Part shown: positions 1 through 64,000 of the stretch, piece after piece
How positions within the stretch are numbered: the stretch's first letter is position 1
Layout of the letters: every line of letters starts with the position of its first letter
NCBI GenBank assembly: GCA_965218095.1
Contig: OZ244587.1
Span: forward strand, 416,001-480,000
Direction of reading: 5' to 3'
From: Candidatus Poribacteria bacterium
Lineage (GTDB): Bacteria > Poribacteria > WGA-4E > PCPOR2b
Length of the DNA: 64,000 bases
Program-made: the position numbers and the translations under genes
Notes under the pieces: generated by a model
What the model was told of the DNA's origin: nothing
Databases searched by the model: none
The model's input: only the letters and a program-made list of their open reading frames with translations

Positions 1-1856
1 TTTGAACGATTCGCTTCGATTTCCTCGCGCAAAATTTCAGCTTTTGGGTGATAATGCCAAGGATTTAAATTATCTTCTTCTTGGAGTCTTGAAATCGGTA
101 TTAACTTACGCTCATTCCTATAATCCTCTAGAATATCTGGAAAGTCATTCTCCTCAATGTTATGCCCCAAAGTATTATAGCCAACTTTTTCAGCCCAAGC
201 GACAAATACATTGTAATCTGTTCTAGGATTCGATGTTTTTCTAAGAAACAACAAGTCGCCAAGTATCCCGCAATCTGTATGATGAAATGCTGTTGTGGGC
301 AAACCAACAACTGCTAAAACCTCGCAGTGACGAAAAATTAGTTCTCTCAACATCTTAAAGGAGTGCGATTCATTTTCAAAGATGCTTCTCGGTAGGACAA
401 TACTAGCCCGCCCCCCTTCATCCAAAAGACGGATTATCTGCTCGACGAAAATGATTGCCTTATGGATTCCACGAATGTTGCCGTCTTTATTCTTTCCTGT
501 TTCAAACTCCCTTAAAATTGATTCCTCATTCTCAAACCCCGCAAATGGTGGATTAGCTAAGATCAACGTAAACTTGCCATTGAAGTCTCTGAGGGAATCA
601 TGCTCATGAATTCTTAATCCATGGCAACGCTGAATGCCAGACCACCCATCTCCGTGCATTATCATGTTCATTCTGGTTGTTCTTACCATTCTAGGACTTA
701 AATCCGTACCTTTTATATTCTGAGTCACAGTATTATGGATTAACTGCTCAGTGATGTGTTGTGGCAAATTCTGCTGTTGCTGCCTAATCTGATCTGCTAT
801 TTTCTGCATCGTATAAATTAAAAAGCCGCCGCTACCGCACGATGGGTCTAGCACAATATCGTCTCTTGTAGGTTCAAGAAGGTCTACCATAAACCTTACG
901 ATTTTTCTGGGTGTGAAGTATTGGCCTAACTCTCCTCGAAATGTTTCGCCAACCATGTTTTCGTAAACAGTACCCTTTGCATCTATGCCTATTACAGATC
1001 TGCCCGCAAAACTAAAGCCCTGAAAAGTCTCGGTTACCTTGCGAATCGATTTATTGTGAATCCAAAATTCATCATCACCCGGTTCTGAAAAAAGTTCTCT
1101 ATACCTGCTTTTCTCCTTAGCGTCTCTCAAGAGACAGCGAATATTATCGCCTGTCTCGTCCTCGCTTTCTCCAGCTAAAACAGAGAACATATACTCATTA
1201 GGGATTTCCTGTTCATCATAAACTTTAACGAAAAACAATTTTACTAGCTCATCGAAAGCCTTTGCGGGGTCTACTCCCTCACTATGAATCTGGTCGTGAC
1301 ATGTCTTAATTAAATCACGAAGTTGCTTCTCATCAGCAATAGGGGGTAACTTGTGACTTTTCGAGAGTCTCTTAGTAAGTGGCTTGGACCCAATCCAATG
1401 AGGTATATCGCTTACAACAATGCCATCAACTGGGTGAGGTTGTGTTTCAAAAGCGGACCATCGATCTGAATCCGTAAAAAGATGATATAATGCCTGCAAA
1501 GCTCGGGAATAACTTGCGGCTTGCTTTGCCCCATCTAATCCCCCAAATTCCCGACATTCAATCACAATCAGGGCAGTTCCGGGTCTCCTTGATGGGTGAG
1601 AATAAATCACAACATCGGCTTTTGTGCCTCCTGAAGTGCCTGATGTCAAGGCTTGTCTTCCTAAGCCACCACAAGATACCTCATGGTCAATATACTCTGT
1701 AGGGTAGCCGTATTCACATACCAACTTACAAATAGTCCAATAATGAACGATTGACTCTTGGGGTTTTGAAAGCCAAGAAGAAAACAGACTTTTCAAAAGC
1801 CTTTTGCTAATTTTGATAGGTTCAATAAGATAATACTCACGAAGTAGAGGAGACAT
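1..1856 (-). CDS. Type IIG/IIB-like restriction-modification protein (N-terminal HsdR_N-like nuclease + N6-adenine methyltransferase), 3' end outside window
   Basis: Not in the ORF track (runs off the edge). Spot translation from ATG at 1856: MSPLLREYY...ADVVIY...VIECRE...KQAASY; GELGQYFTPRKIVRFMVDLLEP...LDPSCGSGGFL (motif I); LANPPFA (motif IV, in frame at 552-554); frame open at the window edge. Confidence 0.85.
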   Translation of the reverse strand, partial: MSPLLREYYLIEPIKISKRLLKSLFSSWLSKPQESIVHYWTICKLVCEYGYPTEYIDHEVSCGGLGRQALTSGTSGGTKADVVIYSHPSRRPGTALIVIECREFGGLDGAKQAASYSRALQALYHLFTDSDRWSAFETQPHPVDGIVVSDIPHWIGSKPLTKRLSKSHKLPPIADEKQLRDLIKTCHDQIHSEGVDPAKAFDELVKLFFVKVYDEQEIPNEYMFSVLAGESEDETGDNIRCLLRDAKEKSRYRELFSEPGDDEFWIHNKSIRKVTETFQGFSFAGRSVIGIDAKGTVYENMVGETFRGELGQYFTPRKIVRFMVDLLEPTRDDIVLDPSCGSGGFLIYTMQKIADQIRQQQQNLPQHITEQLIHNTVTQNIKGTDLSPRMVRTTRMNMIMHGDGWSGIQRCHGLRIHEHDSLRDFNGKFTLILANPPFAGFENEESILREFETGKNKDGNIRGIHKAIIFVEQIIRLLDEGGRASIVLPRSIFENESHSFKMLRELIFRHCEVLAVVGLPTTAFHHTDCGILGDLLFLRKTSNPRTDYNVFVAWAEKVGYNTLGHNIEENDFPDILEDYRNERKLIPISRLQEEDNLNPWHYHPKAEILREEIEANRS

Positions 1857-2224
1857 TTCCTTTAAAAGAGAATCAAAGTTCTTTTGATGATTCTCAAGTA
1901 TGGAGTGAATTCTCTGTTCATGGTCAGATGAAATCTTTATCATATGCACACCGGTCATCTACTTGTTGTCGGTTGTCAGTTTTCGGGGGAATGGTTCTTG
2001 GTTTTCGGTTGTCAGTAAGAGATTTCTATACGGAGCCCTGCTATACACATAGCGCTCCTCTGGAGCGAAAAGTAAAGCACTTCAGGTTTAACAGAAAACC
2101 GATGGAACTTCAATACCTAGCAACTTGAGTTATACTATGGCACAACGTTGTTGGTATCTTCCGGACGCGCAATGAATTGCGCTACTACAAACTCAAGTGC
2201 GTAACTCCTATCCATAAAGAATCA

Positions 2225-2779
2225 TCATCGGACATTATTTTTGTCATCTTTCTTTCTGAGTTGTTCCGCCTTGGCAAAATCAGCGTCGGTGCGGTCAAGA
2301 TCTCCTTTTTTCTGGTACGTCTTTCCGCGCAACTCATAGGCGAAGGCATAATCGGGTTTCAGTTCTATTGTTCGAGTAAGGTCTACAATCGCAGGGTCAT
2401 AATCCTCTTTCATCAAGTAAACTGCACCGCGACCGCGATAGGCATCGGCATAATCCGGCTTCAGTTCTATTGCTATAGTAAAATCCTCAAGGGCACGGTT
2501 GTAATCCTCTTTCATCAAGTAAGCCACACCGCGACCAACATAACCGTAAGCTTGATTGGGATCAAGTCCTATTACTATGGTCCAGTTTGCGATAGCGCGA
2601 AGATAATCCTCTTTTTCAGAGTAAGCCAACGCCCGCCAAGCATAGGCATCGGCATAGTTAGGCTTCAATTCTATTGCTTGGGTATACTCAGGGATAGCGC
2701 GGTCATAATTGGCTTCACGATGATAGTCTCGCCCACGATTGTAATAATCTTGGGCATTTGAGGGTATTGAAGGGGGCAT
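2225..2779 (-). CDS. Tetratricopeptide repeat protein (about 5 TPRs)
   Basis: 34-aa repeats 'AI..YT.AIELKPDYADAY..RG.AY'; 102-bp periodicity in the DNA. Confidence 0.9.
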   Translation of the reverse strand: MPPSIPSNAQDYYNRGRDYHREANYDRAIPEYTQAIELKPNYADAYAWRALAYSEKEDYLRAIANWTIVIGLDPNQAYGYVGRGVAYLMKEDYNRALEDFTIAIELKPDYADAYRGRGAVYLMKEDYDPAIVDLTRTIELKPDYAFAYELRGKTYQKKGDLDRTDADFAKAEQLRKKDDKNNVR

Positions 2780-2852
2780 AGGAATTTCCTTTCCGATAGC
2801 TGGGAGCGGAGGACTTAAAGCCCCCTGGAGTTCAATTAGATGATTTTGTTAA

Positions 2853-3302
2853 TTATCGCGTTTCCAGACGGCTGGCTCTCTCTTGCAGATATGCAAGAAT
2901 CTCTTGAGAGGGGGAACTGTCTTCCCCTTGAGAGTCTCTATTTCCTTTGCCTATCCTTCTCTCAAAATAAACGAAAATTCCTACTGGTACACTAATAACA
3001 GCAGTAATTAACACAATTACAAGGTTTTGTAGAAATCCAAGTCGCTTATCCACGTTACTGCTACTACTGGTAAGTCTCTTATCCACGTCGGCAATGCTAG
3101 CAGTCAAACGCTTGTCCATTTCATCAATTCGGGTGGTCAATAACTGAAGCTTGAGATCGGTACGGGCTTCAGATTCCGCGATTTCTTCTTTGACAATTGC
3201 GCGAATAGCTTGTAAATCCTCTTTTGTTAATTCACTGAGAACGGGCGCAGCAAAGAAGAAATTGAGTAAAACTCCAATGGTAAGCCATTTCATCATCAAC
3301 AT
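2853..3302 (-). CDS. Hypothetical exported coiled-coil protein with C-terminal TM helix
   Basis: Signal-peptide-like N-terminus, three 11-aa DKRL repeats, hydrophobic segment LVIVLITAVISVPVGIFVYF. Confidence 0.7.
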   Translation of the reverse strand: MLMMKWLTIGVLLNFFFAAPVLSELTKEDLQAIRAIVKEEIAESEARTDLKLQLLTTRIDEMDKRLTASIADVDKRLTSSSSNVDKRLGFLQNLVIVLITAVISVPVGIFVYFERRIGKGNRDSQGEDSSPSQEILAYLQERASRLETR

Positions 3303-3602
3303 CCTTAGTCATTTGAGAGGTAGGCATAAACATAGTTGACATAGTCAGCCAAGAAGGGGTTTATTGTTATCAGGGCAAAGAGAGTTCTTATGGCAAATAA
3401 GCCGATGTTGGCTGATTATGTTGCTCTTATTATACAACGATTTGAGCGGTTGATGCAACACCCTATTGAACAACAAAGCGTCAAACGGGGAAAACCGTGC
3501 CTTCAAAAGTCAGTGGTGTTGGCTGACGCATCACCCGGAGGTATTGCAATGGAATTTAGCCAGTTGTAATATCTCTAGAATCATGTTAAGAAATCGTGCA
3601 AC

Positions 3603-3635
3603 AGAAACCGAGTTTTTGGCAAAAACTCGGTTTCT
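3603..3635. repeat. Palindromic repeat family A, copy 1 (AGAAACCGAGTTTTT-N3-AAAAACTCGGTTTCT)
   Basis: 15-bp perfect inverted repeat; near-identical copy at 19199-19243 with similar upstream flank. Confidence 0.85.
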
Positions 3636-3737
3636 AAGCTGTCCTGTTATGCACCTATCGCCCCACCCCGATAAGATTGGGATTCAAAGCAACTGGGGCT
3701 AATGAGAGTAATACGTGGCGCGTAATACGTAAGACGA

Positions 3738-3766
3738 TACGGAACGGAGATCTCCGTTCCCTACGA
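3738..3766. repeat. REP-like palindrome (GTAG class)
   Basis: GGAACGGAGATCTCCGTTCCCTAC, similar to the REPs at 22485 and 22831. Confidence 0.65.
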
Positions 3767-3822
3767 ATTACACTCGGTGCCCCGAACCGCTGGGAAGGTG
3801 TTTAGGTGGCAACTCAGGTTAC

Positions 3823-4407
3823 CTATAATTCCTTCAAAACTGTAGAGCCATCCGCCTCATGAGGGTTTAGTATAAGCGTATCCCCTGTCCTACCCCATGT
3901 ACCTGTTTCTACCTCATCAGCTATTTCGGTTGTGTAAGCGGAACCAGACAGGAGGTAATTACCCGGTATTTCATCCTTGCCGACGAGCACCCCCTGAATA
4001 TCTTCCACCTGCATCTTCACCCGAATAACAATTTCTATTTCCAGTATTCCATTGTCATAAAATGAAAAAGAGATGGACCCATCATAACCAGTAACGCCAT
4101 CACCAGACCAAAACGCTGCGATAGCCTTTCCTCGAAGATCTCCATCCACAACCGAACCATCAGCGCCCAAAAAAGTAAAGTCATCATCATCATAATCATC
4201 ATATTCGGCAAGGGCTTCTAGCGCACTGAATCCCTGATAGCTGTCAAGGGCCCATGTCCCAATCCACTCATTATCTTCAGGTTCAATCGGGTCACCATCT
4301 ATAACTCCAACAATCAATGCCTCAAAATTAGAGCAGCCGATGACTCCGATAATTCCACAAACCCCAAAGAACCCCAAAAACAGGTTAATAACTATTTGTC
4401 TAAACAT
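3823..4407 (-). CDS. Putative lipoprotein, lipocalin-like beta domain
   Basis: Likely start MFRQ at 4407; lipobox-like VIGC; 'WIGTW' and 'ETGTW...GDTLIL' motifs. Confidence 0.65.
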   Translation of the reverse strand: MFRQIVINLFLGFFGVCGIIGVIGCSNFEALIVGVIDGDPIEPEDNEWIGTWALDSYQGFSALEALAEYDDYDDDDFTFLGADGSVVDGDLRGKAIAAFWSGDGVTGYDGSISFSFYDNGILEIEIVIRVKMQVEDIQGVLVGKDEIPGNYLLSGSAYTTEIADEVETGTWGRTGDTLILNPHEADGSTVLKEL

Positions 4408-4481
4408 TTTTATCCACCTTCTTAGTATGTTTTGTGTTGCATTCACTACACCGGCATCTCCGCCAGCGGATATGCACTTCA

Positions 4482-4508
4482 GTAGGGGCAGGGCTTCCCC
4501 ACCCCTAC
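4482..4508. repeat. REP-like palindrome GTAGGGGCAGGG-CTT-CCCCACCCCTAC
   Basis: Imperfect hairpin bounded by GTAG...CTAC, in an intergenic gap. Confidence 0.6.
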
Positions 4509-4515
4509 AAGGGAT

Positions 4516-5319
4516 TTACTTGCTATCCTCCCCCAACGTTGTGCGTCCGGTGCGGTGTGGTGGCTCGTAGATCGCCAATTCTTCTGGCGTTGGGTCGGCG
4601 ATTGGGCAGGCAGCGTGCGGTGAGCCCCACGACAAGAATCCGGGCGAGCATTTGAACAAGATCGAGCGGCGTTCCCGGTCGGTGGGCTGCCAAGGAAGTG
4701 TGCCGTGCACCAAAGCTTCGTTGAAGATAACGACGGAACCGGGTCCCGCGACAATTTGTCGAATACAACCCATCCCATCCTCTGTGGACAAAACATGCTC
4801 AGGCGGACGGTAATTCGATTTGTGGCTGCCCGGCACACATGCGAATCCACCGTCCCCTTCACGGACCTCCGTCAACTGCCACGCAGCGACACAGAGTCCG
4901 CACTGCATCCGCCCATGCTCAAATCGGTGATATTGGCTTGGATCGAAAGTCATCCCACCGTGCAGCCAGTGCCCCTCAGTCCCCTTGACCATCTGAATGA
5001 GCCCGGGGCCGTGGTCAAGCCGAAAGCCGGGGCCGAGAATTTCGTTGAAAACGTCGATGACTCGTGGATGCGTCAGCATCCGTCGAAACGGTTCGCACCA
5101 GGGCCGCTCAAAGGTCAGCGGGTTCTGTTGAAATTCTCCGCGGCCGGTCTTCCCCTCCAACGTTTTAAATCCGCGGGAGAGCCCCGGCTGCCGATCGGCG
5201 ATGAGATCTGTGTAGCGGTCAACGGCTTCATTCGCCGCGTCCACCTCGGACGGGGTGAGGACATCTTCGAGCACCACGTAACCCCACAGGTCGAACAAGA
5301 ATTTTTCGTTATCGGTCAT
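4516..5319 (-). CDS. Phytanoyl-CoA dioxygenase (PhyH) family protein
   Basis: GYVVLEDVLT, LHGG, GGFACVPGSHK, GSVVIFNEALVHGT...RRS; RBS AAGGAG upstream of ATG 5319. Confidence 0.9.
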   Translation of the reverse strand: MTDNEKFLFDLWGYVVLEDVLTPSEVDAANEAVDRYTDLIADRQPGLSRGFKTLEGKTGRGEFQQNPLTFERPWCEPFRRMLTHPRVIDVFNEILGPGFRLDHGPGLIQMVKGTEGHWLHGGMTFDPSQYHRFEHGRMQCGLCVAAWQLTEVREGDGGFACVPGSHKSNYRPPEHVLSTEDGMGCIRQIVAGPGSVVIFNEALVHGTLPWQPTDRERRSILFKCSPGFLSWGSPHAACPIADPTPEELAIYEPPHRTGRTTLGEDSK

Positions 5320-5543
5320 TTGCAGCAACTCCTTTCCTGTGATACTATCAGGACTCGCGCGATTGAATAGGCTGATTAACTCTCAACCTACTGTGCATCC
5401 TGCATCTTGCATCGGATTCAGGATTCAAGATGCCGTACAATCCTGGATTCTGCACATCGGCTGCGTAAGTCCTGATCATCTAATGATTGGATGTGAACGC
5501 GCATTTCAATGAACTTATAGCGAGTAAAACACGCGCTTCTCCC

Positions 5544-5604
5544 GTCATCCTCAACGAAGGGAAGGATCTCTTGCACCTTAATGAGGAGATTCTCCGCTGC
5601 GTTC
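5544..5604. repeat. Degenerate GTCATCC..CGAAG..GATCT hairpin repeat (family B)
   Basis: Similar to the element at 12324-12411. Confidence 0.5.
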
Positions 5605-5654
5605 TATTAGACTTTCAAGAAACTACCCGCAATGAGTTCAATACGATTTCACAC

Positions 5655-5683
5655 TTGACTCGGCTTATGGGTAATGATACAAT
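5655..5683 (+). promoter_or_regulatory. Sigma70-type promoter upstream of the TauD-family gene
   Basis: TTGACT-17 bp-TACAAT with extended TGn. Confidence 0.55.
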
Positions 5684-5909
5684 GATTTATCTTCTAATTA
5701 TATCAGTTTTTAGAAATTTGTTCAACAGGATTATACAAAACAAAGCAGAATTTCGAGAAACTGTGGGCGGGGTTGCAACTGGAGCTTGAATAATGGCCGA
5801 CAGGTACCTCCTTTGCCCGCCAATTAGTCACAGAATATCAGGGCTACCTAACAGGACGTAAAAAGGGCATTTGAAAAACTGAAATCCCTGCTTCCGGGAG
5901 GAAAAGACC

Positions 5910-6824
5910 ATGAACCATCAAGATTTCCGAGAACCACACCCACCACGCGACTTGCCCTTCGAGATTAGGCCACTGTCGTCGGCGCTTGGGGCCGAAATTG
6001 TCGGGATTAGCTTGGACGAAGCAGCGAGCGAAGCGGTATTTCCCGCAGTCTACGAAGCATTCCTCGAATATCAACTCATCCTGTTCCGCGACATCGATCC
6101 CGATAGATCGGGATGCAAGCACTTGCCGCCAGCGCTCCAAGTCAAGTTCGCCCGAAATTTCGGCGAGGTGCAGGTCCACGTGATGAATCAGTATCACGGC
6201 TACGAGGACTATCCGGAGATCTACTTTCTCTCGAACCTCGACGAGAACGGGGTTCCGACTGGCGCACACCCGGATAAGGGCACACTGCACTGGCATACCG
6301 ACGGCTCCTGGATGCGCCGTACCGGCCTGGCGACCATGATGTACGCCGAAATCGTTCCAGCGGCGGGCGGAGAGACACATTTCTGCAACATGTACGGCGT
6401 ATATCACGGATTAAGTGCGGAGATGAAGAACCGGCTCAACGGACTCCGAGCGATCCACAATCTCGACTTCTCGCGCACCCGTCGACACGGCGAGGATCCA
6501 ATGACGGCGGAGCAGAAAGCGAAAGTACCGCCGGTTGACCATCCGATCGTCCGCACCCATCCGGAGACCAAGCGCAGGTGTATTTTTCTGGGCGACCATG
6601 CCGAATACGTGCAGGGCATGGACTACAACGAGGGCCGAGCGCTGATTGAAGAGATCAACCGTCAGATCACGGCAGAGCGCCTCATCTATCGTCACAAATG
6701 GAAGCCGCGGCAGGTTATCGTCTGGGACAACCGCTGCCTCCTGCACCGGGCGACAGTCTACGACACCGCCAGGGAACGCCGGATCATGCGGCGCTGTACG
6801 GTGCTCGGTGACGTGCCGTATTAA
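5910..6824 (+). CDS. TauD/TfdA family Fe(II)/2-oxoglutarate dioxygenase
   Basis: LGAEIVGI, WHTD, HPIVRTHPET, WDNRCLLHRA...RRCT motifs. Confidence 0.92.
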   Translation: MNHQDFREPHPPRDLPFEIRPLSSALGAEIVGISLDEAASEAVFPAVYEAFLEYQLILFRDIDPDRSGCKHLPPALQVKFARNFGEVQVHVMNQYHGYEDYPEIYFLSNLDENGVPTGAHPDKGTLHWHTDGSWMRRTGLATMMYAEIVPAAGGETHFCNMYGVYHGLSAEMKNRLNGLRAIHNLDFSRTRRHGEDPMTAEQKAKVPPVDHPIVRTHPETKRRCIFLGDHAEYVQGMDYNEGRALIEEINRQITAERLIYRHKWKPRQVIVWDNRCLLHRATVYDTARERRIMRRCTVLGDVPY

Positions 6825-6877
6825 CCACTGCGTTTGGCAGCAAAAAAAGGTAGAAGGAATAAGGAGGAGGAAATCAA

Positions 6878-8785
6878 ATGAATCCGTTAGAACTATCTGG
6901 AGTGAACATCAACCTTCGAGTGAACGAAGATTTAAGCCTGACCGTCCGGCGGCGTGACGGACGAGTCTTGTGGGAAACCTCGAAAACACACACTCCTATT
7001 CTTGTGATACGCAGCGGTGATGCCAAGCCACGCGAGATGCCCCTAGCAAATGTCACTACAAAGATCTCGCCGTTCGATGATGGTAAATATCGGGGCCATA
7101 CCGTTCTCTTGAGTGGCTTTGCGGGCGTTGATATCCTTCTGGAACTGATTTTCGCCATTGACACGACGGTAGATGAGCTTCTGGTTCAGGCGGCACAGGT
7201 CGGTGGCGCACACACCGCTGTGAGTCTTGAGCATTTCTACCGGTTTGAAAAACCAGTTTCCGATGGCGGGTATATGGTACTGCCTCACGGTTCAGGTTAC
7301 CTGATTCCCGCAGAATGCCCCGACGAACTTCCGGGAGAAGGTCACAAAGGCGGACTCATCGGTGGTCGGTGGACACTGCCAATGTTCGGGATAGTGCGCG
7401 GGAATGATGCAATATGTGCTATCGTCGAGACATGGTGGGATTGCGATGTCTCAGTAGAACATACGCCAGGCGACCAATCGACGCTGGATTTCCGGTGGCT
7501 CGGCAGCCTCGGGGCGCTGGCTTACCCACGCCGCTTCTTCCTGCGGTTTGCTCAGGGGATAGATTATGTGGAGATGGCGAAGAGCTATCGTAATTACGCC
7601 AGACAGCACGGCTTGTTACGCACGCTTGAAGAGAAGGCAGCCCTGACTCCCACTATCCGGCACGATATCGAAGCGATTCTTTTTCGATGGCCCGCATGGA
7701 ATCCCGATGAGGGACCGACCGTACTCGCAGAGATTCGAGCGTTGCGCGAGATGGGTTTTGGGGTGAAATTTTTCTTCCCCAAGTGGTCATCCGCCGGCTA
7801 TTCACCGGAGCACGGTACAGCCACGAGAGCGGACGCAAACTGGCAAGCCTATCTGCTTGAAAACCCCGTCCCGGGCGGGTGGGCGCCGCTGGTCGAGTTT
7901 GCGAATGCGGTGCGTCAACTCGGTTGTACAGTTCAAGGCTTTACCAGTCCGAGAACGCAGCGTTCCGAAGGACCGGCATTCGATGAAGACCGTTGGCCAC
8001 GAGATGCCAATGGCGAGCCGATACACGACCTGAGCGTTCACGATGCCGTCGATCGCATCAAGCGTGGCTTAGATAACATCGAAGCCCAGGGGCTTAAATA
8101 TGACGCTCTATACTACGACGGATATTCCGCGTATCACCCCTTGCCAGAGGATTTTTCACAGAAGGGTCGGATCACTCGACGAATGACTTGGGAGGCGCAA
8201 AATGCGTGCTTTGCCGAAACCCGACGTCGTGGCATCATGCCCGCTGCAGAGCTGGCTCGGTTCTGGTGTATACGGGACTGCGATTACTTTTTCTTTACCG
8301 ATTGGTCAAGCGATCGATTGTCCAACACTCCCGTTCAAGGTGCGCCTGCACCTGTGGGTGAACCCATCCCACTGTTCCAACTGGTCTTCCATGACTGCTA
8401 TTTAGCGGGTTTCTCCGGCGGCGGTTACGCCGTTTACACGCCGGGCTATGACTGGTGGGAAGACCGCACGCCGCGACTCTACGAACTGATGTTTGCCTCC
8501 GCACCCGCGTACAATTGGTTGCCAGAGGGTAACGTCCCCGTGCGAAATTTAAACAGCGCCGCTGCGCAACGATGTCTCGCCTGGCTAAAGCGTTGGAGCG
8601 CCTACTACCGGGCTATCGCCACCTCGGAAATGGTTTCCCACCAAGTCCTTTCGCCGGACCGCAAGCTACAGCGGATTGCGTTCGCTAATGGCGTGGTTGC
8701 AACGTTCAACATGGGAACAAACGAGTTCTGCGTGACAAACGTTGCTGGCTTCAGTGGGGAATGGGAGAAACCCCAGGTGTTCTGA
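6878..8785 (+). CDS. Putative glycoside hydrolase (DUF5696 / GH129-like)
   Basis: 635 aa, strong RBS AGGAGG; 'GYMVLPHGSGYLIP', 'DYVEMAKSYR', 'PIPLFQLVFHDC', 'MVSHQVL...F.NG' resemble that family. Confidence 0.6.
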   Translation: MNPLELSGVNINLRVNEDLSLTVRRRDGRVLWETSKTHTPILVIRSGDAKPREMPLANVTTKISPFDDGKYRGHTVLLSGFAGVDILLELIFAIDTTVDELLVQAAQVGGAHTAVSLEHFYRFEKPVSDGGYMVLPHGSGYLIPAECPDELPGEGHKGGLIGGRWTLPMFGIVRGNDAICAIVETWWDCDVSVEHTPGDQSTLDFRWLGSLGALAYPRRFFLRFAQGIDYVEMAKSYRNYARQHGLLRTLEEKAALTPTIRHDIEAILFRWPAWNPDEGPTVLAEIRALREMGFGVKFFFPKWSSAGYSPEHGTATRADANWQAYLLENPVPGGWAPLVEFANAVRQLGCTVQGFTSPRTQRSEGPAFDEDRWPRDANGEPIHDLSVHDAVDRIKRGLDNIEAQGLKYDALYYDGYSAYHPLPEDFSQKGRITRRMTWEAQNACFAETRRRGIMPAAELARFWCIRDCDYFFFTDWSSDRLSNTPVQGAPAPVGEPIPLFQLVFHDCYLAGFSGGGYAVYTPGYDWWEDRTPRLYELMFASAPAYNWLPEGNVPVRNLNSAAAQRCLAWLKRWSAYYRAIATSEMVSHQVLSPDRKLQRIAFANGVVATFNMGTNEFCVTNVAGFSGEWEKPQVF

Positions 8786-9024
8786 ATCTCTCTGCAAGGT
8801 TGCAGAAGTTATGATATTCAAGCCGAATCCGATTACCGAATCTTTTTGTTGTCATTTGTTTGCAATCGTACTATACCAGTCGTTGGCTGGAATCACTGAA
8901 TGCGCCGTGTCCATTGAGTCATCGAAGATTGCGAACCCCAGGGCGCCAGCATACCAAGCGGGGTAGATTTGCCCGATAATGCGGACGGGAATGAGCATGG
9001 CGCCAAGAGCAGCTCAGTAACTTT

Positions 9025-9999
9025 TCACGGGAATTGTGCGCCCTGAGTCTCCACATAGACTGCGTAGATGGACTGGCTGCCGGTCATGAATAGCTGGTTC
9101 CTCTTGACGCCGCCGAAGCACAGGTTGGAGCAGACCTCTGGGAGATGGATCTTGCCGATGAGGGCGCCGTCGGGCGCGAAGATATGCACGCCGTCGTATC
9201 CCTCGCCGCCCCAGCCCGCGCTCGCCCAAAGGTTGCCATCAATGTCACAACGAATTCCATCAGCGAATCCTGGCGCCATGTCGCAAAACGTCCTGCCGTT
9301 CACCAGACGGGCGTTATCTGCTACATCATAAACAAAGACGTGGCTGGGATGGTCCGGTTTGTGTGTGATACCGGTGTCGGAAATGTAGAGCTTGGAATAG
9401 TTAGGTGAGAAGCATAGACCGTTCGGTTTTTCAAGTCCGTCCGTCACCACCGTCGCCTCGCCTGTTTCCGGGTTGAGCCGATAGACATTGGTAGACAGCT
9501 CAAATTCACCCTTATGCCCCTCATAATTCATGAGGAGGCCATAGCCCGGATCTGTGAACCAGATATGTCCGTCTGGATGAACAACCACGTCATTCGGCGC
9601 GTTCAACCTCACCCCCTCGAAACTGTCGATCAGCACCATGATGCCCCCGTCATACTCGGTACGAGTCACCCGGCGCGTAGCGTGCTCACAGGTGATGAGC
9701 CGCCCCTGCCTGTCGCGGGTGTTGCCATTGCTGTTGTTAGACGGACTGCGGAAAACGCTAACTTCGCCGGTCTCCTCGACCCAGCGCATAATTCTGTTGT
9801 TCGGAATATCACTCCAGAGTAGATAGCGACCATCCCCGAACCAGACAGGTCCTTCCGCCCACCGCGTACCCGTGTACAATCGCTCGACCGCCGCGTTGCC
9901 GAGTCGGTATTTCTCGAAACGTGGGTCGACAACTTCGATGGCTGGATCCGGATACCTAACAACACCTTGATTCCAATCTCTGTCAATAGGTTTACCCAT
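9025..9999 (-). CDS. SMP-30/gluconolactonase/LRE family protein
   Basis: WAEGPVW, SDIPNN, LNAPNDV, PNGLCFSP, DGIRCD motifs. Confidence 0.92.
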   Translation of the reverse strand: MGKPIDRDWNQGVVRYPDPAIEVVDPRFEKYRLGNAAVERLYTGTRWAEGPVWFGDGRYLLWSDIPNNRIMRWVEETGEVSVFRSPSNNSNGNTRDRQGRLITCEHATRRVTRTEYDGGIMVLIDSFEGVRLNAPNDVVVHPDGHIWFTDPGYGLLMNYEGHKGEFELSTNVYRLNPETGEATVVTDGLEKPNGLCFSPNYSKLYISDTGITHKPDHPSHVFVYDVADNARLVNGRTFCDMAPGFADGIRCDIDGNLWASAGWGGEGYDGVHIFAPDGALIGKIHLPEVCSNLCFGGVKRNQLFMTGSQSIYAVYVETQGAQFP

Positions 10000-10018
10000 A
10001 CGATCCTGTTCTCCCCTA

Positions 10019-10633
10019 TCAGTATGCAGGAATTAATCCCCTGTTTTCAAGGAAGGCAACCACGTGCTCGGTAGACTCTGCGAGCGTTTGGTTCCCCGTA
10101 TTCACGACGATCTCGGGATTGATGGGCGCTTCGTAAAGGGCGCTGATTCCCGTGAACTCCTTGATTTTACCTGCCCGCGCCTTTTTGTACAACCCCTTCG
10201 TATCCCGTTCTTCGCATATCTCTAACGGGCACTCAACAAAAACTTCCACAAACCGCCCCTCGTCAAGCAGCGCCCGTGCTTTATCCCGATCCGCACGATA
10301 AGGCGAAATAAAGGCTGTCATGGCAATGACGCCGGCATCTGTAAACAACTTCGCAACCTCCCCAATGCGACGGATGTTCTCCTCCCGATCTTCAGGAGAA
10401 AAGCCGAGATTCTTATTCAAACTGTGACGGACGTTGTCGCCATCAAGGACATACGTGAGATGTCCACGCTGATGGAGCACATTTTCGACTTCATGGGCGA
10501 GTGTGGACTTACCGGAACCTGAAAGCCCTGTGAACCAGATTACGCTTCCTTTCTGATTGAGGAGCTTTTCTCTATTTTTCTGCGTAATATTGGCTTGGTG
10601 CCAGGTGATATTCGTTGCCTTCTGTTCTGTCAT
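10019..10633 (-). CDS. cysC: Adenylyl-sulfate kinase
   Basis: [33 protein letters not shown]. Confidence 0.96.
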
Positions 10634-10689
10634 ATTGTTCTCCTTCAGTTTGAGAATAGGTTAATATTGACTAAATTGAAAGTTCTTGT

Positions 10690-12063
10690 TCAATTGACGG
10701 TTGATAACGGCAACCACAAAGACACGGTTGTTCCCTGTCCAATGATGCTTTTGATCCGTATATCTCCACCGTGTTGTTCAAGGATACGCTTTGCATTTGC
10801 CAAACCAAGCCCGGTTCCCTGTGATTTTGTTGTGAAGAAAGGTTCAAACAGCCGATTTAAATCTTCTGGAGGGATGCCAACTCCCGTGTCTGCGACATCA
10901 ATGCGAACCCCATCCGAATCCTGTAACGTCAAGAGATCCAGTGTGCCGCCATCCGGCATGGCATCCATCGCGTTCAGTACAATGTTCATAAACGCCTGTT
11001 TCAACTTATCCAGATCGAATGAAACCGGTGGAAGGTCAGGGGTGAATTTTTTTATCAGCAAGATCTGATGATGATTCAGGTTGGCTCCCATCAGATCCAG
11101 CACTTCTTGCAGGGCTTGATTCAGGTTGTGTAGCGCGAGTTCAAGGTCCGCGGGGTGAGCAAAACCCATCAATCCTTTGACGATGACATCGATCCGTTCA
11201 ATCTCTTCAAGAATGTATCGCATTGACTGTTCCTGCCTCGATTCCGGGAGATCTTTCTTTCGTATCAGCATTTGCGCCAACATCTGCATTGACGAGAGCG
11301 GATTCCGAATCTCATGGGCGAACGATGCTGCCATCTTCCCTGCTGTGGCGAGACGTTCAGCTTGTATCAACTCATTCCGTGAATCCCGAAGATCACGGGT
11401 CATCTGATTAAATCCGATGGTCAGATCGCTAATCTCGTCGTGCGTCTTCACCGCGCACTGTCCATCCAGATTGCCTCCAGCGACCTGCCGTGTGAATTGG
11501 ACCAAATCCTTGATCGGATCTGTGAGATTTTGCCCAATAAGATGACTGATGAGTGCAACTAACAAAATAACAACAGTTGCGACTCCCAACACCAATAAAG
11601 TTGCCTGTCGCTTTGCATCGGCAATTTTGTCCATCGGACGCATCAAACAGTACAACTGGCCCAGTTTTTGTGGGTAGTAGATGACTTTATAGTGTTTTCC
11701 ACCAACATTCACATTTTGTAAAACGAGGTCATTATCAGAGGCCTTGATTTGTCTTCGGGCTTCGCGTACCTTCACATCTGCTGTCAGGTGCGCCCAATCC
11801 CCTTCAAGCGTTGTGTAATTCACGGTGTCATCACTATCGACCACCATCACTTCCGCACCGTATGCTTCCTTGACTTTCGTTGGATCATGAATATAGCCGG
11901 TATCTACAATCACTTTTAACCATTCCGCTGTTTCGTGACTAAATTGCTCCTCGTATTTCCGGTCAAAAAGCGCGATCGTGATGAGTGGAACGACGAGCAC
12001 AACAACTGTAAAGAGCAGGATGAATGGGAGAACAATTTTGTTTTGAATACTATATCGGCGCAT
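10690..12063 (-). CDS. HAMP-domain sensor histidine kinase
   Basis: Two TM helices, HAMP, H-box FAHEIRNPL, N-box, G-boxes DTGVGI and GTGLGL. Confidence 0.92.
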   Translation of the reverse strand: MRRYSIQNKIVLPFILLFTVVVLVVPLITIALFDRKYEEQFSHETAEWLKVIVDTGYIHDPTKVKEAYGAEVMVVDSDDTVNYTTLEGDWAHLTADVKVREARRQIKASDNDLVLQNVNVGGKHYKVIYYPQKLGQLYCLMRPMDKIADAKRQATLLVLGVATVVILLVALISHLIGQNLTDPIKDLVQFTRQVAGGNLDGQCAVKTHDEISDLTIGFNQMTRDLRDSRNELIQAERLATAGKMAASFAHEIRNPLSSMQMLAQMLIRKKDLPESRQEQSMRYILEEIERIDVIVKGLMGFAHPADLELALHNLNQALQEVLDLMGANLNHHQILLIKKFTPDLPPVSFDLDKLKQAFMNIVLNAMDAMPDGGTLDLLTLQDSDGVRIDVADTGVGIPPEDLNRLFEPFFTTKSQGTGLGLANAKRILEQHGGDIRIKSIIGQGTTVSLWLPLSTVN

Positions 12064-12323
12064 GGGAGTCTGTAGGAGTCATTGGCAATACTTGCACTTT
12101 AATATGATGAAGTTCGCCCCATTTTTATCAAGCGACCTCTCAACTCGCAAATTGAAATATTACTATAGCCGAGATTTTAGCTTGATGTCAAGCAGAAACG
12201 CTAGGTTAGAAATTCCTTATGAGAAACCCCGATCAAAGATCGGGGTTCGTCAATGGATTTGACCGTAAATTTTCGCTGTGCGATAAACTTTCCGAAGGTT
12301 ATTTCTTATTACGGATTAAAATT

Positions 12324-12411
12324 GTCATTCTGAGGCGAAGCCGAAGAATCTTAGAGGCAGAGACTCTTCGTGAAGTTTACCCTCAAGTGTAGCGAAGGAC
12401 TCAGGGTGACA
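12324..12411. repeat. Long imperfect hairpin repeat (family B: GTCATTCTGAG..CGAAGAATCT...AGACTCTTCG...CTCAGGGTGAC)
   Basis: Nested inverted repeats; resembles REP-like elements often found near small GIY-YIG genes. Confidence 0.6.
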
Positions 12412-12598
12412 GAATGCTTGTTTTATTTATGAAAATTACTTAAAACACGGAACTGCGGAAAGCACGGACAGCGTGGAGCGGAAGTGAGTTAGTGGATAGG
12501 CTTGCATGTTACTTGACTTTCTCCGTGTTTCTCGATTCCAGAATTCTGATCAAAAAGAACTGTGGAGAGACATTAATTTGAAATAATGGCATTAGGAC

Positions 12599-12627
12599 TT
12601 GCATAAATTGAGAAAATCGCTTATAAT
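12599..12627 (+). promoter_or_regulatory. Sigma70-type promoter upstream of the cohesin-domain gene
   Basis: TTGCAT-17 bp-TATAAT. Confidence 0.6.
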
Positions 12628-12656
12628 ATCTATCGCTTCTGATAGGATGCATGAAA

Positions 12657-12708
12657 ATCACTATCAAGAATTGTTATGCTATATCACTATCAAGAATTGT
12701 TATGCTAT
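12657..12708. repeat. Perfect 26-bp tandem duplication ATCACTATCAAGAATTGTTATGCTAT x2
   Basis: Read directly, in the leader of the 758-aa gene. Confidence 0.9.
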
Positions 12709-12785
12709 ATTGAAACATTATGGTATAGTTGGCAAATTAATCACCATTTCGTTGAAATGGAAAACAGAGTGAAAGGAGTTGTCTG

Positions 12786-15062
12786 ATGAATAATCAGATT
12801 GTTAATCGAAACACGTTTTTTGTCATTTTAGCTGCACTTATGTTACTTGCAGTTCAAAGTTTGAGTTATGGTCAAATGGTCTCACTCGATCCGGCATCAG
12901 TTGAGTCTCCAGCGGTTGGGGAGCAACTGACGGTCAGCATCAATATTACCGGTGGGGTCAATGTCTTCGGCTACGCGGTTAGCATCACTTTTGACCCAAC
13001 CGCGCTAAATTTCGTCGGTGTCGAACTTGGGGATTTTTTGCCCGGCGCGCTTGGCCCGCCAACGCTGGCAGCCATCGTTGGGGAGGGAGAGGTCAGTTAT
13101 AGTGCCACTTTTTTAGGGGCAGTTCCTGGGGTTGATGGAGATGGAAGGCTTGGGACAGCGATGTTTGAGGTGGTCGAAGTTAAAGGCTCCACTATCGAGC
13201 TTGATATCGAGCTTTCTGATCCGGATGGAAACCCAATAGTCGCAACAGTCGAAGATAGCATGGTTATTGGGCCTACGATGGTTGGGCCTACGGTTGAGGG
13301 AAAAGACCCCGCCACGGCGCCGCGTGCACTTATCGACCGATTCAGTGCCGACGCCGGCGCCATCTTCGTCCGCGATGATTCGGGCGCCCTTCCTGAAGCG
13401 GGCGAACCGATTGACTTCGATCAACAGCCCTTCATTACCCAGGGGTTGGGGCCCGACGGACAGGTTGTCCAGTACTACAATTTCGACGTACAGAGCGCCA
13501 CGCCGGCGCCTATCTTCGTCCTGTTCCGTGATGGAGAGGAACAACCTGTTGCTGGACAGATCTTCATTGTTGATGCGATTCCCGGTGACCCTGGGTACAG
13601 CGACTTTTGGAACGTTACAAAGGTAACTGTGCCGGCTGATTATGTCGCCAATACCGTGACTAGCTTGGACGAGATCAATGCGGAGGGCTTCGCGATGGAG
13701 GCAACCGCCAACATTGTCAACTGCCCAATTGTGCCAGAGGGTTCGACCGCCGCGCTACGCTTGGGGGGAGGCAATACCGGTTTGCACCTGGGCTGGTACC
13801 GTGGTCAGGTTGTCGCCTACTTCACCTTCGAGGAAAAGGCACTCGCCATGGACGCCAATGGCATGGTTCCGGTGTCCCCGATTTATGTTACCTTTAACAT
13901 CAACGTCGGTGAGGACGGAGGCGGACCACCGTCTGGCTTCGTCACGGAACCGGGGACTGAGCAGACGCACAACGTCGTCGCCACCATCCCGTCCGACACT
14001 GACTACTCGCCGCTATGGGCAGTTGCCATATACGACAACGCAAACTTCAACACTGTGAGAGATCTGGAGAGCGTGCAGGCGGCCAACATATTGCTGGCCG
14101 GCCCGAATGTTAACTGCCCGATCGTGTCAATTGAAGCGGGAGAAGAAGCGCAAGTCTTCTTCCTGGATCTTACATCTGGGCTAAATATGATTTCCTTGCC
14201 GCTCATGCCAGCTGTACCTTATACGGCAAGCCGTCTTGCGCAAGAAGTCGACGCAACGGTTGTGATCAGACTTGACCCTGATACACAGGAATTTGGCGGT
14301 TTTACGGTAGACTCCGGAGATGAAGGCTTCCCAATCGAGGGAGGACAGGGCTACATTGTCAACGTCTCGGATGCTCACACAGTTGCCTTCGTTGGAACAG
14401 CGTGGACTAACCGCCCCAGAGGCGTACCCAGCGCGCCGGGAGTCGATGTCCGAACAACGGCATGGGCCTTCATCTTGAGCGGAGATGTACAGAATGCAGA
14501 ACCTGGCATCAACTACACAGTCGTTGTGAAAAACCTCCGTACCGGTACCATTGCAACCGATGAGACTGCCGCCGATCGTGGGCGTGTCACCGCCGTTTGG
14601 GCGGATCTCAGCCGCAAAAGTGTGGTCGAAGCCGGTGATCCATTAGAGGTTACCTTGCTGGATGAATGGGGAAATATCGTCTCCGGTCCCTTCCATCGCC
14701 ACGTTGACGTTGAAGATATCCGGAAGGCTTACCTGAGCATACCGCTGATTGTCGGTGATGTGCATCCAACGGAAACCCTGCTTGCCCAAAACTTCCCCAA
14801 TCCGTTCAATCCAGAAACGTGGATTCCGTACCAGATCATGGAGTCAGCGGAGATCACCATTCAGATCTATGATCCGTCTGGTCGCCTTGTGCGAAGGCTT
14901 GATCTTGGGCTGAAGTCTGCTGGCTTCTATACGACGCGGTCCACAGCAGCGTATTGGGATGGCCGTAACAATGAGGGTGAGCGGGTTGCCTCCGGGGTCT
15001 ACTTCTACACCTTGCAGACCAGGGATTTCTCCGCAACTCGTAAGATGCTGATTGCTAAATAG
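12786..15062 (+). CDS. Secreted multidomain protein: cohesin domain, two 'PGD..YS..W.V...VNCP' repeats, FlgD-Ig/T9SS-like C-terminus
   Basis: Signal peptide; 'VGEQLTVSINI..G.NV.GY...FDPTAL...GDG.L....FEV' (cohesin); duplicated internal domain; 'LAQNFPNPFNPETWIPYQ...YWDGRN..GERVASGVYFY...RKMLI.K'. Confidence 0.85.
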   Translation: MNNQIVNRNTFFVILAALMLLAVQSLSYGQMVSLDPASVESPAVGEQLTVSINITGGVNVFGYAVSITFDPTALNFVGVELGDFLPGALGPPTLAAIVGEGEVSYSATFLGAVPGVDGDGRLGTAMFEVVEVKGSTIELDIELSDPDGNPIVATVEDSMVIGPTMVGPTVEGKDPATAPRALIDRFSADAGAIFVRDDSGALPEAGEPIDFDQQPFITQGLGPDGQVVQYYNFDVQSATPAPIFVLFRDGEEQPVAGQIFIVDAIPGDPGYSDFWNVTKVTVPADYVANTVTSLDEINAEGFAMEATANIVNCPIVPEGSTAALRLGGGNTGLHLGWYRGQVVAYFTFEEKALAMDANGMVPVSPIYVTFNINVGEDGGGPPSGFVTEPGTEQTHNVVATIPSDTDYSPLWAVAIYDNANFNTVRDLESVQAANILLAGPNVNCPIVSIEAGEEAQVFFLDLTSGLNMISLPLMPAVPYTASRLAQEVDATVVIRLDPDTQEFGGFTVDSGDEGFPIEGGQGYIVNVSDAHTVAFVGTAWTNRPRGVPSAPGVDVRTTAWAFILSGDVQNAEPGINYTVVVKNLRTGTIATDETAADRGRVTAVWADLSRKSVVEAGDPLEVTLLDEWGNIVSGPFHRHVDVEDIRKAYLSIPLIVGDVHPTETLLAQNFPNPFNPETWIPYQIMESAEITIQIYDPSGRLVRRLDLGLKSAGFYTTRSTAAYWDGRNNEGERVASGVYFYTLQTRDFSATRKMLIAK

Positions 15063-15128
15063 AACGATGGACGATGGACTAGGCGTGTTACACTCCATAC
15101 GCATCAATTTAAGGCAGAGGCGAACGCT

Positions 15129-15202
15129 GGTTGAGTAGCGATGTGTATCGAAACCAAGTGAGCGATACGACGCTCGGTCTTGATACGCTACGCTACTTAA
15201 TC
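15129..15202. repeat. Nested hairpin REP-like element (GGTTGAGTAGCG..GTATCGA..ACC / GGT..TTGATAC..CGCTACTTAATC)
   Basis: Multi-segment inverted repeat in an intergenic gap. Confidence 0.6.
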
Positions 15203-15265
15203 TGCACGTCAAGGCACACCATAATTAGTATGAGTTGTTACATTCCTTGTCCCATTATCACTTCG

Positions 15266-15310
15266 ACGCCCCGGCCGAACTGTCATCGCGCAGTTGTCGG
15301 GGCGTTTTTT
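15266..15310 (+). terminator. Rho-independent terminator or attenuator
   Basis: ACGCCCCGGC...GTCGGGGCGT stem followed by a T-tract. Confidence 0.7.
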
Positions 15311-15338
15311 GTGGATTTCAACACATTTTGGAGGATTT

Positions 15339-16082
15339 ATGTACAGTCAATTCAAATCTCTCAGCGCGTTTGTCACATTCAGTGCAATTCTCGGAATATT
15401 ACTCGTCACCAATACAAGTATCGTATCTCAAGCAGACGCCCAGGTTGTGTTTACCGAAGTCGATTACCACAATGATCTGATTGAAATCGTCAACATGGGT
15501 ACATCTGACGTAGACATTAGCGGTTGGCAACTCTGTTCACGTTTTACCTATCCATTCGTTTCAGACTTAACCGTTGAGACAGGAAGTACGACCCTTGAGC
15601 CGGGTGGCATCCTCGTCCTCTCTGGCTTTGCGTTACAGGATGCCGCAGATCTCGGGCTTTACAATTCCGGCAATTTTGGCAGTCCGGTGGCAATGCAGTC
15701 CTTTGTCGAGTGGGGCGGGAGCGAAATTGGGCGTGAAAGCGTCGCTGTCAGCAAAGGGATTTGGAATACCGGAGAGTTTGTTCCACCGGTCCCGGACGGC
15801 CACTCCATCGAGTATGACGGCGTAGGAATCTCTGCGGGGGCGTGGTTTGATCAAGCGACTCCTAACTTCGGCGCTTTTGGGGAAGAAATGGAAATCCCAC
15901 CTCCGTCCACACCCTGGGATGTCAATGGTGATAAGGTAGTAAACATCTTTGATCTCGTCGAGGTGGCTGGCCAGTTTGGGCAGTCCGGCGATGGCCTTGC
16001 CGCAGATGTCAACGGCAATGGCACAGTGGACATCTTTGATCTCGTGGTCGTTGCCGCTCGTTTTGGAGAGACAATCCCGTAA
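15339..16082 (+). CDS. Secreted lamin-tail-domain (LTD) protein with C-terminal type I dockerin
   Basis: RBS GGAGG; signal peptide; 'VVFTEV...IEIVN.G...VDISGWQL' (LTD); twin Ca-binding loops DVNGDKVVNIFDL and DVNGNGTVDIFDL. Confidence 0.85.
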   Translation: MYSQFKSLSAFVTFSAILGILLVTNTSIVSQADAQVVFTEVDYHNDLIEIVNMGTSDVDISGWQLCSRFTYPFVSDLTVETGSTTLEPGGILVLSGFALQDAADLGLYNSGNFGSPVAMQSFVEWGGSEIGRESVAVSKGIWNTGEFVPPVPDGHSIEYDGVGISAGAWFDQATPNFGAFGEEMEIPPPSTPWDVNGDKVVNIFDLVEVAGQFGQSGDGLAADVNGNGTVDIFDLVVVAARFGETIP

Positions 16083-16458
16083 TCCTGGCCGCATCCTGCC
16101 CCTAAAACGAGGCTGCCATATCAGTGAAAGTGTCACTCAACTTTCCATACTAAGTTCTCATCTCCCCACCAATCTGCTGCCCCAAACCGGATAAGGAGAG
16201 GAAGGAATGGAAGAAAGGAAAGAACTGGAGGAGACTTCGTCCTTTTTTTTCCTCCTGTTGCTGAGAATGGAAAAGGGGAAATTTATTTTTTAGAAGTCCG
16301 ACCGAACCCTTTGGAAGAGCGTGTCCTAAGTCTGCCGAAGGGTTCATTTTGAGGTGGGTTCGTCGAAAAGTAAAAACCATTTTATGCCCAAAACGGTGAT
16401 AAATCGGCTTTGTAACCCTCCGAAGGTTGACGAGGTAACACATACAGGAGTTGATAAT

Positions 16459-17532
16459 ATGCCAGATAAATACCGTGTTGGAATTATCGGGTGCGGTGGC
16501 ATTGCCAATCTACACGCACAGGGTTATCAAGGCGTTGAGGAGGTCGAAATCGTCGCGATCGCCGATCCGGTTGAAGCGGCGCTGAACGATTTCGGAGAGC
16601 GCCATAACGTTGCGAGCTGCTATCTCGACGCCCACGAGATGCTCGACAAGGAGAATTTGGACATTGTGAGCGTTGCGACATGGCATAAGCTACACGCGCC
16701 AATGACCATTGCCGCTTGCGTCCGAAAGCCAAAAGCAGTGCTCTGTGAGAAGCCAATGGCGACCAGCCTCGGCGAGTGCGATGACATGCTGGTTGCTGCG
16801 AGACGAAACAACGTCAAGGTCGCAATTGGCCATCAGCGGCGATTCAATCCAGTCTGGACAGACGCCCGTGAGTTAATTGCCAGTGGCGCCATTGGCGAGC
16901 CACGCCAAATTGTGTGTAAGGGCGGACAGGGGCTGCTAAACGACTGTTCACACCTGTTCGACATGATGCGCTATGTCCTCAGTGACCCGGAGGCAGAGTG
17001 GGTCATCGGCAACATTGAACGCAAGACGGAACGCTACGAGCGCGATACACCGATTGAAGACCGGAGCGCAGGGATCGTTGGATTCCAGGGTGGCTGCATC
17101 GGTTTGCTGCTTCAGGAGATTGCCGGACCCAACTATCAGGGCGGGATTATCTATGGCTCCGATGGCATTATAGATCTGACAGAACAGCGAGTTCGCCTGC
17201 TCAATAGTAGGAAGGCAGAATGGGAGGAACGCCACGCACAGGGTGAAAATCCCTCTGTGGCGCAGGTGAGGGAGTTGGTGTCGTGGATCGAAGGGAATAC
17301 CGAACATCGCGGCGATGCGAAAAACGGACGCGCCGCCGTGGAAATCGTCATGGCGATCTATGACTCTGCACGGCTGCATGAAGTGGTGCAGATGCCCGTC
17401 CGGACCCACGCTTCGCCGTTGGAGGTGATGATTGAGAATGGCGACCTGCCGGTTGAACGCCCTGGCCGTTACGATATCCGTGCGTTCTTGCTTCGCGGGG
17501 AATCGATGCAACCGCAGAAGTACCGGAGGTAG
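16459..17532 (+). CDS. Gfo/Idh/MocA family oxidoreductase
   Basis: GIIGCGGIA, CEKPMA, HQRRF; RBS AGGAG before ATG 16459. Confidence 0.92.
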   Translation: MPDKYRVGIIGCGGIANLHAQGYQGVEEVEIVAIADPVEAALNDFGERHNVASCYLDAHEMLDKENLDIVSVATWHKLHAPMTIAACVRKPKAVLCEKPMATSLGECDDMLVAARRNNVKVAIGHQRRFNPVWTDARELIASGAIGEPRQIVCKGGQGLLNDCSHLFDMMRYVLSDPEAEWVIGNIERKTERYERDTPIEDRSAGIVGFQGGCIGLLLQEIAGPNYQGGIIYGSDGIIDLTEQRVRLLNSRKAEWEERHAQGENPSVAQVRELVSWIEGNTEHRGDAKNGRAAVEIVMAIYDSARLHEVVQMPVRTHASPLEVMIENGDLPVERPGRYDIRAFLLRGESMQPQKYRR

Positions 17533-17622
17533 AAGGATGAGGGTCTCACAGATCGCGCTTCCATTCCTCGGTTACGACCTCTGATTCCCCCTTCCGATCC
17601 CACCACATAGGAACGATACTGG

Positions 17623-18447
17623 ATGACCATTCTTGAAGCGATTGTGCTTGGCGTTTTGCAAGGTTTAACAGAGTTTTTGCCGGTAAGTAGCTCTGGACAC
17701 TTAGTGTTGATGCAACATTTCCTTGGGTTGAAGGGACCGCAGGTGTTTTTCGATGTAATGCTTCATGTTGGAACGCTCGGCGCAGTCGTCATCGTTTACT
17801 ATCAATCGATCTGGTCATTGGTACGCACGAGCGCCGCCGCTTTAGTTCGCCCCAACTTCTACCGACATCCCGCCCGCACTATCGATGACTCACCGAATCT
17901 CAAACTGATCTGGTTCATCTTGCTCGGTTCAATTCCGACCGGGCTGATTGCTGTCCTGTTCAAAGATCAGCTTGAGGTGCTCTTTGGCAAACCAACGATT
18001 GTTGCCATCATGCTAATCATGACGGGGCTGATCCTGCAACTGCCACGCCTGAGGTGGAAGGAAATGGGAGCAGATCGTCCTTTACAGGCATGGCATACGC
18101 CGCTGATCGGAATTGCCCAAGGGCTCGCCATCACGCCAGGGATTTCCAGATCAGGGTCAACAATTTCCCTTTCATTGCTGTTGGGCATCTCTCCGCAGAT
18201 TGCTGCACAATACTCGTTTCTCCTTTCAATCCCCGCAATTTTCGGTGCGGTCCTCCTCAAGCTCAAAGACGTAACGGAGATTACGATTGCCCCTGCCGTC
18301 ATCGTGACCGGGACGCTCGTTTCGTTCGTTGTTGGTTATATCGCATTACGCATCCTGCTTGCGGTGCTCAATCGTGGGAAATTTTCTCTCTTTTCCTACT
18401 ATTGCTTTGCGCTAGGGGCGGTCGTTCTCATCAAGTTAGCGTTGTGA
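17623..18447 (+). CDS. uppP: Undecaprenyl-diphosphate phosphatase (BacA)
   Basis: QGLTEFLPVSSSGHL and PGISRSG motifs. Confidence 0.95.
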   Translation: MTILEAIVLGVLQGLTEFLPVSSSGHLVLMQHFLGLKGPQVFFDVMLHVGTLGAVVIVYYQSIWSLVRTSAAALVRPNFYRHPARTIDDSPNLKLIWFILLGSIPTGLIAVLFKDQLEVLFGKPTIVAIMLIMTGLILQLPRLRWKEMGADRPLQAWHTPLIGIAQGLAITPGISRSGSTISLSLLLGISPQIAAQYSFLLSIPAIFGAVLLKLKDVTEITIAPAVIVTGTLVSFVVGYIALRILLAVLNRGKFSLFSYYCFALGAVVLIKLAL

Positions 18448-18467
18448 TGTTTCCTTGAACAAGATCA

Positions 18468-18620
<153 letters not shown>

Positions 18621-18650
18621 TCATACCCACCCACAGGGGTCGAGGAAAAG

Positions 18651-19115
18651 TCAAATCCCGTTCATTTGACACTCAGAACAATATCCCAGAATTTCATTCC
18701 TGTATTTCACTGGCTTGAACTTGTGCGTTTTACAAACGGCTTCTTGGAGCGCATCAATCTCCGGTTTTTTGAACTCAATAATTTTTCCACATCGTAGGCA
18801 GATTAGGTGGGCATGTTGTTGTTGGAGTGAGCGGAGATGTTCATAGTGAGAATGCTTTTGTGCGTCGATTACTTCAGTCAGCAGTCCGCTTTGAACAAGG
18901 AGGGGCAACGTCCGATAGATTGTCGCCCGAGAAACCGTATACCCGTTTTGGCGCATGCGCATCAAAAGGTCCTCCGCTCGAAAATGATCATCGTAAGCGA
19001 AGGCCTGTTCAAGAATGGTGCGCCGCTCCGAGGTGAGCCGCAATCCATTGCCTTGAAGGTATTTGCTAAACCTTTCAACAATTTGTGGTTGAATCGGTTG
19101 ATTGCTTTTTTGCAT
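18651..19115 (-). CDS. fur: Fur family transcriptional regulator
   Basis: GLRLTSER, SRATIYRTL, HAHLICLRCGKIIEF, GYCSEC; RBS GGAGG before ATG 19115. Confidence 0.9.
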   Translation of the reverse strand: MQKSNQPIQPQIVERFSKYLQGNGLRLTSERRTILEQAFAYDDHFRAEDLLMRMRQNGYTVSRATIYRTLPLLVQSGLLTEVIDAQKHSHYEHLRSLQQQHAHLICLRCGKIIEFKKPEIDALQEAVCKTHKFKPVKYRNEILGYCSECQMNGI

Positions 19116-19198
19116 GGTAAGGACCTCCCTACTCATTGGTTGATGCGTATGTCAACGTTATGTTTGTGGTTTCATTTTTGGCTCATATTAAGAAAGCG

Positions 19199-19243
19199 TG
19201 CGACAGAAACCGAGTTTTTCCAAAAAACTCGGTTTCTGTCGCA
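19199..19243. repeat. Palindromic repeat family A, copy 2
   Basis: TGCGACAGAAACCGAGTTTTT-CCA-AAAAACTCGGTTTCTGTCGCA perfect hairpin. Confidence 0.88.
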
Positions 19244-19309
19244 TTTTGCACTTTCCTTTTACATGAGCCTCATTTTTTTAGTTCCCATCGTAGGAATCGT
19301 CATTCCCCA

Positions 19310-19738
19310 CTAAGGACACATATCTTTACGCAGCAGGCGTGAATGGCTTTTTGTCTGGTACACTCTGCCGCCGACCAAATTGCGATTCTTAAAGTCCTCG
19401 TGCAATGTTTTGTCGTTGGAAACCAATACTTTTACATTTGCGATAATGGCTAATGCGATAATATGCGGGTCATCTGATCTAATTGCATCTGTTCGGTTTA
19501 GTTCATTCTCTTTTGCTTCCACCCCTTGGGGCAGTATCTCTTTAAGTTGCCCAGATTGTCTTAATAGCTTTATCAAATTGGTAACTCCCCCTCTTTCCCA
19601 TTCTTCTTCAAATTTCTTCGTATTGGAGTAAGCTATTTTGCCATTCTTTTTCCGCAACCAATTCCACACAGGCTCCATATTCTCATTGGCTGGCTCCCTA
19701 AATTCACCAAACATATTGGCATCCAAAACAATACACAT
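19310..19738 (-). CDS. PIN-domain nuclease
   Basis: IVLDAN, EEE, SDDPHIIALA and LVSNDK supply the acidic PIN active-site residues. Confidence 0.8.
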   Translation of the reverse strand: MCIVLDANMFGEFREPANENMEPVWNWLRKKNGKIAYSNTKKFEEEWERGGVTNLIKLLRQSGQLKEILPQGVEAKENELNRTDAIRSDDPHIIALAIIANVKVLVSNDKTLHEDFKNRNLVGGRVYQTKSHSRLLRKDMCP

Positions 19739-19740
19739 AA

Positions 19741-21036
19741 CTAGTCCTCAAACCCCATAAGCTGGCGGTATTCTGTCATGAAAAATTCTCTGTAATGCGG
19801 CGGCGCCCCCTCCATATTACCCATCTTATCAAACCTGATATTATGCACCTTGACAACATTCCCCTTTGGCTCCAGATATATCAGCGACACATCCTCGGGG
19901 CGGATATTGCCTTTTCTGATTTCAACGCGCGCCCGGTCAATCATATAGTCGCTGTGCGTTTCAACGATAAACGCCCGATTACCCTCGCTTGCCAATGTTG
20001 CTAGCAGAGAAGATAGTTCTGCCTGCGCCCTCGGGTGCAGATGGACTTCAGGCTGTTGTAATAGGAAGAAAGGCATCTCCATCAGAGGTTGACCAGAAAT
20101 AGGCGGATCTAAAATATCCACTAAAATCGGCAGAATTTGACTGACGCCGTAGCCGACATCAATGATATTGGAGTTCGGCCCCCTCACCTTGACTTTCAGT
20201 TGGAATGGATTACCCATAGACCCACCAAAGTTTCTAACATCTATGTTCTGAAACAGGCCCGAGCTCTTACCAAATTGAACCAACACCGTTTTCAATGCTT
20301 CCCACCTCTTTTTTTGGGTCGCTTGTGTCTGCATTAACCGCATCGGCACATCGCTCCCTTCAGGATCATAAAATTCCCGCGTCGGATCATACGTCCGTTT
20401 CGGGCGTGAGCGAATCGGTGCGGTACTAAAGACGGATAGGCTTTCCCGCATTTTCCACCATGGAGGTATCGCACGCTCGCGCTTTTCCAAATAGTTCGCT
20501 AAGGCTTTTTCGCCCTCAGATCGCCCTTCTCCTCTAAGATGCCCTAAAAGGAAGAGAGGGGGGCTAGTATCCAAAATATCAGAATTTACATATATACAAT
20601 ACTGATTTTGTTCTTCATCAAAGGAAGCTAAACGCATGTAAGGTAGTTTATCGTCGGCACTTAACACGATTTCGCTGTCAGTGAATGTCAGTGTTACTGA
20701 CTTAGCAGTAGGCTCAATTCCTCCCTTTTTTTTAACGAATTGGACTGTCCATTCAACATCTCCATTCTCGGTTCTAAAAGTAAACCCAAGCGTAAACGTC
20801 TTCTCTTTTTTTCTGCTGTTTCTGACAATATCCTTAAAGGTTCCCATTGAGTAAGGGTCTGTATTAAAATCTATTCTCTCACCCCCCAAATAATTGGCTA
20901 ACATCTGAAAACATGCCAACGCTGTGGTCTTGCCGGTACTGTTTTCTCCAACCAAAAACGTCAGAGGCCGAATCTCAAACTCCTGGCGTTCCGCAAAACA
21001 GCGTACCTCCTCCATTGTGAATTGGGTGATGTTCAT
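19741..21036 (-). CDS. ABC-type AAA ATPase (AAA_15/AAA_21-like with DUF3696-like C-terminus)
   Basis: Walker A GENSTGKT, signature DVGYGVSQ, Walker B LLQQPEVHLHP, H-loop VETHS. Confidence 0.88.
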   Translation of the reverse strand: MNITQFTMEEVRCFAERQEFEIRPLTFLVGENSTGKTTALACFQMLANYLGGERIDFNTDPYSMGTFKDIVRNSRKKEKTFTLGFTFRTENGDVEWTVQFVKKKGGIEPTAKSVTLTFTDSEIVLSADDKLPYMRLASFDEEQNQYCIYVNSDILDTSPPLFLLGHLRGEGRSEGEKALANYLEKRERAIPPWWKMRESLSVFSTAPIRSRPKRTYDPTREFYDPEGSDVPMRLMQTQATQKKRWEALKTVLVQFGKSSGLFQNIDVRNFGGSMGNPFQLKVKVRGPNSNIIDVGYGVSQILPILVDILDPPISGQPLMEMPFFLLQQPEVHLHPRAQAELSSLLATLASEGNRAFIVETHSDYMIDRARVEIRKGNIRPEDVSLIYLEPKGNVVKVHNIRFDKMGNMEGAPPHYREFFMTEYRQLMGFED

Positions 21037-22430
21037 CCGGTTACCTCCTGCGTCTCATTTTCCAGATAGTCAATCGCGGTTTGTTCGTCCTCCTCAATGG
21101 CTATCTCCACCGCTCGCTTGGCACATTCCAGTAGACGCTTGGACTGCTTTCGCAAGTTAAAGGATTCAACGACTTTCTGCTGGATTTGGATTTGTTTTTC
21201 TTCTGCGATTATTGGTAAGATAACCTTGCCAAATTCATCTTTATTGATTGCCGTAAGGATTGTACCGCTACATCCTTTCTTAAGTTGTAATTGTCCAATT
21301 ATACTTTTCAATAGTACAAGCAAAGTCTCGGAATTGAATGCCTGTGAGTTGACAACATGGAATCCGGTAGAGCAAAGAGCTTGATCGTATTCCTTATCTA
21401 TTAAGGCGATACTGTCCAATGAACCCTCTATAGATGAAACAATAACATCTCCCATTGCCACCTGACGCCTTGCCCTACTTGGCAAATCCTGACCTTGTTC
21501 TATCATGCAATCGGCGATCCCCCCATCCCCTACGATATTGGCAAGTTCAATGTATTTGTACTCGGTTTTATCCGCCAGTCTGAAGTTCTTATCTTTTAAG
21601 TCAACCAAACTCCCCAGCGTATCCCATCCGCACGAATGGTTTTTGATGGCGTAGGCTATTTCTTCGTATTTCGGCTGGAAGTAATCTGCGTCGATACGTT
21701 CTGCTCGTTCCATGTCGGAATAGTTCTTGACAAAGGTCAGCCGATGTTTCGGTTGCCAGTCAGTAAGCCCGAGTTCGGAGAGGAGGAGGGTTTGGGCTTG
21801 GGTGTATCTTATTTTTGATAATTGAGTTAAATCGTGAGAACGCAGGTAAGTTTTTTCGATTTCAATCTGAATGTCTCTCCAAACGGGCATCGGGATTTGA
21901 TATAAAAAATACGGTGCAATTTCAGGTTGTGAGCCCCCATACATACCTTTATCTATCAATTTTCTGCCATATTTGGTATTTAAAAAAACGGTTATAAAGA
22001 ACGGGTTCAAGTTGCCACTTTTAACGATAAAGGTATGAGACGATGCTATAGTCTGTCTCTTTTCTAGATAGATAGCGCATTGACCAAAGTTCGCGCCGGA
22101 TCGAGTTATCAAAATGTCTTTGTAATGTAAGGTGTTATCTTTTAGACGCTCTACATCCTCTTCTGAGATATAAACTGGATTGGTTGTCAGGTCAATGGAT
22201 AGGGGGCGAACGTTTTGCGCTCTCAAAAATAGAACGCCATCGTCCACATAATTTCGCTTTATCTCTTTGGGATGCTTTATCTCAACCTGAAAATCAATTA
22301 ACCTGTGCGAACTAATTTCCTCAAGCTGTTTTTGGACTTTTAAATAATCAGGGCGAAAAAATTCAGCATCAAACCGCCTAGAATCTGATGCTTCCACTAC
22401 CGATTGATAATTAACAATTGAATATTGCAT
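21033..22430 (-). CDS. Restriction-modification specificity subunit (HsdS-like, two TRDs)
   Basis: Two halves starting RFDAEFF and RIDADYFQP; DILITRSG / GDVIVS...STGF; conserved helical spacers. Confidence 0.85.
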   Translation of the reverse strand: MQYSIVNYQSVVEASDSRRFDAEFFRPDYLKVQKQLEEISSHRLIDFQVEIKHPKEIKRNYVDDGVLFLRAQNVRPLSIDLTTNPVYISEEDVERLKDNTLHYKDILITRSGANFGQCAIYLEKRQTIASSHTFIVKSGNLNPFFITVFLNTKYGRKLIDKGMYGGSQPEIAPYFLYQIPMPVWRDIQIEIEKTYLRSHDLTQLSKIRYTQAQTLLLSELGLTDWQPKHRLTFVKNYSDMERAERIDADYFQPKYEEIAYAIKNHSCGWDTLGSLVDLKDKNFRLADKTEYKYIELANIVGDGGIADCMIEQGQDLPSRARRQVAMGDVIVSSIEGSLDSIALIDKEYDQALCSTGFHVVNSQAFNSETLLVLLKSIIGQLQLKKGCSGTILTAINKDEFGKVILPIIAEEKQIQIQQKVVESFNLRKQSKRLLECAKRAVEIAIEEDEQTAIDYLENETQEVTG

Positions 22431-22484
22431 TATTCATCCTTTGCGATATCCGTTTGGCCGGATCACCTTCTCCAATTCCCAGTT

Positions 22485-22858
22485 GTAGGGAACGCAGCTC
22501 TGCGTTCCCTGCGATGATTACAATACCGTGTATGTGATTTGGCATCACGACAAATTCATCTAACGCCGTGTTGTGAAAATGTTCGGGGATAGCCCGCCAA
22601 CAATCCGCTACAATTTGTCCAATATCGCTTAACTTCATTCGCGCCTTTTCAATTTCCCCCAAAGAATTAACCCTGTCTTGGGTGCAAATTGTCACAAGAT
22701 AATATCCCGCCCGGGAATAATCGTAATTCTGTAACCGATTCGGTTTTCTATTGCGGTTATTCATGATTCGTGCGGATTATAGGGACAACCCCTCTGAACG
22801 GTCGATATTTTGTTGTTGTGTGCAATAGTAGTAGGGAACGCGGATCTGCGTTCCCTAC
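22485..22858 (-). mobile_element. Truncated REP-associated tyrosine transposase (RAYT, Y1/HUH) with two REP palindromes
   Basis: ORF from 22764: RKPNRLQNYDYS..GYY.VTICT...DEFVVMPNHIHGI; C-terminal half missing; REPs GTAGGGAACGC..GCGTTCCCT(G/A)C at 22485-22512 and 22831-22858. Confidence 0.85.
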
Positions 22859-22934
22859 GATAATTACAATAAGGTTTAGACGATGTCACCATGCATTCCA
22901 AGATTAGATGACTGAATCTCTGCGACAGAATTAT

Positions 22935-24890
22935 TTAAACATAGTTCTTCCCAAAACTGAGTCCTTCGCCCTTTGCCCACTCAATAAAGGCTTCAGCTAT
23001 GCTATGCAAATCGTGGTCAACGATCGGATGGCCATTTTTATCCAATCTATACTGTCCGCTGCCGTTTTGGGCATAGACATAATCGCCGGAGTTGTCCTTG
23101 CCGCCCTTCTCACTCATGGCAAAGAAAATAGGGTAGTCATCTTCCTTGCGACAAAGCGGTCCCTTGTCTGGATCATTGTTCCACTTTTGCAGGAACAGGA
23201 CGCTGGTTTTGGTGCCGGTGTGCGGTTTGAAAGTGTTGCCATGTAAACCAATCACCGCCAAGATACGCCCCTGCTCGGCGATAAAATCGCGGATGTACTT
23301 GTCGGATGTGTTGTTGAATCTGCCCTGCGGTAGCACAATCGCCATACGCCCACCGGGTTTCAGAAAGTCCAGATTGCGCTCAATAAACAGAATGTCGCGT
23401 CCAACTTCACTTTTCACCTTTCCTTTTGCGTTAAAGCTGAGTTCGTATTGATGCAGCAAAGGGCCCTCCTTGATTTTACCAGCAAAGGGCGGATTTGCCA
23501 TCAGGATATCAAAGTTAAACAGTTTGTTTTCATCTTTTTCCGCTCTCAGTTTTTCCAGTCGTTTAAAACCCTTGATGTAGGTGCTGATCCAATTTTTATC
23601 GAGCTCGGTCTGGTCGCCCCAGCGTTCAAAATCGAGCGTGTTTAGGTGTAAAACGTTGGCTTCTCCGTCGCCTGCAATCAGGTTCAATGTCCTAGCAACC
23701 CGGACCGTTTTCTCATCAAAGTCAATGCCGAATACTTTTAAGATATTCCTTTTCTCCTTGGCTGATATTTCTGTATTACCGAACAAGCGTATCCTTTTGA
23801 AGATGGTATGTACAGGAAAGCCACAACTGCCGGCGGCGGTATCAATCATATATTCACCGGGCTGAGGATTTAACATCCGAACACACATTTCAATTACATG
23901 ACGCGGCGTAAAATACTGCCCCTTTTCTCCTTTGGCGGATTTGTTGACCAGATATTCAAAGGCTTCATCTATGATCTGCAGGTCGGAGTTGAACAGTTTG
24001 ATATCCTGCAAGCTAGACACACAGACAGACAGATGGCTGTCGGAAAGTTTAAAAATTTCATCTTCGGGAAAAACGCCTGACCATTGATCTTTCGCTTCGT
24101 TGAAAAGACGCTGAATCTTATTCTTCAGTTTCGTGTTGGTCTGCCCGGTATTTCGGAACTCCATGATTCTCGGTTTGTCGTGCTGGCTCAGAAATTCATC
24201 ATAGAGCTTGGTAAATATGAGTTTGAAAACCTCCTCAAAAACATCCACCCCGGCATTTGCCAGCACTTCATCCTCCATTTCCAAAATGATTTCCTTCAGG
24301 GATTTCCGCCCCTTGGTGAGCTTATCCGTCCGGATAAGGTCTTCCACGGTGAAACGTTCTTCGCGGATATCTTCAATGGCTTGGCTCACATTGGGAATGT
24401 CAGTAATCTCTTCAAAGTAATTCGGGTCTTTGCGGTTGTAATGGGAAATTTGTTCGCCGTTTGTCCAGACGCCGATCGGTGCGCCGGTGGCATTGCAGTA
24501 GGAACGTAGCTGATTTTTACCGTCCTTGAGTTTGGGCTTTTTCAACTCCACAATAATATACTCGATATCCGGGCGATCTTTGTCGAAGATAACGATATCG
24601 GTTTTTTTCGTTTGCCTGCCGAAGTTGACCGGATGTTCAAAGGCTAAACGCCTTTTGGGGTAGTGGTAATGATTAATCAGCTTTGCCGCATACAGTTGGC
24701 GGACTATCTCTTCAGGCTTTAGTTGAATCTGCTTATCCCGAACGATGCAGTTAACAAACGGGGTTTCTTTGCCTCTGTATGGTTTGATACAGATCCTATC
24801 GCGTAGCTTGTTAATTTCATCTTCCGTAAATAAGGTGAGATGATAATCGGTGTCTTTGAGTATTGTTTGGATGATGTCGGGTTGTGTCAT
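22935..24890 (-). CDS. Fused restriction endonuclease (HsdR_N-type PD-(D/E)xK) and N6-adenine methyltransferase
   Basis: PEEIVRQ, TDIVI...IVELK...QL.SY, TNG; GQYFTPR, DTAAGSCGF, NPPF. Confidence 0.92.
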   Translation of the reverse strand: MTQPDIIQTILKDTDYHLTLFTEDEINKLRDRICIKPYRGKETPFVNCIVRDKQIQLKPEEIVRQLYAAKLINHYHYPKRRLAFEHPVNFGRQTKKTDIVIFDKDRPDIEYIIVELKKPKLKDGKNQLRSYCNATGAPIGVWTNGEQISHYNRKDPNYFEEITDIPNVSQAIEDIREERFTVEDLIRTDKLTKGRKSLKEIILEMEDEVLANAGVDVFEEVFKLIFTKLYDEFLSQHDKPRIMEFRNTGQTNTKLKNKIQRLFNEAKDQWSGVFPEDEIFKLSDSHLSVCVSSLQDIKLFNSDLQIIDEAFEYLVNKSAKGEKGQYFTPRHVIEMCVRMLNPQPGEYMIDTAAGSCGFPVHTIFKRIRLFGNTEISAKEKRNILKVFGIDFDEKTVRVARTLNLIAGDGEANVLHLNTLDFERWGDQTELDKNWISTYIKGFKRLEKLRAEKDENKLFNFDILMANPPFAGKIKEGPLLHQYELSFNAKGKVKSEVGRDILFIERNLDFLKPGGRMAIVLPQGRFNNTSDKYIRDFIAEQGRILAVIGLHGNTFKPHTGTKTSVLFLQKWNNDPDKGPLCRKEDDYPIFFAMSEKGGKDNSGDYVYAQNGSGQYRLDKNGHPIVDHDLHSIAEAFIEWAKGEGLSFGKNYV

Positions 24891-24959
24891 AACTCCTCCG
24901 TAATCTGCCGTATGATTTACGGCAAGGCATATTTAATTTTTCTGGTCGTTCAAAACGCT

Positions 24960-25517
24960 TCAGGTTTTCCGCTCCATCGCAAGCAGTTTCCGTTTCCAAT
25001 GCAACCCGCCCGTATAACCGCCGAGCCCGCCATCGCTACGGACAACACGATGACACGGAACGATGATCGGCAGGGGGTTAGCGCCCATTGCCCCGCCAAC
25101 AGCTCGCGCTGCGTTCGGTTGGCCAATCTCCTGCGCAATCCAACTATAGCTTCGGACCTGACCGTAAGGAATCCGAAGGGCAATCTCCCAAACGCGCCGC
25201 TGAAACGGCGTTCCGGCATCTAAATCGAGTTCGAGTGCAAAATCAATCTGCACTCCATCGAAGTATCGTGTCAGCAGTGCTTCCGCTTTCGATAGTTCCG
25301 GATCGAGGGCGTTGCATGTAACATTTTCGCGTTTTTCTATGCCATTTGGGGTGAGCGTATGTAAACCCCGTTTACCGTGCGAACCCCTGAGGATGCGATC
25401 TGCTGCAGCCGCGTCCGTCGGTGCGCCAAAAGTAACGCGAGCAATCCCTCGATCCGATTTCGCAATACCGACCCAGCCGAACCCCGATTTGAAACAGGTA
25501 TAATTCATGGCGGTCAT
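24960..25517 (-). CDS. ogt: Methylated-DNA-protein-cysteine methyltransferase
   Basis: GTPFQRRVW, IPYG, ARAVG, NP.PIIVPCHRV. Confidence 0.93.
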   Translation of the reverse strand: MTAMNYTCFKSGFGWVGIAKSDRGIARVTFGAPTDAAAADRILRGSHGKRGLHTLTPNGIEKRENVTCNALDPELSKAEALLTRYFDGVQIDFALELDLDAGTPFQRRVWEIALRIPYGQVRSYSWIAQEIGQPNAARAVGGAMGANPLPIIVPCHRVVRSDGGLGGYTGGLHWKRKLLAMERKT

Positions 25518-25747
25518 ACAACCGTCCCAAGTTGGGCATTTTCGCCTGTTGGAATCGATTTTCCTTCAACTTCAAGTATCACCCACTCACGACTGAGGAG
25601 TTCAAATAGACTCATGATTTCCTCTCTCTGCGTGAGACTATCGAGCGGAATCTCAAAGGTGAGTGTCGCAAACTCCTCTTTCTGTACATCGCCCTCTTTG
25701 TTGAATTTCATGGGGGTAATCTGAATCTTTTTCAACTTTGCATCCAT
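25514..25747 (-). CDS. Small hypothetical protein
   Basis: Strong RBS AAGGAGG; ATGA overlap with ogt. Confidence 0.7.
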   Translation of the reverse strand: MDAKLKKIQITPMKFNKEGDVQKEEFATLTFEIPLDSLTQREEIMSLFELLSREWVILEVEGKSIPTGENAQLGTVV

Positions 25748-25802
25748 AGTTTGGTTGCCTCCTTAAAATTTGGTTTGTTATTCAAATCCTGCTTTTGATG
25801 CG

Positions 25803-28129
25803 CTAAAATAGCCCAACCTTGAGCAGGTGTGCCAGCTTCACAAAGACAATCTGTTCCGTTTCACCATCTTTTTCGCGATTATTATTGTAGACAAGAAAGA
25901 ATGTGCTTTCAGGAAGGTATTCGTAAGCGAACAACCCGAAAATCCGCCGCTCGTCATCAATCGTGAACTCTGCGCTAGAGTGGAAGAACATCCGCTGTGC
26001 GAATTGATAGTTGATAGCAAAGCGGTGCGTCCACTGTTCAAGTTCACCATCTTCCACCAAACGCTGCAGGGTCAGTTCCAAAGCTAGCTTCGATGTCGGG
26101 CGGACCGTAATTTCTGGGCGAATGAAGAAAGTATCTTTATCATCTCGGATGCCCACCGATCCAAAATTCAGAATCCTCACCCATTTGGGTGGAAACCAAC
26201 CGGCGAAGAAATTTACGACTTTATCCGTGTAAGCCACACCGTCGTCGTCATCGACAGGATAGTACCATTCTGGACCGCCGAAAAGGAAGACATCCTTAAC
26301 CCCAATCAATCCATCGAATCGATAGCGTTCGTTGGTACGTCGCCCCGCATGGTTATACAGGAGTTCGTATTGGCCTTCGCCGCGCAGGCGTTGGACCAGC
26401 CCTGCATATTGCTTATTGTACCGAGTGGAAAACTCGACACCCCGCCGATCCGTCCTTGGAATAAAACCGGTATCCACATCAAAATGTTCGCCGATGTCAA
26501 TATACCGCGCCTCGAATGAAAACTCATTCGCTCGGCGAGAAGTTCGGCAAAGATTATATCATCGTTCTCAATACCGGACTTCCACTCCCTGGCGTATTCA
26601 AGGTTGAGATTCACATCGGCGGGCAGCGTAAAACGGGCATCAATCCCCGACGCCCGGTCGTACAGACTCCCCCGTTGTTTGTTCAGTCCTAATAGTCCGA
26701 TCGCCGAGGTTTTGCCGAGATCCCGCTGCACGCGGAAAACGGAATAACGGAATAACGGAATAGTTGTATTCATCAGCCGGCAACTGATCTGCGTCAACCT
26801 CGTAAACGTTTAGCCTATCCCTCTGCTCTATGATAGTGTACCGCTTTTCTTCTTCTTTATCTGTTATCAGCCATTTGCTCTCTCTATCCTTGACGGCAAC
26901 GGAGGCAGCCTCGGAAAGAGAGATGTCATTCGTGTCAAATACCTCGCGCAAATCCCGCGTGAGAGTTCCCCGATCGAGATCGCTGCTGAACCGCGACTCT
27001 GCCTTGAACGCTGCATTTTCCGGCCCCGCCTGTGCGGTCAAGAAGGCAAAATTATAATCACTCAGCTTTCCAATCACCTTCCCTCCACGCATGAGATCCT
27101 CAATCCGGCGGCTATAAAACAACTCAACCGGCGTCTGGAAAAGCTCGTTCCCTTCCAAAAAGAATGGGCGCTTCTCTGGAAAACGGAGCGGAATATCCGT
27201 TAAGTTGACCCGGTCCGGATCGGCCTCGATCTGTGCGAAATCGGGATTGAGCGTGAAATCTACCGTCACGCTTGAGAAAGGATACCGAACATCGATTCCT
27301 GCAGCGGCATCCAATTTGGGGTCTTTATCGCCTATTTTTTCCGGCTTTAGGGTGCCGTAAGGTTTAACCTCTAGCGGACGTTTCGTAACGAGTCGGTCCA
27401 ACGGCAAGCCTGTCAGATGCCCAAAACGTGAAACGGCGTACTGTCGCCCCCCGAGGTCTACCCACGACAACTCCTCCTCACGCAACTCATCATTCCGCCA
27501 AAAATTGATTCCCCAAACCGCATGGGGATTCTTCTTCGGAAAACGGAGTTCCGCAAACGGGATGGAAAACTCCGCCGTCCATCGGTCATCGTATTTCGCA
27601 GTATGCCCAGCCCAATCACAGTCCCAGGCGACAGCGGAACCGACATTAGAACTACTCCGCCTCACATTTCCCCCCTCGTTTGTAATTCGTCGGTCCATCT
27701 GTGTACTGAGTGGGTTTAACGCGAAAACGTAGCAGTTACGCTGATCGAGATAGGTGTCAATTAAGACTTCGACGTGGTCATCAGAGAAGAAGAAAGAGTC
27801 CCGCCGGACTGAATTTGCGGCGAGATTGTTCATATCATCTTTGAAACACTCAAAACCGACATAAAGCCGATTCTGATCGTGAAGCAGGTAAATTTCGTTT
27901 TCTGGCTGGCAGGTTCACCTGTATTCGGCTCAAATTGAATAAAGTCGCCGGTCTGTGCCGCCTTCTGCCAACACGAATCCTCTAGTTTTCCATCGATTTC
28001 TGGCGGCGAATCGGTCTCAACGGCTTCGATCTTTCTAAGAATTGTATCCGCCACCGCGCACACCTTGCTGATGGGTAACGCAATCATTGCACCCACGAAT
28101 AACATTAATAAAAACCGGGTTATGTTCAT
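25803..28129 (-). pseudogene. CBM9-like / DUF5916 outer-membrane protein, three frameshifts
   Basis: PEIDGKLED..W, WTAEFSIPF.ELRF, NPDFAQIEAD, PEKRPFFLEG, FYSRRI, GFIPR split across four ORFs; shifts near 27890, 26739-26762 and 26540. Confidence 0.8.
26739..26762. repeat. 8-bp tandem repeat ACGGAATA x3 inside the DUF5916 gene
   Basis: One copy gives in-frame YNYSVFRVQRD; three copies shift the frame. Confidence 0.85.
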
Positions 28130-28296
28130 CCAATTCTCTCGTAATCTCTTTGAAATTTACTTAGAGTCCGGTACATTAGCCGAGCTACAGCACTTTAATT
28201 CTTTCTGGCAAGACGTTCGATCTGAATCATACTATTGACGAAAGACGAGCGGATAAGTTACCCAAATCCATCCACACAGTGACATGGGCATCGACT

Positions 28297-29052
28297 TTAA
28301 GCCTTCAGCGGACTCTGCCAGCAGACTCTGCCGACAAAGAATGGCCCGAGAGATTCGATATAGTTGGCGGTTTGCTGTGTTTTTCTCATCTCCTGTACAA
28401 GTCGCGATAATGGATAAAGCTCCGCTCCCATCAATCCAATCACGAAATCATTATCATGCTGATCGAGTCCGAAACACGCCAGCCGAATATCACGCGCATA
28501 GTCAGCCTCTGCATATGATCGACCAATTATAGCATGTTCGCGCAAAATCTTGCCCTGATCAGACTCGGGAAGCCGATAAAACTCCGGTTTCCGGCGGAGT
28601 GGATACCAGATTGCCCATGGTAACTCGGCATCCAAAGCATTACGGCGGGGCTTGACGAGCAGCCAGTCTTCCAAATCTGGTTCGTATCCGGATGAATATG
28701 TCCTGCCGATCATGGTAAATTCCGGCTCTGGAGATAGTGATACGAAGGGGCGACTCATCAGCAGCACCCTGGCTTCTGTCACAAGATCATCCGGATCTTC
28801 CGTCATAAAAAGCAAACCGATGCCGTAGGGGTCGTGCAGGTCATGATACAGGACAACCTGTAGCCCACTTGCGCTCAGTGGATGGATCAGTTCCTGTGGT
28901 TGAGGACATCCAGTGAATACCTGAAGCTGCAAAAACAATCGCCGCTTACTGATTTGCGGCGCGCCATTTATCGGGGCGCCGGTTTCACAGATGTCTGGTG
29001 ACTCGGCAGGTTGAACGCCTTGATTCGGATGCGCAGAATTTTGGGAACGCAT
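28297..29052 (-). CDS. Chlorite dismutase / coproheme decarboxylase (HemQ-like) family protein
   Basis: WYPLRR, 'ILREH..IG', CFGLD..D.DFVIG, LVQEMR, GPFFVG. Confidence 0.82.
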   Translation of the reverse strand: MRSQNSAHPNQGVQPAESPDICETGAPINGAPQISKRRLFLQLQVFTGCPQPQELIHPLSASGLQVVLYHDLHDPYGIGLLFMTEDPDDLVTEARVLLMSRPFVSLSPEPEFTMIGRTYSSGYEPDLEDWLLVKPRRNALDAELPWAIWYPLRRKPEFYRLPESDQGKILREHAIIGRSYAEADYARDIRLACFGLDQHDNDFVIGLMGAELYPLSRLVQEMRKTQQTANYIESLGPFFVGRVCWQSPLKA

Positions 29053-29202
29053 TTGTTTGTTTACCTCACTGTCGCCTTTGATTTAATTTTGTGAAGGTGT
29101 CAATCCACAGTATACTATACTGTTCCCACCAATTTCAATCTGAATTGGTTGCCCTTTTTTACACAGGACAAGGCGTCCGGTGAAAATTGCTCATGTTTCC
29201 TG

Positions 29203-29622
29203 TCATTGAAGATGGTAGAGCATCCAATAAACAATGATGCCTGTGATAGACACATACAGCCATATCGGAAGCGTCCATCGGGCAATACGGCGGTGTTTTG
29301 TGAACTGTTTTCGCCAGGCGAAGTAGAGCGTTATCAACGCGAGGGGGAGGATACAAGCAGCAAGGATAATGTGAGGAATAAGGACAATAAAGTAAACGGA
29401 ACGAATCCAACCTTGCCCTTCAAAGGGGGTTGATCCGACGTGGTAATGATAGATGAGGTAGGACGCTAGAAAGAAGGCTGAGGCCACGAAAGCCGCGATC
29501 ATACAGTTTCTGTGAGCGGTGATCTTTCGCTGTCGGATCATGAAGAACCCAAGGATCAGTAAAACGATGCTGATCACGTTCAGCGTGGCATTGACGGTAG
29601 GTAGGTCTGAGATGGTAAGCAT
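29203..29622 (-). CDS. DUF420 family membrane protein
   Basis: LPTVNATLN, HRNCM, FLASYL.YH, HRRIARWT.PIWLYVSITG; likely start MLTISD at 29622. Confidence 0.88.
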   Translation of the reverse strand: MLTISDLPTVNATLNVISIVLLILGFFMIRQRKITAHRNCMIAAFVASAFFLASYLIYHYHVGSTPFEGQGWIRSVYFIVLIPHIILAACILPLALITLYFAWRKQFTKHRRIARWTLPIWLYVSITGIIVYWMLYHLQ

Positions 29623-29639
29623 CTTTTTTTCACTATTCC

Positions 29640-29950
29640 AAGTTAGTGGTTTCTTTAGGCGGGCTTGTACTTCTTGCCAATCATGGTCGGAGAAACGGCC
29701 GACAGCCGTAATCCCTGTGGCGTGTACTGTGGCTAAGAAGGGCCTGGACGCAGAAGGACAATGCAAGCCGCCGGACGTCCAGTCTTTCAGCACATAGTCG
29801 GTTGGCGCTGTCACCGACAGAATCTGCGTAGTCAGCAAACAGATGATTACGTCGGGGCGGTGTGCGTGATAGACGTTTGTTGATACTACTATGGCAGGTT
29901 GTCTTTTTACGCCGGTAACACCCGGGAAATCAGCAGTGACTACCTCGTTA
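29640..29950 (-). pseudogene. PemK/MazF family toxin remnant
   Basis: EVVTADFPGVTGVKRQPAIVVS...DVIICLLTTQ...DYVLKDW..GGL...VGRFSDHDWQEV; no proper start or stop of its own. Confidence 0.75.
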
Positions 29951-30352
29951 TCAGAACACCAACATCAATTAAATTCATAAAGGCCAGTTATAAATAATTC
30001 TGGTCTGCATCTACGAAACTTTCCTTTAGTTCAGACAGAATCTCAATATCAAAGGTGAGGACCTCTTGTTCAGCAACAATATCGTATAGCTTCGCAACGC
30101 TTTTAAGGATTCTGGATAGGTCAATCTGTGCGATTCGTGTCATCTTACGACCTTTTCAGTTATAGGGGAAAATCAGGCACATCCTGGCTCCAACCGCTAA
30201 GTGAAAAATTCGTGTCATCTGTGTTCTATCATAATCATCTACAGATTGGGGTGCATATTTTCAAAAAATATCAATCCGTTATCCGATTTGGCTGTTTTGG
30301 GAGAAGTGTGCAGTAGCCTAGCTACCGCACGCCAAAACCTTTTACATACCAT

Positions 30353-30718
30353 TTAACCGTGCATAATCGATTCAACCTCTGGCAAAACAGCCCGCACCGC
30401 CGCTTGATTAACCTTCGCGGCAACACTGTCATAGCCAGCCGTGCGAATCATCTCCGCGAGATTGTGTCCAAGTTGTTCAATCGTCCAGCCGATGGAATCG
30501 GGGGCGGTATCCCCGTCGAGATGATGTTGTTCATTTCTACCGGATGGGTCATAGTGATAGTGCGGGTTCTTTTGGAAGCAGTCGAACCGCAGCAGTTGCA
30601 CCGATTCGCCATCAACATCGCCGTAAACGCGGACAGCGGGACCGCCATCCGCGCCCAAGGTTCGGTTGTCAACGCGGAGTTCAACCCCACCGGCTTGAAA
30701 GACCTTTTCCTGACTCAT
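30353..30718 (-). CDS. Conserved hypothetical protein (LLRFDCF..PHYHY family)
   Basis: RBS AGGAGG; 121-aa ORF with a recognisable conserved-looking motif. Confidence 0.75.
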   Translation of the reverse strand: MSQEKVFQAGGVELRVDNRTLGADGGPAVRVYGDVDGESVQLLRFDCFQKNPHYHYDPSGRNEQHHLDGDTAPDSIGWTIEQLGHNLAEMIRTAGYDSVAAKVNQAAVRAVLPEVESIMHG

Positions 30719-30750
30719 AATTGAAATCCCTCCTAATCATAAGATCCGAC

Positions 30751-30785
30751 TAACCTTGAAAAGGTTTCAAACCTTTTCAAGGTTA
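30751..30785. repeat. Palindromic repeat family C (TAACCTTGAAAAGGTTT-C-AAACCTTTTCAAGGTTA)
   Basis: Perfect hairpin; related copy at 33891-33926, half copies near 12285, 16413 and 48733. Confidence 0.8.
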
Positions 30786-31042
30786 GGCTACCAAATTATA
30801 CCATCTTCAGAGAAATTACACAATCATCGAAAAAGGATCATGTTTCGCGTCAATGTCTGACCGCCCTGGTATCACATCGCCGCCGAGATACTAATCTCCG
30901 CATGCGCTTTATCTTCTGGTCGCTGACGTACAATGATTTCCATTGCTGCTCCTAACCTAATCAGGATATTTCATCATTATGTCAAATTTAGCATGTTTTC
31001 GCAATCTTTTTTCTGGGCAAGATCTCATGGAGAATTTTTTGC

Positions 31043-31071
31043 TTGGCGCGAAATTGTTTTAATGGTAGAAT
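31043..31071 (+). promoter_or_regulatory. Sigma70-type promoter
   Basis: TTGGCG-17 bp-TAGAAT with extended TGn. Confidence 0.45.
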
Positions 31072-31152
31072 AGTTCTTCGACATCATACCATCGAGAACA
31101 AACTGGGTCGAAGTCTGTGTTCAGTGCGACTTCAACCGCACGGAGGTTATCC

Positions 31153-32028
31153 ATGTTAGCTATCGGCATTTTTGCCCCCTACCGAACAGATCACGACCGC
31201 AACATCGCCTTTTGCCAGGATACCGATGTCCACCACATCGTCCTGGGCGCAGCCGCAATCGCTGGCGAAGGAAGCGACGGTGTGCCTTCGGTCAGCACGC
31301 TGAAGGACCTGGTCAACAAATATGTGGCTGCCGGCGTTACCCTTGCTGCGCTCACACCCGCTCGCATCCGCCAGACGGCCTTCTCTGACCCTGAGACCCA
31401 GAAGGAAGAGGTAGCCATCTTCGGACGCATTATCGAGAATATGGGTGAAGCCGGCATCCCCTACCTCCATCTCTATCTTAACGTTGACCGATTGAGTTCT
31501 GAGGTTGAAAGAGCCCAACTCCGGGGAGGGCTGGTCGAGGTCTATCGTCAACTCACCGGCATCGCTGAAAAAGCAGGCGTCCGAATATCCACCCACCACT
31601 TTCATGTGCCTGACCGCCTGCTCTGGAACTATGAAACCATGTCACAGTTTCTGAATGAGATTAATAGCCCTGCCAACGGCGTCACGTTCTGCCAAGGAAA
31701 ATCCCAGATGGCCGGCGACGATCTAGTGAGAGACATCTTGAACTACGGCGATCAGATCTTCATGTTCCATATCCGCGATATTGTAACGAAAGTTTCTGGA
31801 GACATTCCACCGGAGATCGAAAAGCGGTTGACGGACATCGGCTACCTTGAAGTCGCCTTCGGTACCGGAGAGGTCGATATGGTCGGTTCTATCCGTGTGC
31901 TTAAGCAGATTGATTATCAAGGGCAGATCTACCCCGAGCACTACCCCTCCATCGCCGGAGATTCCGCCGCCGGGCTTGCTTGGACGATTGGCTATATTCG
32001 TGCTTTGGATCAGGCGGTCGAGGCATAG
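31153..32028 (+). CDS. Mannonate dehydratase-like / xylose isomerase-type TIM-barrel protein
   Basis: IENMGEAGIP, AEKAGVR, SPANGVTFCQG, FHIRD, GEVDM, PEH; RBS GGAGG. Confidence 0.8.
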   Translation: MLAIGIFAPYRTDHDRNIAFCQDTDVHHIVLGAAAIAGEGSDGVPSVSTLKDLVNKYVAAGVTLAALTPARIRQTAFSDPETQKEEVAIFGRIIENMGEAGIPYLHLYLNVDRLSSEVERAQLRGGLVEVYRQLTGIAEKAGVRISTHHFHVPDRLLWNYETMSQFLNEINSPANGVTFCQGKSQMAGDDLVRDILNYGDQIFMFHIRDIVTKVSGDIPPEIEKRLTDIGYLEVAFGTGEVDMVGSIRVLKQIDYQGQIYPEHYPSIAGDSAAGLAWTIGYIRALDQAVEA

Positions 32029-32050
32029 TACTTTTGAGGAGGGATGTCGA

Positions 32051-32225
32051 ATGTGGGATGAGCAAAAGCGAGGACGATTTCAGTTTTTACGCTAACGTGA
32101 ATTAGATGGCGCGCTCACGCAAGCAGAGCAAACGGAACTGTTGCAGATGGTTCGGGAGATTGAGCATGCGGAATCCGCCTCTCTTCACCTCGCGATGGAG
32201 CGGTTGCGCGGCAACAGGGAAGAGA
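32051..32225 (+). pseudogene. Hypothetical gene remnant with internal stop
   Basis: RBS GAGG, MWDEQKRGRFQFLR*RELDGALTQAEQTEL... Confidence 0.45.
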
Positions 32226-32229
32226 CGGT

Positions 32230-32370
32230 TATATCGTCGCTAGGTCTGGTGCGAGCCGACGCCACAACCTGATAGCCGGTAACATCTGTCGCGAGCTCAG
32301 CCTGCAACTGAAGGGGCAACCTTCAGCGATATGCGCGTTAAAGTCAGCCCAACGAGGCTTTACACATAAT
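32230..32370 (+). pseudogene. Uma2 family endonuclease fragment
   Basis: IVA.SGASRRHNLIAGN...L.LQLKG and SDMRVKV..T.LYT in two frames. Confidence 0.7.
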
Positions 32371-32504
32371 GCGATCCTATCTGGAGTGCAAATCGGATTT
32401 CCAACAGCTTATCGAATCGGAGGATACGCTTCGGTAGAAACACAATGGTAATCAGAAGTTCCTAACGAAAGGAGTGACAGCGCCACATTGCGCTACGAAG
32501 GCTT

Positions 32505-33893
32505 ATGGCAAAACACCCGAACATTGTCCTGATGGGAGTCGATTCCCTGCTCGCAACCCACATGAGTTGTTACGGTTATCATCGCCTGACGACGCCGCAC
32601 ATTGATCGATTCGCACAAGGGGGAACACTCTTTGAACGCACCTACAGCGCCCACATTCCAACGACCAGCGCGTATGCTTCGATGCTCACGGGCATGGACG
32701 TTTTTAGTACGCAGGTCGTCGCGTTGCGGCACAAGGGGCCGCTCAGACCGGAAGTCAAAACGCTCGCCGAGATTCTTCGTGAGGTGGGTTACGATACCAC
32801 CTGCGTCGGTTTCACCGGCAACCCCAGTTCGCGTGGATTTGATAGCTATCTGGACTACTCAAGTTGGGGCAGTTGGGAGGAGAGACCGAGCCCGAAAGCC
32901 CAGAATTTGAATGAAGTTACAATCCCTGAACTCAACCGCCTCGTCGATCAAGGCAAGCCCTTCCTCCTGTTCCTGCGACACATGGACCCGCATTCCCCCT
33001 ATCTGCCTCCGTCTCCTTACGAGCGGATGTTCTACCACGGCGACGAATGCGATCCGGCCAATAAATCAATGGAGCCGGTGATGAACTTCAAGCCGTTCTG
33101 CGACTACTTTGCGAGGTGGATGCCGTCCGGTATCACGGACAAGGATTACATTATCGCCCAATACGACGGCGCCGTCGCCTACATGGATGCTTGTATCCAG
33201 ACAATCTTTAACGCGCTGGAAGCACACGGCATCCTCGACGAAACCATCGTCATCGTCAACGGCGACCACGGGGAAACGCTCTACGACCATGAGTGCTGGT
33301 TTGACCACCATGGAATTTATGATGTTACCCTGCATGTGCCGCTGATTATCCGGCACCCTGGAAAAGTCCCCACCGGAAAACGGATCGGCGGCTTTAACCA
33401 GCATAAAGATTTGGTGCCGACGATTCTTGAACTAGCAGAAATCGAAACAAACATCGAGTTTGACGGCAAGAACTTGATGCCATTGGTCACAGGTGAAGCC
33501 GCTTCTTATGAGAGCGAATTTTACATTACAGAATGCACCTGGATGCGGAAACATGGCTGGCGCACCCCAGAGTGGAAGTTGATTACCGCGCTGGAACCGG
33601 ATTTCCATTTCAAGCCATCGGTCGAACTTTACAACCTGATTCAAGACCCAGGCGAAAATAACAATCTCGCGGAAGCGCATCCGGATATCGTTGCGATGTT
33701 AGAGACACGAATGCAGAACTGGATCGCCAAACGTGAGGCAGAAACCGGCTTGGAAAACCCGATCATGACGCAAGGCGATTGGCACGGGGATGAGGGGGTT
33801 GGGCCGTTTAAAACGGCTCAACAGGCTTACGATACGCTGCACCTCGGCGATCCGGGGCAGGCGGCGAAGTTGCAAGCGGAAGCAAGAAAGTAA
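32505..33893 (+). CDS. Sulfatase-like hydrolase (alkaline phosphatase superfamily) with non-canonical nucleophile motif
   Basis: PNIVLMGVDSL, TPHID, DPHSPY, GDHGE, HVPLII, ELYNL..DPGE; signature position reads TTSAYASMLTG. Confidence 0.9.
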   Translation: MAKHPNIVLMGVDSLLATHMSCYGYHRLTTPHIDRFAQGGTLFERTYSAHIPTTSAYASMLTGMDVFSTQVVALRHKGPLRPEVKTLAEILREVGYDTTCVGFTGNPSSRGFDSYLDYSSWGSWEERPSPKAQNLNEVTIPELNRLVDQGKPFLLFLRHMDPHSPYLPPSPYERMFYHGDECDPANKSMEPVMNFKPFCDYFARWMPSGITDKDYIIAQYDGAVAYMDACIQTIFNALEAHGILDETIVIVNGDHGETLYDHECWFDHHGIYDVTLHVPLIIRHPGKVPTGKRIGGFNQHKDLVPTILELAEIETNIEFDGKNLMPLVTGEAASYESEFYITECTWMRKHGWRTPEWKLITALEPDFHFKPSVELYNLIQDPGENNNLAEAHPDIVAMLETRMQNWIAKREAETGLENPIMTQGDWHGDEGVGPFKTAQQAYDTLHLGDPGQAAKLQAEARK

Positions 33894-33926
33894 CCTTGCG
33901 AAGATTTCAAACCTTCGCAAAGTTTA
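33891..33926. repeat. Palindromic repeat family C copy
   Basis: AACCTTGCGAAGATTT-C-AAACCTTCGCAAAGTT at the sulfatase stop codon. Confidence 0.75.
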
Positions 33927-33969
33927 CGTTTCACGCATTACCAATTCGTTTTAATAGAGAGCACTTCCC

Positions 33970-34797
33970 ATGTATCTTACCGAACAACAACTCAACTTTT
34001 TCCACACCTTCGGCTTTATTCACATACCACAACTTTTCAGCCCGGGAGAAACCGCTTGGATCATTGAGGAGTTTGAGTATGTTCTCCAAATTTTCGGGAG
34101 AGGTAAGGAACACAACGGCGCAAAGCGCACGATGATTGTCCCGACGATCGATCACAGCGAGCAGCTCTGCACACTGCTTGACAACGACCACGTTGTTGGC
34201 ATCGCCTCTGATATTCTGGGCGATGACTTTAGCTACGCCTCCGGCGATGGGAACTACTATAGCAGCGACACCGGCTGGCACTCTGATGGCGGGTATCCTG
34301 AGCTTTTCGCAATTAAAGTGGCTTACTACCTTGACCCGTTGACCCGCGACACAGGTTGCTTGCGCGTGCTACCTGGCAGCCATCGGAAAGATTCCTTCTG
34401 GCGAACCGGGAACATGTCGCCCAGGGATTCACAAGCGTTATGGGGCATCCCGCCCTCAGAGATTCCGGGGAATGTCGCCTTAGAGACGAATCCAGGCGAT
34501 CTGGCAATCTTCTATCACGATACCTTCCACGCCTCCTTCGGTGGCAGCAAACGGCGGCGCATGTTCACGATGAACCTGATTAAGCACGGCAAAACTGAGG
34601 AGGAGTTGGCTCGCGTTGACGGATACCTTCGCAGTCACTGCCCTGTGGCTCACGGGTTCAAAATCGGTGGCATGTATACCGACCTGATGCTGGACACCGC
34701 TGATTCGGAGCGGCTGCGGCATTTGGCTCAGTTGCACGAGCGTCATGCACTGGTCCATCCTCAAGATACGTGTCCACGACCACTGCCAAATGTGTAA
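33970..34797 (+). CDS. Phytanoyl-CoA dioxygenase (PhyH) family protein
   Basis: FFHTFGF, WHSD, YLDPL...GCLRVLPGSH, PGD...FHAS.GG..RR. Confidence 0.9.
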   Translation: MYLTEQQLNFFHTFGFIHIPQLFSPGETAWIIEEFEYVLQIFGRGKEHNGAKRTMIVPTIDHSEQLCTLLDNDHVVGIASDILGDDFSYASGDGNYYSSDTGWHSDGGYPELFAIKVAYYLDPLTRDTGCLRVLPGSHRKDSFWRTGNMSPRDSQALWGIPPSEIPGNVALETNPGDLAIFYHDTFHASFGGSKRRRMFTMNLIKHGKTEEELARVDGYLRSHCPVAHGFKIGGMYTDLMLDTADSERLRHLAQLHERHALVHPQDTCPRPLPNV

Positions 34798-34959
34798 ATA
34801 GGGGTTCATGGGTTCAGGAATTCATAGGTTCATTAAATGCCTGTACTTCTGAACGCTTGAACTCACACATTCGATCCATTCTTACAGGGAGATAATATTG
34901 GCAACATCCATCTTTCTCACCGGAATTGATCAAGTCGCTGGAACAATTCAACTCGGCGA

Positions 34960-35420
34960 CCGGATCGCATGGCTCTGACGATCCGGTGCATATAAGAATC
35001 TGCTTGTTGCAGCGATTATTGGGGCGGCAGTCTTCCTGATCTGGTACGCTTTGCGCCGGGAGTATTGGCGAAATGCTGCGCGACAGGTCTGCGGGTGTCG
35101 GCTGGCGGTGATTTCCCTCGCCATACTGTCAATCTACATCTTAATTGGACTGCTGGATAGCATCGGCTGGTGTGATCCGGCCTTCGATGTTGATGGAAAA
35201 CTGGTTCGCAACGAAGCGGGCTGGTCTACACCCCAAGGTCGTTGAGCCTGCTGGATCGACTCTATTCACCATTGCTAGAGCGAACGGAAAAAACCTACTC
35301 TGCCTCCTTTGCAATGCACCTCTACACCAAGACAATCGTCCAACAACCTGACGGACAGGTGACTCGAGCTCACTCACCGCTTCAGCCCCCACGCGTACAC
35401 ATCTTCGGACAGACAAAGCA
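34960..35420 (+). pseudogene. Peptide ABC transporter permease N-terminal remnant
   Basis: ..ALRREYWRNAARQV..AVISLAILSIYILIGLLDSIGW / SLLDRL...EKTYSA.FA...HIFG, frameshifted and truncated. Confidence 0.55.
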
Positions 35421-35424
35421 GGAA

Positions 35425-35739
35425 ATGAAAAAAAACAGAGTGTGGTGCCCAACATGACGCTACTCTACGATAATGCTGCACCCCACCACCAAAAAGCAGG
35501 CCATTTGCAAAAGCGATCAGAAAGGTGGACAATGGGGCAGCGACACTCTGAAGGATCATGATGAGGACAGAAATAATCGGGGCGAGTGGACCGTAGGAGG
35601 CGATGTATTCTCACATCGCCTGTGGGTCTTTGAAGAGATTGAAGATGCTCACGATCCAATCGTGGAAGGAAGGCAGCATGAAAAACAGGCAGATTAGGAG
35701 AAACGCGGTCGTAACAATAATCAGGAATTGAATTCTCAT
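35425..35739 (-). pseudogene. TVP38/TMEM64 (DedA-like) family remnant
   Basis: M*EYIASYGPLAPIISVLIMILQSVAAPL..F.I.FANGLLFG / WWGAALS*SSVMLG; two stops and a frameshift. Confidence 0.7.
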
Positions 35740-36033
35740 CGGCCTAGAATTTGTTCAAAGGTTCATAAGTTGAGGAGCCCGCTAAATAATCCCACATAAG
35801 TTTTTTCCTTTTCAACAACTCGTTCACCGCACGAGGCAGCGAGGGGCGAGAACGGGTGATTTAACCCTGTGACTTAATCGTGCCACTGCACCGCTTTTCG
35901 GGGATTTTTGTGGTCGAGAAATTGCCTCGAACCGCCACCAATGTTGCAAAGTGTAAAAAACATCAGAGTAACTATTTAGATGGGATGAACCACTGAACCC
36001 AGTGAACTCACAATACACAATATAGCCAGTATA

Positions 36034-37134
36034 TTATTTCTCATCGTGGTAGGGTTCATCTGCTGGCAGGGGGATGACATCTTCCGCGCTTACCCATAAA
36101 GTTAGTGCATCCCCCACGTTTTTACCTTGTGTTCCCAGATTATATAGAACCGCTTTGGCCGTCAACTGATCGGTGAGGGCAAGCTGATATTCCTCGATAC
36201 GTCCCAGGTAGGTAACGCCGAGAACCTTCGCACGAAGCTGATTCGATGTTTCTGACTGAACCGCATCTCCGATATGGATGGATTCGGGCCGAATTGAACA
36301 GGTCACTTTTTCACCATCCGTAAAATCGTGATAAACTGTGGTCGAATGAAGCATACCGATTTCCGTCTCAATCCCTGCGGTCCCATTGAACAACGATTGG
36401 ATCTTACCGCTAATAAAATTCGTCTCGCCGATGAAACTGGCAACGAATGGATTGATGGGGAACCGATAAACTTCACGGGGTGCGCCGGACTGGACGATCA
36501 TCCCGTCTTTCATAATTGCCATCCGATCCGCAAGGGAGAGGGCTTCATGCTGATCGTGCGTCACATAGATTGCTGTGGCGCCGGCTTGCGAGTGAATTCG
36601 CTTAATCTCCTGACGCATTTCAAGCCGCAACTTCGCGTCAAGGTTGCTCAACGGTTCATCAAGCAGCAACACATCTGGTTCAACCACCAATGCGCGCGCC
36701 AAAGCAATCCGCTGCTGCTGCCCGCCAGATAGCTTATTGACGGGGCGATCGGCGTATTCCGGCATCTGCACGACCTCCAGGACTTCGCTGACTTTCTGTT
36801 TGCGGATGTCCTTATCAATTTTGCGAAGTGATAGACCATATTCGACGTTCTCGAAAACGGTCATGTGTGGCCAAAGCGCGTAATTCTGGAACACCATCCC
36901 CGTATTCCGCTTATGCGGCGGCACTTTGCTCATCCGCCGATCACCGAACATCAATTCTCCGCTATCGGGCTCGTAGAATCCTGCGATAATGCGCAGGCAG
37001 GTCGTCTTTCCGCACCCCGATGGGCCGAGCAGGAAAAAGAGTTCGCCTTCCTGAATTTCAAGGCTGACATCATTCACAGCGATTGTCGTATCAAATGCTT
37101 TAATGATGTGGTCTAAACGGACTTCGACGGACAA
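36034..37134 (-). CDS. ABC transporter ATP-binding protein (PotA/FbpC-like, TOBE domain)
   Basis: GPSGCGKT, LSGGQQQR, LLLDEPLSNLD, YVTHDQ. Confidence 0.93.
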   Translation of the reverse strand: MSVEVRLDHIIKAFDTTIAVNDVSLEIQEGELFFLLGPSGCGKTTCLRIIAGFYEPDSGELMFGDRRMSKVPPHKRNTGMVFQNYALWPHMTVFENVEYGLSLRKIDKDIRKQKVSEVLEVVQMPEYADRPVNKLSGGQQQRIALARALVVEPDVLLLDEPLSNLDAKLRLEMRQEIKRIHSQAGATAIYVTHDQHEALSLADRMAIMKDGMIVQSGAPREVYRFPINPFVASFIGETNFISGKIQSLFNGTAGIETEIGMLHSTTVYHDFTDGEKVTCSIRPESIHIGDAVQSETSNQLRAKVLGVTYLGRIEEYQLALTDQLTAKAVLYNLGTQGKNVGDALTLWVSAEDVIPLPADEPYHDEK

Positions 37135-37193
37135 TGGTCAACTTCCTTCCCTTTGTTGAAGATGTCTGCTGATGTCACAAACTAACAGTTTGG

Positions 37194-37991
37194 TCAATGC
37201 CCCCCATTAAACTCCGACCGAATCAACCTCCCGATTCTGGTAAATCGGATGTCACCGATAATCTTCCAAATCTCCCAAGGCTTTACGGGATTGAGCTGAT
37301 CGTGCGACCAATAGACCATGAAGGCTTGTCCTTTAATATCATCCATCGATACGGTCCCCCATGTACGGCTGTCGCTGCTCTGATCGCGATTATCCCCCAT
37401 TGCAAAAACATGCCCTTCTGGAACCACAAACGGCTTGCCTTCCGGAAACTTCATGCGGAACTGATTCGGTGAGAGCTTATAATCCACAAAAACTTCGCCA
37501 TCAGGCAAATAGTGAGGTTTGCGGAAGGGGGGGAAATCATACCGGTAACCAACGGGATGGGCAGCGTGCTTTGTATACGCGCTATCTTCGACTGCTACCC
37601 CGTTGACGTAGAGCTTGTCCTTCTTCGTTTCAATTGTGTCCCCTTCGACGGCAACGATGCGTTTGATAAAGTTTTTCGTTCGCTCGTGGGGTGGAACGAA
37701 CACGAACACATCTCCTTTCGCCGGTCTATGGAAGTCAAAAAATTTAATGTTCGTTCCCGGAATCCTAATCCCGTAGATAAACTTGCAGACGAGAATGCGA
37801 TCCCCGACGAGCAGGGTTTCTTCCATAGAACCGGACGGGATTTTGAATGCCTCAACGACAAAGGGGCGGATAAATCCAAAGACAAGAGCGAAAGCGACCA
37901 CGATGACCTGAAGATATTCCCATACCACGGTTCTTTGGAATTTCTGCCAGCGTGAAAGGTCTTCGCGTGTATCCACCGGCGTTTTACTCAT
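37194..37991 (-). CDS. lepB: Signal peptidase I
   Basis: IPSGSME.TL..GD, FIKRIV, GDNRDQSSDSR.WG; follows lepA. Confidence 0.95.
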   Translation of the reverse strand: MSKTPVDTREDLSRWQKFQRTVVWEYLQVIVVAFALVFGFIRPFVVEAFKIPSGSMEETLLVGDRILVCKFIYGIRIPGTNIKFFDFHRPAKGDVFVFVPPHERTKNFIKRIVAVEGDTIETKKDKLYVNGVAVEDSAYTKHAAHPVGYRYDFPPFRKPHYLPDGEVFVDYKLSPNQFRMKFPEGKPFVVPEGHVFAMGDNRDQSSDSRTWGTVSMDDIKGQAFMVYWSHDQLNPVKPWEIWKIIGDIRFTRIGRLIRSEFNGGH

Positions 37992-38253
37992 GAATGTGTT
38001 ACCTCCAATGTGAAATATAGAAAATAAGCACGAGAGACGTGCGTAACAGGTGAGATAATACCGTTTCTGAATAAAAGCGCAGTATTGGAGCAGAAAAAAG
38101 GTGCTTGCATCCCGATCGGAGATCAGGGAAGAACGGAAGGATGGTTTTCCTCCCTACTTCCTTTCCCTCCCTTCCTTCCAAAGGTTATGCTTGACTGTCG
38201 TTCAGAACTGGTATGACTTTTGCCCAGTGCTTTACTTTCTCCCCTTCTCTCTT

Positions 38254-40056
38254 TTATTCATCTATCGACAGAATCGCCATGAACGCCTCCTGGGGCACCT
38301 CGACGCTGCCAATCTGTTTCATGCGTTTTTTCCCTTCTTTCTGCTGCTCAAGCAACTTCCGTTTGCGGGTAACGTCACCGCCATAGCATTTTGCCGTTAC
38401 GTTCTTCCGGAAAGCGCGAACGATTTCACGTGCAATCACTTTATTCCCGATTGCCGCTTGAATCGGCACGGCAAACATCTGGCGAGGAATCACTTCGCCT
38501 AACTTCTCTGCCAACGCTTTTCCTCGGGCATAAGCCATGTCACGGTGAATAATCGTCGAGAGCGCATCAACCGGTTTTTCGTTGAGTAAAATATCCAGCT
38601 TCACGAGATCTGCGGGTTTGTATTCACCGATCTCATACTCAAGTGACCCATAGCCGCGTGTCGATGATTTGAGCCTGTCATAGAAATCGATGAGGATCTC
38701 GCTCAAGGGGAGCTCGTAGATAATCTGCACACGGGTTTCATCAAGCTGATTCATGCGAATGAAGCCGCCGCGTCGCTTTTGACACAGATCCATCACATTT
38801 CCGATGTAATCTCGCGGAACGATAATGTCAGCAGTAATGTGAGGTTCCTCAATGTGATCAATTCGGTCAATGGGAGGCATCTTCGCCGGGTTATCGACTT
38901 CGATGCACCCTCCAGCTTTTTGGATAACATGGTACTTAACGCTCGGCGAGGTGCGGATAAGGGAAAGGTCAAATTCGCGTTCGAGACGTTCCTGGATAAT
39001 CTCCATGTGCAGCAGGCCCAAGAAGCCGCACCGAAAGCCAAATCCGAGCGCCACAGAAGTTTCGGGCTCAAAACTGAAAGAAGCATCGTTAAGCATGAGT
39101 TTTTCCAATGCCTCTCTGAGCCCTGCAAACTCGCTGGTATCCGCTGGATATAGCCCGCAAAACACGAGGGGCTTCACTTCACGGTAACCGGGCATTGGCT
39201 CTGATGTCGGTCTTGCGTGGTCGGTAATTGTATCGCCAATCTTTGCATCTGCTCTATCTCGGACTCCGGCAATCAGATAACCGACTGAGCCGGTTGAGAG
39301 CTTGTCAACGGGTTTCATGTGTGGCAGGAAAACCCCGACTTCTTCGACTTTGTAAGCCTTCCCCGGCGCCATCAAACGAATCTTGTCGCCCTTCTTCACA
39401 TCCCCATCGAAAACACGCACGTACATGACGACCCCCCGATAGCTGTCGTACAGAGAGTCAATGACCAGTGTTTTGAGGGCTGCATCTGGATGTCCACGCG
39501 GTGGCGGAATGCACTTGACAATTGCCTCCAATACGCCCTGTGTGCCGATACCTTCCTTTGCGCTGATCAAGATGGCTTCGTCCGCGGGGATGCCGACGAC
39601 TTCTTCAATTTGTCGCCTAACCTCGTCAGGACGCGCTGTCGGGAGATCGATTTTGTTGATGACGGGAATAATCTCAAGGTCGTGGTTGATTGCGAGATAA
39701 GCGTTTGCCAACGTCTGCGCTTCGACGCCTTGCGCGGCATCGACGATTAGTATCGCCCCCTCACATGCTGCGAGACTCCTCGAAACCTCGTAGGCAAAGT
39801 CAACATGACCGGGGGTGTCGATCAGGTTCAGTTCATAGAAATTTCCATCTTTGGCAGAGTAGTTGAGCTTGACAACGGTGGCTTTAATGGTGATGCCGCG
39901 TTCCCGCTCAAGCTCCATCAAGTCGAGGACCTGATCGCGCATCTCACGTGGCGTTAGCGTACCGGTGTACTCCAAAAGACGGTCACTCAACGTGCTTTTG
40001 CCGTGATCGATATGTCCTAAGATGCAGTAGTTTCGTATGCTTTGTTGGTTGTTCAT
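38254..40056 (-). CDS. lepA: Translation elongation factor 4
   Basis: [45 protein letters not shown]; likely start MNNQ at 40056. Confidence 0.97.
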
Positions 40057-40066
40057 CGATAGATAA

Positions 40067-40635
40067 TCATCCATCAAATTCTAACCGAATTGCCTTGCCA
40101 ATCCGGGTGAATCGAATGTTCTCGATCTGCTCCCAAATTCCTCCCGATTTTGCTTTGTCGTCTTCAGACGACTAGTAAATCATGATAGCTTGACCTTTGA
40201 GATCATTGACTGATACAGTCCCCCATACACGGCTATCACTATTCCCATCCCACTTGTCGCCCATGACAAAAACGTGGCCTTTCGGAAACTTCATGCGGAA
40301 CTGACGCGGTAGGAGATTATAATTGGCAAAAGCCCGACCGCGAGGTATATAACGCGGATCGCTAAAGGGCGGAAAGTCGCGTTTGTAGAGGAGAGAATTC
40401 GGAACATGTTGGGTGTAGCGGCTATCATCGATTGCTTCGCCGTTGACGTAGAGCGTATTTTCCTTCGCTTCAATCGTGTCGCCTTCAAGGGCGGCGATTC
40501 TTTTGACAAGAATCTTATCCAGCTCGTGAGGCGGGATGAACATAGCAACCTCCCCGCGTAAGACGCACTGATACCACGGGAGATGGTAGAGAGAAAAACT
40601 GCCAACCGAGGTTTTCTAAAACTGTTTGATTCCAT
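40067..40635 (-). pseudogene. Degenerate signal peptidase I paralogue
   Basis: LVKRIAA.EGDTIE, GDKWDGNSDSR.WG, KGQAIMIY*S...NIRFTRIG..IR.EFDG align to the intact lepB; catalytic Ser region absent. Confidence 0.8.
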
Positions 40636-40712
40636 TTCTTCTCGTAAGGGGCTTCAACTTTTGAATGAAGTCAGGATTCACCAGATTCACCTCACTTTGA
40701 CGACCGGAGGCG

Positions 40713-41444
40713 TTATCTTGTTGATACATAGCTTTCTTTGATTTCTTGCAGTATTGTTCCTGCTGCCTCACATGGGTCATCTGACGCCGTGATGGGACGC
40801 CCGACCACGATGTAATCCGCGCTAGCGGCGATCGCTTCGGTAGGCGTCATGATCCGTCGTTGATCGTTTGACCTCGCCTGTGCCGGGCGAACGCCGGGCG
40901 TGACAATCAAAAAATCGTCGCCGCAGCCCGCCCGAATCAACTCAATCTCCAATGGCGAGGCAACCACACCATCTAAGCCTGCTTTTTGGGATAACTCTGC
41001 AAGATTAGCTACCCCATCCTTGAGCTTTCGCTGTGTGCCAAAATCGCGCTGAAGACTTGCTTCGTCAATGCTTGTGAGAACCGTTACGCCCAAGAGCGTT
41101 GGCTTGGGAATCCCAAGCTTGGTCGATTTTTCTTCTGCGGCTTCTCTTGCAGCGTGCATCATCTCAAACCCGCCCGAAGCATGCATGTTGATCATATTGG
41201 CGCCGATCATTGTTGCAGAGGCAACTGCGCCGGCGACGGTGTTAGGGATGTCGTGGAATTTGAGGTCCAGGAAAATTTCCTTGTTCGCGTCACGCACCAA
41301 CTTGACGGAGGCGGGACCGGTAGCGGTGAAAAGCTGCTTACCGATTTTGAACCACTTAACGTTGTCGGAGAGCGTTGTGATAAGTTGGTTTGCTGCATTC
41401 AAGTTATCGAAATCTAGGGCGACGATGAGTTTGTTTTTGGGCAT
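40713..41444 (-). CDS. pyrF: Orotidine-5'-phosphate decarboxylase
   Basis: LIVALD, FLDLKFHDIPNT, VTVLTS, TPGVR, VVGRPI. Confidence 0.96.
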   Translation of the reverse strand: MPKNKLIVALDFDNLNAANQLITTLSDNVKWFKIGKQLFTATGPASVKLVRDANKEIFLDLKFHDIPNTVAGAVASATMIGANMINMHASGGFEMMHAAREAAEEKSTKLGIPKPTLLGVTVLTSIDEASLQRDFGTQRKLKDGVANLAELSQKAGLDGVVASPLEIELIRAGCGDDFLIVTPGVRPAQARSNDQRRIMTPTEAIAASADYIVVGRPITASDDPCEAAGTILQEIKESYVSTR

Positions 41445-41480
41445 ATTAAATCCTTTTTCATTACTTGGCCATATCCCGTC

Positions 41481-42206
41481 CTAATCAGCAGGCTTATCCG
41501 GCAACGGTGGCAGAATCTCCAGCCGAACCGGCGCCGTCCCTTTCAGCAGCATCCCAAGCTCAATTGCAGCTTTTCGAGACAGGTCGATAATCCGATCTTT
41601 GACGAACGGGCCCCGATCATTGATTCGCACGATGGTGGATTTTTTATTGTCCAGATTGGTGACGTAGACCTGTATGTTGAATGGGAGTAGTTTGTGCGCC
41701 GCCGTCATTTGGTTCATGTCGTAGATTTCGCCGTTTGCCGTTTTTCGCCCGTGGAATGGTTTACCGTACCACGATGCAATACCGATTTGCGTATTGAAGC
41801 GTCTGATTTCAACCTTTGCCACGCCACTTTCCAACATCTCAAGCATTTTCGCTGCACGCCATGAAACGAGAAGAAGACTATCACTCCTGTGCGAAATGCG
41901 ATCATTGATGCGGAGGACAGCCGTTTTCCCATTGGTGCGGTTCCGCACATGAACGTACGTACCAAATGGAAACGTCCGATGCGCACCGACAAGATTATTA
42001 TAATTGTGGGGTTCGCCGCTCGCTGTTGGTCTACCTTGAAACGATTTGCTTATCCATCTTGCTGCCCCTCGCTCGGTTTTCCCGGCTTGTCCACCGTTGG
42101 CGACGGAAGCCCACCCACAAAGCAGCCCACAGATGATAAGAAGAAAAGCCGGTTGAAACTTGCGTCTATCCATCAAAGGTATCCTCCGGAAGATTGAATT
42201 TGTCAA
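41481..42206 (-). CDS. rlpA: RlpA family lytic transglycosylase with two tandem DPBB domains
   Basis: GAARW..TASGE..AHRT.PFGT..RINDR and [32 protein letters not shown]. Confidence 0.88.
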
Positions 42207-42403
42207 TGATGCCCTTCAGCATTGTCAAGGTAGTAGCGAGGAATTTTGGGATTCCTTCCATGAACTTTAAGTGGATAAGTGTGTTGACGTTGCGTACCTA
42301 GAATGAGCTCTTTAACTTTGAAAGGGTGTTTACCTCGCTTGGTATTTTCTACCTGAAGCCTATATGTTCTGAGGATTCTCCGTAGCCGATTTAATCTAAG
42401 CAT
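42203..42403 (-). pseudogene. HicA-like toxin, probably truncated
   Basis: Basic ORF MLRLNRLRRILR...RGKH...YPLKVHG overlapping the HicB-like stop codon. Confidence 0.55.
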
Positions 42404-42811
42404 ACTGCAGAGCGAGACCATTCCCTTCTTCGAGGAGTTGCAAAAAAGCTTGTTTTTCTTGATTGTAAACAGTTCGATTCTCTTTTTGCTTTGCTTGATA
42501 CCGTAATCCGTAGAACATCTGCCAATACTGCGGTGGAGAAGGGTTGAAAAACCCTTCTCCACCGGGCAAATCCTCCAGGTATATCAAACAGGTATATCAA
42601 ACAGGTATATCAAACAGGTATATCAAAATCGCCTCCTGAATATCTTCTTTGCATTCCTCCACAGTTTCTCCGGACAATATAATTCCTAAATCTAAACAAC
42701 GGATATAGAAGGCATCAGATTCAGAAGTAATCAGGAAATCGAGCCGAATACTTCTAATACCAGGAAAACTGAACCTGTTAAGGCTTCAATTGGTTTCACT
42801 GAAACGTCCAT
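42396..42811 (-). pseudogene. HicB-like antitoxin disrupted by a frameshift and a 13-bp repeat expansion
   Basis: FYIRCLDLGIILSGETVEECKEDIQEAILIYLED reconstructed by collapsing the repeat; RBS AAAGGA. Confidence 0.7.
42576..42627. repeat. 13-bp tandem repeat CAGGTATATCAAA x4
   Basis: Four perfect head-to-tail copies, no spacers. Confidence 0.95.
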
Positions 42812-42846
42812 TGTTTTATCCTTTCAGAACTCTCGTAATACTGTTA

Positions 42847-44361
42847 TCAGAAATCAACTTCCGCAATCGCTTTACCCTCCAGCACCTGTTCGATAATCTG
42901 TAACGTCTTTTGGTGAGCGGCATCGATTTGCATTTGCTGCAATCTAATCTGCTCATCAATTTCGTTTAGTCTTGCCTCAAATTCGCCCATCATTCGCTTC
43001 ACCTCTGAGGGAGACGTGCCGCCAAGGCTTCGATTCTGGTGGAGGGCGAGGCTTGGATCGAGGATGCGTTGAAGTTGTGGTATGGATAGGTCAATTCCTC
43101 TTGACTGTAGCAGTTTTTGTGTGTCATCCCAATCCCGAAAGGTCTTGCCCATTTTCACCAGATCGACGACGACGCCACCGACGATTTCGTGGCATTTGCG
43201 GAACGGTAGATCATGTTCACAGACGAGGAAATTCGCCAACTCTGTTGCGGCTGCGAAGTTTGCGTTGGCGAGTTCGTCCATCCGATCTGTATTGAATTTG
43301 AGTGTTTCAAGGAGACCGGGCAAAATTTCGAGGCAAGATTGAACCACATCAAATGCCTCCCACAGCGGTGGCTTGTCCTCCTGGAGATCTCGATTATATC
43401 CCATCGGCAGCCCCTTGAGGTTCGTCAGGAGGCCCACGAGAGCTGCATAAACTCGTCCTGTCCGTCCGCGTGTGAGCTCCGCGATGTCAGGGTTCTTCTT
43501 CTGGGGCATGATTGAACTACCCGTCGCATAAGCGTCATCAAGCACTGCAATGTTAAACTCATAAGTCGTCCAGTAAACAAGCTCCTCACTAAGTCTTGAG
43601 AGGGTCGTCATCAGCAGCGCCAGCGCAAAAAGGGTCTCCGCGATAAAATCCCGGGAGCTAATAACGTCCAACGCATGTTCATGCGTTGCATTAAAGCCGA
43701 GCAGTTTGGTTGTCAAGCCTCGATCGATTGAGAAGGAGGTCCCCGCAAGGGCACACGCGCCAAGTGGATTTACGTTGGCAAGTTCGTAGGCTGCGTTCAA
43801 CCGTTTCTGATCACGGAGGAACATGCTCACGTAAGCTGTCGCCCAAAAGCCGAGGCTGATTGGCTGCGCGTGCTGTGTGTGCGTATAGCCCGGCATCACC
43901 GTCTCGGTGTGCGCTTGCGCAATCGAAAGAAAGGCACGGCACAAACCCGATAAGCCCAATTGCGTATTGAGGATCTGTTCGCGGATATAGAGATGCGCAT
44001 CAACAAGCACCTGATCATTTCGAGAGCGGGCAGTGTGAAGTTTTCCGCCATACTCACTCCCCGCGCCTTCGATGAGGTAAGACTCCACATTCATGTGAAC
44101 ATCTTCCTTCTCAGGCTTGAGGACAAACTTGCCATCGCGAAAATCCGCTTCAGCTTTGCCCAGCCAGGGCAAGATCTGCCGGAGGTCGTCGTCGGAGATG
44201 ATTCCTTGTCGCGTCAACATAATTGCGTGTGCTTGGCTTCCCCAGATGTCGTGTGCAACCATCCGGCAATCGACCACAATGGATTGTGTAAAGTCCTCAG
44301 TTTCAGTTGACAGCTCGGAGCGAAAACGTCCGCCCCAGAGTTTCGTAGGAGTTTTCAACAT
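42847..44361 (-). CDS. argH: Argininosuccinate lyase
   Basis: KLWGGRF, LHTARSRNDQ, PGYTH, GSSIMPQKKNPD, YNRDLQEDK. Confidence 0.97.
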   Translation of the reverse strand: MLKTPTKLWGGRFRSELSTETEDFTQSIVVDCRMVAHDIWGSQAHAIMLTRQGIISDDDLRQILPWLGKAEADFRDGKFVLKPEKEDVHMNVESYLIEGAGSEYGGKLHTARSRNDQVLVDAHLYIREQILNTQLGLSGLCRAFLSIAQAHTETVMPGYTHTQHAQPISLGFWATAYVSMFLRDQKRLNAAYELANVNPLGACALAGTSFSIDRGLTTKLLGFNATHEHALDVISSRDFIAETLFALALLMTTLSRLSEELVYWTTYEFNIAVLDDAYATGSSIMPQKKNPDIAELTRGRTGRVYAALVGLLTNLKGLPMGYNRDLQEDKPPLWEAFDVVQSCLEILPGLLETLKFNTDRMDELANANFAAATELANFLVCEHDLPFRKCHEIVGGVVVDLVKMGKTFRDWDDTQKLLQSRGIDLSIPQLQRILDPSLALHQNRSLGGTSPSEVKRMMGEFEARLNEIDEQIRLQQMQIDAAHQKTLQIIEQVLEGKAIAEVDF

Positions 44362-44435
44362 TAGACAATTCCAGAAGGTGGGAAGTTTTGGAAATCCATA
44401 AAATCCTTTGCCTTCAAGGCATAAAATCAGGGTGT

Positions 44436-44465
44436 ATTATAGCACGAAGGGGTTTCGCTTGACAA
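44436..44465 (-). promoter_or_regulatory. Sigma70-type promoter for argH
   Basis: Minus strand TTGTCA-18 bp-TATAAT with extended TGn. Confidence 0.55.
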
Positions 44466-44508
44466 GTGGCGATTATACCCATTCCTTCGGGATAATCACG
44501 CTTGTCTA

Positions 44509-44850
44509 GTTAATGACGAAACGCCGAAAGGAATCAAGGCATGGCTGGAGCTGATTGCGGACTCATTGAACGATGAGATTGATGAAACGCGCTACAGATC
44601 GCCGATCTTCCACAGAGTCATTGATGCCATCGAACTAGATAACGTTTCTCCAGAGGAACTGTACCAGATTAAGGATGAAGCAGTTTAGGACGATGCCCTC
44701 AAAGAGGAGCGTGAGGAAGGACGCGAAGAAGGACTTCAACAAGGGAAAGCGCAGATTGCCCTCTCACTCCTGCAGAAAAGAGTGGACATTGACCCGATTT
44801 CAAGAACAACAGGGTTCAATCGAGAGGAGATAGATCAACTCCGGCAGGCA
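44509..44850 (+). pseudogene. Rpn / PD-(D/E)xK nuclease-transposase family C-terminal remnant
   Basis: ..WLELIADSL...KDEAV*DDALKEEREEGREEGLQQGKAQIALSLL...I..ISRTTG..REEI. Confidence 0.7.
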
Positions 44851-45066
44851 AGGATAACTAATCTCCGGTTCCCTATCCCGAAGGAAAATCTTTCTAGGAT
44901 GCTTGGGCACCAACGCCCGTTATTGGCCAGGTGGGTAGGTAACTGAACAAAATAAGCAACATGTTATTGGACAATATAAAAATGGGTAGAAATCAAAGGA
45001 ATCTTTCTGGCTTCTGCCCACCTGCTCACTTGCTCCCCCCGATAGATCGGGGCAGGCTCTGCCCAC

Positions 45067-45486
45067 TCACTTGAGCCTGCCTTCCTCCGCTTCGATGAGG
45101 TCAAACCACGAACGCAGATCCGGGCGATTCGGAGCAACCTTCTGTCGAACCTCCTCAAAGTAGGCGCGTTTTTCTTCATTGTCGGAACCAAGTTGGCTGA
45201 TTCGCTCATTAAATCCTCCAGCTTCAGCCGCATTGCGTGGTGTTTGATTGGCTTTGACCCACTCGATGACTCCATCATCAGTCACGTCGGGCTCGACAAA
45301 GGCAAGAAAATCCTCCGCGTTGATTTCCAAAAATTCAAATAGAACTTGATCTAGAGGGCAGTCGTAGATATATTCTCCAAGCGCGTTTTGGTGTTTGGCA
45401 CGCGCTTTGTCACTTGTCTTGCCCAACATCATGTATCCCCCAACTTTTTCATAGGGGCTGCGTGGATACTGTTTTGTTAAATCCAT
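45067..45486 (-). CDS. DUF5069 domain protein
   Basis: DLTKQYPRSP, DKARA, GEYIYDCPLD, WFDLI..EEGR; RBS AGGAGG. Confidence 0.8.
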   Translation of the reverse strand: MDLTKQYPRSPYEKVGGYMMLGKTSDKARAKHQNALGEYIYDCPLDQVLFEFLEINAEDFLAFVEPDVTDDGVIEWVKANQTPRNAAEAGGFNERISQLGSDNEEKRAYFEEVRQKVAPNRPDLRSWFDLIEAEEGRLK

Positions 45487-45907
45487 TGCGTTCCCTCCTT
45501 AGATCAACGGTAGATGTTAGGTTACTACCAGTGCTTCTACTTACCTGAATTGCTCAGGGGCATTGTGGATAAATCTACGTGGCTTGATGCAGATGGGATA
45601 CCACCCACCACCTGTCTGTATTTACACTACCACACGCCACCGGTGGTAGATATACATTAACATGTGAATTGCAGAATTGAGCTTCCTTGTGATCCCCTTT
45701 TGGTAGCCAATCAAGACAAAAGGAGTGCCAAGATGGAAGCTCATCAGATATTTTGCCACAATTTACCCATCAGTTTATGTCTCAAGGTGTTATTTGGATA
45801 ATTCATATTCCTCCTTTATCGCGGGCGTTAATGCACTATCACGAAGCGTCCGTAGAATGGCTTCATGAGCTGTACGTTTTTGTTCGCTCATTATTTTTCT
45901 CTGAACG

Positions 45908-47455
45908 CTATTGATCATCAAGTTCCAGGATTTCATCCACCATGCCCTCCTCTCCGAGGCAGAACAGGTAATTCTTCGATCCAACATACAACTTTCCATT
46001 GGCGATAGCAGGCGAAGAGTAAATCGGTTCACCCTTAGCAATCCTGTCCGTATCGAACTGCCATATCACATTTCCGCCAGCAATGTCGATGCTGTAGATG
46101 ACGCCGTTATCTGCGCCGACATACACCGAATTCTCCGTGACGGCCGGTGAGGACACAATCGGATTTCCGATACGAGATTTCCAGTAGAGTTCACCGTTAA
46201 CGGCGTTTAGTACGTAAACATGTCCATCTCGCGATCCAAAATAGACAAACCTGTTCTGATAGGCAACCGCTGTGAGGACGGAATCTCCCGCTTCATACGT
46301 CCAAATCTGTTTGCCTGTTTTGGCATTAACCGCGATGACCCGTCCTTTCGGTTCGTCAGCACTCTGGACGAAATTCCCATTGCCAAGACCAAAATAGACT
46401 ATATTTTCGCTTGCGCTCGGACTTCCCCAGGCGGGATAATCCACCCGTTTTGACCAAATCTCTTTACCGTCATTCGCATCAAGCGCGTAGATGTGATACT
46501 TGCCATAACCGGCGCCGAAGTAGACAATTCCCTTCCATACGGCCGGCGACATGTCTACGTGAATCAATGGATAGTGCCAGACCTTCTTCCCCTCAAGTGC
46601 ATCAACACAGTAAACTCCATCGTTCCCTGCACCGAAGTAGACCTTCCCTTGACTGACAAAAGGACTCGATTCCACATGGCTAGCCGTTTGGAAATCCCAA
46701 ATCACGCTCCCATCACTAGCATTGAGACAATGGAGGCTACAACCGGCGTCTTGGTGAAATCCCTCGCCAACATAAACGCGTCCACCAACAACGGTCGGTG
46801 AGGAGAAGATCTGAACCGGCGTACGATACTGCCAGAGGACATTCCCACTGTTTGCGTCGAGACAGTAGACTGCACCGCTGCTGGAAAAGAAAGATCCTTG
46901 CGCGGAGGCAATATAAACCCGATCGCCGACGACAGCGGGCGAGGAAGAGAAGTCTACTACGACTTCGCCCGTCTCTTTGAAGAACCACGAGGCTTTGGCG
47001 CTCATCGGCCCAGGGAGATTATCGAGATGTCCCGTTCGCGTGATACCCCCTCGAAACGCGGACCAAGCATGCTGCGAGAGCTTGGAGGACATCGATTGCG
47101 TCGACGGACGGATGTTTGTCGAGGTCTTGACATATGGCTGACTTGACTGGACGACTTGATAGGCGATCCAGGCAAGCCCGCCGACAACGACGAGCACAAT
47201 TATCGATGCAATTGCCTTGTGGTGGGAAATGGATTCGCGGATACGGAAGATCAACGCCTTCAGAGAATCACGTGCAAACACAAACGCGGTTAAAATGGCA
47301 ATGCCGACAAACGCTAGAATCTGGGGAATAATACTGAGTAACGCCGAAAGCGGTCCTAAGAGTTGGGGGATAACAGCGTGGGCAGTTGTCGCTGTGTTGA
47401 AGGCGACACATAAAAATATCAGCACCAAAATTGAGGGATTTCCTTTTCTCATCAT
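45908..47455 (-). CDS. Membrane-anchored PQQ-like (BamB-type) beta-propeller repeat protein
   Basis: N-terminal hydrophobic helices, then about 8 'SSP.V....VY.G...VY.LDA..G...W' repeats. Confidence 0.88.
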   Translation of the reverse strand: MMRKGNPSILVLIFLCVAFNTATTAHAVIPQLLGPLSALLSIIPQILAFVGIAILTAFVFARDSLKALIFRIRESISHHKAIASIIVLVVVGGLAWIAYQVVQSSQPYVKTSTNIRPSTQSMSSKLSQHAWSAFRGGITRTGHLDNLPGPMSAKASWFFKETGEVVVDFSSSPAVVGDRVYIASAQGSFFSSSGAVYCLDANSGNVLWQYRTPVQIFSSPTVVGGRVYVGEGFHQDAGCSLHCLNASDGSVIWDFQTASHVESSPFVSQGKVYFGAGNDGVYCVDALEGKKVWHYPLIHVDMSPAVWKGIVYFGAGYGKYHIYALDANDGKEIWSKRVDYPAWGSPSASENIVYFGLGNGNFVQSADEPKGRVIAVNAKTGKQIWTYEAGDSVLTAVAYQNRFVYFGSRDGHVYVLNAVNGELYWKSRIGNPIVSSPAVTENSVYVGADNGVIYSIDIAGGNVIWQFDTDRIAKGEPIYSSPAIANGKLYVGSKNYLFCLGEEGMVDEILELDDQ

Positions 47456-47503
47456 GACTTCCTCCTTAGCAAAACCGGTTGGGCGCTCCTTAATCTTGTT
47501 TTT

Positions 47504-48700
47504 CTACGATCTTTCATTCAGCCATTTGACGGCGAAATGGATCAGGTTCTCCATCATCGGGTGGTTGACAAAGACATTTGCGCTCGTTTTGTTTTGGAAA
47601 CTTGTGATGAGGTACATCCCTTTGCCGTGTTCCAACAGCGCGAAGGCAATCTCCTTTCCACCGTTTGTGGTGGCAAGAATTGTGTATCTATCGTTCCAAT
47701 CCGTCCATGTGTCATCGATGAAAACATCGCCGGATTGGATCTGATTCGGCTTGCTGAACAGTATGCCGGCTGCATGTGTTGGCTGGAAATCGCTGCGTCC
47801 CCATTGTTCCACACCCTTCATTGGCTCGGGAATCCAGCCGGTGGCACATGGCCGATCATCGTCGCTGTCTTGCCCTGAGACGATAACCACGCCGCCACGC
47901 CTAACAAAAGCTTTGATCTTGTTTTCCTGTTCGGTTGTCAGAAGATATTTCTCATCACTGATCGCCCCGTGTCCAATCCAAAGAATATCTGTGTGAGGGA
48001 GGTCCGGCAGGTTCCGATCTTTTGTCCTCTGGTAAATCACCTGGCGTTCCCTGACCTGATTAAAGGCAGAAAGAACGGAAAATTCGACATCGTGGCGATT
48101 ACGGGCAAGGATGAGAATACGCACCGCACCAGGCGGGGCTTGCGCGAGGATTTGTGCCTTTGAGGATTTTATATTTATGGGACTGGTTTTTTCGGCGAGG
48201 GTATTCCGCAAGAGCCTCTGAAAGTCGGGCGTTGAACCATTGTAGGTTCGGTGCATATAGATCTCAATATGGGTAAAATTCCACCAAACCTTGCTCTTGT
48301 CCTGTTGATCGTGCGCATGGGTTTGAAACCAGGCCCCGTTAACGTGTCCAAGACTATTAATCCGGGGCCCCTGTTTTGCGTAAAAGATAACAATCGGTAG
48401 ACTCATCTCAAACCGCTTAATCATCTTTTGCGGGAAATTGCCCTGCCCAAAAGCGAGGTTGATTTTGATCTCCTGGAAGTCGCTTTTGCCTTTGAGGTTT
48501 TCCTCGACTTTCACTTTGACGGTCAAACGCTTTTGATTGACCGAAGTCACGATGCCGAAGACAACGTTGGTGCATTCATTTAGAACCTCTTGCAAAGTAT
48601 AACGTTTCTCGATGAATGCTTGGGCGTGAAAGCTGGAAATCAATAGACAGCAAGGGCAAAATAGTCCAATAAAAGAATACAGCGAAGTCATTTTTCTCAT
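47504..48700 (-). CDS. Secreted hypothetical protein, C-terminal class I GATase-like fold possible
   Basis: Signal peptide; 'IKAFVRRGGVVIV', 'HGKGMYLIT', 'MENLIHFA'. Confidence 0.7.
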   Translation of the reverse strand: MRKMTSLYSFIGLFCPCCLLISSFHAQAFIEKRYTLQEVLNECTNVVFGIVTSVNQKRLTVKVKVEENLKGKSDFQEIKINLAFGQGNFPQKMIKRFEMSLPIVIFYAKQGPRINSLGHVNGAWFQTHAHDQQDKSKVWWNFTHIEIYMHRTYNGSTPDFQRLLRNTLAEKTSPINIKSSKAQILAQAPPGAVRILILARNRHDVEFSVLSAFNQVRERQVIYQRTKDRNLPDLPHTDILWIGHGAISDEKYLLTTEQENKIKAFVRRGGVVIVSGQDSDDDRPCATGWIPEPMKGVEQWGRSDFQPTHAAGILFSKPNQIQSGDVFIDDTWTDWNDRYTILATTNGGKEIAFALLEHGKGMYLITSFQNKTSANVFVNHPMMENLIHFAVKWLNERS

Positions 48701-48759
48701 AGACCATCAACTCCTTAACATGAAAGGTGCCGAACCTTTCAAAGGTTTCAGCCGACTAC

Positions 48760-49520
48760 TTAGTTGTTTAAGATTTCCAAAACAAGGGAGTGCAGATTCT
48801 TAGTTGCAGCGACACAAGAATCTCCTCGCGAGGCGTCACCACCATCCCAGGAAGTAATGATCCCACTTGCACCTTGAATAATCGGAATAACAGGAAGGAT
48901 ATCCCACGGATTCATGACCGGGTCCAACATGATGTCCGCCCAGCCAGATGCAAGCAACAAGTAACCGTAACAATCTCCCCATGTACGAAACAGTTTCGTT
49001 TCCCGAAGCAAATTCTCAAATCCCTCTCTTTCTTGGTATTTGGCAATAGCCGAAATATCTGTTGCCAACAAGGTCGCCTCAGAGAGCCTGTCCATTTCCC
49101 GCATCTGCACTAGATCTCCGTTGACGGTGGTTTGATTGTTATCCCCGATGCATAATAGATCTAAGATGGGTTGATTAATCGCGCCCAGGATGGGTTGTCC
49201 TTCATGAAGCAAACAGATCAGCGTACCAAAAACGGACATCCACTTGCGAACGATATTGTGCCGTCTATCGGATCAAGCACCCAAACAAACTCGGCGACCT
49301 CATTTTCGATCCCAAACTCCTCTCCGATGATGCCGTGGCTCGGAAATTCTTTTCGGATCAGACGACGCATTACTTCTTCCGCACCTCGATCTGCCAGGGT
49401 TACAGGTGTGCCATCCGCCTTCGCTTCAACTTCAAGGTTGACGGCAGCGAAATAAGGCTTAATCACTTGAGCGCTTTCATCCGCAAGTTTGCGCATAAAG
49501 GTGATAAATTCTCCTTTCAC
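48760..49520 (-). pseudogene. Inositol monophosphatase / histidinol-phosphatase (HisN-like), single frameshift
   Basis: TPVTLADR, GEE, WVLDPIDGT..F.SG / FGTLI, GDCYGY, WD; -1 shift in a T-run near 49230 (real lesion or sequencing error). Confidence 0.8.
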
Positions 49521-49533
49521 GACTATCACCCTT

Positions 49534-50487
49534 TCAAAACCTAATCTCAAAGGAGGTATATTCCCCGCCAAGTGGACGTTCTTTGACTTTGACATCTTTG
49601 ACTTTGGCAGCGGAGGGACCTTTCCGCAGGATGGTCACAAACTGGTCGAGTATCGCTTTATCCCCTTCGGCGACAACCTCAACTTTACCGTTGAGCAGGT
49701 TCTTCGCATAACCGTGAATGCCCAATTTCGTCGCATTTTGTTGGGTGAAATAACGGAATCCAACCCCCTGGACTTTTCCGCTGATGAGAATATAGCGTTG
49801 CATCTTCTGGTTTACCTCAATCGTAACTTTTACAGGAGTACCGAGTGGTGGGAGCAACTGTTCGTTCCTCTTATAGATGTTTTCTTTGGCAGAAAGTGGG
49901 TTTTGAAATAACGCGCTGCCGTCGACATAGTTGAGGGCAATGATGTCGTTACCCACGAATGCCTGGGGAATCATCGCCTCCTCATCCTCGCTGTCAAGAT
50001 CGGGAATCTCTCGCGATCCGGAAAAGACCCACGCGACATGTTGCATTGGCTTTTGGGTCTGCTTGTCGTAGAGGAGATCTTCACCCCGGACTCTTTTCGT
50101 TTCACCGCTTGCCTCCCATTCGACGAACACTACGACGCTTGTCCCTGTCGCGCCAATCATTTCATCCTTCTCTTCGTCATACATGGGGGGTATCCCCCTT
50201 TCGACGCCGAGTTTGAGTATTGCGTCGTGAATTTCCTTGGCGGGACTATCGACGACGATAATGCTTTCGTATTCTTTTCCCCCTCGCCCACAAAGGAGGT
50301 ATTCCACAGCGCCCTGTAGATGCTCATCATAGGCGCCGAGGGCTTTGGAGATCTCTCCGGTCACCACAATCTTTTTTTCCCCTTCAAGGACTTGGAGGGC
50401 TTCCTCTGCCTGGCATGTCGCCACGAAAATGAAACTTACCACGATTAGACGGATGAAAAGGGAAATGTGTTGAAACCTGAGTATCAT
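49534..50487 (-). CDS. Secreted YdjY-domain protein fused to acylphosphatase
   Basis: Signal peptide; VEYLLC...KEYES..IH.A...LG (YdjY-like); C-terminal ISGKVQGVGFR...GYAKN..GKVEVVAEG..GPSAA.V..F.IR. Confidence 0.8.
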   Translation of the reverse strand: MILRFQHISLFIRLIVVSFIFVATCQAEEALQVLEGEKKIVVTGEISKALGAYDEHLQGAVEYLLCGRGGKEYESIIVVDSPAKEIHDAILKLGVERGIPPMYDEEKDEMIGATGTSVVVFVEWEASGETKRVRGEDLLYDKQTQKPMQHVAWVFSGSREIPDLDSEDEEAMIPQAFVGNDIIALNYVDGSALFQNPLSAKENIYKRNEQLLPPLGTPVKVTIEVNQKMQRYILISGKVQGVGFRYFTQQNATKLGIHGYAKNLLNGKVEVVAEGDKAILDQFVTILRKGPSAAKVKDVKVKERPLGGEYTSFEIRF

Positions 50488-50570
50488 CAGTTTTTCCTCC
50501 TGCTGGTTTGAAAATCGTAACACACAGATATTGTACATCTGTTAAGATTCTGTTAATTTTTGACGGGTTC

Positions 50571-51206
50571 CTACTGCTTTTCGATTACCGCTCGCAGCAT
50601 CTCTTTTGCGCCTGATAAAATCGGCGAACCGTGCGAGACGAAGATCTGATCAAAGTCGTGATTAAGCAATTTTCGATAGGATTGGGCGGCAAGTTTTTTA
50701 TCTTTCATGACCCATTTGTGCATGGTACCAAGACCTTCGGGGAATCCGAGCAGCCGCGTGAGAAGCCCACGTTGGCGCGGCTGTAAATTCATCAGGGCGT
50801 CGCCGACAATCAACACGCCCCGCTCATGCCAGAAAATTGTTTCTCCTGTTGTTGTCCCGGGCATTCCAATGGTTGTCAGTTTGCCCGGCAATGTTTCACC
50901 ATCACCAAAAGCGTCATCAACAGCGATGCCGAATTTGGGGATGCCTTCACGATTCGCAAGGATCTTCGCGTTGTATCGCTTGCGATAATCCTCTGAATCT
51001 CTGACATGGTTCTCTCCGGCGATGAGAATATATGTCGGCGTCCCGAGCACTTCAAGCTCCTGAGTTTGCGATTCAGGCAAAGCAAAGGGATCGATTAGCA
51101 CGATTTCGTCCTCCGCTTTGATGATGTGCATTGCACTTGTTAGCTTCAGGGGAGTCAATTTAGTTGTGGCCTGGTAGATATTGGGGAGTAGTTCTTTCAT
51201 CGTCAT
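50571..51206 (-). CDS. MBL-fold hydrolase-like protein
   Basis: VLIDP, degenerate NHVRD, LIVGDAL, VSHG. Confidence 0.75.
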   Translation of the reverse strand: MTMKELLPNIYQATTKLTPLKLTSAMHIIKAEDEIVLIDPFALPESQTQELEVLGTPTYILIAGENHVRDSEDYRKRYNAKILANREGIPKFGIAVDDAFGDGETLPGKLTTIGMPGTTTGETIFWHERGVLIVGDALMNLQPRQRGLLTRLLGFPEGLGTMHKWVMKDKKLAAQSYRKLLNHDFDQIFVSHGSPILSGAKEMLRAVIEKQ

Positions 51207-51270
51207 GTCTTCTTACTTCAACTTAGTTGAGTGACTTGGGAGTTAACGCTTGATGGTAGCATGGGTTCCA

Positions 51271-52500
51271 TTATTTCGCCCTAACTAACGCGTGCGCCAC
51301 CTTGTTAATCGCCCTGGCAATGTCCCGGATGTCGTCCTCGCTCATGTGTTCGTGGATGCCACGGACGACGACTGTTCTCAAGCCTTCGACTGCGCCGGGG
51401 ACGCCCTCGGGACCATAGTGGTATTCGCGGCTGACGTACGCGCTGTTAAACGGGAATTTGCTGCTGCCGTAGGTATTTCCCTCTGTCAGGAATTTACCCC
51501 GCATATAGATTGGGTCTTCAATGTAGTGAGCGCTCATTGAGACGCCTTCGACGGAGACAGCTTTACAGAATTGATCGGGGTCGTGACCGGTGACATGAAA
51601 GATGTAGTTCCACCAAGAAACTTCGCGGTCATCAGGCATTGGAACGACCTCGATTCCGGGCGCGTCAGCAATCAACTCGGTGAGCAATTTTCCAAGATCA
51701 ATACGGCGCTTGACCACCCACCGAAGTTTTTCCAACTGCGCCAAACCGACAGCCCCCTGCATCTCCGTCATGCGGTAATTGGGAGCGAGGAAGGCGTGAT
51801 CTCGTTCTCCCATGTATTGATAGTCCCAGCCTTTGTCCGAAAAGAGTTTCAGACGGATATAGGTTTCTTCGTCATTGGTCAGAATCATACCGCCATCGCC
51901 GGTAGTCATGTGCTTCGATTGCTGGAAGCTGAAGCAACCGATATGACCAAACGTTCCGGCGTAGCGTCCCTTATATTTCGTCGCGTGGGTCTGGCAGCAG
52001 TCCTCGATCAGGATGAGGTTGTATTTTTCGGCGATCTCCAGGGCTTCATTGATGTCACAAGGATGACCAAAAAGATGGACCAGGATAATTGCCCTGGTGC
52101 GGTCTGTGATGTTGGCCTCAATTGATTCCGGGGTCATGTTCAGCGTCTTCGGATCAACATCGGCAAAGACCGGCACAGCGTTCTGCATGAGGATAGGCAT
52201 GACGCTGCCGGGGTCAGTAATCGGTGCGGTGATGATCTCATCGCCGGGGTTCGGATTGACTGCACCAACCGCTGTGTGGATGGCGGCGGTGCCGCTAGTC
52301 GATGCCTGTGCGTAGTTTGCGCCGAAAAACTCAGCGAATTTCTTTTCCAGTTCTTTGACGAATGTCCCACTTTTGCCGAAAAGGTTTTGGCTGCGCACCG
52401 CCTGAAGCAGAAGTTCCTCTTCACGTTTGCCAAATGGGGCGCGTTCCGGAAAGGGTTCGGTTCGTACTTTTGGTCCGCCGTGGATGGCGAGTTTTTCCAT
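51271..52500 (-). CDS. DegT/DnrJ/EryC1/StrS family PLP-dependent aminotransferase
   Basis: SGTAAIH, PVFADVD, IEDCCQ, FSFQQSKHMTTGDGG, NYRMTE. Confidence 0.93.
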   Translation of the reverse strand: MEKLAIHGGPKVRTEPFPERAPFGKREEELLLQAVRSQNLFGKSGTFVKELEKKFAEFFGANYAQASTSGTAAIHTAVGAVNPNPGDEIITAPITDPGSVMPILMQNAVPVFADVDPKTLNMTPESIEANITDRTRAIILVHLFGHPCDINEALEIAEKYNLILIEDCCQTHATKYKGRYAGTFGHIGCFSFQQSKHMTTGDGGMILTNDEETYIRLKLFSDKGWDYQYMGERDHAFLAPNYRMTEMQGAVGLAQLEKLRWVVKRRIDLGKLLTELIADAPGIEVVPMPDDREVSWWNYIFHVTGHDPDQFCKAVSVEGVSMSAHYIEDPIYMRGKFLTEGNTYGSSKFPFNSAYVSREYHYGPEGVPGAVEGLRTVVVRGIHEHMSEDDIRDIARAINKVAHALVRAK

Positions 52501-52511
52501 TTTTGTCTCCT

Positions 52512-52781
52512 TCAACTAACTGTTATTAAACCCAGTCTACGACCGACTTCTTCATTTTCCACTTCAATCCCCGCCTTGTTTTCCATATAGTATTCCAACG
52601 CTTCTTCTACTGTCTCAATGGGTAAGTCAAAGCCTTCAGCCGTTTCCTAGATAGTAAATTGGTTCGCTCGCATCGTTGCAACGAGATTCCAAGCCGGCAT
52701 GTTTCGATCTTTCACACCGAGAAATTTGGTCTTTTTATAGGGCTTTGGTTCAAGATAGCGATAGTGATTCTCTTGACTCAT
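52512..52781 (-). pseudogene. DUF433-like small HTH protein with internal TAG
   Basis: MSQENHYRYLEPKP...WNLVATMRAN.FTI*ETAEGFDLPIETVEEALEYY.EN...IE.E; 90 codons in one frame. Confidence 0.7.
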
Positions 52782-52784
52782 TTC

Positions 52785-53559
52785 GTATGGATAGGTAGAA
52801 CCCTTGCGGGTTTTCCCCCCATCTAAACCGTGCGTGTGACTTTCACCGCACACGGCTTGCTCTGTCAATTACTGATTATCCAAAATAAGTGGTTAGAAAA
52901 CCTTTAGGCTGTCTGGGTTTATTTCTAACGAAATTGGATAATCTCAGCCATACTTATTCTGTATCATTTAGAACATTGAGGACGAGTTGCCAAGTATGTT
53001 TTCACAGTGACTTGATTTTGCGCTCATTTTCCTTTAATCTATTTATGTTCCTTTAATCTATTTATGATACATTTCTGTATGTTGACACTAGGCAGGCTTG
53101 GCATAAATGCCTATCTGCCTTCCTCTCCCATATTTCTTTATAGAAACTTAGGGACTTTCCTGTTCTCACATAATGCACGTTATGAACGATTTAGGCTCTG
53201 ACTGTACCCCGAAGCTGTATAGCTTACTAGTAGTATGATAAAATAACATACCATCTTTGATTTTGCAATGTTTAAGCATTATCACTTAGCTCGTACTTTT
53301 TAGTTATAGGCTGTTTATTGCAGATGCACCTATTCAAAGGTGACGAGGCTTCAATCATCAGTTCAACTTTTGCTTTAGCCATTTCGTTCTTAGCCTGACG
53401 TATCAGTTTATGGGGTCTGCATTCCCCACAGGATATGCGCCTTTTCCCTTTGCTTTCCACATTGTCTTTTCAAACAATGCAGTTAAGGTAAGGCTTGTGG
53501 ATGTAAGCTACCACTGATGGATTTTCACCATCATTACATTATGCTACACAGAAACGCAC
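52785..53559 (-). ncRNA. Group II intron lacking an intron-encoded protein
   Basis: 5' end GTGCG at 53559; domain V AAGCCGTGTGCGGTGAAAGTCACACGCACGGTTT (about 52825-52858); domain VI hairpin ending CCTATCCATAC; 775 nt, no RT ORF. Confidence 0.88.
53029..53066. repeat. 19-bp tandem duplication TTCCTTTAATCTATTTATG x2 within intron domain IV
   Basis: Read directly. Confidence 0.9.
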
Positions 53560-53562
53560 ATT

Positions 53563-55290
53563 TCACTCCTTTCTATTTTCACCGAAACGCTCCAGCATTT
53601 CCTTTGCCTCATGCCCTTCCTCTGAGTTGGGATATTTTTCTGCAAGGTTTCGCAAAAGTTCCAACACGCCGCTCTGCTTGAGTTCCTGCGCCAACTCCAA
53701 CTGATAGTGGGCTATGCGCAGCATCGCTGACGGGGCTCTCGGCCCCTCCGGTGCAACCACTAAGATCTGGTTCACCTGATCCAATGCCTTATCAAACTCC
53801 CCTTTGGCTTTGTAACATTCAGCGAGACGTTCACGGGCTTCGAGTGTGGTGAGGAGATCATTGTAATCTTCGATGAGTTGCGTATTGACGCTGATCGCCT
53901 CATCTCAATTCTCCATCCATTGTGCAATTGCAGCCAAACCACGCAGTGAGGGTAATGCGGCGGCAGGGCTAACAGCTTTATCTGCGGCTTGACGAAACAT
54001 CTTCGCAAGTTCGGGGAGCTTGCCCCTCACCTCCAACTCGGCGATCACGTCTTCTTCATGCGAGGCTTCGATGAAACGGCAGATAGCTTGACGACGCAGA
54101 TAAGGATTCGGGTTAGCAAGGAGAGAACTCAAAAAATCAATTGCTTTCTCGCGTTGATTCGTCCGCCAGTACATCTCTAGGAGTTGCATCATGGCTTCAT
54201 GGGCATGCTCGGTTTGCGGAGAGGATTCGACAAGGTCTTTGAGGATAGACTCCGCGCGATCGTAATCGAAGTTTTCAGCATAAACTTCGGCGAGATTTCT
54301 TAACACTACCACATTGAATCTGTCGGGATATCCCTGGGAAAGTCGGGTAAGGAGTTCGATCGCTGGATCCGATTTCCCAAATTGTTGGTAAAGTTGGGCC
54401 GCCCGACGGAGCGCCCATTGCGCCTGGTCAGTTCCACGAAACTCGACGGCAGTGAGAAACGCTTTGAGGGCAGCCTGCAAATCGCCTTTCTCCTGGTGCA
54501 TACCACCCATTATTGACCACACATGAACGATACTCCAATGTGCGGGAAAGGTTTCAATCGCTGCATTGCACGCCTTGATTGCTTGATCTAGCTCTCCCAT
54601 CTCCCAATAGGTTTCAGCAAGTTGGACGAAGGCTTCAACACGGTCTGGATGGTTCTTCTGGATTTTCTGAAATAGCTCGATTGCCTGTTGATGCCCTCCA
54701 CGTTCCCGGTAGTGTTCGCCTAGCCGCAACGTCAGCCAGAACGTGTTTTCTTGAAAGGGATACTGCTGGATCATCTGATCAATCCGTCGACGCGCATCTT
54801 CAAGCCAACCGTGTTCCAAATCTGACTCAATAATGACCTCCATCGCCTCAAATACCTGATAATCGCCGATGAATTTTGTTGTAATCTCATCAACGAGTTT
54901 GCGTGCATTATCCAGATCTTCTTTCTCAACCGCATGGCAAAGCTGCCACATCAAGATTTCAGCCTTCTCTCGCGGGTGGGAAATCGCAGCTTCCGCTTCC
55001 GCTAAAATCGACTGTGCTTTCTCAGGTTGTCCGAGCGCGGCATAGCACTCGCTCAGTTTCATGCGTGCCCACTTCGCTTCCCAACGCCATGGGTCATAGG
55101 CAAGTAGGCGTTTGCACTCCTTGATGACGACTTGATACTGTCTCTGGTGGAACAGTTTCTCGATTTCTTCGATGGGTCTAGCAACGAAATCATCTGGGAC
55201 TTCCTCTTCGTCAACAGGATTCTCAATTTGTGCCCCTAAAATCGGTATCACTGCAAACAAGAAAATCAAGCAAATCAGTGGTATTTTCAT
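53563..55290 (-). pseudogene. Large secreted TPR protein interrupted by one in-frame TGA (53905-53907)
   Basis: Signal peptide and many TPRs; the frame continues MEN*DEAISVN...ARERLAECYKAKGEFDKAL into the 53563-53784 ORF. Confidence 0.8.
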
Positions 55291-55381
55291 TGAAACACCT
55301 CGTGTTGTGGGAAAGCGGTTTAAGGGACAAGATTCAGATTAGGGTTTCCCCATTTTTAATCTCCGGTTTCACCCATTTATC

Positions 55382-55663
55382 CTATTGTGTCTGCACAGAG
55401 CGTATCTTGATGACGAAGCGGATGTTGCCAAAGAGGAACTCGTTGTCTTGTACAAGCACAGGAACGGTCGAGTCGAAGCACAGTTAGTCGTCACGAATTT
55501 CAGCCATAGGTTCCATGACCTTTGCTGCACGTTTTGTCAGAAATTCTTGGAGGGCACTCAGGAAGGTGGCCGGGTTGATGGGGTCGTCAGAGCGTGTGAT
55601 GAAACCCTCTATTAAGTGGTCAAATTCTTAGTCGTTCAATTCATCTAAAGGTTTGTCGTTCAT
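55382..55663 (-). pseudogene. Hypothetical gene with two internal TAA stops
   Basis: RBS AGGAG; MNDKPLDELND*EFDHLIEG...EIRDD*LCFD...VQDNEF..GNIRFVIK. Confidence 0.5.
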
Positions 55664-55756
55664 GGTGTTGTTTCTCCTAACATCTGTTGCTAAGAAAGAA
55701 TCATGGTTTTCTAGTGGCCGTAATCGATAACGAACCTGAAGGTTTATTCCATCTCA

Positions 55757-55860
55757 CTACTTCATCAAAATCATCTTCCGCGCGGCGTCATAATCCTCCA
55801 CCCGAAACCGGTAGAAATAGACGCCGCTGGCGGCGGGCTCGCCCAATAAGGTGCTTCCGG
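55757..55860 (-). pseudogene. Orphan FlgD/T9SS-like C-terminal fragment
   Basis: GEPAASGVYFYRFRVEDYDAARKMILMK*, similar to the end of the 758-aa protein. Confidence 0.7.
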
Positions 55861-55937
55861 GGCGGACTTCCTCGCGGATTACCATCGTTTTAAGTGCTCC
55901 AGGCTTAGCTGATTAAGTGGTTTCTGCGAATCTTGCG

Positions 55938-56102
55938 CTAATCATTCATTTTTGCGACTTCCCGATTCATTTCGTCAAAGGATAAAACTTTACCCTCGTC
56001 AAATTCTCAATGGGATTTTTGTATAATCTCCAGAAATTCAGGATGTGTGCTCAAAGCGAATGACTCCAGATCCACTTCAGCAAATTTGTTTGTGTAAGCC
56101 AT
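55938..56102 (-). pseudogene. Antitoxin-like fragment with internal TGA
   Basis: VDLESFALSTHPEFLEIIQKSH*EFDEGKVLSFDEM resembles C-termini of Phd-type antitoxins. Confidence 0.5.
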
Positions 56103-56114
56103 GTTTTTGCTCTC

Positions 56115-57545
56115 TCACAACGTATGCACCGACAACGCCCCTGCAACTGTCAACCGCCGCTGCTGGGTGAAAGTGCGTGGACGGGTATACCCTTCGCCGG
56201 TGGGTCCGGCAATTGTCATTGCCAGAAAACCTTCACCATCAATCCCGGTGCAGGCGTAGGAGGGGGCATTCACGACAACGACGTTACAGTTCATTGCTTG
56301 CGTAAACTGGGTGATTCGCGCACTGTTGTTAGTGTGAAGCATCGCGGTGTGCCCACGTCCGCCATCCGCCGCAAAGGCGCCTTTCACAGCCTCATCAAAA
56401 TCACGGATTCGCACGACGGGGAGAATCGGTATCAGATATTCATCAATGACGAAGGTGTGATCGCTGGCGACCTCAACGACGACAGATACGCTATCCGCCG
56501 GCACCCTGATTCCCGCGGCTTCAAGAATAACCTGTGCGTCTTTACCGATATAATCTAGATTGGGAGCGCCATCTTTGATAACAACCTTTTCAACTGCCTG
56601 TCGCTCACCTGGAGTGGTTAAATAACCCCCATTTTTTTCCAGTTCACGGATGACTTCATTGGCAACAGATTCAACGACAAAGAGGGCTTTTTCACCGATG
56701 CAGAGCAAGTTGTTGTCGAAGCTGTTTCCAAGTATGACATCTTTCGCCGCTTTCTTCAAATCGGCGGTTTCGTCGATGACCGCTGGTGGATTACCGGGCC
56801 CTGCGGCGATCGCCTTCTTCCCACTGGAGAGTGCGGCTTTCACAACGCTGCCACTGCCTGTCGCAACGACCATTGCTATATCAGGATGGCTCATGATTTC
56901 TTTCGCCGTCCGCAATGTCGCTTCCGAAATAGCTGTGAGCATATTGGGCGGTCCCCCTACCTCGGTGATTGCTTCATTGATGACCTTTATTGTTTCCTGT
57001 GTGCATTTCTGTGCATTCGGGTGCGGGCTGAATACGATCGCGTTTCCCGCCGCAAGCATTATGATGGCGTGGTTGATGACCGTTGATGTCGGGTTCGTGG
57101 TCGGGGTGATTGAATTGATCACGCCAAAAGGGAGGTACTCCACAAGCAGTAGCCCTGTATCTCCAGTGGTCGTTTCCGATTGCAGATCTTCCACACCGAG
57201 AGAGAGATTGACGGCTTCTTCATTTTTCGTCACCTTATGCTCGACAACCCCCATCTTTGTGTCTTCGACTGCAATCTCCGCAAGGCGTCTCGCGTTCTCA
57301 AGCGAGACGCCTTTGATGGCTTCGATGAGCTCCATTCGTTTGGCAAATCCGAGCTTCACGAATTCCGCCTGGGCAGCTTTGGCGGCGGCAACCGCCTGAT
57401 CAACGTTAGGGAAAATCCCCGACGGTGTTCTGCTAAGAGTGAAGGGTTGGATTGTTGTCGTTGATAAGGTTTCCCCATCGTTTTGAAGATTCCTGATGAC
57501 CTGTGCAACAATCTCTTCAATTTGTGTTTCATTGATTTCTGCCAT
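56115..57545 (-). CDS. BMC-associated CoA-acylating aldehyde dehydrogenase (EutE/PduP type)
   Basis: PFGVI..ITPTTNP, AGPGNPP, SFDNNLLCIGEK, TIAGPTGEG; N-terminal amphipathic INETQIEEIVAQVIRNL; RBS AAGGAGG. Confidence 0.92.
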   Translation of the reverse strand: MAEINETQIEEIVAQVIRNLQNDGETLSTTTIQPFTLSRTPSGIFPNVDQAVAAAKAAQAEFVKLGFAKRMELIEAIKGVSLENARRLAEIAVEDTKMGVVEHKVTKNEEAVNLSLGVEDLQSETTTGDTGLLLVEYLPFGVINSITPTTNPTSTVINHAIIMLAAGNAIVFSPHPNAQKCTQETIKVINEAITEVGGPPNMLTAISEATLRTAKEIMSHPDIAMVVATGSGSVVKAALSSGKKAIAAGPGNPPAVIDETADLKKAAKDVILGNSFDNNLLCIGEKALFVVESVANEVIRELEKNGGYLTTPGERQAVEKVVIKDGAPNLDYIGKDAQVILEAAGIRVPADSVSVVVEVASDHTFVIDEYLIPILPVVRIRDFDEAVKGAFAADGGRGHTAMLHTNNSARITQFTQAMNCNVVVVNAPSYACTGIDGEGFLAMTIAGPTGEGYTRPRTFTQQRRLTVAGALSVHTL

Positions 57546-57655
57546 ATGTACCTCCTTCAGATTGGGCTCAACTGCATGAAATCCGGTGCAACGGAAGATA
57601 CAGAGATCCAGACAGCCCAATGTATCCTTGTTTCACGCATCACGTTTCGTCGTTT

Positions 57656-57931
57656 TTATCCGCGACTCAACATATTCTCAACTTCTGCATGTGGACGTGG
57701 GATAACGTGCACCGAAACCAGTTCTCCAACAGCTTTTGCGGCTTCAGCGCCTGTTTCCGTTGCGGCTTGAACTGCACCGACATCACCACGAACTATGACG
57801 GTGACGAAACCACCGCCAATATCTTCTTTGCCGATGAGTGTTACATTGGCAGCTTTGACCATGGCATCTGCTGCTTCAATAGCGCCGACGAGCCCTCGCG
57901 TTTCAATCAGTCCCAATGCCTCACTAGCCAT
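57656..57931 (-). CDS. Bacterial microcompartment hexameric shell protein (EutM/PduA-like)
   Basis: [23 protein letters not shown]...GDVGAV...HVIPRPH. Confidence 0.96.
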
Positions 57932-57978
57932 CCTATTTATTCACCTCCTTGATTAAACTGACTCTTTGGACTGCCCTC

Positions 57979-58007
57979 ATTGTATCAAGATCTACGATTC
58001 TAATCAA
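57979..58007 (-). promoter_or_regulatory. Sigma70-type promoter for the BMC gene pair
   Basis: Minus strand TTGATT-17 bp-TACAAT with extended TGn. Confidence 0.55.
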
Positions 58008-58254
58008 GGGAAAAATCCGTTCTCTTGTCGTCGGGCTTCAAACTTATCGTCCCATTAAAAACTCTTGACAAGGATCTGTTGAGATGCTATCCTTTGTCTC
58101 GGAATTTTCCCAGAGAGATTGGCAGGAAAGATTCAATTTGGACATTTTGTTTCTAACACTTGATGGCCGATGTAAACCAGATTGTGATCGAATGGTACTT
58201 GACGTGGGGGAGTGGGTATGGATTGGCGCCCGCCCAAACCCCCAATCAAACCAT

Positions 58255-58377
58255 TGGTTATTACAATTATGATGGCTGCTTCCGCTAGTTTTGCGACACT
58301 CCCCGGTTATCAAACGAACCTGATGGTCTATGGGCCGGGGGGTTACCGCTTCACCGATTACTTGCGGATTGGTTAAA
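58255..58377 (+). pseudogene. SLC13/DASS permease C-terminal fragment
   Basis: [38 protein letters not shown]. Confidence 0.75.
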
Positions 58378-59230
58378 CAGTTTGGTGAGAAGCGAGATGA
58401 GCGTGCAGTTCGGTTGTTGAAGGTGTTAGCCCTTCTCGATGACCCCTAGGCCGCCGAAGCAGCGGGCTCTTATCTTGGGAAAGTTAAGAGCCCGTTGACG
58501 CTATCCGCATTAGACGATATCCTGGCGGAAACACAGGATGCCGCACGCAGGAAGGCAGCGGAAAAATCAGCGCAACGGCTGAAGCTTATGGAAATTCAGG
58601 CTCTCCCGCCAACTATCAAACAGCTCGGCGGCGACATTTACAAGGTTGTCCTATCATTCTTTGACGGTACAGGCAGTCGCCTCCTTTGGTTTTCACGATA
58701 CATCGGTAAGGACAAAGCAAACGTTGAATTGGTGAACCTCATGCTGAGAACTGGCGTGGGAGCCGTTGATTGTTACGGTTCAAAGCCTGTACCTGTTGTT
58801 GAATTCAATGAGATGATTGAAGAATTGTAGGAAGAAGTAGGCGGCGGTGAAGTCAGCTATGAGTCTGGATGAATTTATAGGCTGGTTTGATCAGTCCGAC
58901 AAAACTTACGATTATTATGAGTAACTCGAATGCCTTATGGACAGATACAAGGAACGACGGTTGGAAAGGGAAATCGACCGTTTATTCAAAAGGTATGCCA
59001 ACGAAATTTTTGAACCACAACGCGATTGCATCCGTCGGAATCTGGAATATTCAGCCGATTTCTTGTTTCGACAACCTAGCAAAACGGTCAAGGCAGAGGT
59101 CATTTTGGCGGCAGCGTTGCACCTCAATAACCGGTCCACTGTTCCGCTGGAAGCACACCCTTTCATTTTGAGAATGATGGAAGAGAGCCTTGAGCGAATC
59201 GCGCTGAATAACTTTGAATCCCCAGATTGA
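58378..59230 (+). pseudogene. Fragmented hypothetical gene (HEAT-like N-terminal part)
   Basis: Consecutive coding-like segments separated by TAG stops near 58447 and 58828 and by frame changes. Confidence 0.5.
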
Positions 59231-59267
59231 CAACCATTAATTAACCCCCAGAGGGCACTGACGAACC

Positions 59268-59621
59268 ATGTCTAAAGAACCAATCAACCCTGCAGATGTC
59301 GAGGTGTTAGAGAAGCAGATTCGTCAAAATCGAGAAGAAATAGATCGGCTCAAACAAGAGGTAGATCGGTTACGCGCCGAGCTTGGTTTATCGGAAACTG
59401 ATGAATTTGAAGCACAGTTTAATAGGGACGAGGTACTCGAATTCGGGACGCTTGGCAATAGTGTGGTCAAGGGCAGGATTAACTGGATGAATCCGTACGT
59501 CATTAGCATTACGACCTCTGAAGAAGACCGCTCCGCTGAAGTCTTAATCTTCAAGCACGCGCTCGCCTATATTCGCAAACCTGAGGAAAAATCAACTCCG
59601 CGTAGGGGCATGTACATTTGA
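59268..59621 (+). CDS. hfq: Hfq/Sm-like RNA chaperone with N-terminal coiled coil
   Basis: Sm1-like 'GNSVVKGRINWMNPYVISI' and Sm2 'VLIFKHALAYI'. Confidence 0.7.
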   Translation: MSKEPINPADVEVLEKQIRQNREEIDRLKQEVDRLRAELGLSETDEFEAQFNRDEVLEFGTLGNSVVKGRINWMNPYVISITTSEEDRSAEVLIFKHALAYIRKPEEKSTPRRGMYI

Positions 59622-59632
59622 GAATCTGACTG

Positions 59633-59839
59633 ATGAGGCAATTAATGCGGGACTCTATTTCAGATCAACCTTTAATCAATTTTGACCAAGCCCTCATTGA
59701 TTCTGCTAAGTTTACAGAATACTCGTTGAATCCTCATCATCCTCAAAATCAAGGAAAAACAGCGGCATTCAAACAGCTTGGCTATGATATAGAAACGTCT
59801 CAGGAAAGAACCGCCACTGCGCGGGATTTAGTAAGATGA
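59633..59839 (+). pseudogene. DUF6883-like toxin-domain fragment
   Basis: A.IDSAKFTEYSLNPHHP...GK...F.QLGY; truncated. Confidence 0.55.
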
Positions 59840-60033
59840 TGATCGCGATCGGAAATTTAAGATTTATCAGGAGTAAAAGTTTCACATTATTGGATTATCG
59901 ATCCGGCAGCCCAAGCATTAGAGGAATACGTTTGGCAACCTGAAGGGTATCATCAATATACATTTCATGCCCGAAATGATGAATTTCATCCATCATTGTT
60001 TCCGGGATTGGTCATTCTTCTTGAAGATTTATA
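59840..60033 (+). pseudogene. Uma2 family endonuclease C-terminal fragment
   Basis: DRDRKFKIYQE*KVSHYWIIDP....LEEY...SLFPGLVILLEDL. Confidence 0.7.
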
Positions 60034-60044
60034 GAATTAAAGCA

Positions 60045-60899
60045 ATGGAGATGATGCCTGTGTTAGACTTCCGCTCAATCGATTCACTCATAGAACTCGC
60101 CCTCGCAGAAGATATCGGCATCGGCGACATTACCACCGAATCTGCGGTTTCACCGTTGCAGCAAGGGCGTGGCATAATCATCGCTAATACCGATGGCGTG
60201 ATTGCTGGAGCGCTGATTGCTCAACGCGTTTTTGAAAAAATCGATCCATCGCTCGATTTTCGGGAACTTGTCGCCGAGGGCGATTACGTTGGAAGCATGA
60301 CCCGGATTGCCGTAGTAGAAGGACGCGCGAAATCCATCCTCACCGGTGAGCGTACCGCCCTTAACTTTCTTCAACGCCTTTCTGGTACAGCCACATTGAC
60401 TGCACAGTTCGTTGCTGCCATAGCCACATACGATGTCGAGATCATCGATACCCGCAAAACCACCGCGGGTTGGCGAGCAATCCAAAAGTACGCTGTCCGT
60501 ATTGGGGGCGGACATAACCACCGCTTTGGGCTTTACGATGGCGTCCTGATTAAGGATAACCACATCATTGCCGCCGGGGGCATCGCCAAAGCTATCGAGA
60601 AGGCGAGATCGACTGTACCTCATACGATGAAGATCGAGATCGAAGTGGAGACCCTCGATCAGGTCGAAGAAGCGCTTGCGGCTAGCGCTGACATCTTACT
60701 GCTTGACAACATGTCCGTTGATTTCATGAGAGCTGCAGTCGAAAGGATCGCCGGTAGAGCCATCATCGAAGCGTCAGGAGGGATCACATTAGATCAGATA
60801 GAAGCGGTTGCCGCAACAGGGGTGGATCTAGTCTCCGTTGGCGCGTTGACACATTCGGCGATGCCGTTGGATATGAGTTTGGATTTGGAACTGATTTAG
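60045..60899 (+). CDS. nadC: Nicotinate-nucleotide pyrophosphorylase (carboxylating)
   Basis: ALAED.G.GDITT, GERTALN, DTRKT, HRFGLYD.VLIKDNH, LDNM, EASGG; start among ATGs at 60045-60054. Confidence 0.96.
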   Translation: MEMMPVLDFRSIDSLIELALAEDIGIGDITTESAVSPLQQGRGIIIANTDGVIAGALIAQRVFEKIDPSLDFRELVAEGDYVGSMTRIAVVEGRAKSILTGERTALNFLQRLSGTATLTAQFVAAIATYDVEIIDTRKTTAGWRAIQKYAVRIGGGHNHRFGLYDGVLIKDNHIIAAGGIAKAIEKARSTVPHTMKIEIEVETLDQVEEALAASADILLLDNMSVDFMRAAVERIAGRAIIEASGGITLDQIEAVAATGVDLVSVGALTHSAMPLDMSLDLELI

Positions 60900-60932
60900 A
60901 GAGTCAGATAAGGAGATTATCAATAAATACCA

Positions 60933-61985
60933 ATGGAAGAATTCTTTAGCAGGTCATTGAATCGGAAAAATTGTGTTCGCGGAACACTGTTTTTCATTCT
61001 CTGTACGATTATCGGATTATTTATCAGTTTTTTATGGAGTGGTACAGACAATATAGGGCTTGTCCTGCGTTCGATACGTGGGAAGCTCCTCATTCTTGCA
61101 ACCCTTTGCATGTTCTCAGATTGGCTATGCGGTGCTGCGCGTCTCCACATTTTTGCACGACAGATGTCACCACAAGTTACCTTCCTTGATAGCATTCGTG
61201 CCAGTCTGACAGCCATCTGTATAGGAGGAATCACACCATTTCAAACGGGAGGGGTTGCGCATATCTATATCTTTAATCGGGTGGGAGTACCGATATCGGG
61301 TGGCATGACTATTGGTATTATTACCTTCATTGGTACGCTGACGTTCCTGATTTTTTCAACGGGATATGTTGTCTGGCAGTCGCCAGACTTTCTTCCCAAA
61401 GGAATCACGTTTGTTAGTCAATATAGTCTGTTGATGTTTGTCGCTGTCCTTTTCTTATTTCTTCTCATGGTAATCAAGCCTGAAGTCCTTCTGTTTCCTT
61501 TGACCCGGATTCAATTACCAAGACAGTCCGGCTTTCGGTTGGCGGCAAAGGTTGTGGATCGCTTGATTCTCACCCTTGAGAAAGTGATTTTGGAGCACAA
61601 AGCATTTACACGTATGTTCATCACCGAACACAAGATTGTCTGTGTTTTGAACTTTGTCTTTACGGCTGGCATCTACATGAGTCGGTTTGTTGGCGGCTAT
61701 GCCGTTGTTCGCGCCCTGGGCGGAGATGTCCCCTTTTGGTATGTCATCGCTGCTCAAGTCCTACTCAGTTTCGTGACGTTATTTGCACCAAGTCCGGGGG
61801 CAAGTGGAATCGCAGAATTCTTAACCGTAGTCCTAATGAAACCGTTACTGATGTCGGACGCAATTGGTCTGTATGCCCTGCTCACGCGCTTCTTCACAAC
61901 TTACTGTGGCGTCGCTGTTGGAGGAACTGTCCTGGTGTCGCAATTGACGAGGGATCTCAATCAACAATCGACAATTGACACTTGA
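60933..61985 (+). CDS. Lysylphosphatidylglycerol synthase TM-region (flippase-like) membrane protein
   Basis: Multiple TM helices; ITPFQTGG, PSPGASG.AE, RFFT.Y. Confidence 0.85.
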   Translation: MEEFFSRSLNRKNCVRGTLFFILCTIIGLFISFLWSGTDNIGLVLRSIRGKLLILATLCMFSDWLCGAARLHIFARQMSPQVTFLDSIRASLTAICIGGITPFQTGGVAHIYIFNRVGVPISGGMTIGIITFIGTLTFLIFSTGYVVWQSPDFLPKGITFVSQYSLLMFVAVLFLFLLMVIKPEVLLFPLTRIQLPRQSGFRLAAKVVDRLILTLEKVILEHKAFTRMFITEHKIVCVLNFVFTAGIYMSRFVGGYAVVRALGGDVPFWYVIAAQVLLSFVTLFAPSPGASGIAEFLTVVLMKPLLMSDAIGLYALLTRFFTTYCGVAVGGTVLVSQLTRDLNQQSTIDT

Positions 61986-62143
61986 CACTTGCATCGAGTG
62001 CAGCGTGCAAAGTGTTGATGCGTTCACAGGTTCGGGCGGAAATGGGTGAATGAGGGAATGAATCTTTACGTTTTACATTTCACGCTTTACGGATTACGTT
62101 TTCGTTTCACATTTACAACCTAAAACCGACAAGGAGACAAATT

Positions 62144-63052
62144 ATGGCTATAACAATTGATCCAGCGACGACGAAAATCGGCTGGGTTGGGATAGGTGTC
62201 ATGGGACGTTGGATGTGCCAACACGTTATGGATCTCGGGTATTCGGCAACCGTCTACAACCGCACGAAGGCGAAGGCGCAACCGTTGCTTGATGCAGGTG
62301 CAGCTTGGGCAGATTCTTCCCGCGAAGTTGCTGCGGCGTCAGAGGTAATCTTCACTATCGTCGGTTTCCCGCCGGATGTGCGTGAAGTCTACCTCGGCGG
62401 GGATGGCCTCCTGAAAGGCGCGAAGTCCGGCAGCATTACCGTCGATATGACCACGACCGAGCCTTCATTGGCACAAGAGATTTATGACGAAGCCAGGGCG
62501 CAGGGTATATCCGCTATTGATGCGCCGGTCTCAGGGGGTGATGTCGGCGCACGAGAGGCGCGACTTTCGATTATGGTTGGCGGCGATGCCGAAGCCGTTG
62601 AAGCGGTTATGCCACTTTTTGAAGCGATGGGGAAAAACATCGTTCATCAAGGCGGTGCAGGCGCAGGGCAGCACACCAAAATGTGCAATCAGATCACGAT
62701 TGCTGGAACAATGTGCGGTGTCTGTGAAGCATTGCTCTACGGGTACAAGGCGGGCTTGGATCTGGAGACGATGCTCTCGTCGATTAGCGGAGGGGCGGCA
62801 GCCTGCTGGTCGCTTGACAATCTCGCACCGCGCATTCTCCAGCGCAATTTCGATCCCGGCTTCTTCGTCGAACACTTCATCAAAGACATGGGCATTGCGC
62901 TTGACGAAGCAAAGAAGATGAATCTCAGCCTACCCGGACTCGCACTGGTGCATCAGCTTTACCTGGCTGTCGAGGCCCAAGGTCATGGGCGTTTAGGCAC
63001 GCAGGCGCTCATGCTTGCCCTGGAGCAGATGGCTGATACAGAAATTGGTTAA
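62144..63052 (+). CDS. 3-hydroxyisobutyrate / tartronate semialdehyde dehydrogenase family oxidoreductase
   Basis: [36 protein letters not shown]. Confidence 0.93.
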
Positions 63053-63077
63053 TCTCTCAGGTGTAAAACTTGAAAGT

Positions 63078-63113
63078 AAAAAGGGCCTCCCGATCAAAAG
63101 GAGGCCCTTTTTT
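63078..63113. terminator. Bidirectional Rho-independent terminator
   Basis: AAAAAGGGCCTCC-loop-GGAGGCCCTTTTTT between convergent genes. Confidence 0.85.
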
Positions 63114-63225
63114 GTGTCAATGTTATCCGAATTTCGCGGGTCATCATGTCTTTTCTCAGAGGTTAGCATAAAGCATTTTTCAAACCCCTTTCCAATGAAC
63201 CCCGGTACAATACGACTATTCCTTA

Positions 63226-64000
63226 TCAAATCGATACCCGACGCTCTCGATTTGGAATCGGTGGGCAGACAGCAACGCCGCCTTGCAAGTGCGATTCATA
63301 AATACCGAAGCCGATCTCTGTGCTCAGCATTGTTGCATGCAGATTACTGACCCCCGGTTTGCCGGTTTTGATGGACGCTGCCAGTCCACGGATTTTGCGC
63401 TCGGTGCCGCTCCAGGGACCCACCGGTTTGACTTCAATAGAGTCGTAGACGCGCTGGCTTTCATCACTTTTACGGACATAGAGAGACTCGCCATCGTTCT
63501 GAATGCGGATGATACCCCCCTCGCAAACCAGTTCATACTCACGACTCGCCCCCGTCGCCGCTGCGTGCAGGATGGCACCGTTGTCGAATTCGACGAACGC
63601 CGACTGGATGGGCGTGTCCTTGACGAACCGCATATTGGAAGTATCCCCTTCGGCAGGGAAGAGTTCGCCCAATGTTCCGCGAATGGAAATCGGCTCCGGA
63701 TCGCCTAACAGGTATAGCAGCGTGTCGAGGAAGTGCCCGCCGATGCTGCTGCCCTTAAAGCCAAGCACAGATTTGATGGCGCCTAACTTGCCGCTTTGGG
63801 CAATCTCGTGCGCCTGCCGATAGACTACCCAGTTGCGCCGCATGGGACCGAATTCTAAGAAGACACCGTTGCGTTCAAAGGCATCTTTGATGGCGTCGGC
63901 TTCGACGAGCGAACAACAGAGCGGCTTCTCGGCATACATCCCCTTAACACCGTGCTCTGCGCCATAAATCATTGCTTCTGCGTGCTGCTCTGGACGGGTG
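63226..64000 (-). CDS. Gfo/Idh/MocA family oxidoreductase, 5' end outside window
   Basis: EKPLCCSL.EAD motif, H.LD; frame open to the window edge. Confidence 0.85.
   Translation of the reverse strand, partial: TRPEQHAEAMIYGAEHGVKGMYAEKPLCCSLVEADAIKDAFERNGVFLEFGPMRRNWVVYRQAHEIAQSGKLGAIKSVLGFKGSSIGGHFLDTLLYLLGDPEPISIRGTLGELFPAEGDTSNMRFVKDTPIQSAFVEFDNGAILHAAATGASREYELVCEGGIIRIQNDGESLYVRKSDESQRVYDSIEVKPVGPWSGTERKIRGLAASIKTGKPGVSNLHATMLSTEIGFGIYESHLQGGVAVCPPIPNRERRVSI

Follow-up and report, generated by a model that had tools for sequence, protein, structure and literature searches.

Background

Control of an RNA-directed nuclease by an ABC ATPase is a feature of PARIS (AriA-AriB) and of PrrC, both of which are associated with anti-restriction sensing. 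PrrC is a single fused polypeptide encoded within Type Ic hsd operons and acts as a guard of Type Ic systems. The Type IIB enzymes BcgI and BsaXI combine an N-terminal PD-(D/E)xK nuclease with an N6A methyltransferase and use a separate HsdS-like subunit with two target-recognition domains (TRDs), the translocase subunit being absent.

The nearest characterised architecture to the gene pair described here is HEC-03 (Hma-embedded candidate 3; Payne et al.), which came to light because it lies embedded in Hma (helicase-methylase-ATPase) systems and which consists of an ABC ATPase and a VapC-like PIN protein; as the preprint describes it, HEC-03 protected E. coli from phages, and both genes were needed (10.1101/2024.01.29.577857). 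In the three-gene Menshen system (NsnA-NsnB-NsnC), the C-terminal DUF3696 tail of NsnB is predicted to act as a clamp on the PIN-like N-domain of NsnC, according to the account in PMC12065111. MADS joins a fused nuclease and methyltransferase to an S subunit, an ABC ATPase and a small nuclease, and its MAD3 and MAD4 proteins are described as forming an active 2:2 ATPase-nuclease complex (PMC13662399).

Organization of the locus

The analysis covered a 64,000-nt stretch of a Candidatus Poribacteria contig (the window), in which an initial annotation had described a candidate four-gene, multi-layer anti-phage operon. The four minus-strand ORFs were recovered at their reported coordinates (Table 1) and encode a restriction-modification (RM) subunit of 651 aa, a specificity (S) subunit of 465 aa, an ABC ATPase of 431 aa and a PIN protein of 142 aa, within a wider DUF5916-Ogt ... 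Fur-GFO synteny. The junctions also agree with those first described: the S stop codon overlaps the ATPase start in an ATGA at 21036-21033, and the ATPase TAG is followed by tt and the PIN ATG, leaving a 2-nt gap. The ATPase ribosome-binding site, AGGAGG (21044-21049), lies 7 nt upstream of the ATGA, within the 3' end of the S gene. No VapB-like gene adjoins the PIN gene, which is preceded by the ATPase gene and followed by a hairpin and then a Fur gene. This hairpin belongs to a dispersed repeat family with a second copy at 3600-3638, and its half-site has 25 matches genome-wide and none in the control. Assignment to VapBC was rejected: at the place of a small VapB gene upstream of PIN stands the 431-aa ATPase, 2 nt away.

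Table 1. Annotated features of the locus, in window coordinates.
Feature	Position	Strand	Evidence
Hairpin, 20-bp stem, terminator-like	19199..19243	-	67 nt past PIN stop; terminator-like scan
Stand-alone PIN-domain protein, VapC-like fold	19310..19738	-	AF2, Foldseek, VIA, Pfam on homologues
ABC-type ATPase (AAA_15/AAA_21), NsnB / HEC-03 clade	19741..21036	-	Pfam, PADLOC, AF2, Foldseek
Specificity (S) subunit, two target-recognition domains	21033..22430	-	PADLOC Specificity_I, 1e-32
Truncated RAYT-like (IS200/Y1-type) transposase remnant, 117 aa	22411..22764	-	NCBIfam REP_Tyr_transpos
REP-like palindrome, second copy, inside 3' part of RAYT-like ORF	22488..22509	.	
REP-like palindrome GGGAACGCAG-N4-GCGTTCCC, upstream copy	22834..22855	.	
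RM subunit: HSDR_N_2 PD-(D/E)xK nuclease + gamma-class N6-adenine methyltransferase (NPPF)	22935..24890	-	Pfam, PADLOC, PDB

The 505-nt spacer between the RM-subunit gene (M) and the S gene, overlooked in the initial annotation, is not empty and contains a RAYT-like ORF and palindromes. The ORF matched the NCBIfam model REP_Tyr_transpos (REP-associated tyrosine transposase) weakly, at E 6e-6 and under the model's cut-off, and is homologous to full-length copies across only about its first 100 residues. Its homologues measure 183 aa in locus L001 and 165 aa in L070, the former with a Y1_Tnp match (1e-5). The REP-like palindrome occurs at two sites in the window against none expected, and at 14 sites genome-wide against none for the reversed control. 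Since the RAYT-like ORF is bracketed by two palindrome copies, M and S are split by a small mobile-element remnant, which would have been inserted between the two genes.

The restriction-modification module

In the RM subunit, Pfam identified HSDR_N_2 at residues 59-166 (2e-27) and N6_Mtase at residues 306-578 (9e-33), and the PADLOC model MTase_I PDLC03034 matched over the full length (3e-283). The nuclease and methyltransferase motifs reported at the outset (D98, E115-L-K117, QLRSY and NPPF) are present and are kept in all five locus homologues. The S subunit had no Pfam match; its Specificity_I match spans positions 13-458 of the 459-position PADLOC model, and its homologues share 35-60% identity overall and 63-94% across the last 30-45 residues. 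No helicase or translocase R gene was found in the operon, whose neighbours are Ogt and the ATPase, and HsdR genes occur in the genome at distant sites only. The earlier assignment as Type IIB-like is thus upheld, with nuclease and methyltransferase in a single protein, a full-length two-TRD S subunit and an operon devoid of a helicase gene.

By its sequence, the module has the BcgI/BsaXI (Type IIB) architecture, sharing every element listed above for these enzymes; cutting on both sides of a bipartite site is putative. RM.BsaXI is the best PDB relative of the RM subunit (3e-19), but this match is limited to the methyltransferase part (residues 216-571). The module also differs from BcgI and BsaXI in that PADLOC files its methyltransferase under Type I models (MTase_I) and that the RAYT/REP remnant separates M from S.

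The ATPase and the PIN protein

The ATPase carries the Walker A motif GENSTGKT and a C-terminal tail made of a β-hairpin and a helix. Its atypical Walker B, LLQQPE, pointed out in the initial annotation, proved invariant in the family, with Q327 conserved in 77/77 and Q328 in 76/77 sequences. The AF2 model (pLDDT 77.5) has an ABC fold and retrieved Rad50, SMC and PtuA heads in Foldseek (E 3e-12 to 4e-10). The best PADLOC match was NsnB (1.2e-41), in two stretches, the better of which aligns residues 278-420 with 199-336 of 345 model positions; PDC-M55A matched at 1.1e-38, with residues 1-415 against 1-398 of 421 model positions. PADLOC-DB labels the HEC-03 PIN as 'A' and the ATPase as 'B', opposite to the naming in the preprint; HEC-03B matched at 1.3e-22, over residues 238-415 only. 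The same genome has a canonical HEC-03 pair at another site, and BLASTP against its ATPase gave 24% identity (E 1e-24, residues 3-415). PADLOC AriA models matched at about 1e-21, overlapping the generic AAA_15/AAA_21 profiles. PADLOC and Foldseek place the ATPase in the ABC clade whose members control separate nucleases within defence systems, consistent with the relationship initially suggested.

The small protein is a PIN protein, as first proposed, on the combined evidence of Foldseek, VIA and Pfam on its homologues. Its AF2 model (pLDDT 78) found VapC as the top Foldseek matches with a probability of about 1.0, and VIA aligned 123 residues with VapC at Z 9.3 and rmsd 3.3, with 37 chains at Z>=8. 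Among 22 homologues, 13 matched Pfam PIN (PF01850) and 7 matched DUF4411; nearly all relatives are 130-160 aa long. The fold together with four invariant acidic residues (D6, E46, D90, D109) places the protein in the PIN superfamily, and the acidic motif is intact as initially read, these four residues and D115 being invariant in all 22 aligned homologues.

For the complex, a prediction with two ATPase chains and one PIN chain was a weak pass: it scored 0.36, and the best of three controls scored 0.00. Of 80 solved complexes, 58 attained the mark, as did 2 of 110 mismatched pairs; only 7 of the 80 attained it with a score of 0.60 or less, and both passing mismatches lay in that range. The runs agreed in at least 91% of contacts, with a partner pLDDT of at least 76.

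Comparison with HEC-03, Menshen and PDC-M55

The initial annotation recognised no named system in this combination; an ABC ATPase and PIN two-gene system is, however, described as HEC-03 (10.1101/2024.01.29.577857). The window's pair shares with it the two-gene operon in which the ABC ATPase gene precedes that of a small VapC-like PIN protein, the absence of VapB, a homologous ATPase, conservation as a pair, a Walker B without the canonical Asp-Glu (LLQQPE in this ATPase and LILEHPE in L081), and occurrence beside or inside modification-based defence loci as well as alone. The differences lie in both proteins. None of the 22 PIN homologues matched the HEC-03A PIN model of PADLOC at E<=5, a genome scan with PDLC04147 (HEC-03 PIN) matched only the other locus and nothing here at E<=10, and hhalign yielded no alignment to the genome's own HEC-03-type PIN (probability 2.3%). 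DUF3696 was called by Pfam in the HEC-03-type paralogue but not in this ATPase, which scores higher on NsnB and PDC-M55A than on the HEC-03 model. On these comparisons the pair is best read as related to HEC-03, an anti-phage system described before, but diverged from it.

With Menshen as described in PMC12065111, the pair shares an NsnB-type ABC ATPase whose Walker B is non-canonical, whose signature (here GYGVSQ) is of the G-x-G type instead of SGG, and which has a C-terminal tail, as well as a downstream partner that starts with a PIN fold. In contrast, NsnA (ParB-DUF262 + ParBDB) is absent and its place upstream is taken by an S gene or by an unrelated one; DUF262 had no match in the operon or its flanks, and the annotated recurrent upstream neighbours in related loci are unrelated to NsnA. 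Whereas NsnC is described there as an inactive PIN-like N-domain with a C-terminal effector, the PIN here is a single 142-aa domain devoid of an effector domain; it retains D-E-D-D, residues that the major Menshen PIN-like families lack in that account. Neither the PIN nor its homologues matched the NsnC models of PADLOC. PDC-M55, a multi-gene PADLOC candidate, has the ATPase match that runs end to end; PDC-M55B (315 positions) had no match in the genome at E<=10, a weak negative, as 14 control genomes were equally silent.

Linkage of the pair and of the RM genes

A PIN profile was used to collect 80 genome loci. An ATPase homologue lies directly upstream of PIN on the same strand in every one of them (77 full-length, one cut by a contig end and two disrupted). 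The M family of the window occurs in 5/80 loci and a full S gene in 6/80, or 12/80 when S 3' remnants are included; another three loci carry a Type IIG enzyme close by. The ATPases linked to RM genes group in a single clade (12 rows, SH-like 97), plus L014. Five loci (L006, L008, L034, L063, L066) keep the window-like DUF5916-Ogt ... Fur-GFO synteny and lack M, retaining only the S tail and the intact pair. The linkage of ATPase and PIN is strict, and that of the RM genes facultative.

The initial annotation had proposed scoring the co-occurrence of the two genes and their enrichment near defence genes. The co-occurrence stands, whereas most of the loci lie among housekeeping genes rather than in defence islands; the other annotated flanks are of the housekeeping type (VWA/BatA, sulfatase, cupin, TPP enzyme, Fur, GFO oxidoreductase, ABC permease). 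The profile matched 107 of the 176 genomes of the phylum, and fragments with internal stops were seen in several genomes. The ATPase-PIN pair is common in sponge-symbiont bacteria.

Favoured and alternative explanations

The locus is not a new four-gene machine but an RM system adjoining a self-contained two-gene ATPase-PIN module. We favour, with a probability of about 0.6, the reading that these are two adjacent, functionally separable immunity modules, one Type IIB-like RM and the other an autonomous ATPase-PIN module of the HEC-03 / Menshen NsnB-NsnC kind. The initial annotation had instead suggested that the pair may be a PrrC-like guard that monitors the RM system and cleaves RNA when a phage anti-restriction protein inhibits it. 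Co-oriented genes and the 4-nt S/ATPase overlap speak for this, as does the S gene or S remnant that always precedes the ATPase in the clade of the window's pair; embedded systems have also been proposed, in the preprint on HEC-03, to back up their host system (10.1101/2024.01.29.577857). The overlap, however, is not specific to S: it recurs with a sulfatase gene in eight loci (L003, L004, L005, L009, L046, L072 and L074, and L047 from context), because the TGA belongs to the ATPase start ATGA. Moreover, 68 of the 80 loci carry no trace of this RM system, M has been lost in 7 of 12 loci of the RM-linked clade (L014 included) with the pair intact, and the syntenic relatives have shed M and most of S around an equally intact pair, so that guarding of this RM system is highly improbable.

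An integrated four-gene system of the MADS type, in which the ATPase and nuclease would work as part of a modification-dependent restriction complex, as MAD3-MAD4 does within MADS, is very unlikely. The locus does resemble MADS in its gene content within a single co-oriented cluster, PADLOC reports matches to mad2, mad5 and mad3, and partial NCBIfam matches link M to MAD2 (294 bits), S to MAD5 (139 bits) and the ATPase to MAD3 (25 bits), but these fall far under the curated cut-offs of 720, 400 and 420 bits. The nuclease is a PIN and not a DUF4276/Toprim protein, the remaining MADS genes are absent from the operon, and in most loci the pair stands without any RM system. PARIS differs likewise, as its AriB (DUF4435/Toprim) partner is absent here. 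The pair might also be a toxin-antitoxin-like addiction module devoid of a dedicated anti-phage role, with a VapC-type PIN toxin and the ATPase as an unconventional antitoxin or chaperone, stabilising a chromosomal region. The VapC-like fold with an intact active site, the tightly spaced two-gene operon and the fragments with internal stops fit this, and the prevalence in the phylum, mostly with housekeeping flanks and partly syntenic, is an unusual pattern for defence genes, with their fast turnover, and would suit an addiction module as well. We nevertheless consider it unlikely: the gene order and the large ABC ATPase partner are unlike VapBC, and HEC-03, as described in the preprint, is a phage defence that has been validated and depends on both genes (10.1101/2024.01.29.577857). 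Toxin-antitoxin and defence roles can, however, coexist.

Proposed mechanism and implications

For the ATPase-PIN pair as an autonomous module we infer a defence function, binding between the two products, a trigger and an RNA target along the following lines. The ATPase would oligomerise and bind ATP, its Walker A being intact; because an invariant QQ replaces the Walker B Asp-Glu, slow or no ATP hydrolysis is predicted. Its C-terminal tail may hold or regulate the PIN nuclease, and a phage-derived cue sensed by variable ATPase inserts would release or activate PIN, which would then cleave RNA and abort the infection.

The subfamily may already figure in the supplementary tables that accompany the HEC/PDC and Menshen publications. 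More tentatively, the pair could represent a distinct, uncharacterised defence family in which a hydrolysis-impaired ABC ATPase acts as an ATP-loaded clamp on an active stand-alone PIN RNase, spread horizontally among unrelated sponge-symbiont phyla and kept in most species, with an 'active-PIN' state related to the ancestor of Menshen NsnB-NsnC. If so, the Menshen PIN would later have become an inactive adaptor for other effectors.

Organization of the four-gene locus

The locus comprises four genes on the minus strand: M (the restriction-modification, RM, subunit), S (the specificity subunit), an ABC ATPase and a small PIN-domain protein. The S stop and the ATPase start overlap as ATGA (21036-21033), with AGGAGG inside the S gene 7 nt 5' of the overlap, and the PIN ATG lies two bases past the ATPase TAG. 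The initial annotation had described the four reading frames, their coordinates, the overlap and the 2-nt gap correctly, but it missed a RAYT/REP remnant between M and S. Ogt and a DUF5916 protein are encoded 5' of M, and past a hairpin on the 3' side come a Fur gene, BacA and a GFO-type oxidoreductase; with these flanks, the immediate surroundings of the locus in the window therefore do not form a defence island. Because a promoter scan returned 11 sites against 11.6 expected, including one 10-of-12 match at 22805-22776 upstream of the RAYT-like ORF, no promoter is claimed. Contigs from four metagenome runs over 18500-25700 were fragments of many strains, none of them spanning the operon. Elsewhere in the window, genes in the segment 12786-16082 encode proteins of 758 aa (cohesin, FlgD-Ig and Por-secretion-tail domains) and 262 aa (lamin-tail and dockerin domains).

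Features of the ATPase-PIN locus and its repeat elements
Feature	Position	Strand	Basis or remark
M ORF, 651 aa	22935-24890	minus	ORF call
S ORF, 465 aa	21033-22430	minus	ORF call
ATPase ORF, 431 aa	19741-21036	minus	ORF call
PIN ORF, 142 aa	19310-19738	minus	ORF call
RAYT-like ORF, 117 aa	22411-22764		REP-associated tyrosine transposase match 6e-6, weak, below cut-off
Palindrome GGGAACGCAG-N4-GCGTTCCC, two copies around RAYT-like ORF	22834-22855 and 22488-22509		
Terminator-like hairpin, 20-bp stem	19199-19243		67 nt past PIN stop

The 505-nt spacer between M and S is occupied rather than empty. Longer homologues of its RAYT-like ORF (183 and 165 aa) are present in two related loci, one with a match to Pfam Y1_Tnp. 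The palindrome is found at 14 sites genome-wide, and the spacer content at 22411-22855 is read as a putative decayed RAYT/REP element inserted between the two genes. One genomic copy of the palindrome lies ~0.9 kb upstream of a canonical HEC-03 pair. The hairpin beyond PIN belongs to a dispersed repeat family, with a further copy at 3600-3638 and 25 half-site matches genome-wide. Its summed depth in the contigs of the four metagenome runs reaches thousands to tens of thousands, and its borders coincide with many loose contig ends, indicating a highly repeated element.

The restriction-modification module

The M protein combines an HSDR_N_2 nuclease domain (2e-27) with N6_Mtase (9e-33) and aligns along its whole length with a PADLOC Type I methyltransferase model (3e-283); all five homologues from related loci keep D98, E115-L-K117, the AdoMet motif and NPPF. 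PADLOC Type I specificity-subunit models match S along its entire length. The operon contains no helicase-type R gene, full-length HsdR genes being found only at distant sites of the genome, and the closest solved methyltransferase relative is the Type IIB enzyme RM.BsaXI (3e-19, methyltransferase part only). Because a nuclease-methyltransferase fusion is accompanied by a separate S and no helicase R, with RM.BsaXI as nearest relative, the module has the BcgI/BsaXI architecture, with double-sided cleavage as a prediction. The BcgI/Type IIB-like assignment made in the initial annotation is borne out by the same features. Among homologues in related loci, S is 35-60% identical overall versus 71-74% for M, a pattern typical of TRD turnover.

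The ATPase and PIN proteins

Pfam assigns the ATPase to AAA_21, AAA_15 and AAA_23, and its AF2 model (pLDDT 77.5) structurally matches the heads of Rad50, SMC and PtuA. The Walker A motif GENSTGKT is invariant in the family. The Walker B LLQQPE, already flagged as atypical from the sequence, is likewise invariant (Q327 in 77/77 members, Q328 in 76/77), and since it is conserved across the family, it is a family trait and not a sign of decay.

The 142-aa partner has no direct Pfam match; of 22 homologues, 13 match PIN and 7 match DUF4411. Foldseek relates its AF2 model (pLDDT 78) to VapC toxins with a probability of about 1.0, and a VIA comparison with VapC gave Z 9.3 and rmsd 3.3 for 123 residues, with 37 chains at Z of at least 8. 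The acidic residues D6, E46, D90, D109 and D115 are invariant in the 22 homologues. Cys2 and the C-terminal Cys141-Pro142 are also invariant (22/22), at two ends where the model is of low confidence. At E<=1e-3 the PIN profile retrieves 1653 cluster representatives, of which 847 remain at E<=1e-10. Almost every one of the 150 top-ranked proteins is 130-160 aa long, a length that marks them as stand-alone PINs. Within the phylum it matches 107 of 176 genomes (86 of 133 high-quality ones), some matches being fragments with internal stops.

Linkage of ATPase and PIN across genomes

The PIN profile search yielded 222 confirmed genome loci, the best 80 of which were retained for linkage counts; these originate from Poribacteria, Latescibacterota, Caldilineaceae and two Bacteroidota MAGs. 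An ATPase homologue is located directly upstream of PIN on the same strand in 80/80 of them; 77 of these ATPases are full-length, one runs into a contig end and two are disrupted (locus L032 by an insertion, L039 by truncation). Of the same best 80 of 222 loci, 5 contain the M family of the window and 6 a full S; the RM-linked total rises to 12 once 3' remnants of S directly upstream of the ATPase are included (the remnant in L034 being weak), and a Type IIG enzyme is found nearby in three further loci. The recurrent annotated neighbours, assessed through one representative from each of 31 recurrent clusters, are of housekeeping type (VWA/BatA, sulfatase, cupin, TPP enzyme, Fur, GFO oxidoreductase, ABC permease); several small upstream ORFs in related loci have no Pfam or PADLOC match.

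In a FastTree phylogeny of 77 ATPases, the RM-linked loci fall into one 12-row clade (SH-like 97) plus the long-branched L014, with linkage labels assigned by hand and shared among relatives. RM linkage is a trait of one ATPase subclade, and within that subclade RM decays while ATPase-PIN persists: five loci (L006, L008, L034, L063 and L066) share the synteny of the window (DUF5916, Ogt, the pair, Fur, GFO), yet M is absent from them and only the final S residues are left beside an intact ATPase-PIN. The pair is an autonomous unit. The role of RM guard suggested for it in the initial annotation is not supported by these comparative data, since the pair outlasts RM and most loci have none. The S/ATPase overlap was also considered as an evolved coupling to S and rejected, because identical overlaps occur with unrelated upstream genes; the same ATGA joins the ATPase to a sulfatase gene in another clade. 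The overlap is not S-specific because its TGA belongs to the ATPase start ATGA.

With PIN as query, tblastn found nothing in 72,556 plasmid records, and a scan of viral contigs produced 9 pattern matches, none confirmed as a relative; this pattern-limited search provides no evidence of phage carriage. Locus L055 (6679-10233) carries tandem ATPase-PIN pairs, 58-65% and 49-56% identical to the window proteins. At L063, L066 and L070 (PIN at 8001-8543), the similarities of ATPase and PIN to their window counterparts are discordant: in L063 the ATPase is 74% identical and PIN just 47%, and PIN is lengthened to 176-182 aa. This discordance suggests faster PIN evolution or partner exchange.

Relation to known defence systems

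The combination, not recognised as a named system in the initial annotation, has an architecture that already bears the name HEC-03. The HEC-03 report (10.1101/2024.01.29.577857) describes an ABC ATPase with a VapC-like PIN protein, discovered embedded in Hma (helicase-methylase-ATPase) systems, that protected E. coli from phages with both genes needed. The window ATPase is 24% identical over its full length (E 1e-24) to the canonical HEC-03 ATPase of the same genome, a paralogue carrying Pfam DUF3696, and it matches the PADLOC HEC-03 ATPase model (1.3e-22), Menshen NsnB (1.2e-41) and, end to end, PDC-M55A (1.1e-38). The PADLOC HEC-03 PIN model, however, misses the window PIN, and the window PIN does not align with the HEC-03-type PIN of the genome: hhalign with the window PIN profile gives a probability of 2.3%, a weak test given the single-sequence template.

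That canonical pair (L081 236-2007; about 4898193-4899964 on C1 of the window's own genome, G000) consists of a 421-aa DUF3696 ATPase and a 168-aa PIN, followed by an unannotated ORF of at least 476 aa and, ~4 kb downstream, an HsdR-like gene (4903844-4905991). A third paralogous pair (L092 1477-3328; G000:C1 about 2661937-2663788) comprises a 430-aa ATPase with Walker B VYLEQPE and, 1 nt after it, a 185-aa protein with a PIN-like N-terminal part and S-x-D motifs; it adjoins a TPR protein with an HTH-like N-terminus.

In Menshen (NsnA-NsnB-NsnC), as analysed in PMC12065111, NsnB belongs to the AAA_15 ATPases and its Walker B is non-canonical; the NsnB DUF3696 tail is predicted to act as a clamp on the N-domain of NsnC, which is PIN-like and inactive. 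The window locus, in contrast, has no NsnA, retains the PIN catalytic residues and lacks a C-terminal effector. For PDC-M55, the partner PDC-M55B was not found in the genome, and control genomes were equally silent. MADS resembles the locus in overall layout, with a methyltransferase, an S subunit, an ABC ATPase and a small nuclease, but every window match is far under the cut-offs and the MADS nuclease has another fold than the window PIN (PMC13662399). The models of HEC-03, Menshen, PDC-M55 and MADS do not detect the pair as a member of any of these systems; by analogy, it is filed as probably working like HEC-03 and NsnB-NsnC.

Predicted complex and proposed mechanism

Complex prediction with two ATPase copies and one PIN scored 0.36 versus 0.00 for the best of 3 controls, a mark reached by 58/80 solved complexes and 2/110 mismatched pairs in the benchmark, although at 0.60 or under just 7/80 solved complexes reached it, together with both passing mismatches. 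Agreement between runs is at least 91% of contacts, with partner pLDDT of at least 76. These values weakly favour a predicted ATPase-PIN complex.

Taking the predicted NsnB-NsnC complex and the structures of Septu and PARIS as models, we hypothesize that ATP would be bound by ATPase dimers or tetramers, with one PIN held per dimer via the C-terminal tails. Variable ATPase inserts may sense a phage cue and shift the state of the ATPase, which would free or activate PIN for RNA cleavage. Judging from the QQ in its Walker B, the ATPase may depend on binding ATP rather than on turning it over. The sensor-effector idea of the initial annotation is reasonable; the guarding of RM is the part that comparative data leave unsupported.

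If the pair is an active defence, the validated ABC-ATPase/PIN architecture of HEC-03 extends to a family that the PADLOC PIN model misses, and a large one (1653 representatives; 107/176 genomes of the phylum). With QQ invariant in its Walker B, the family provides a natural test of whether nuclease release in such systems is gated by ATP binding and not by hydrolysis. The syntenic relatives are a clean natural experiment in which an embedded defence module has persisted beyond the restriction system with which it came, and this bears on how 'embedded' defence genes are read generally.
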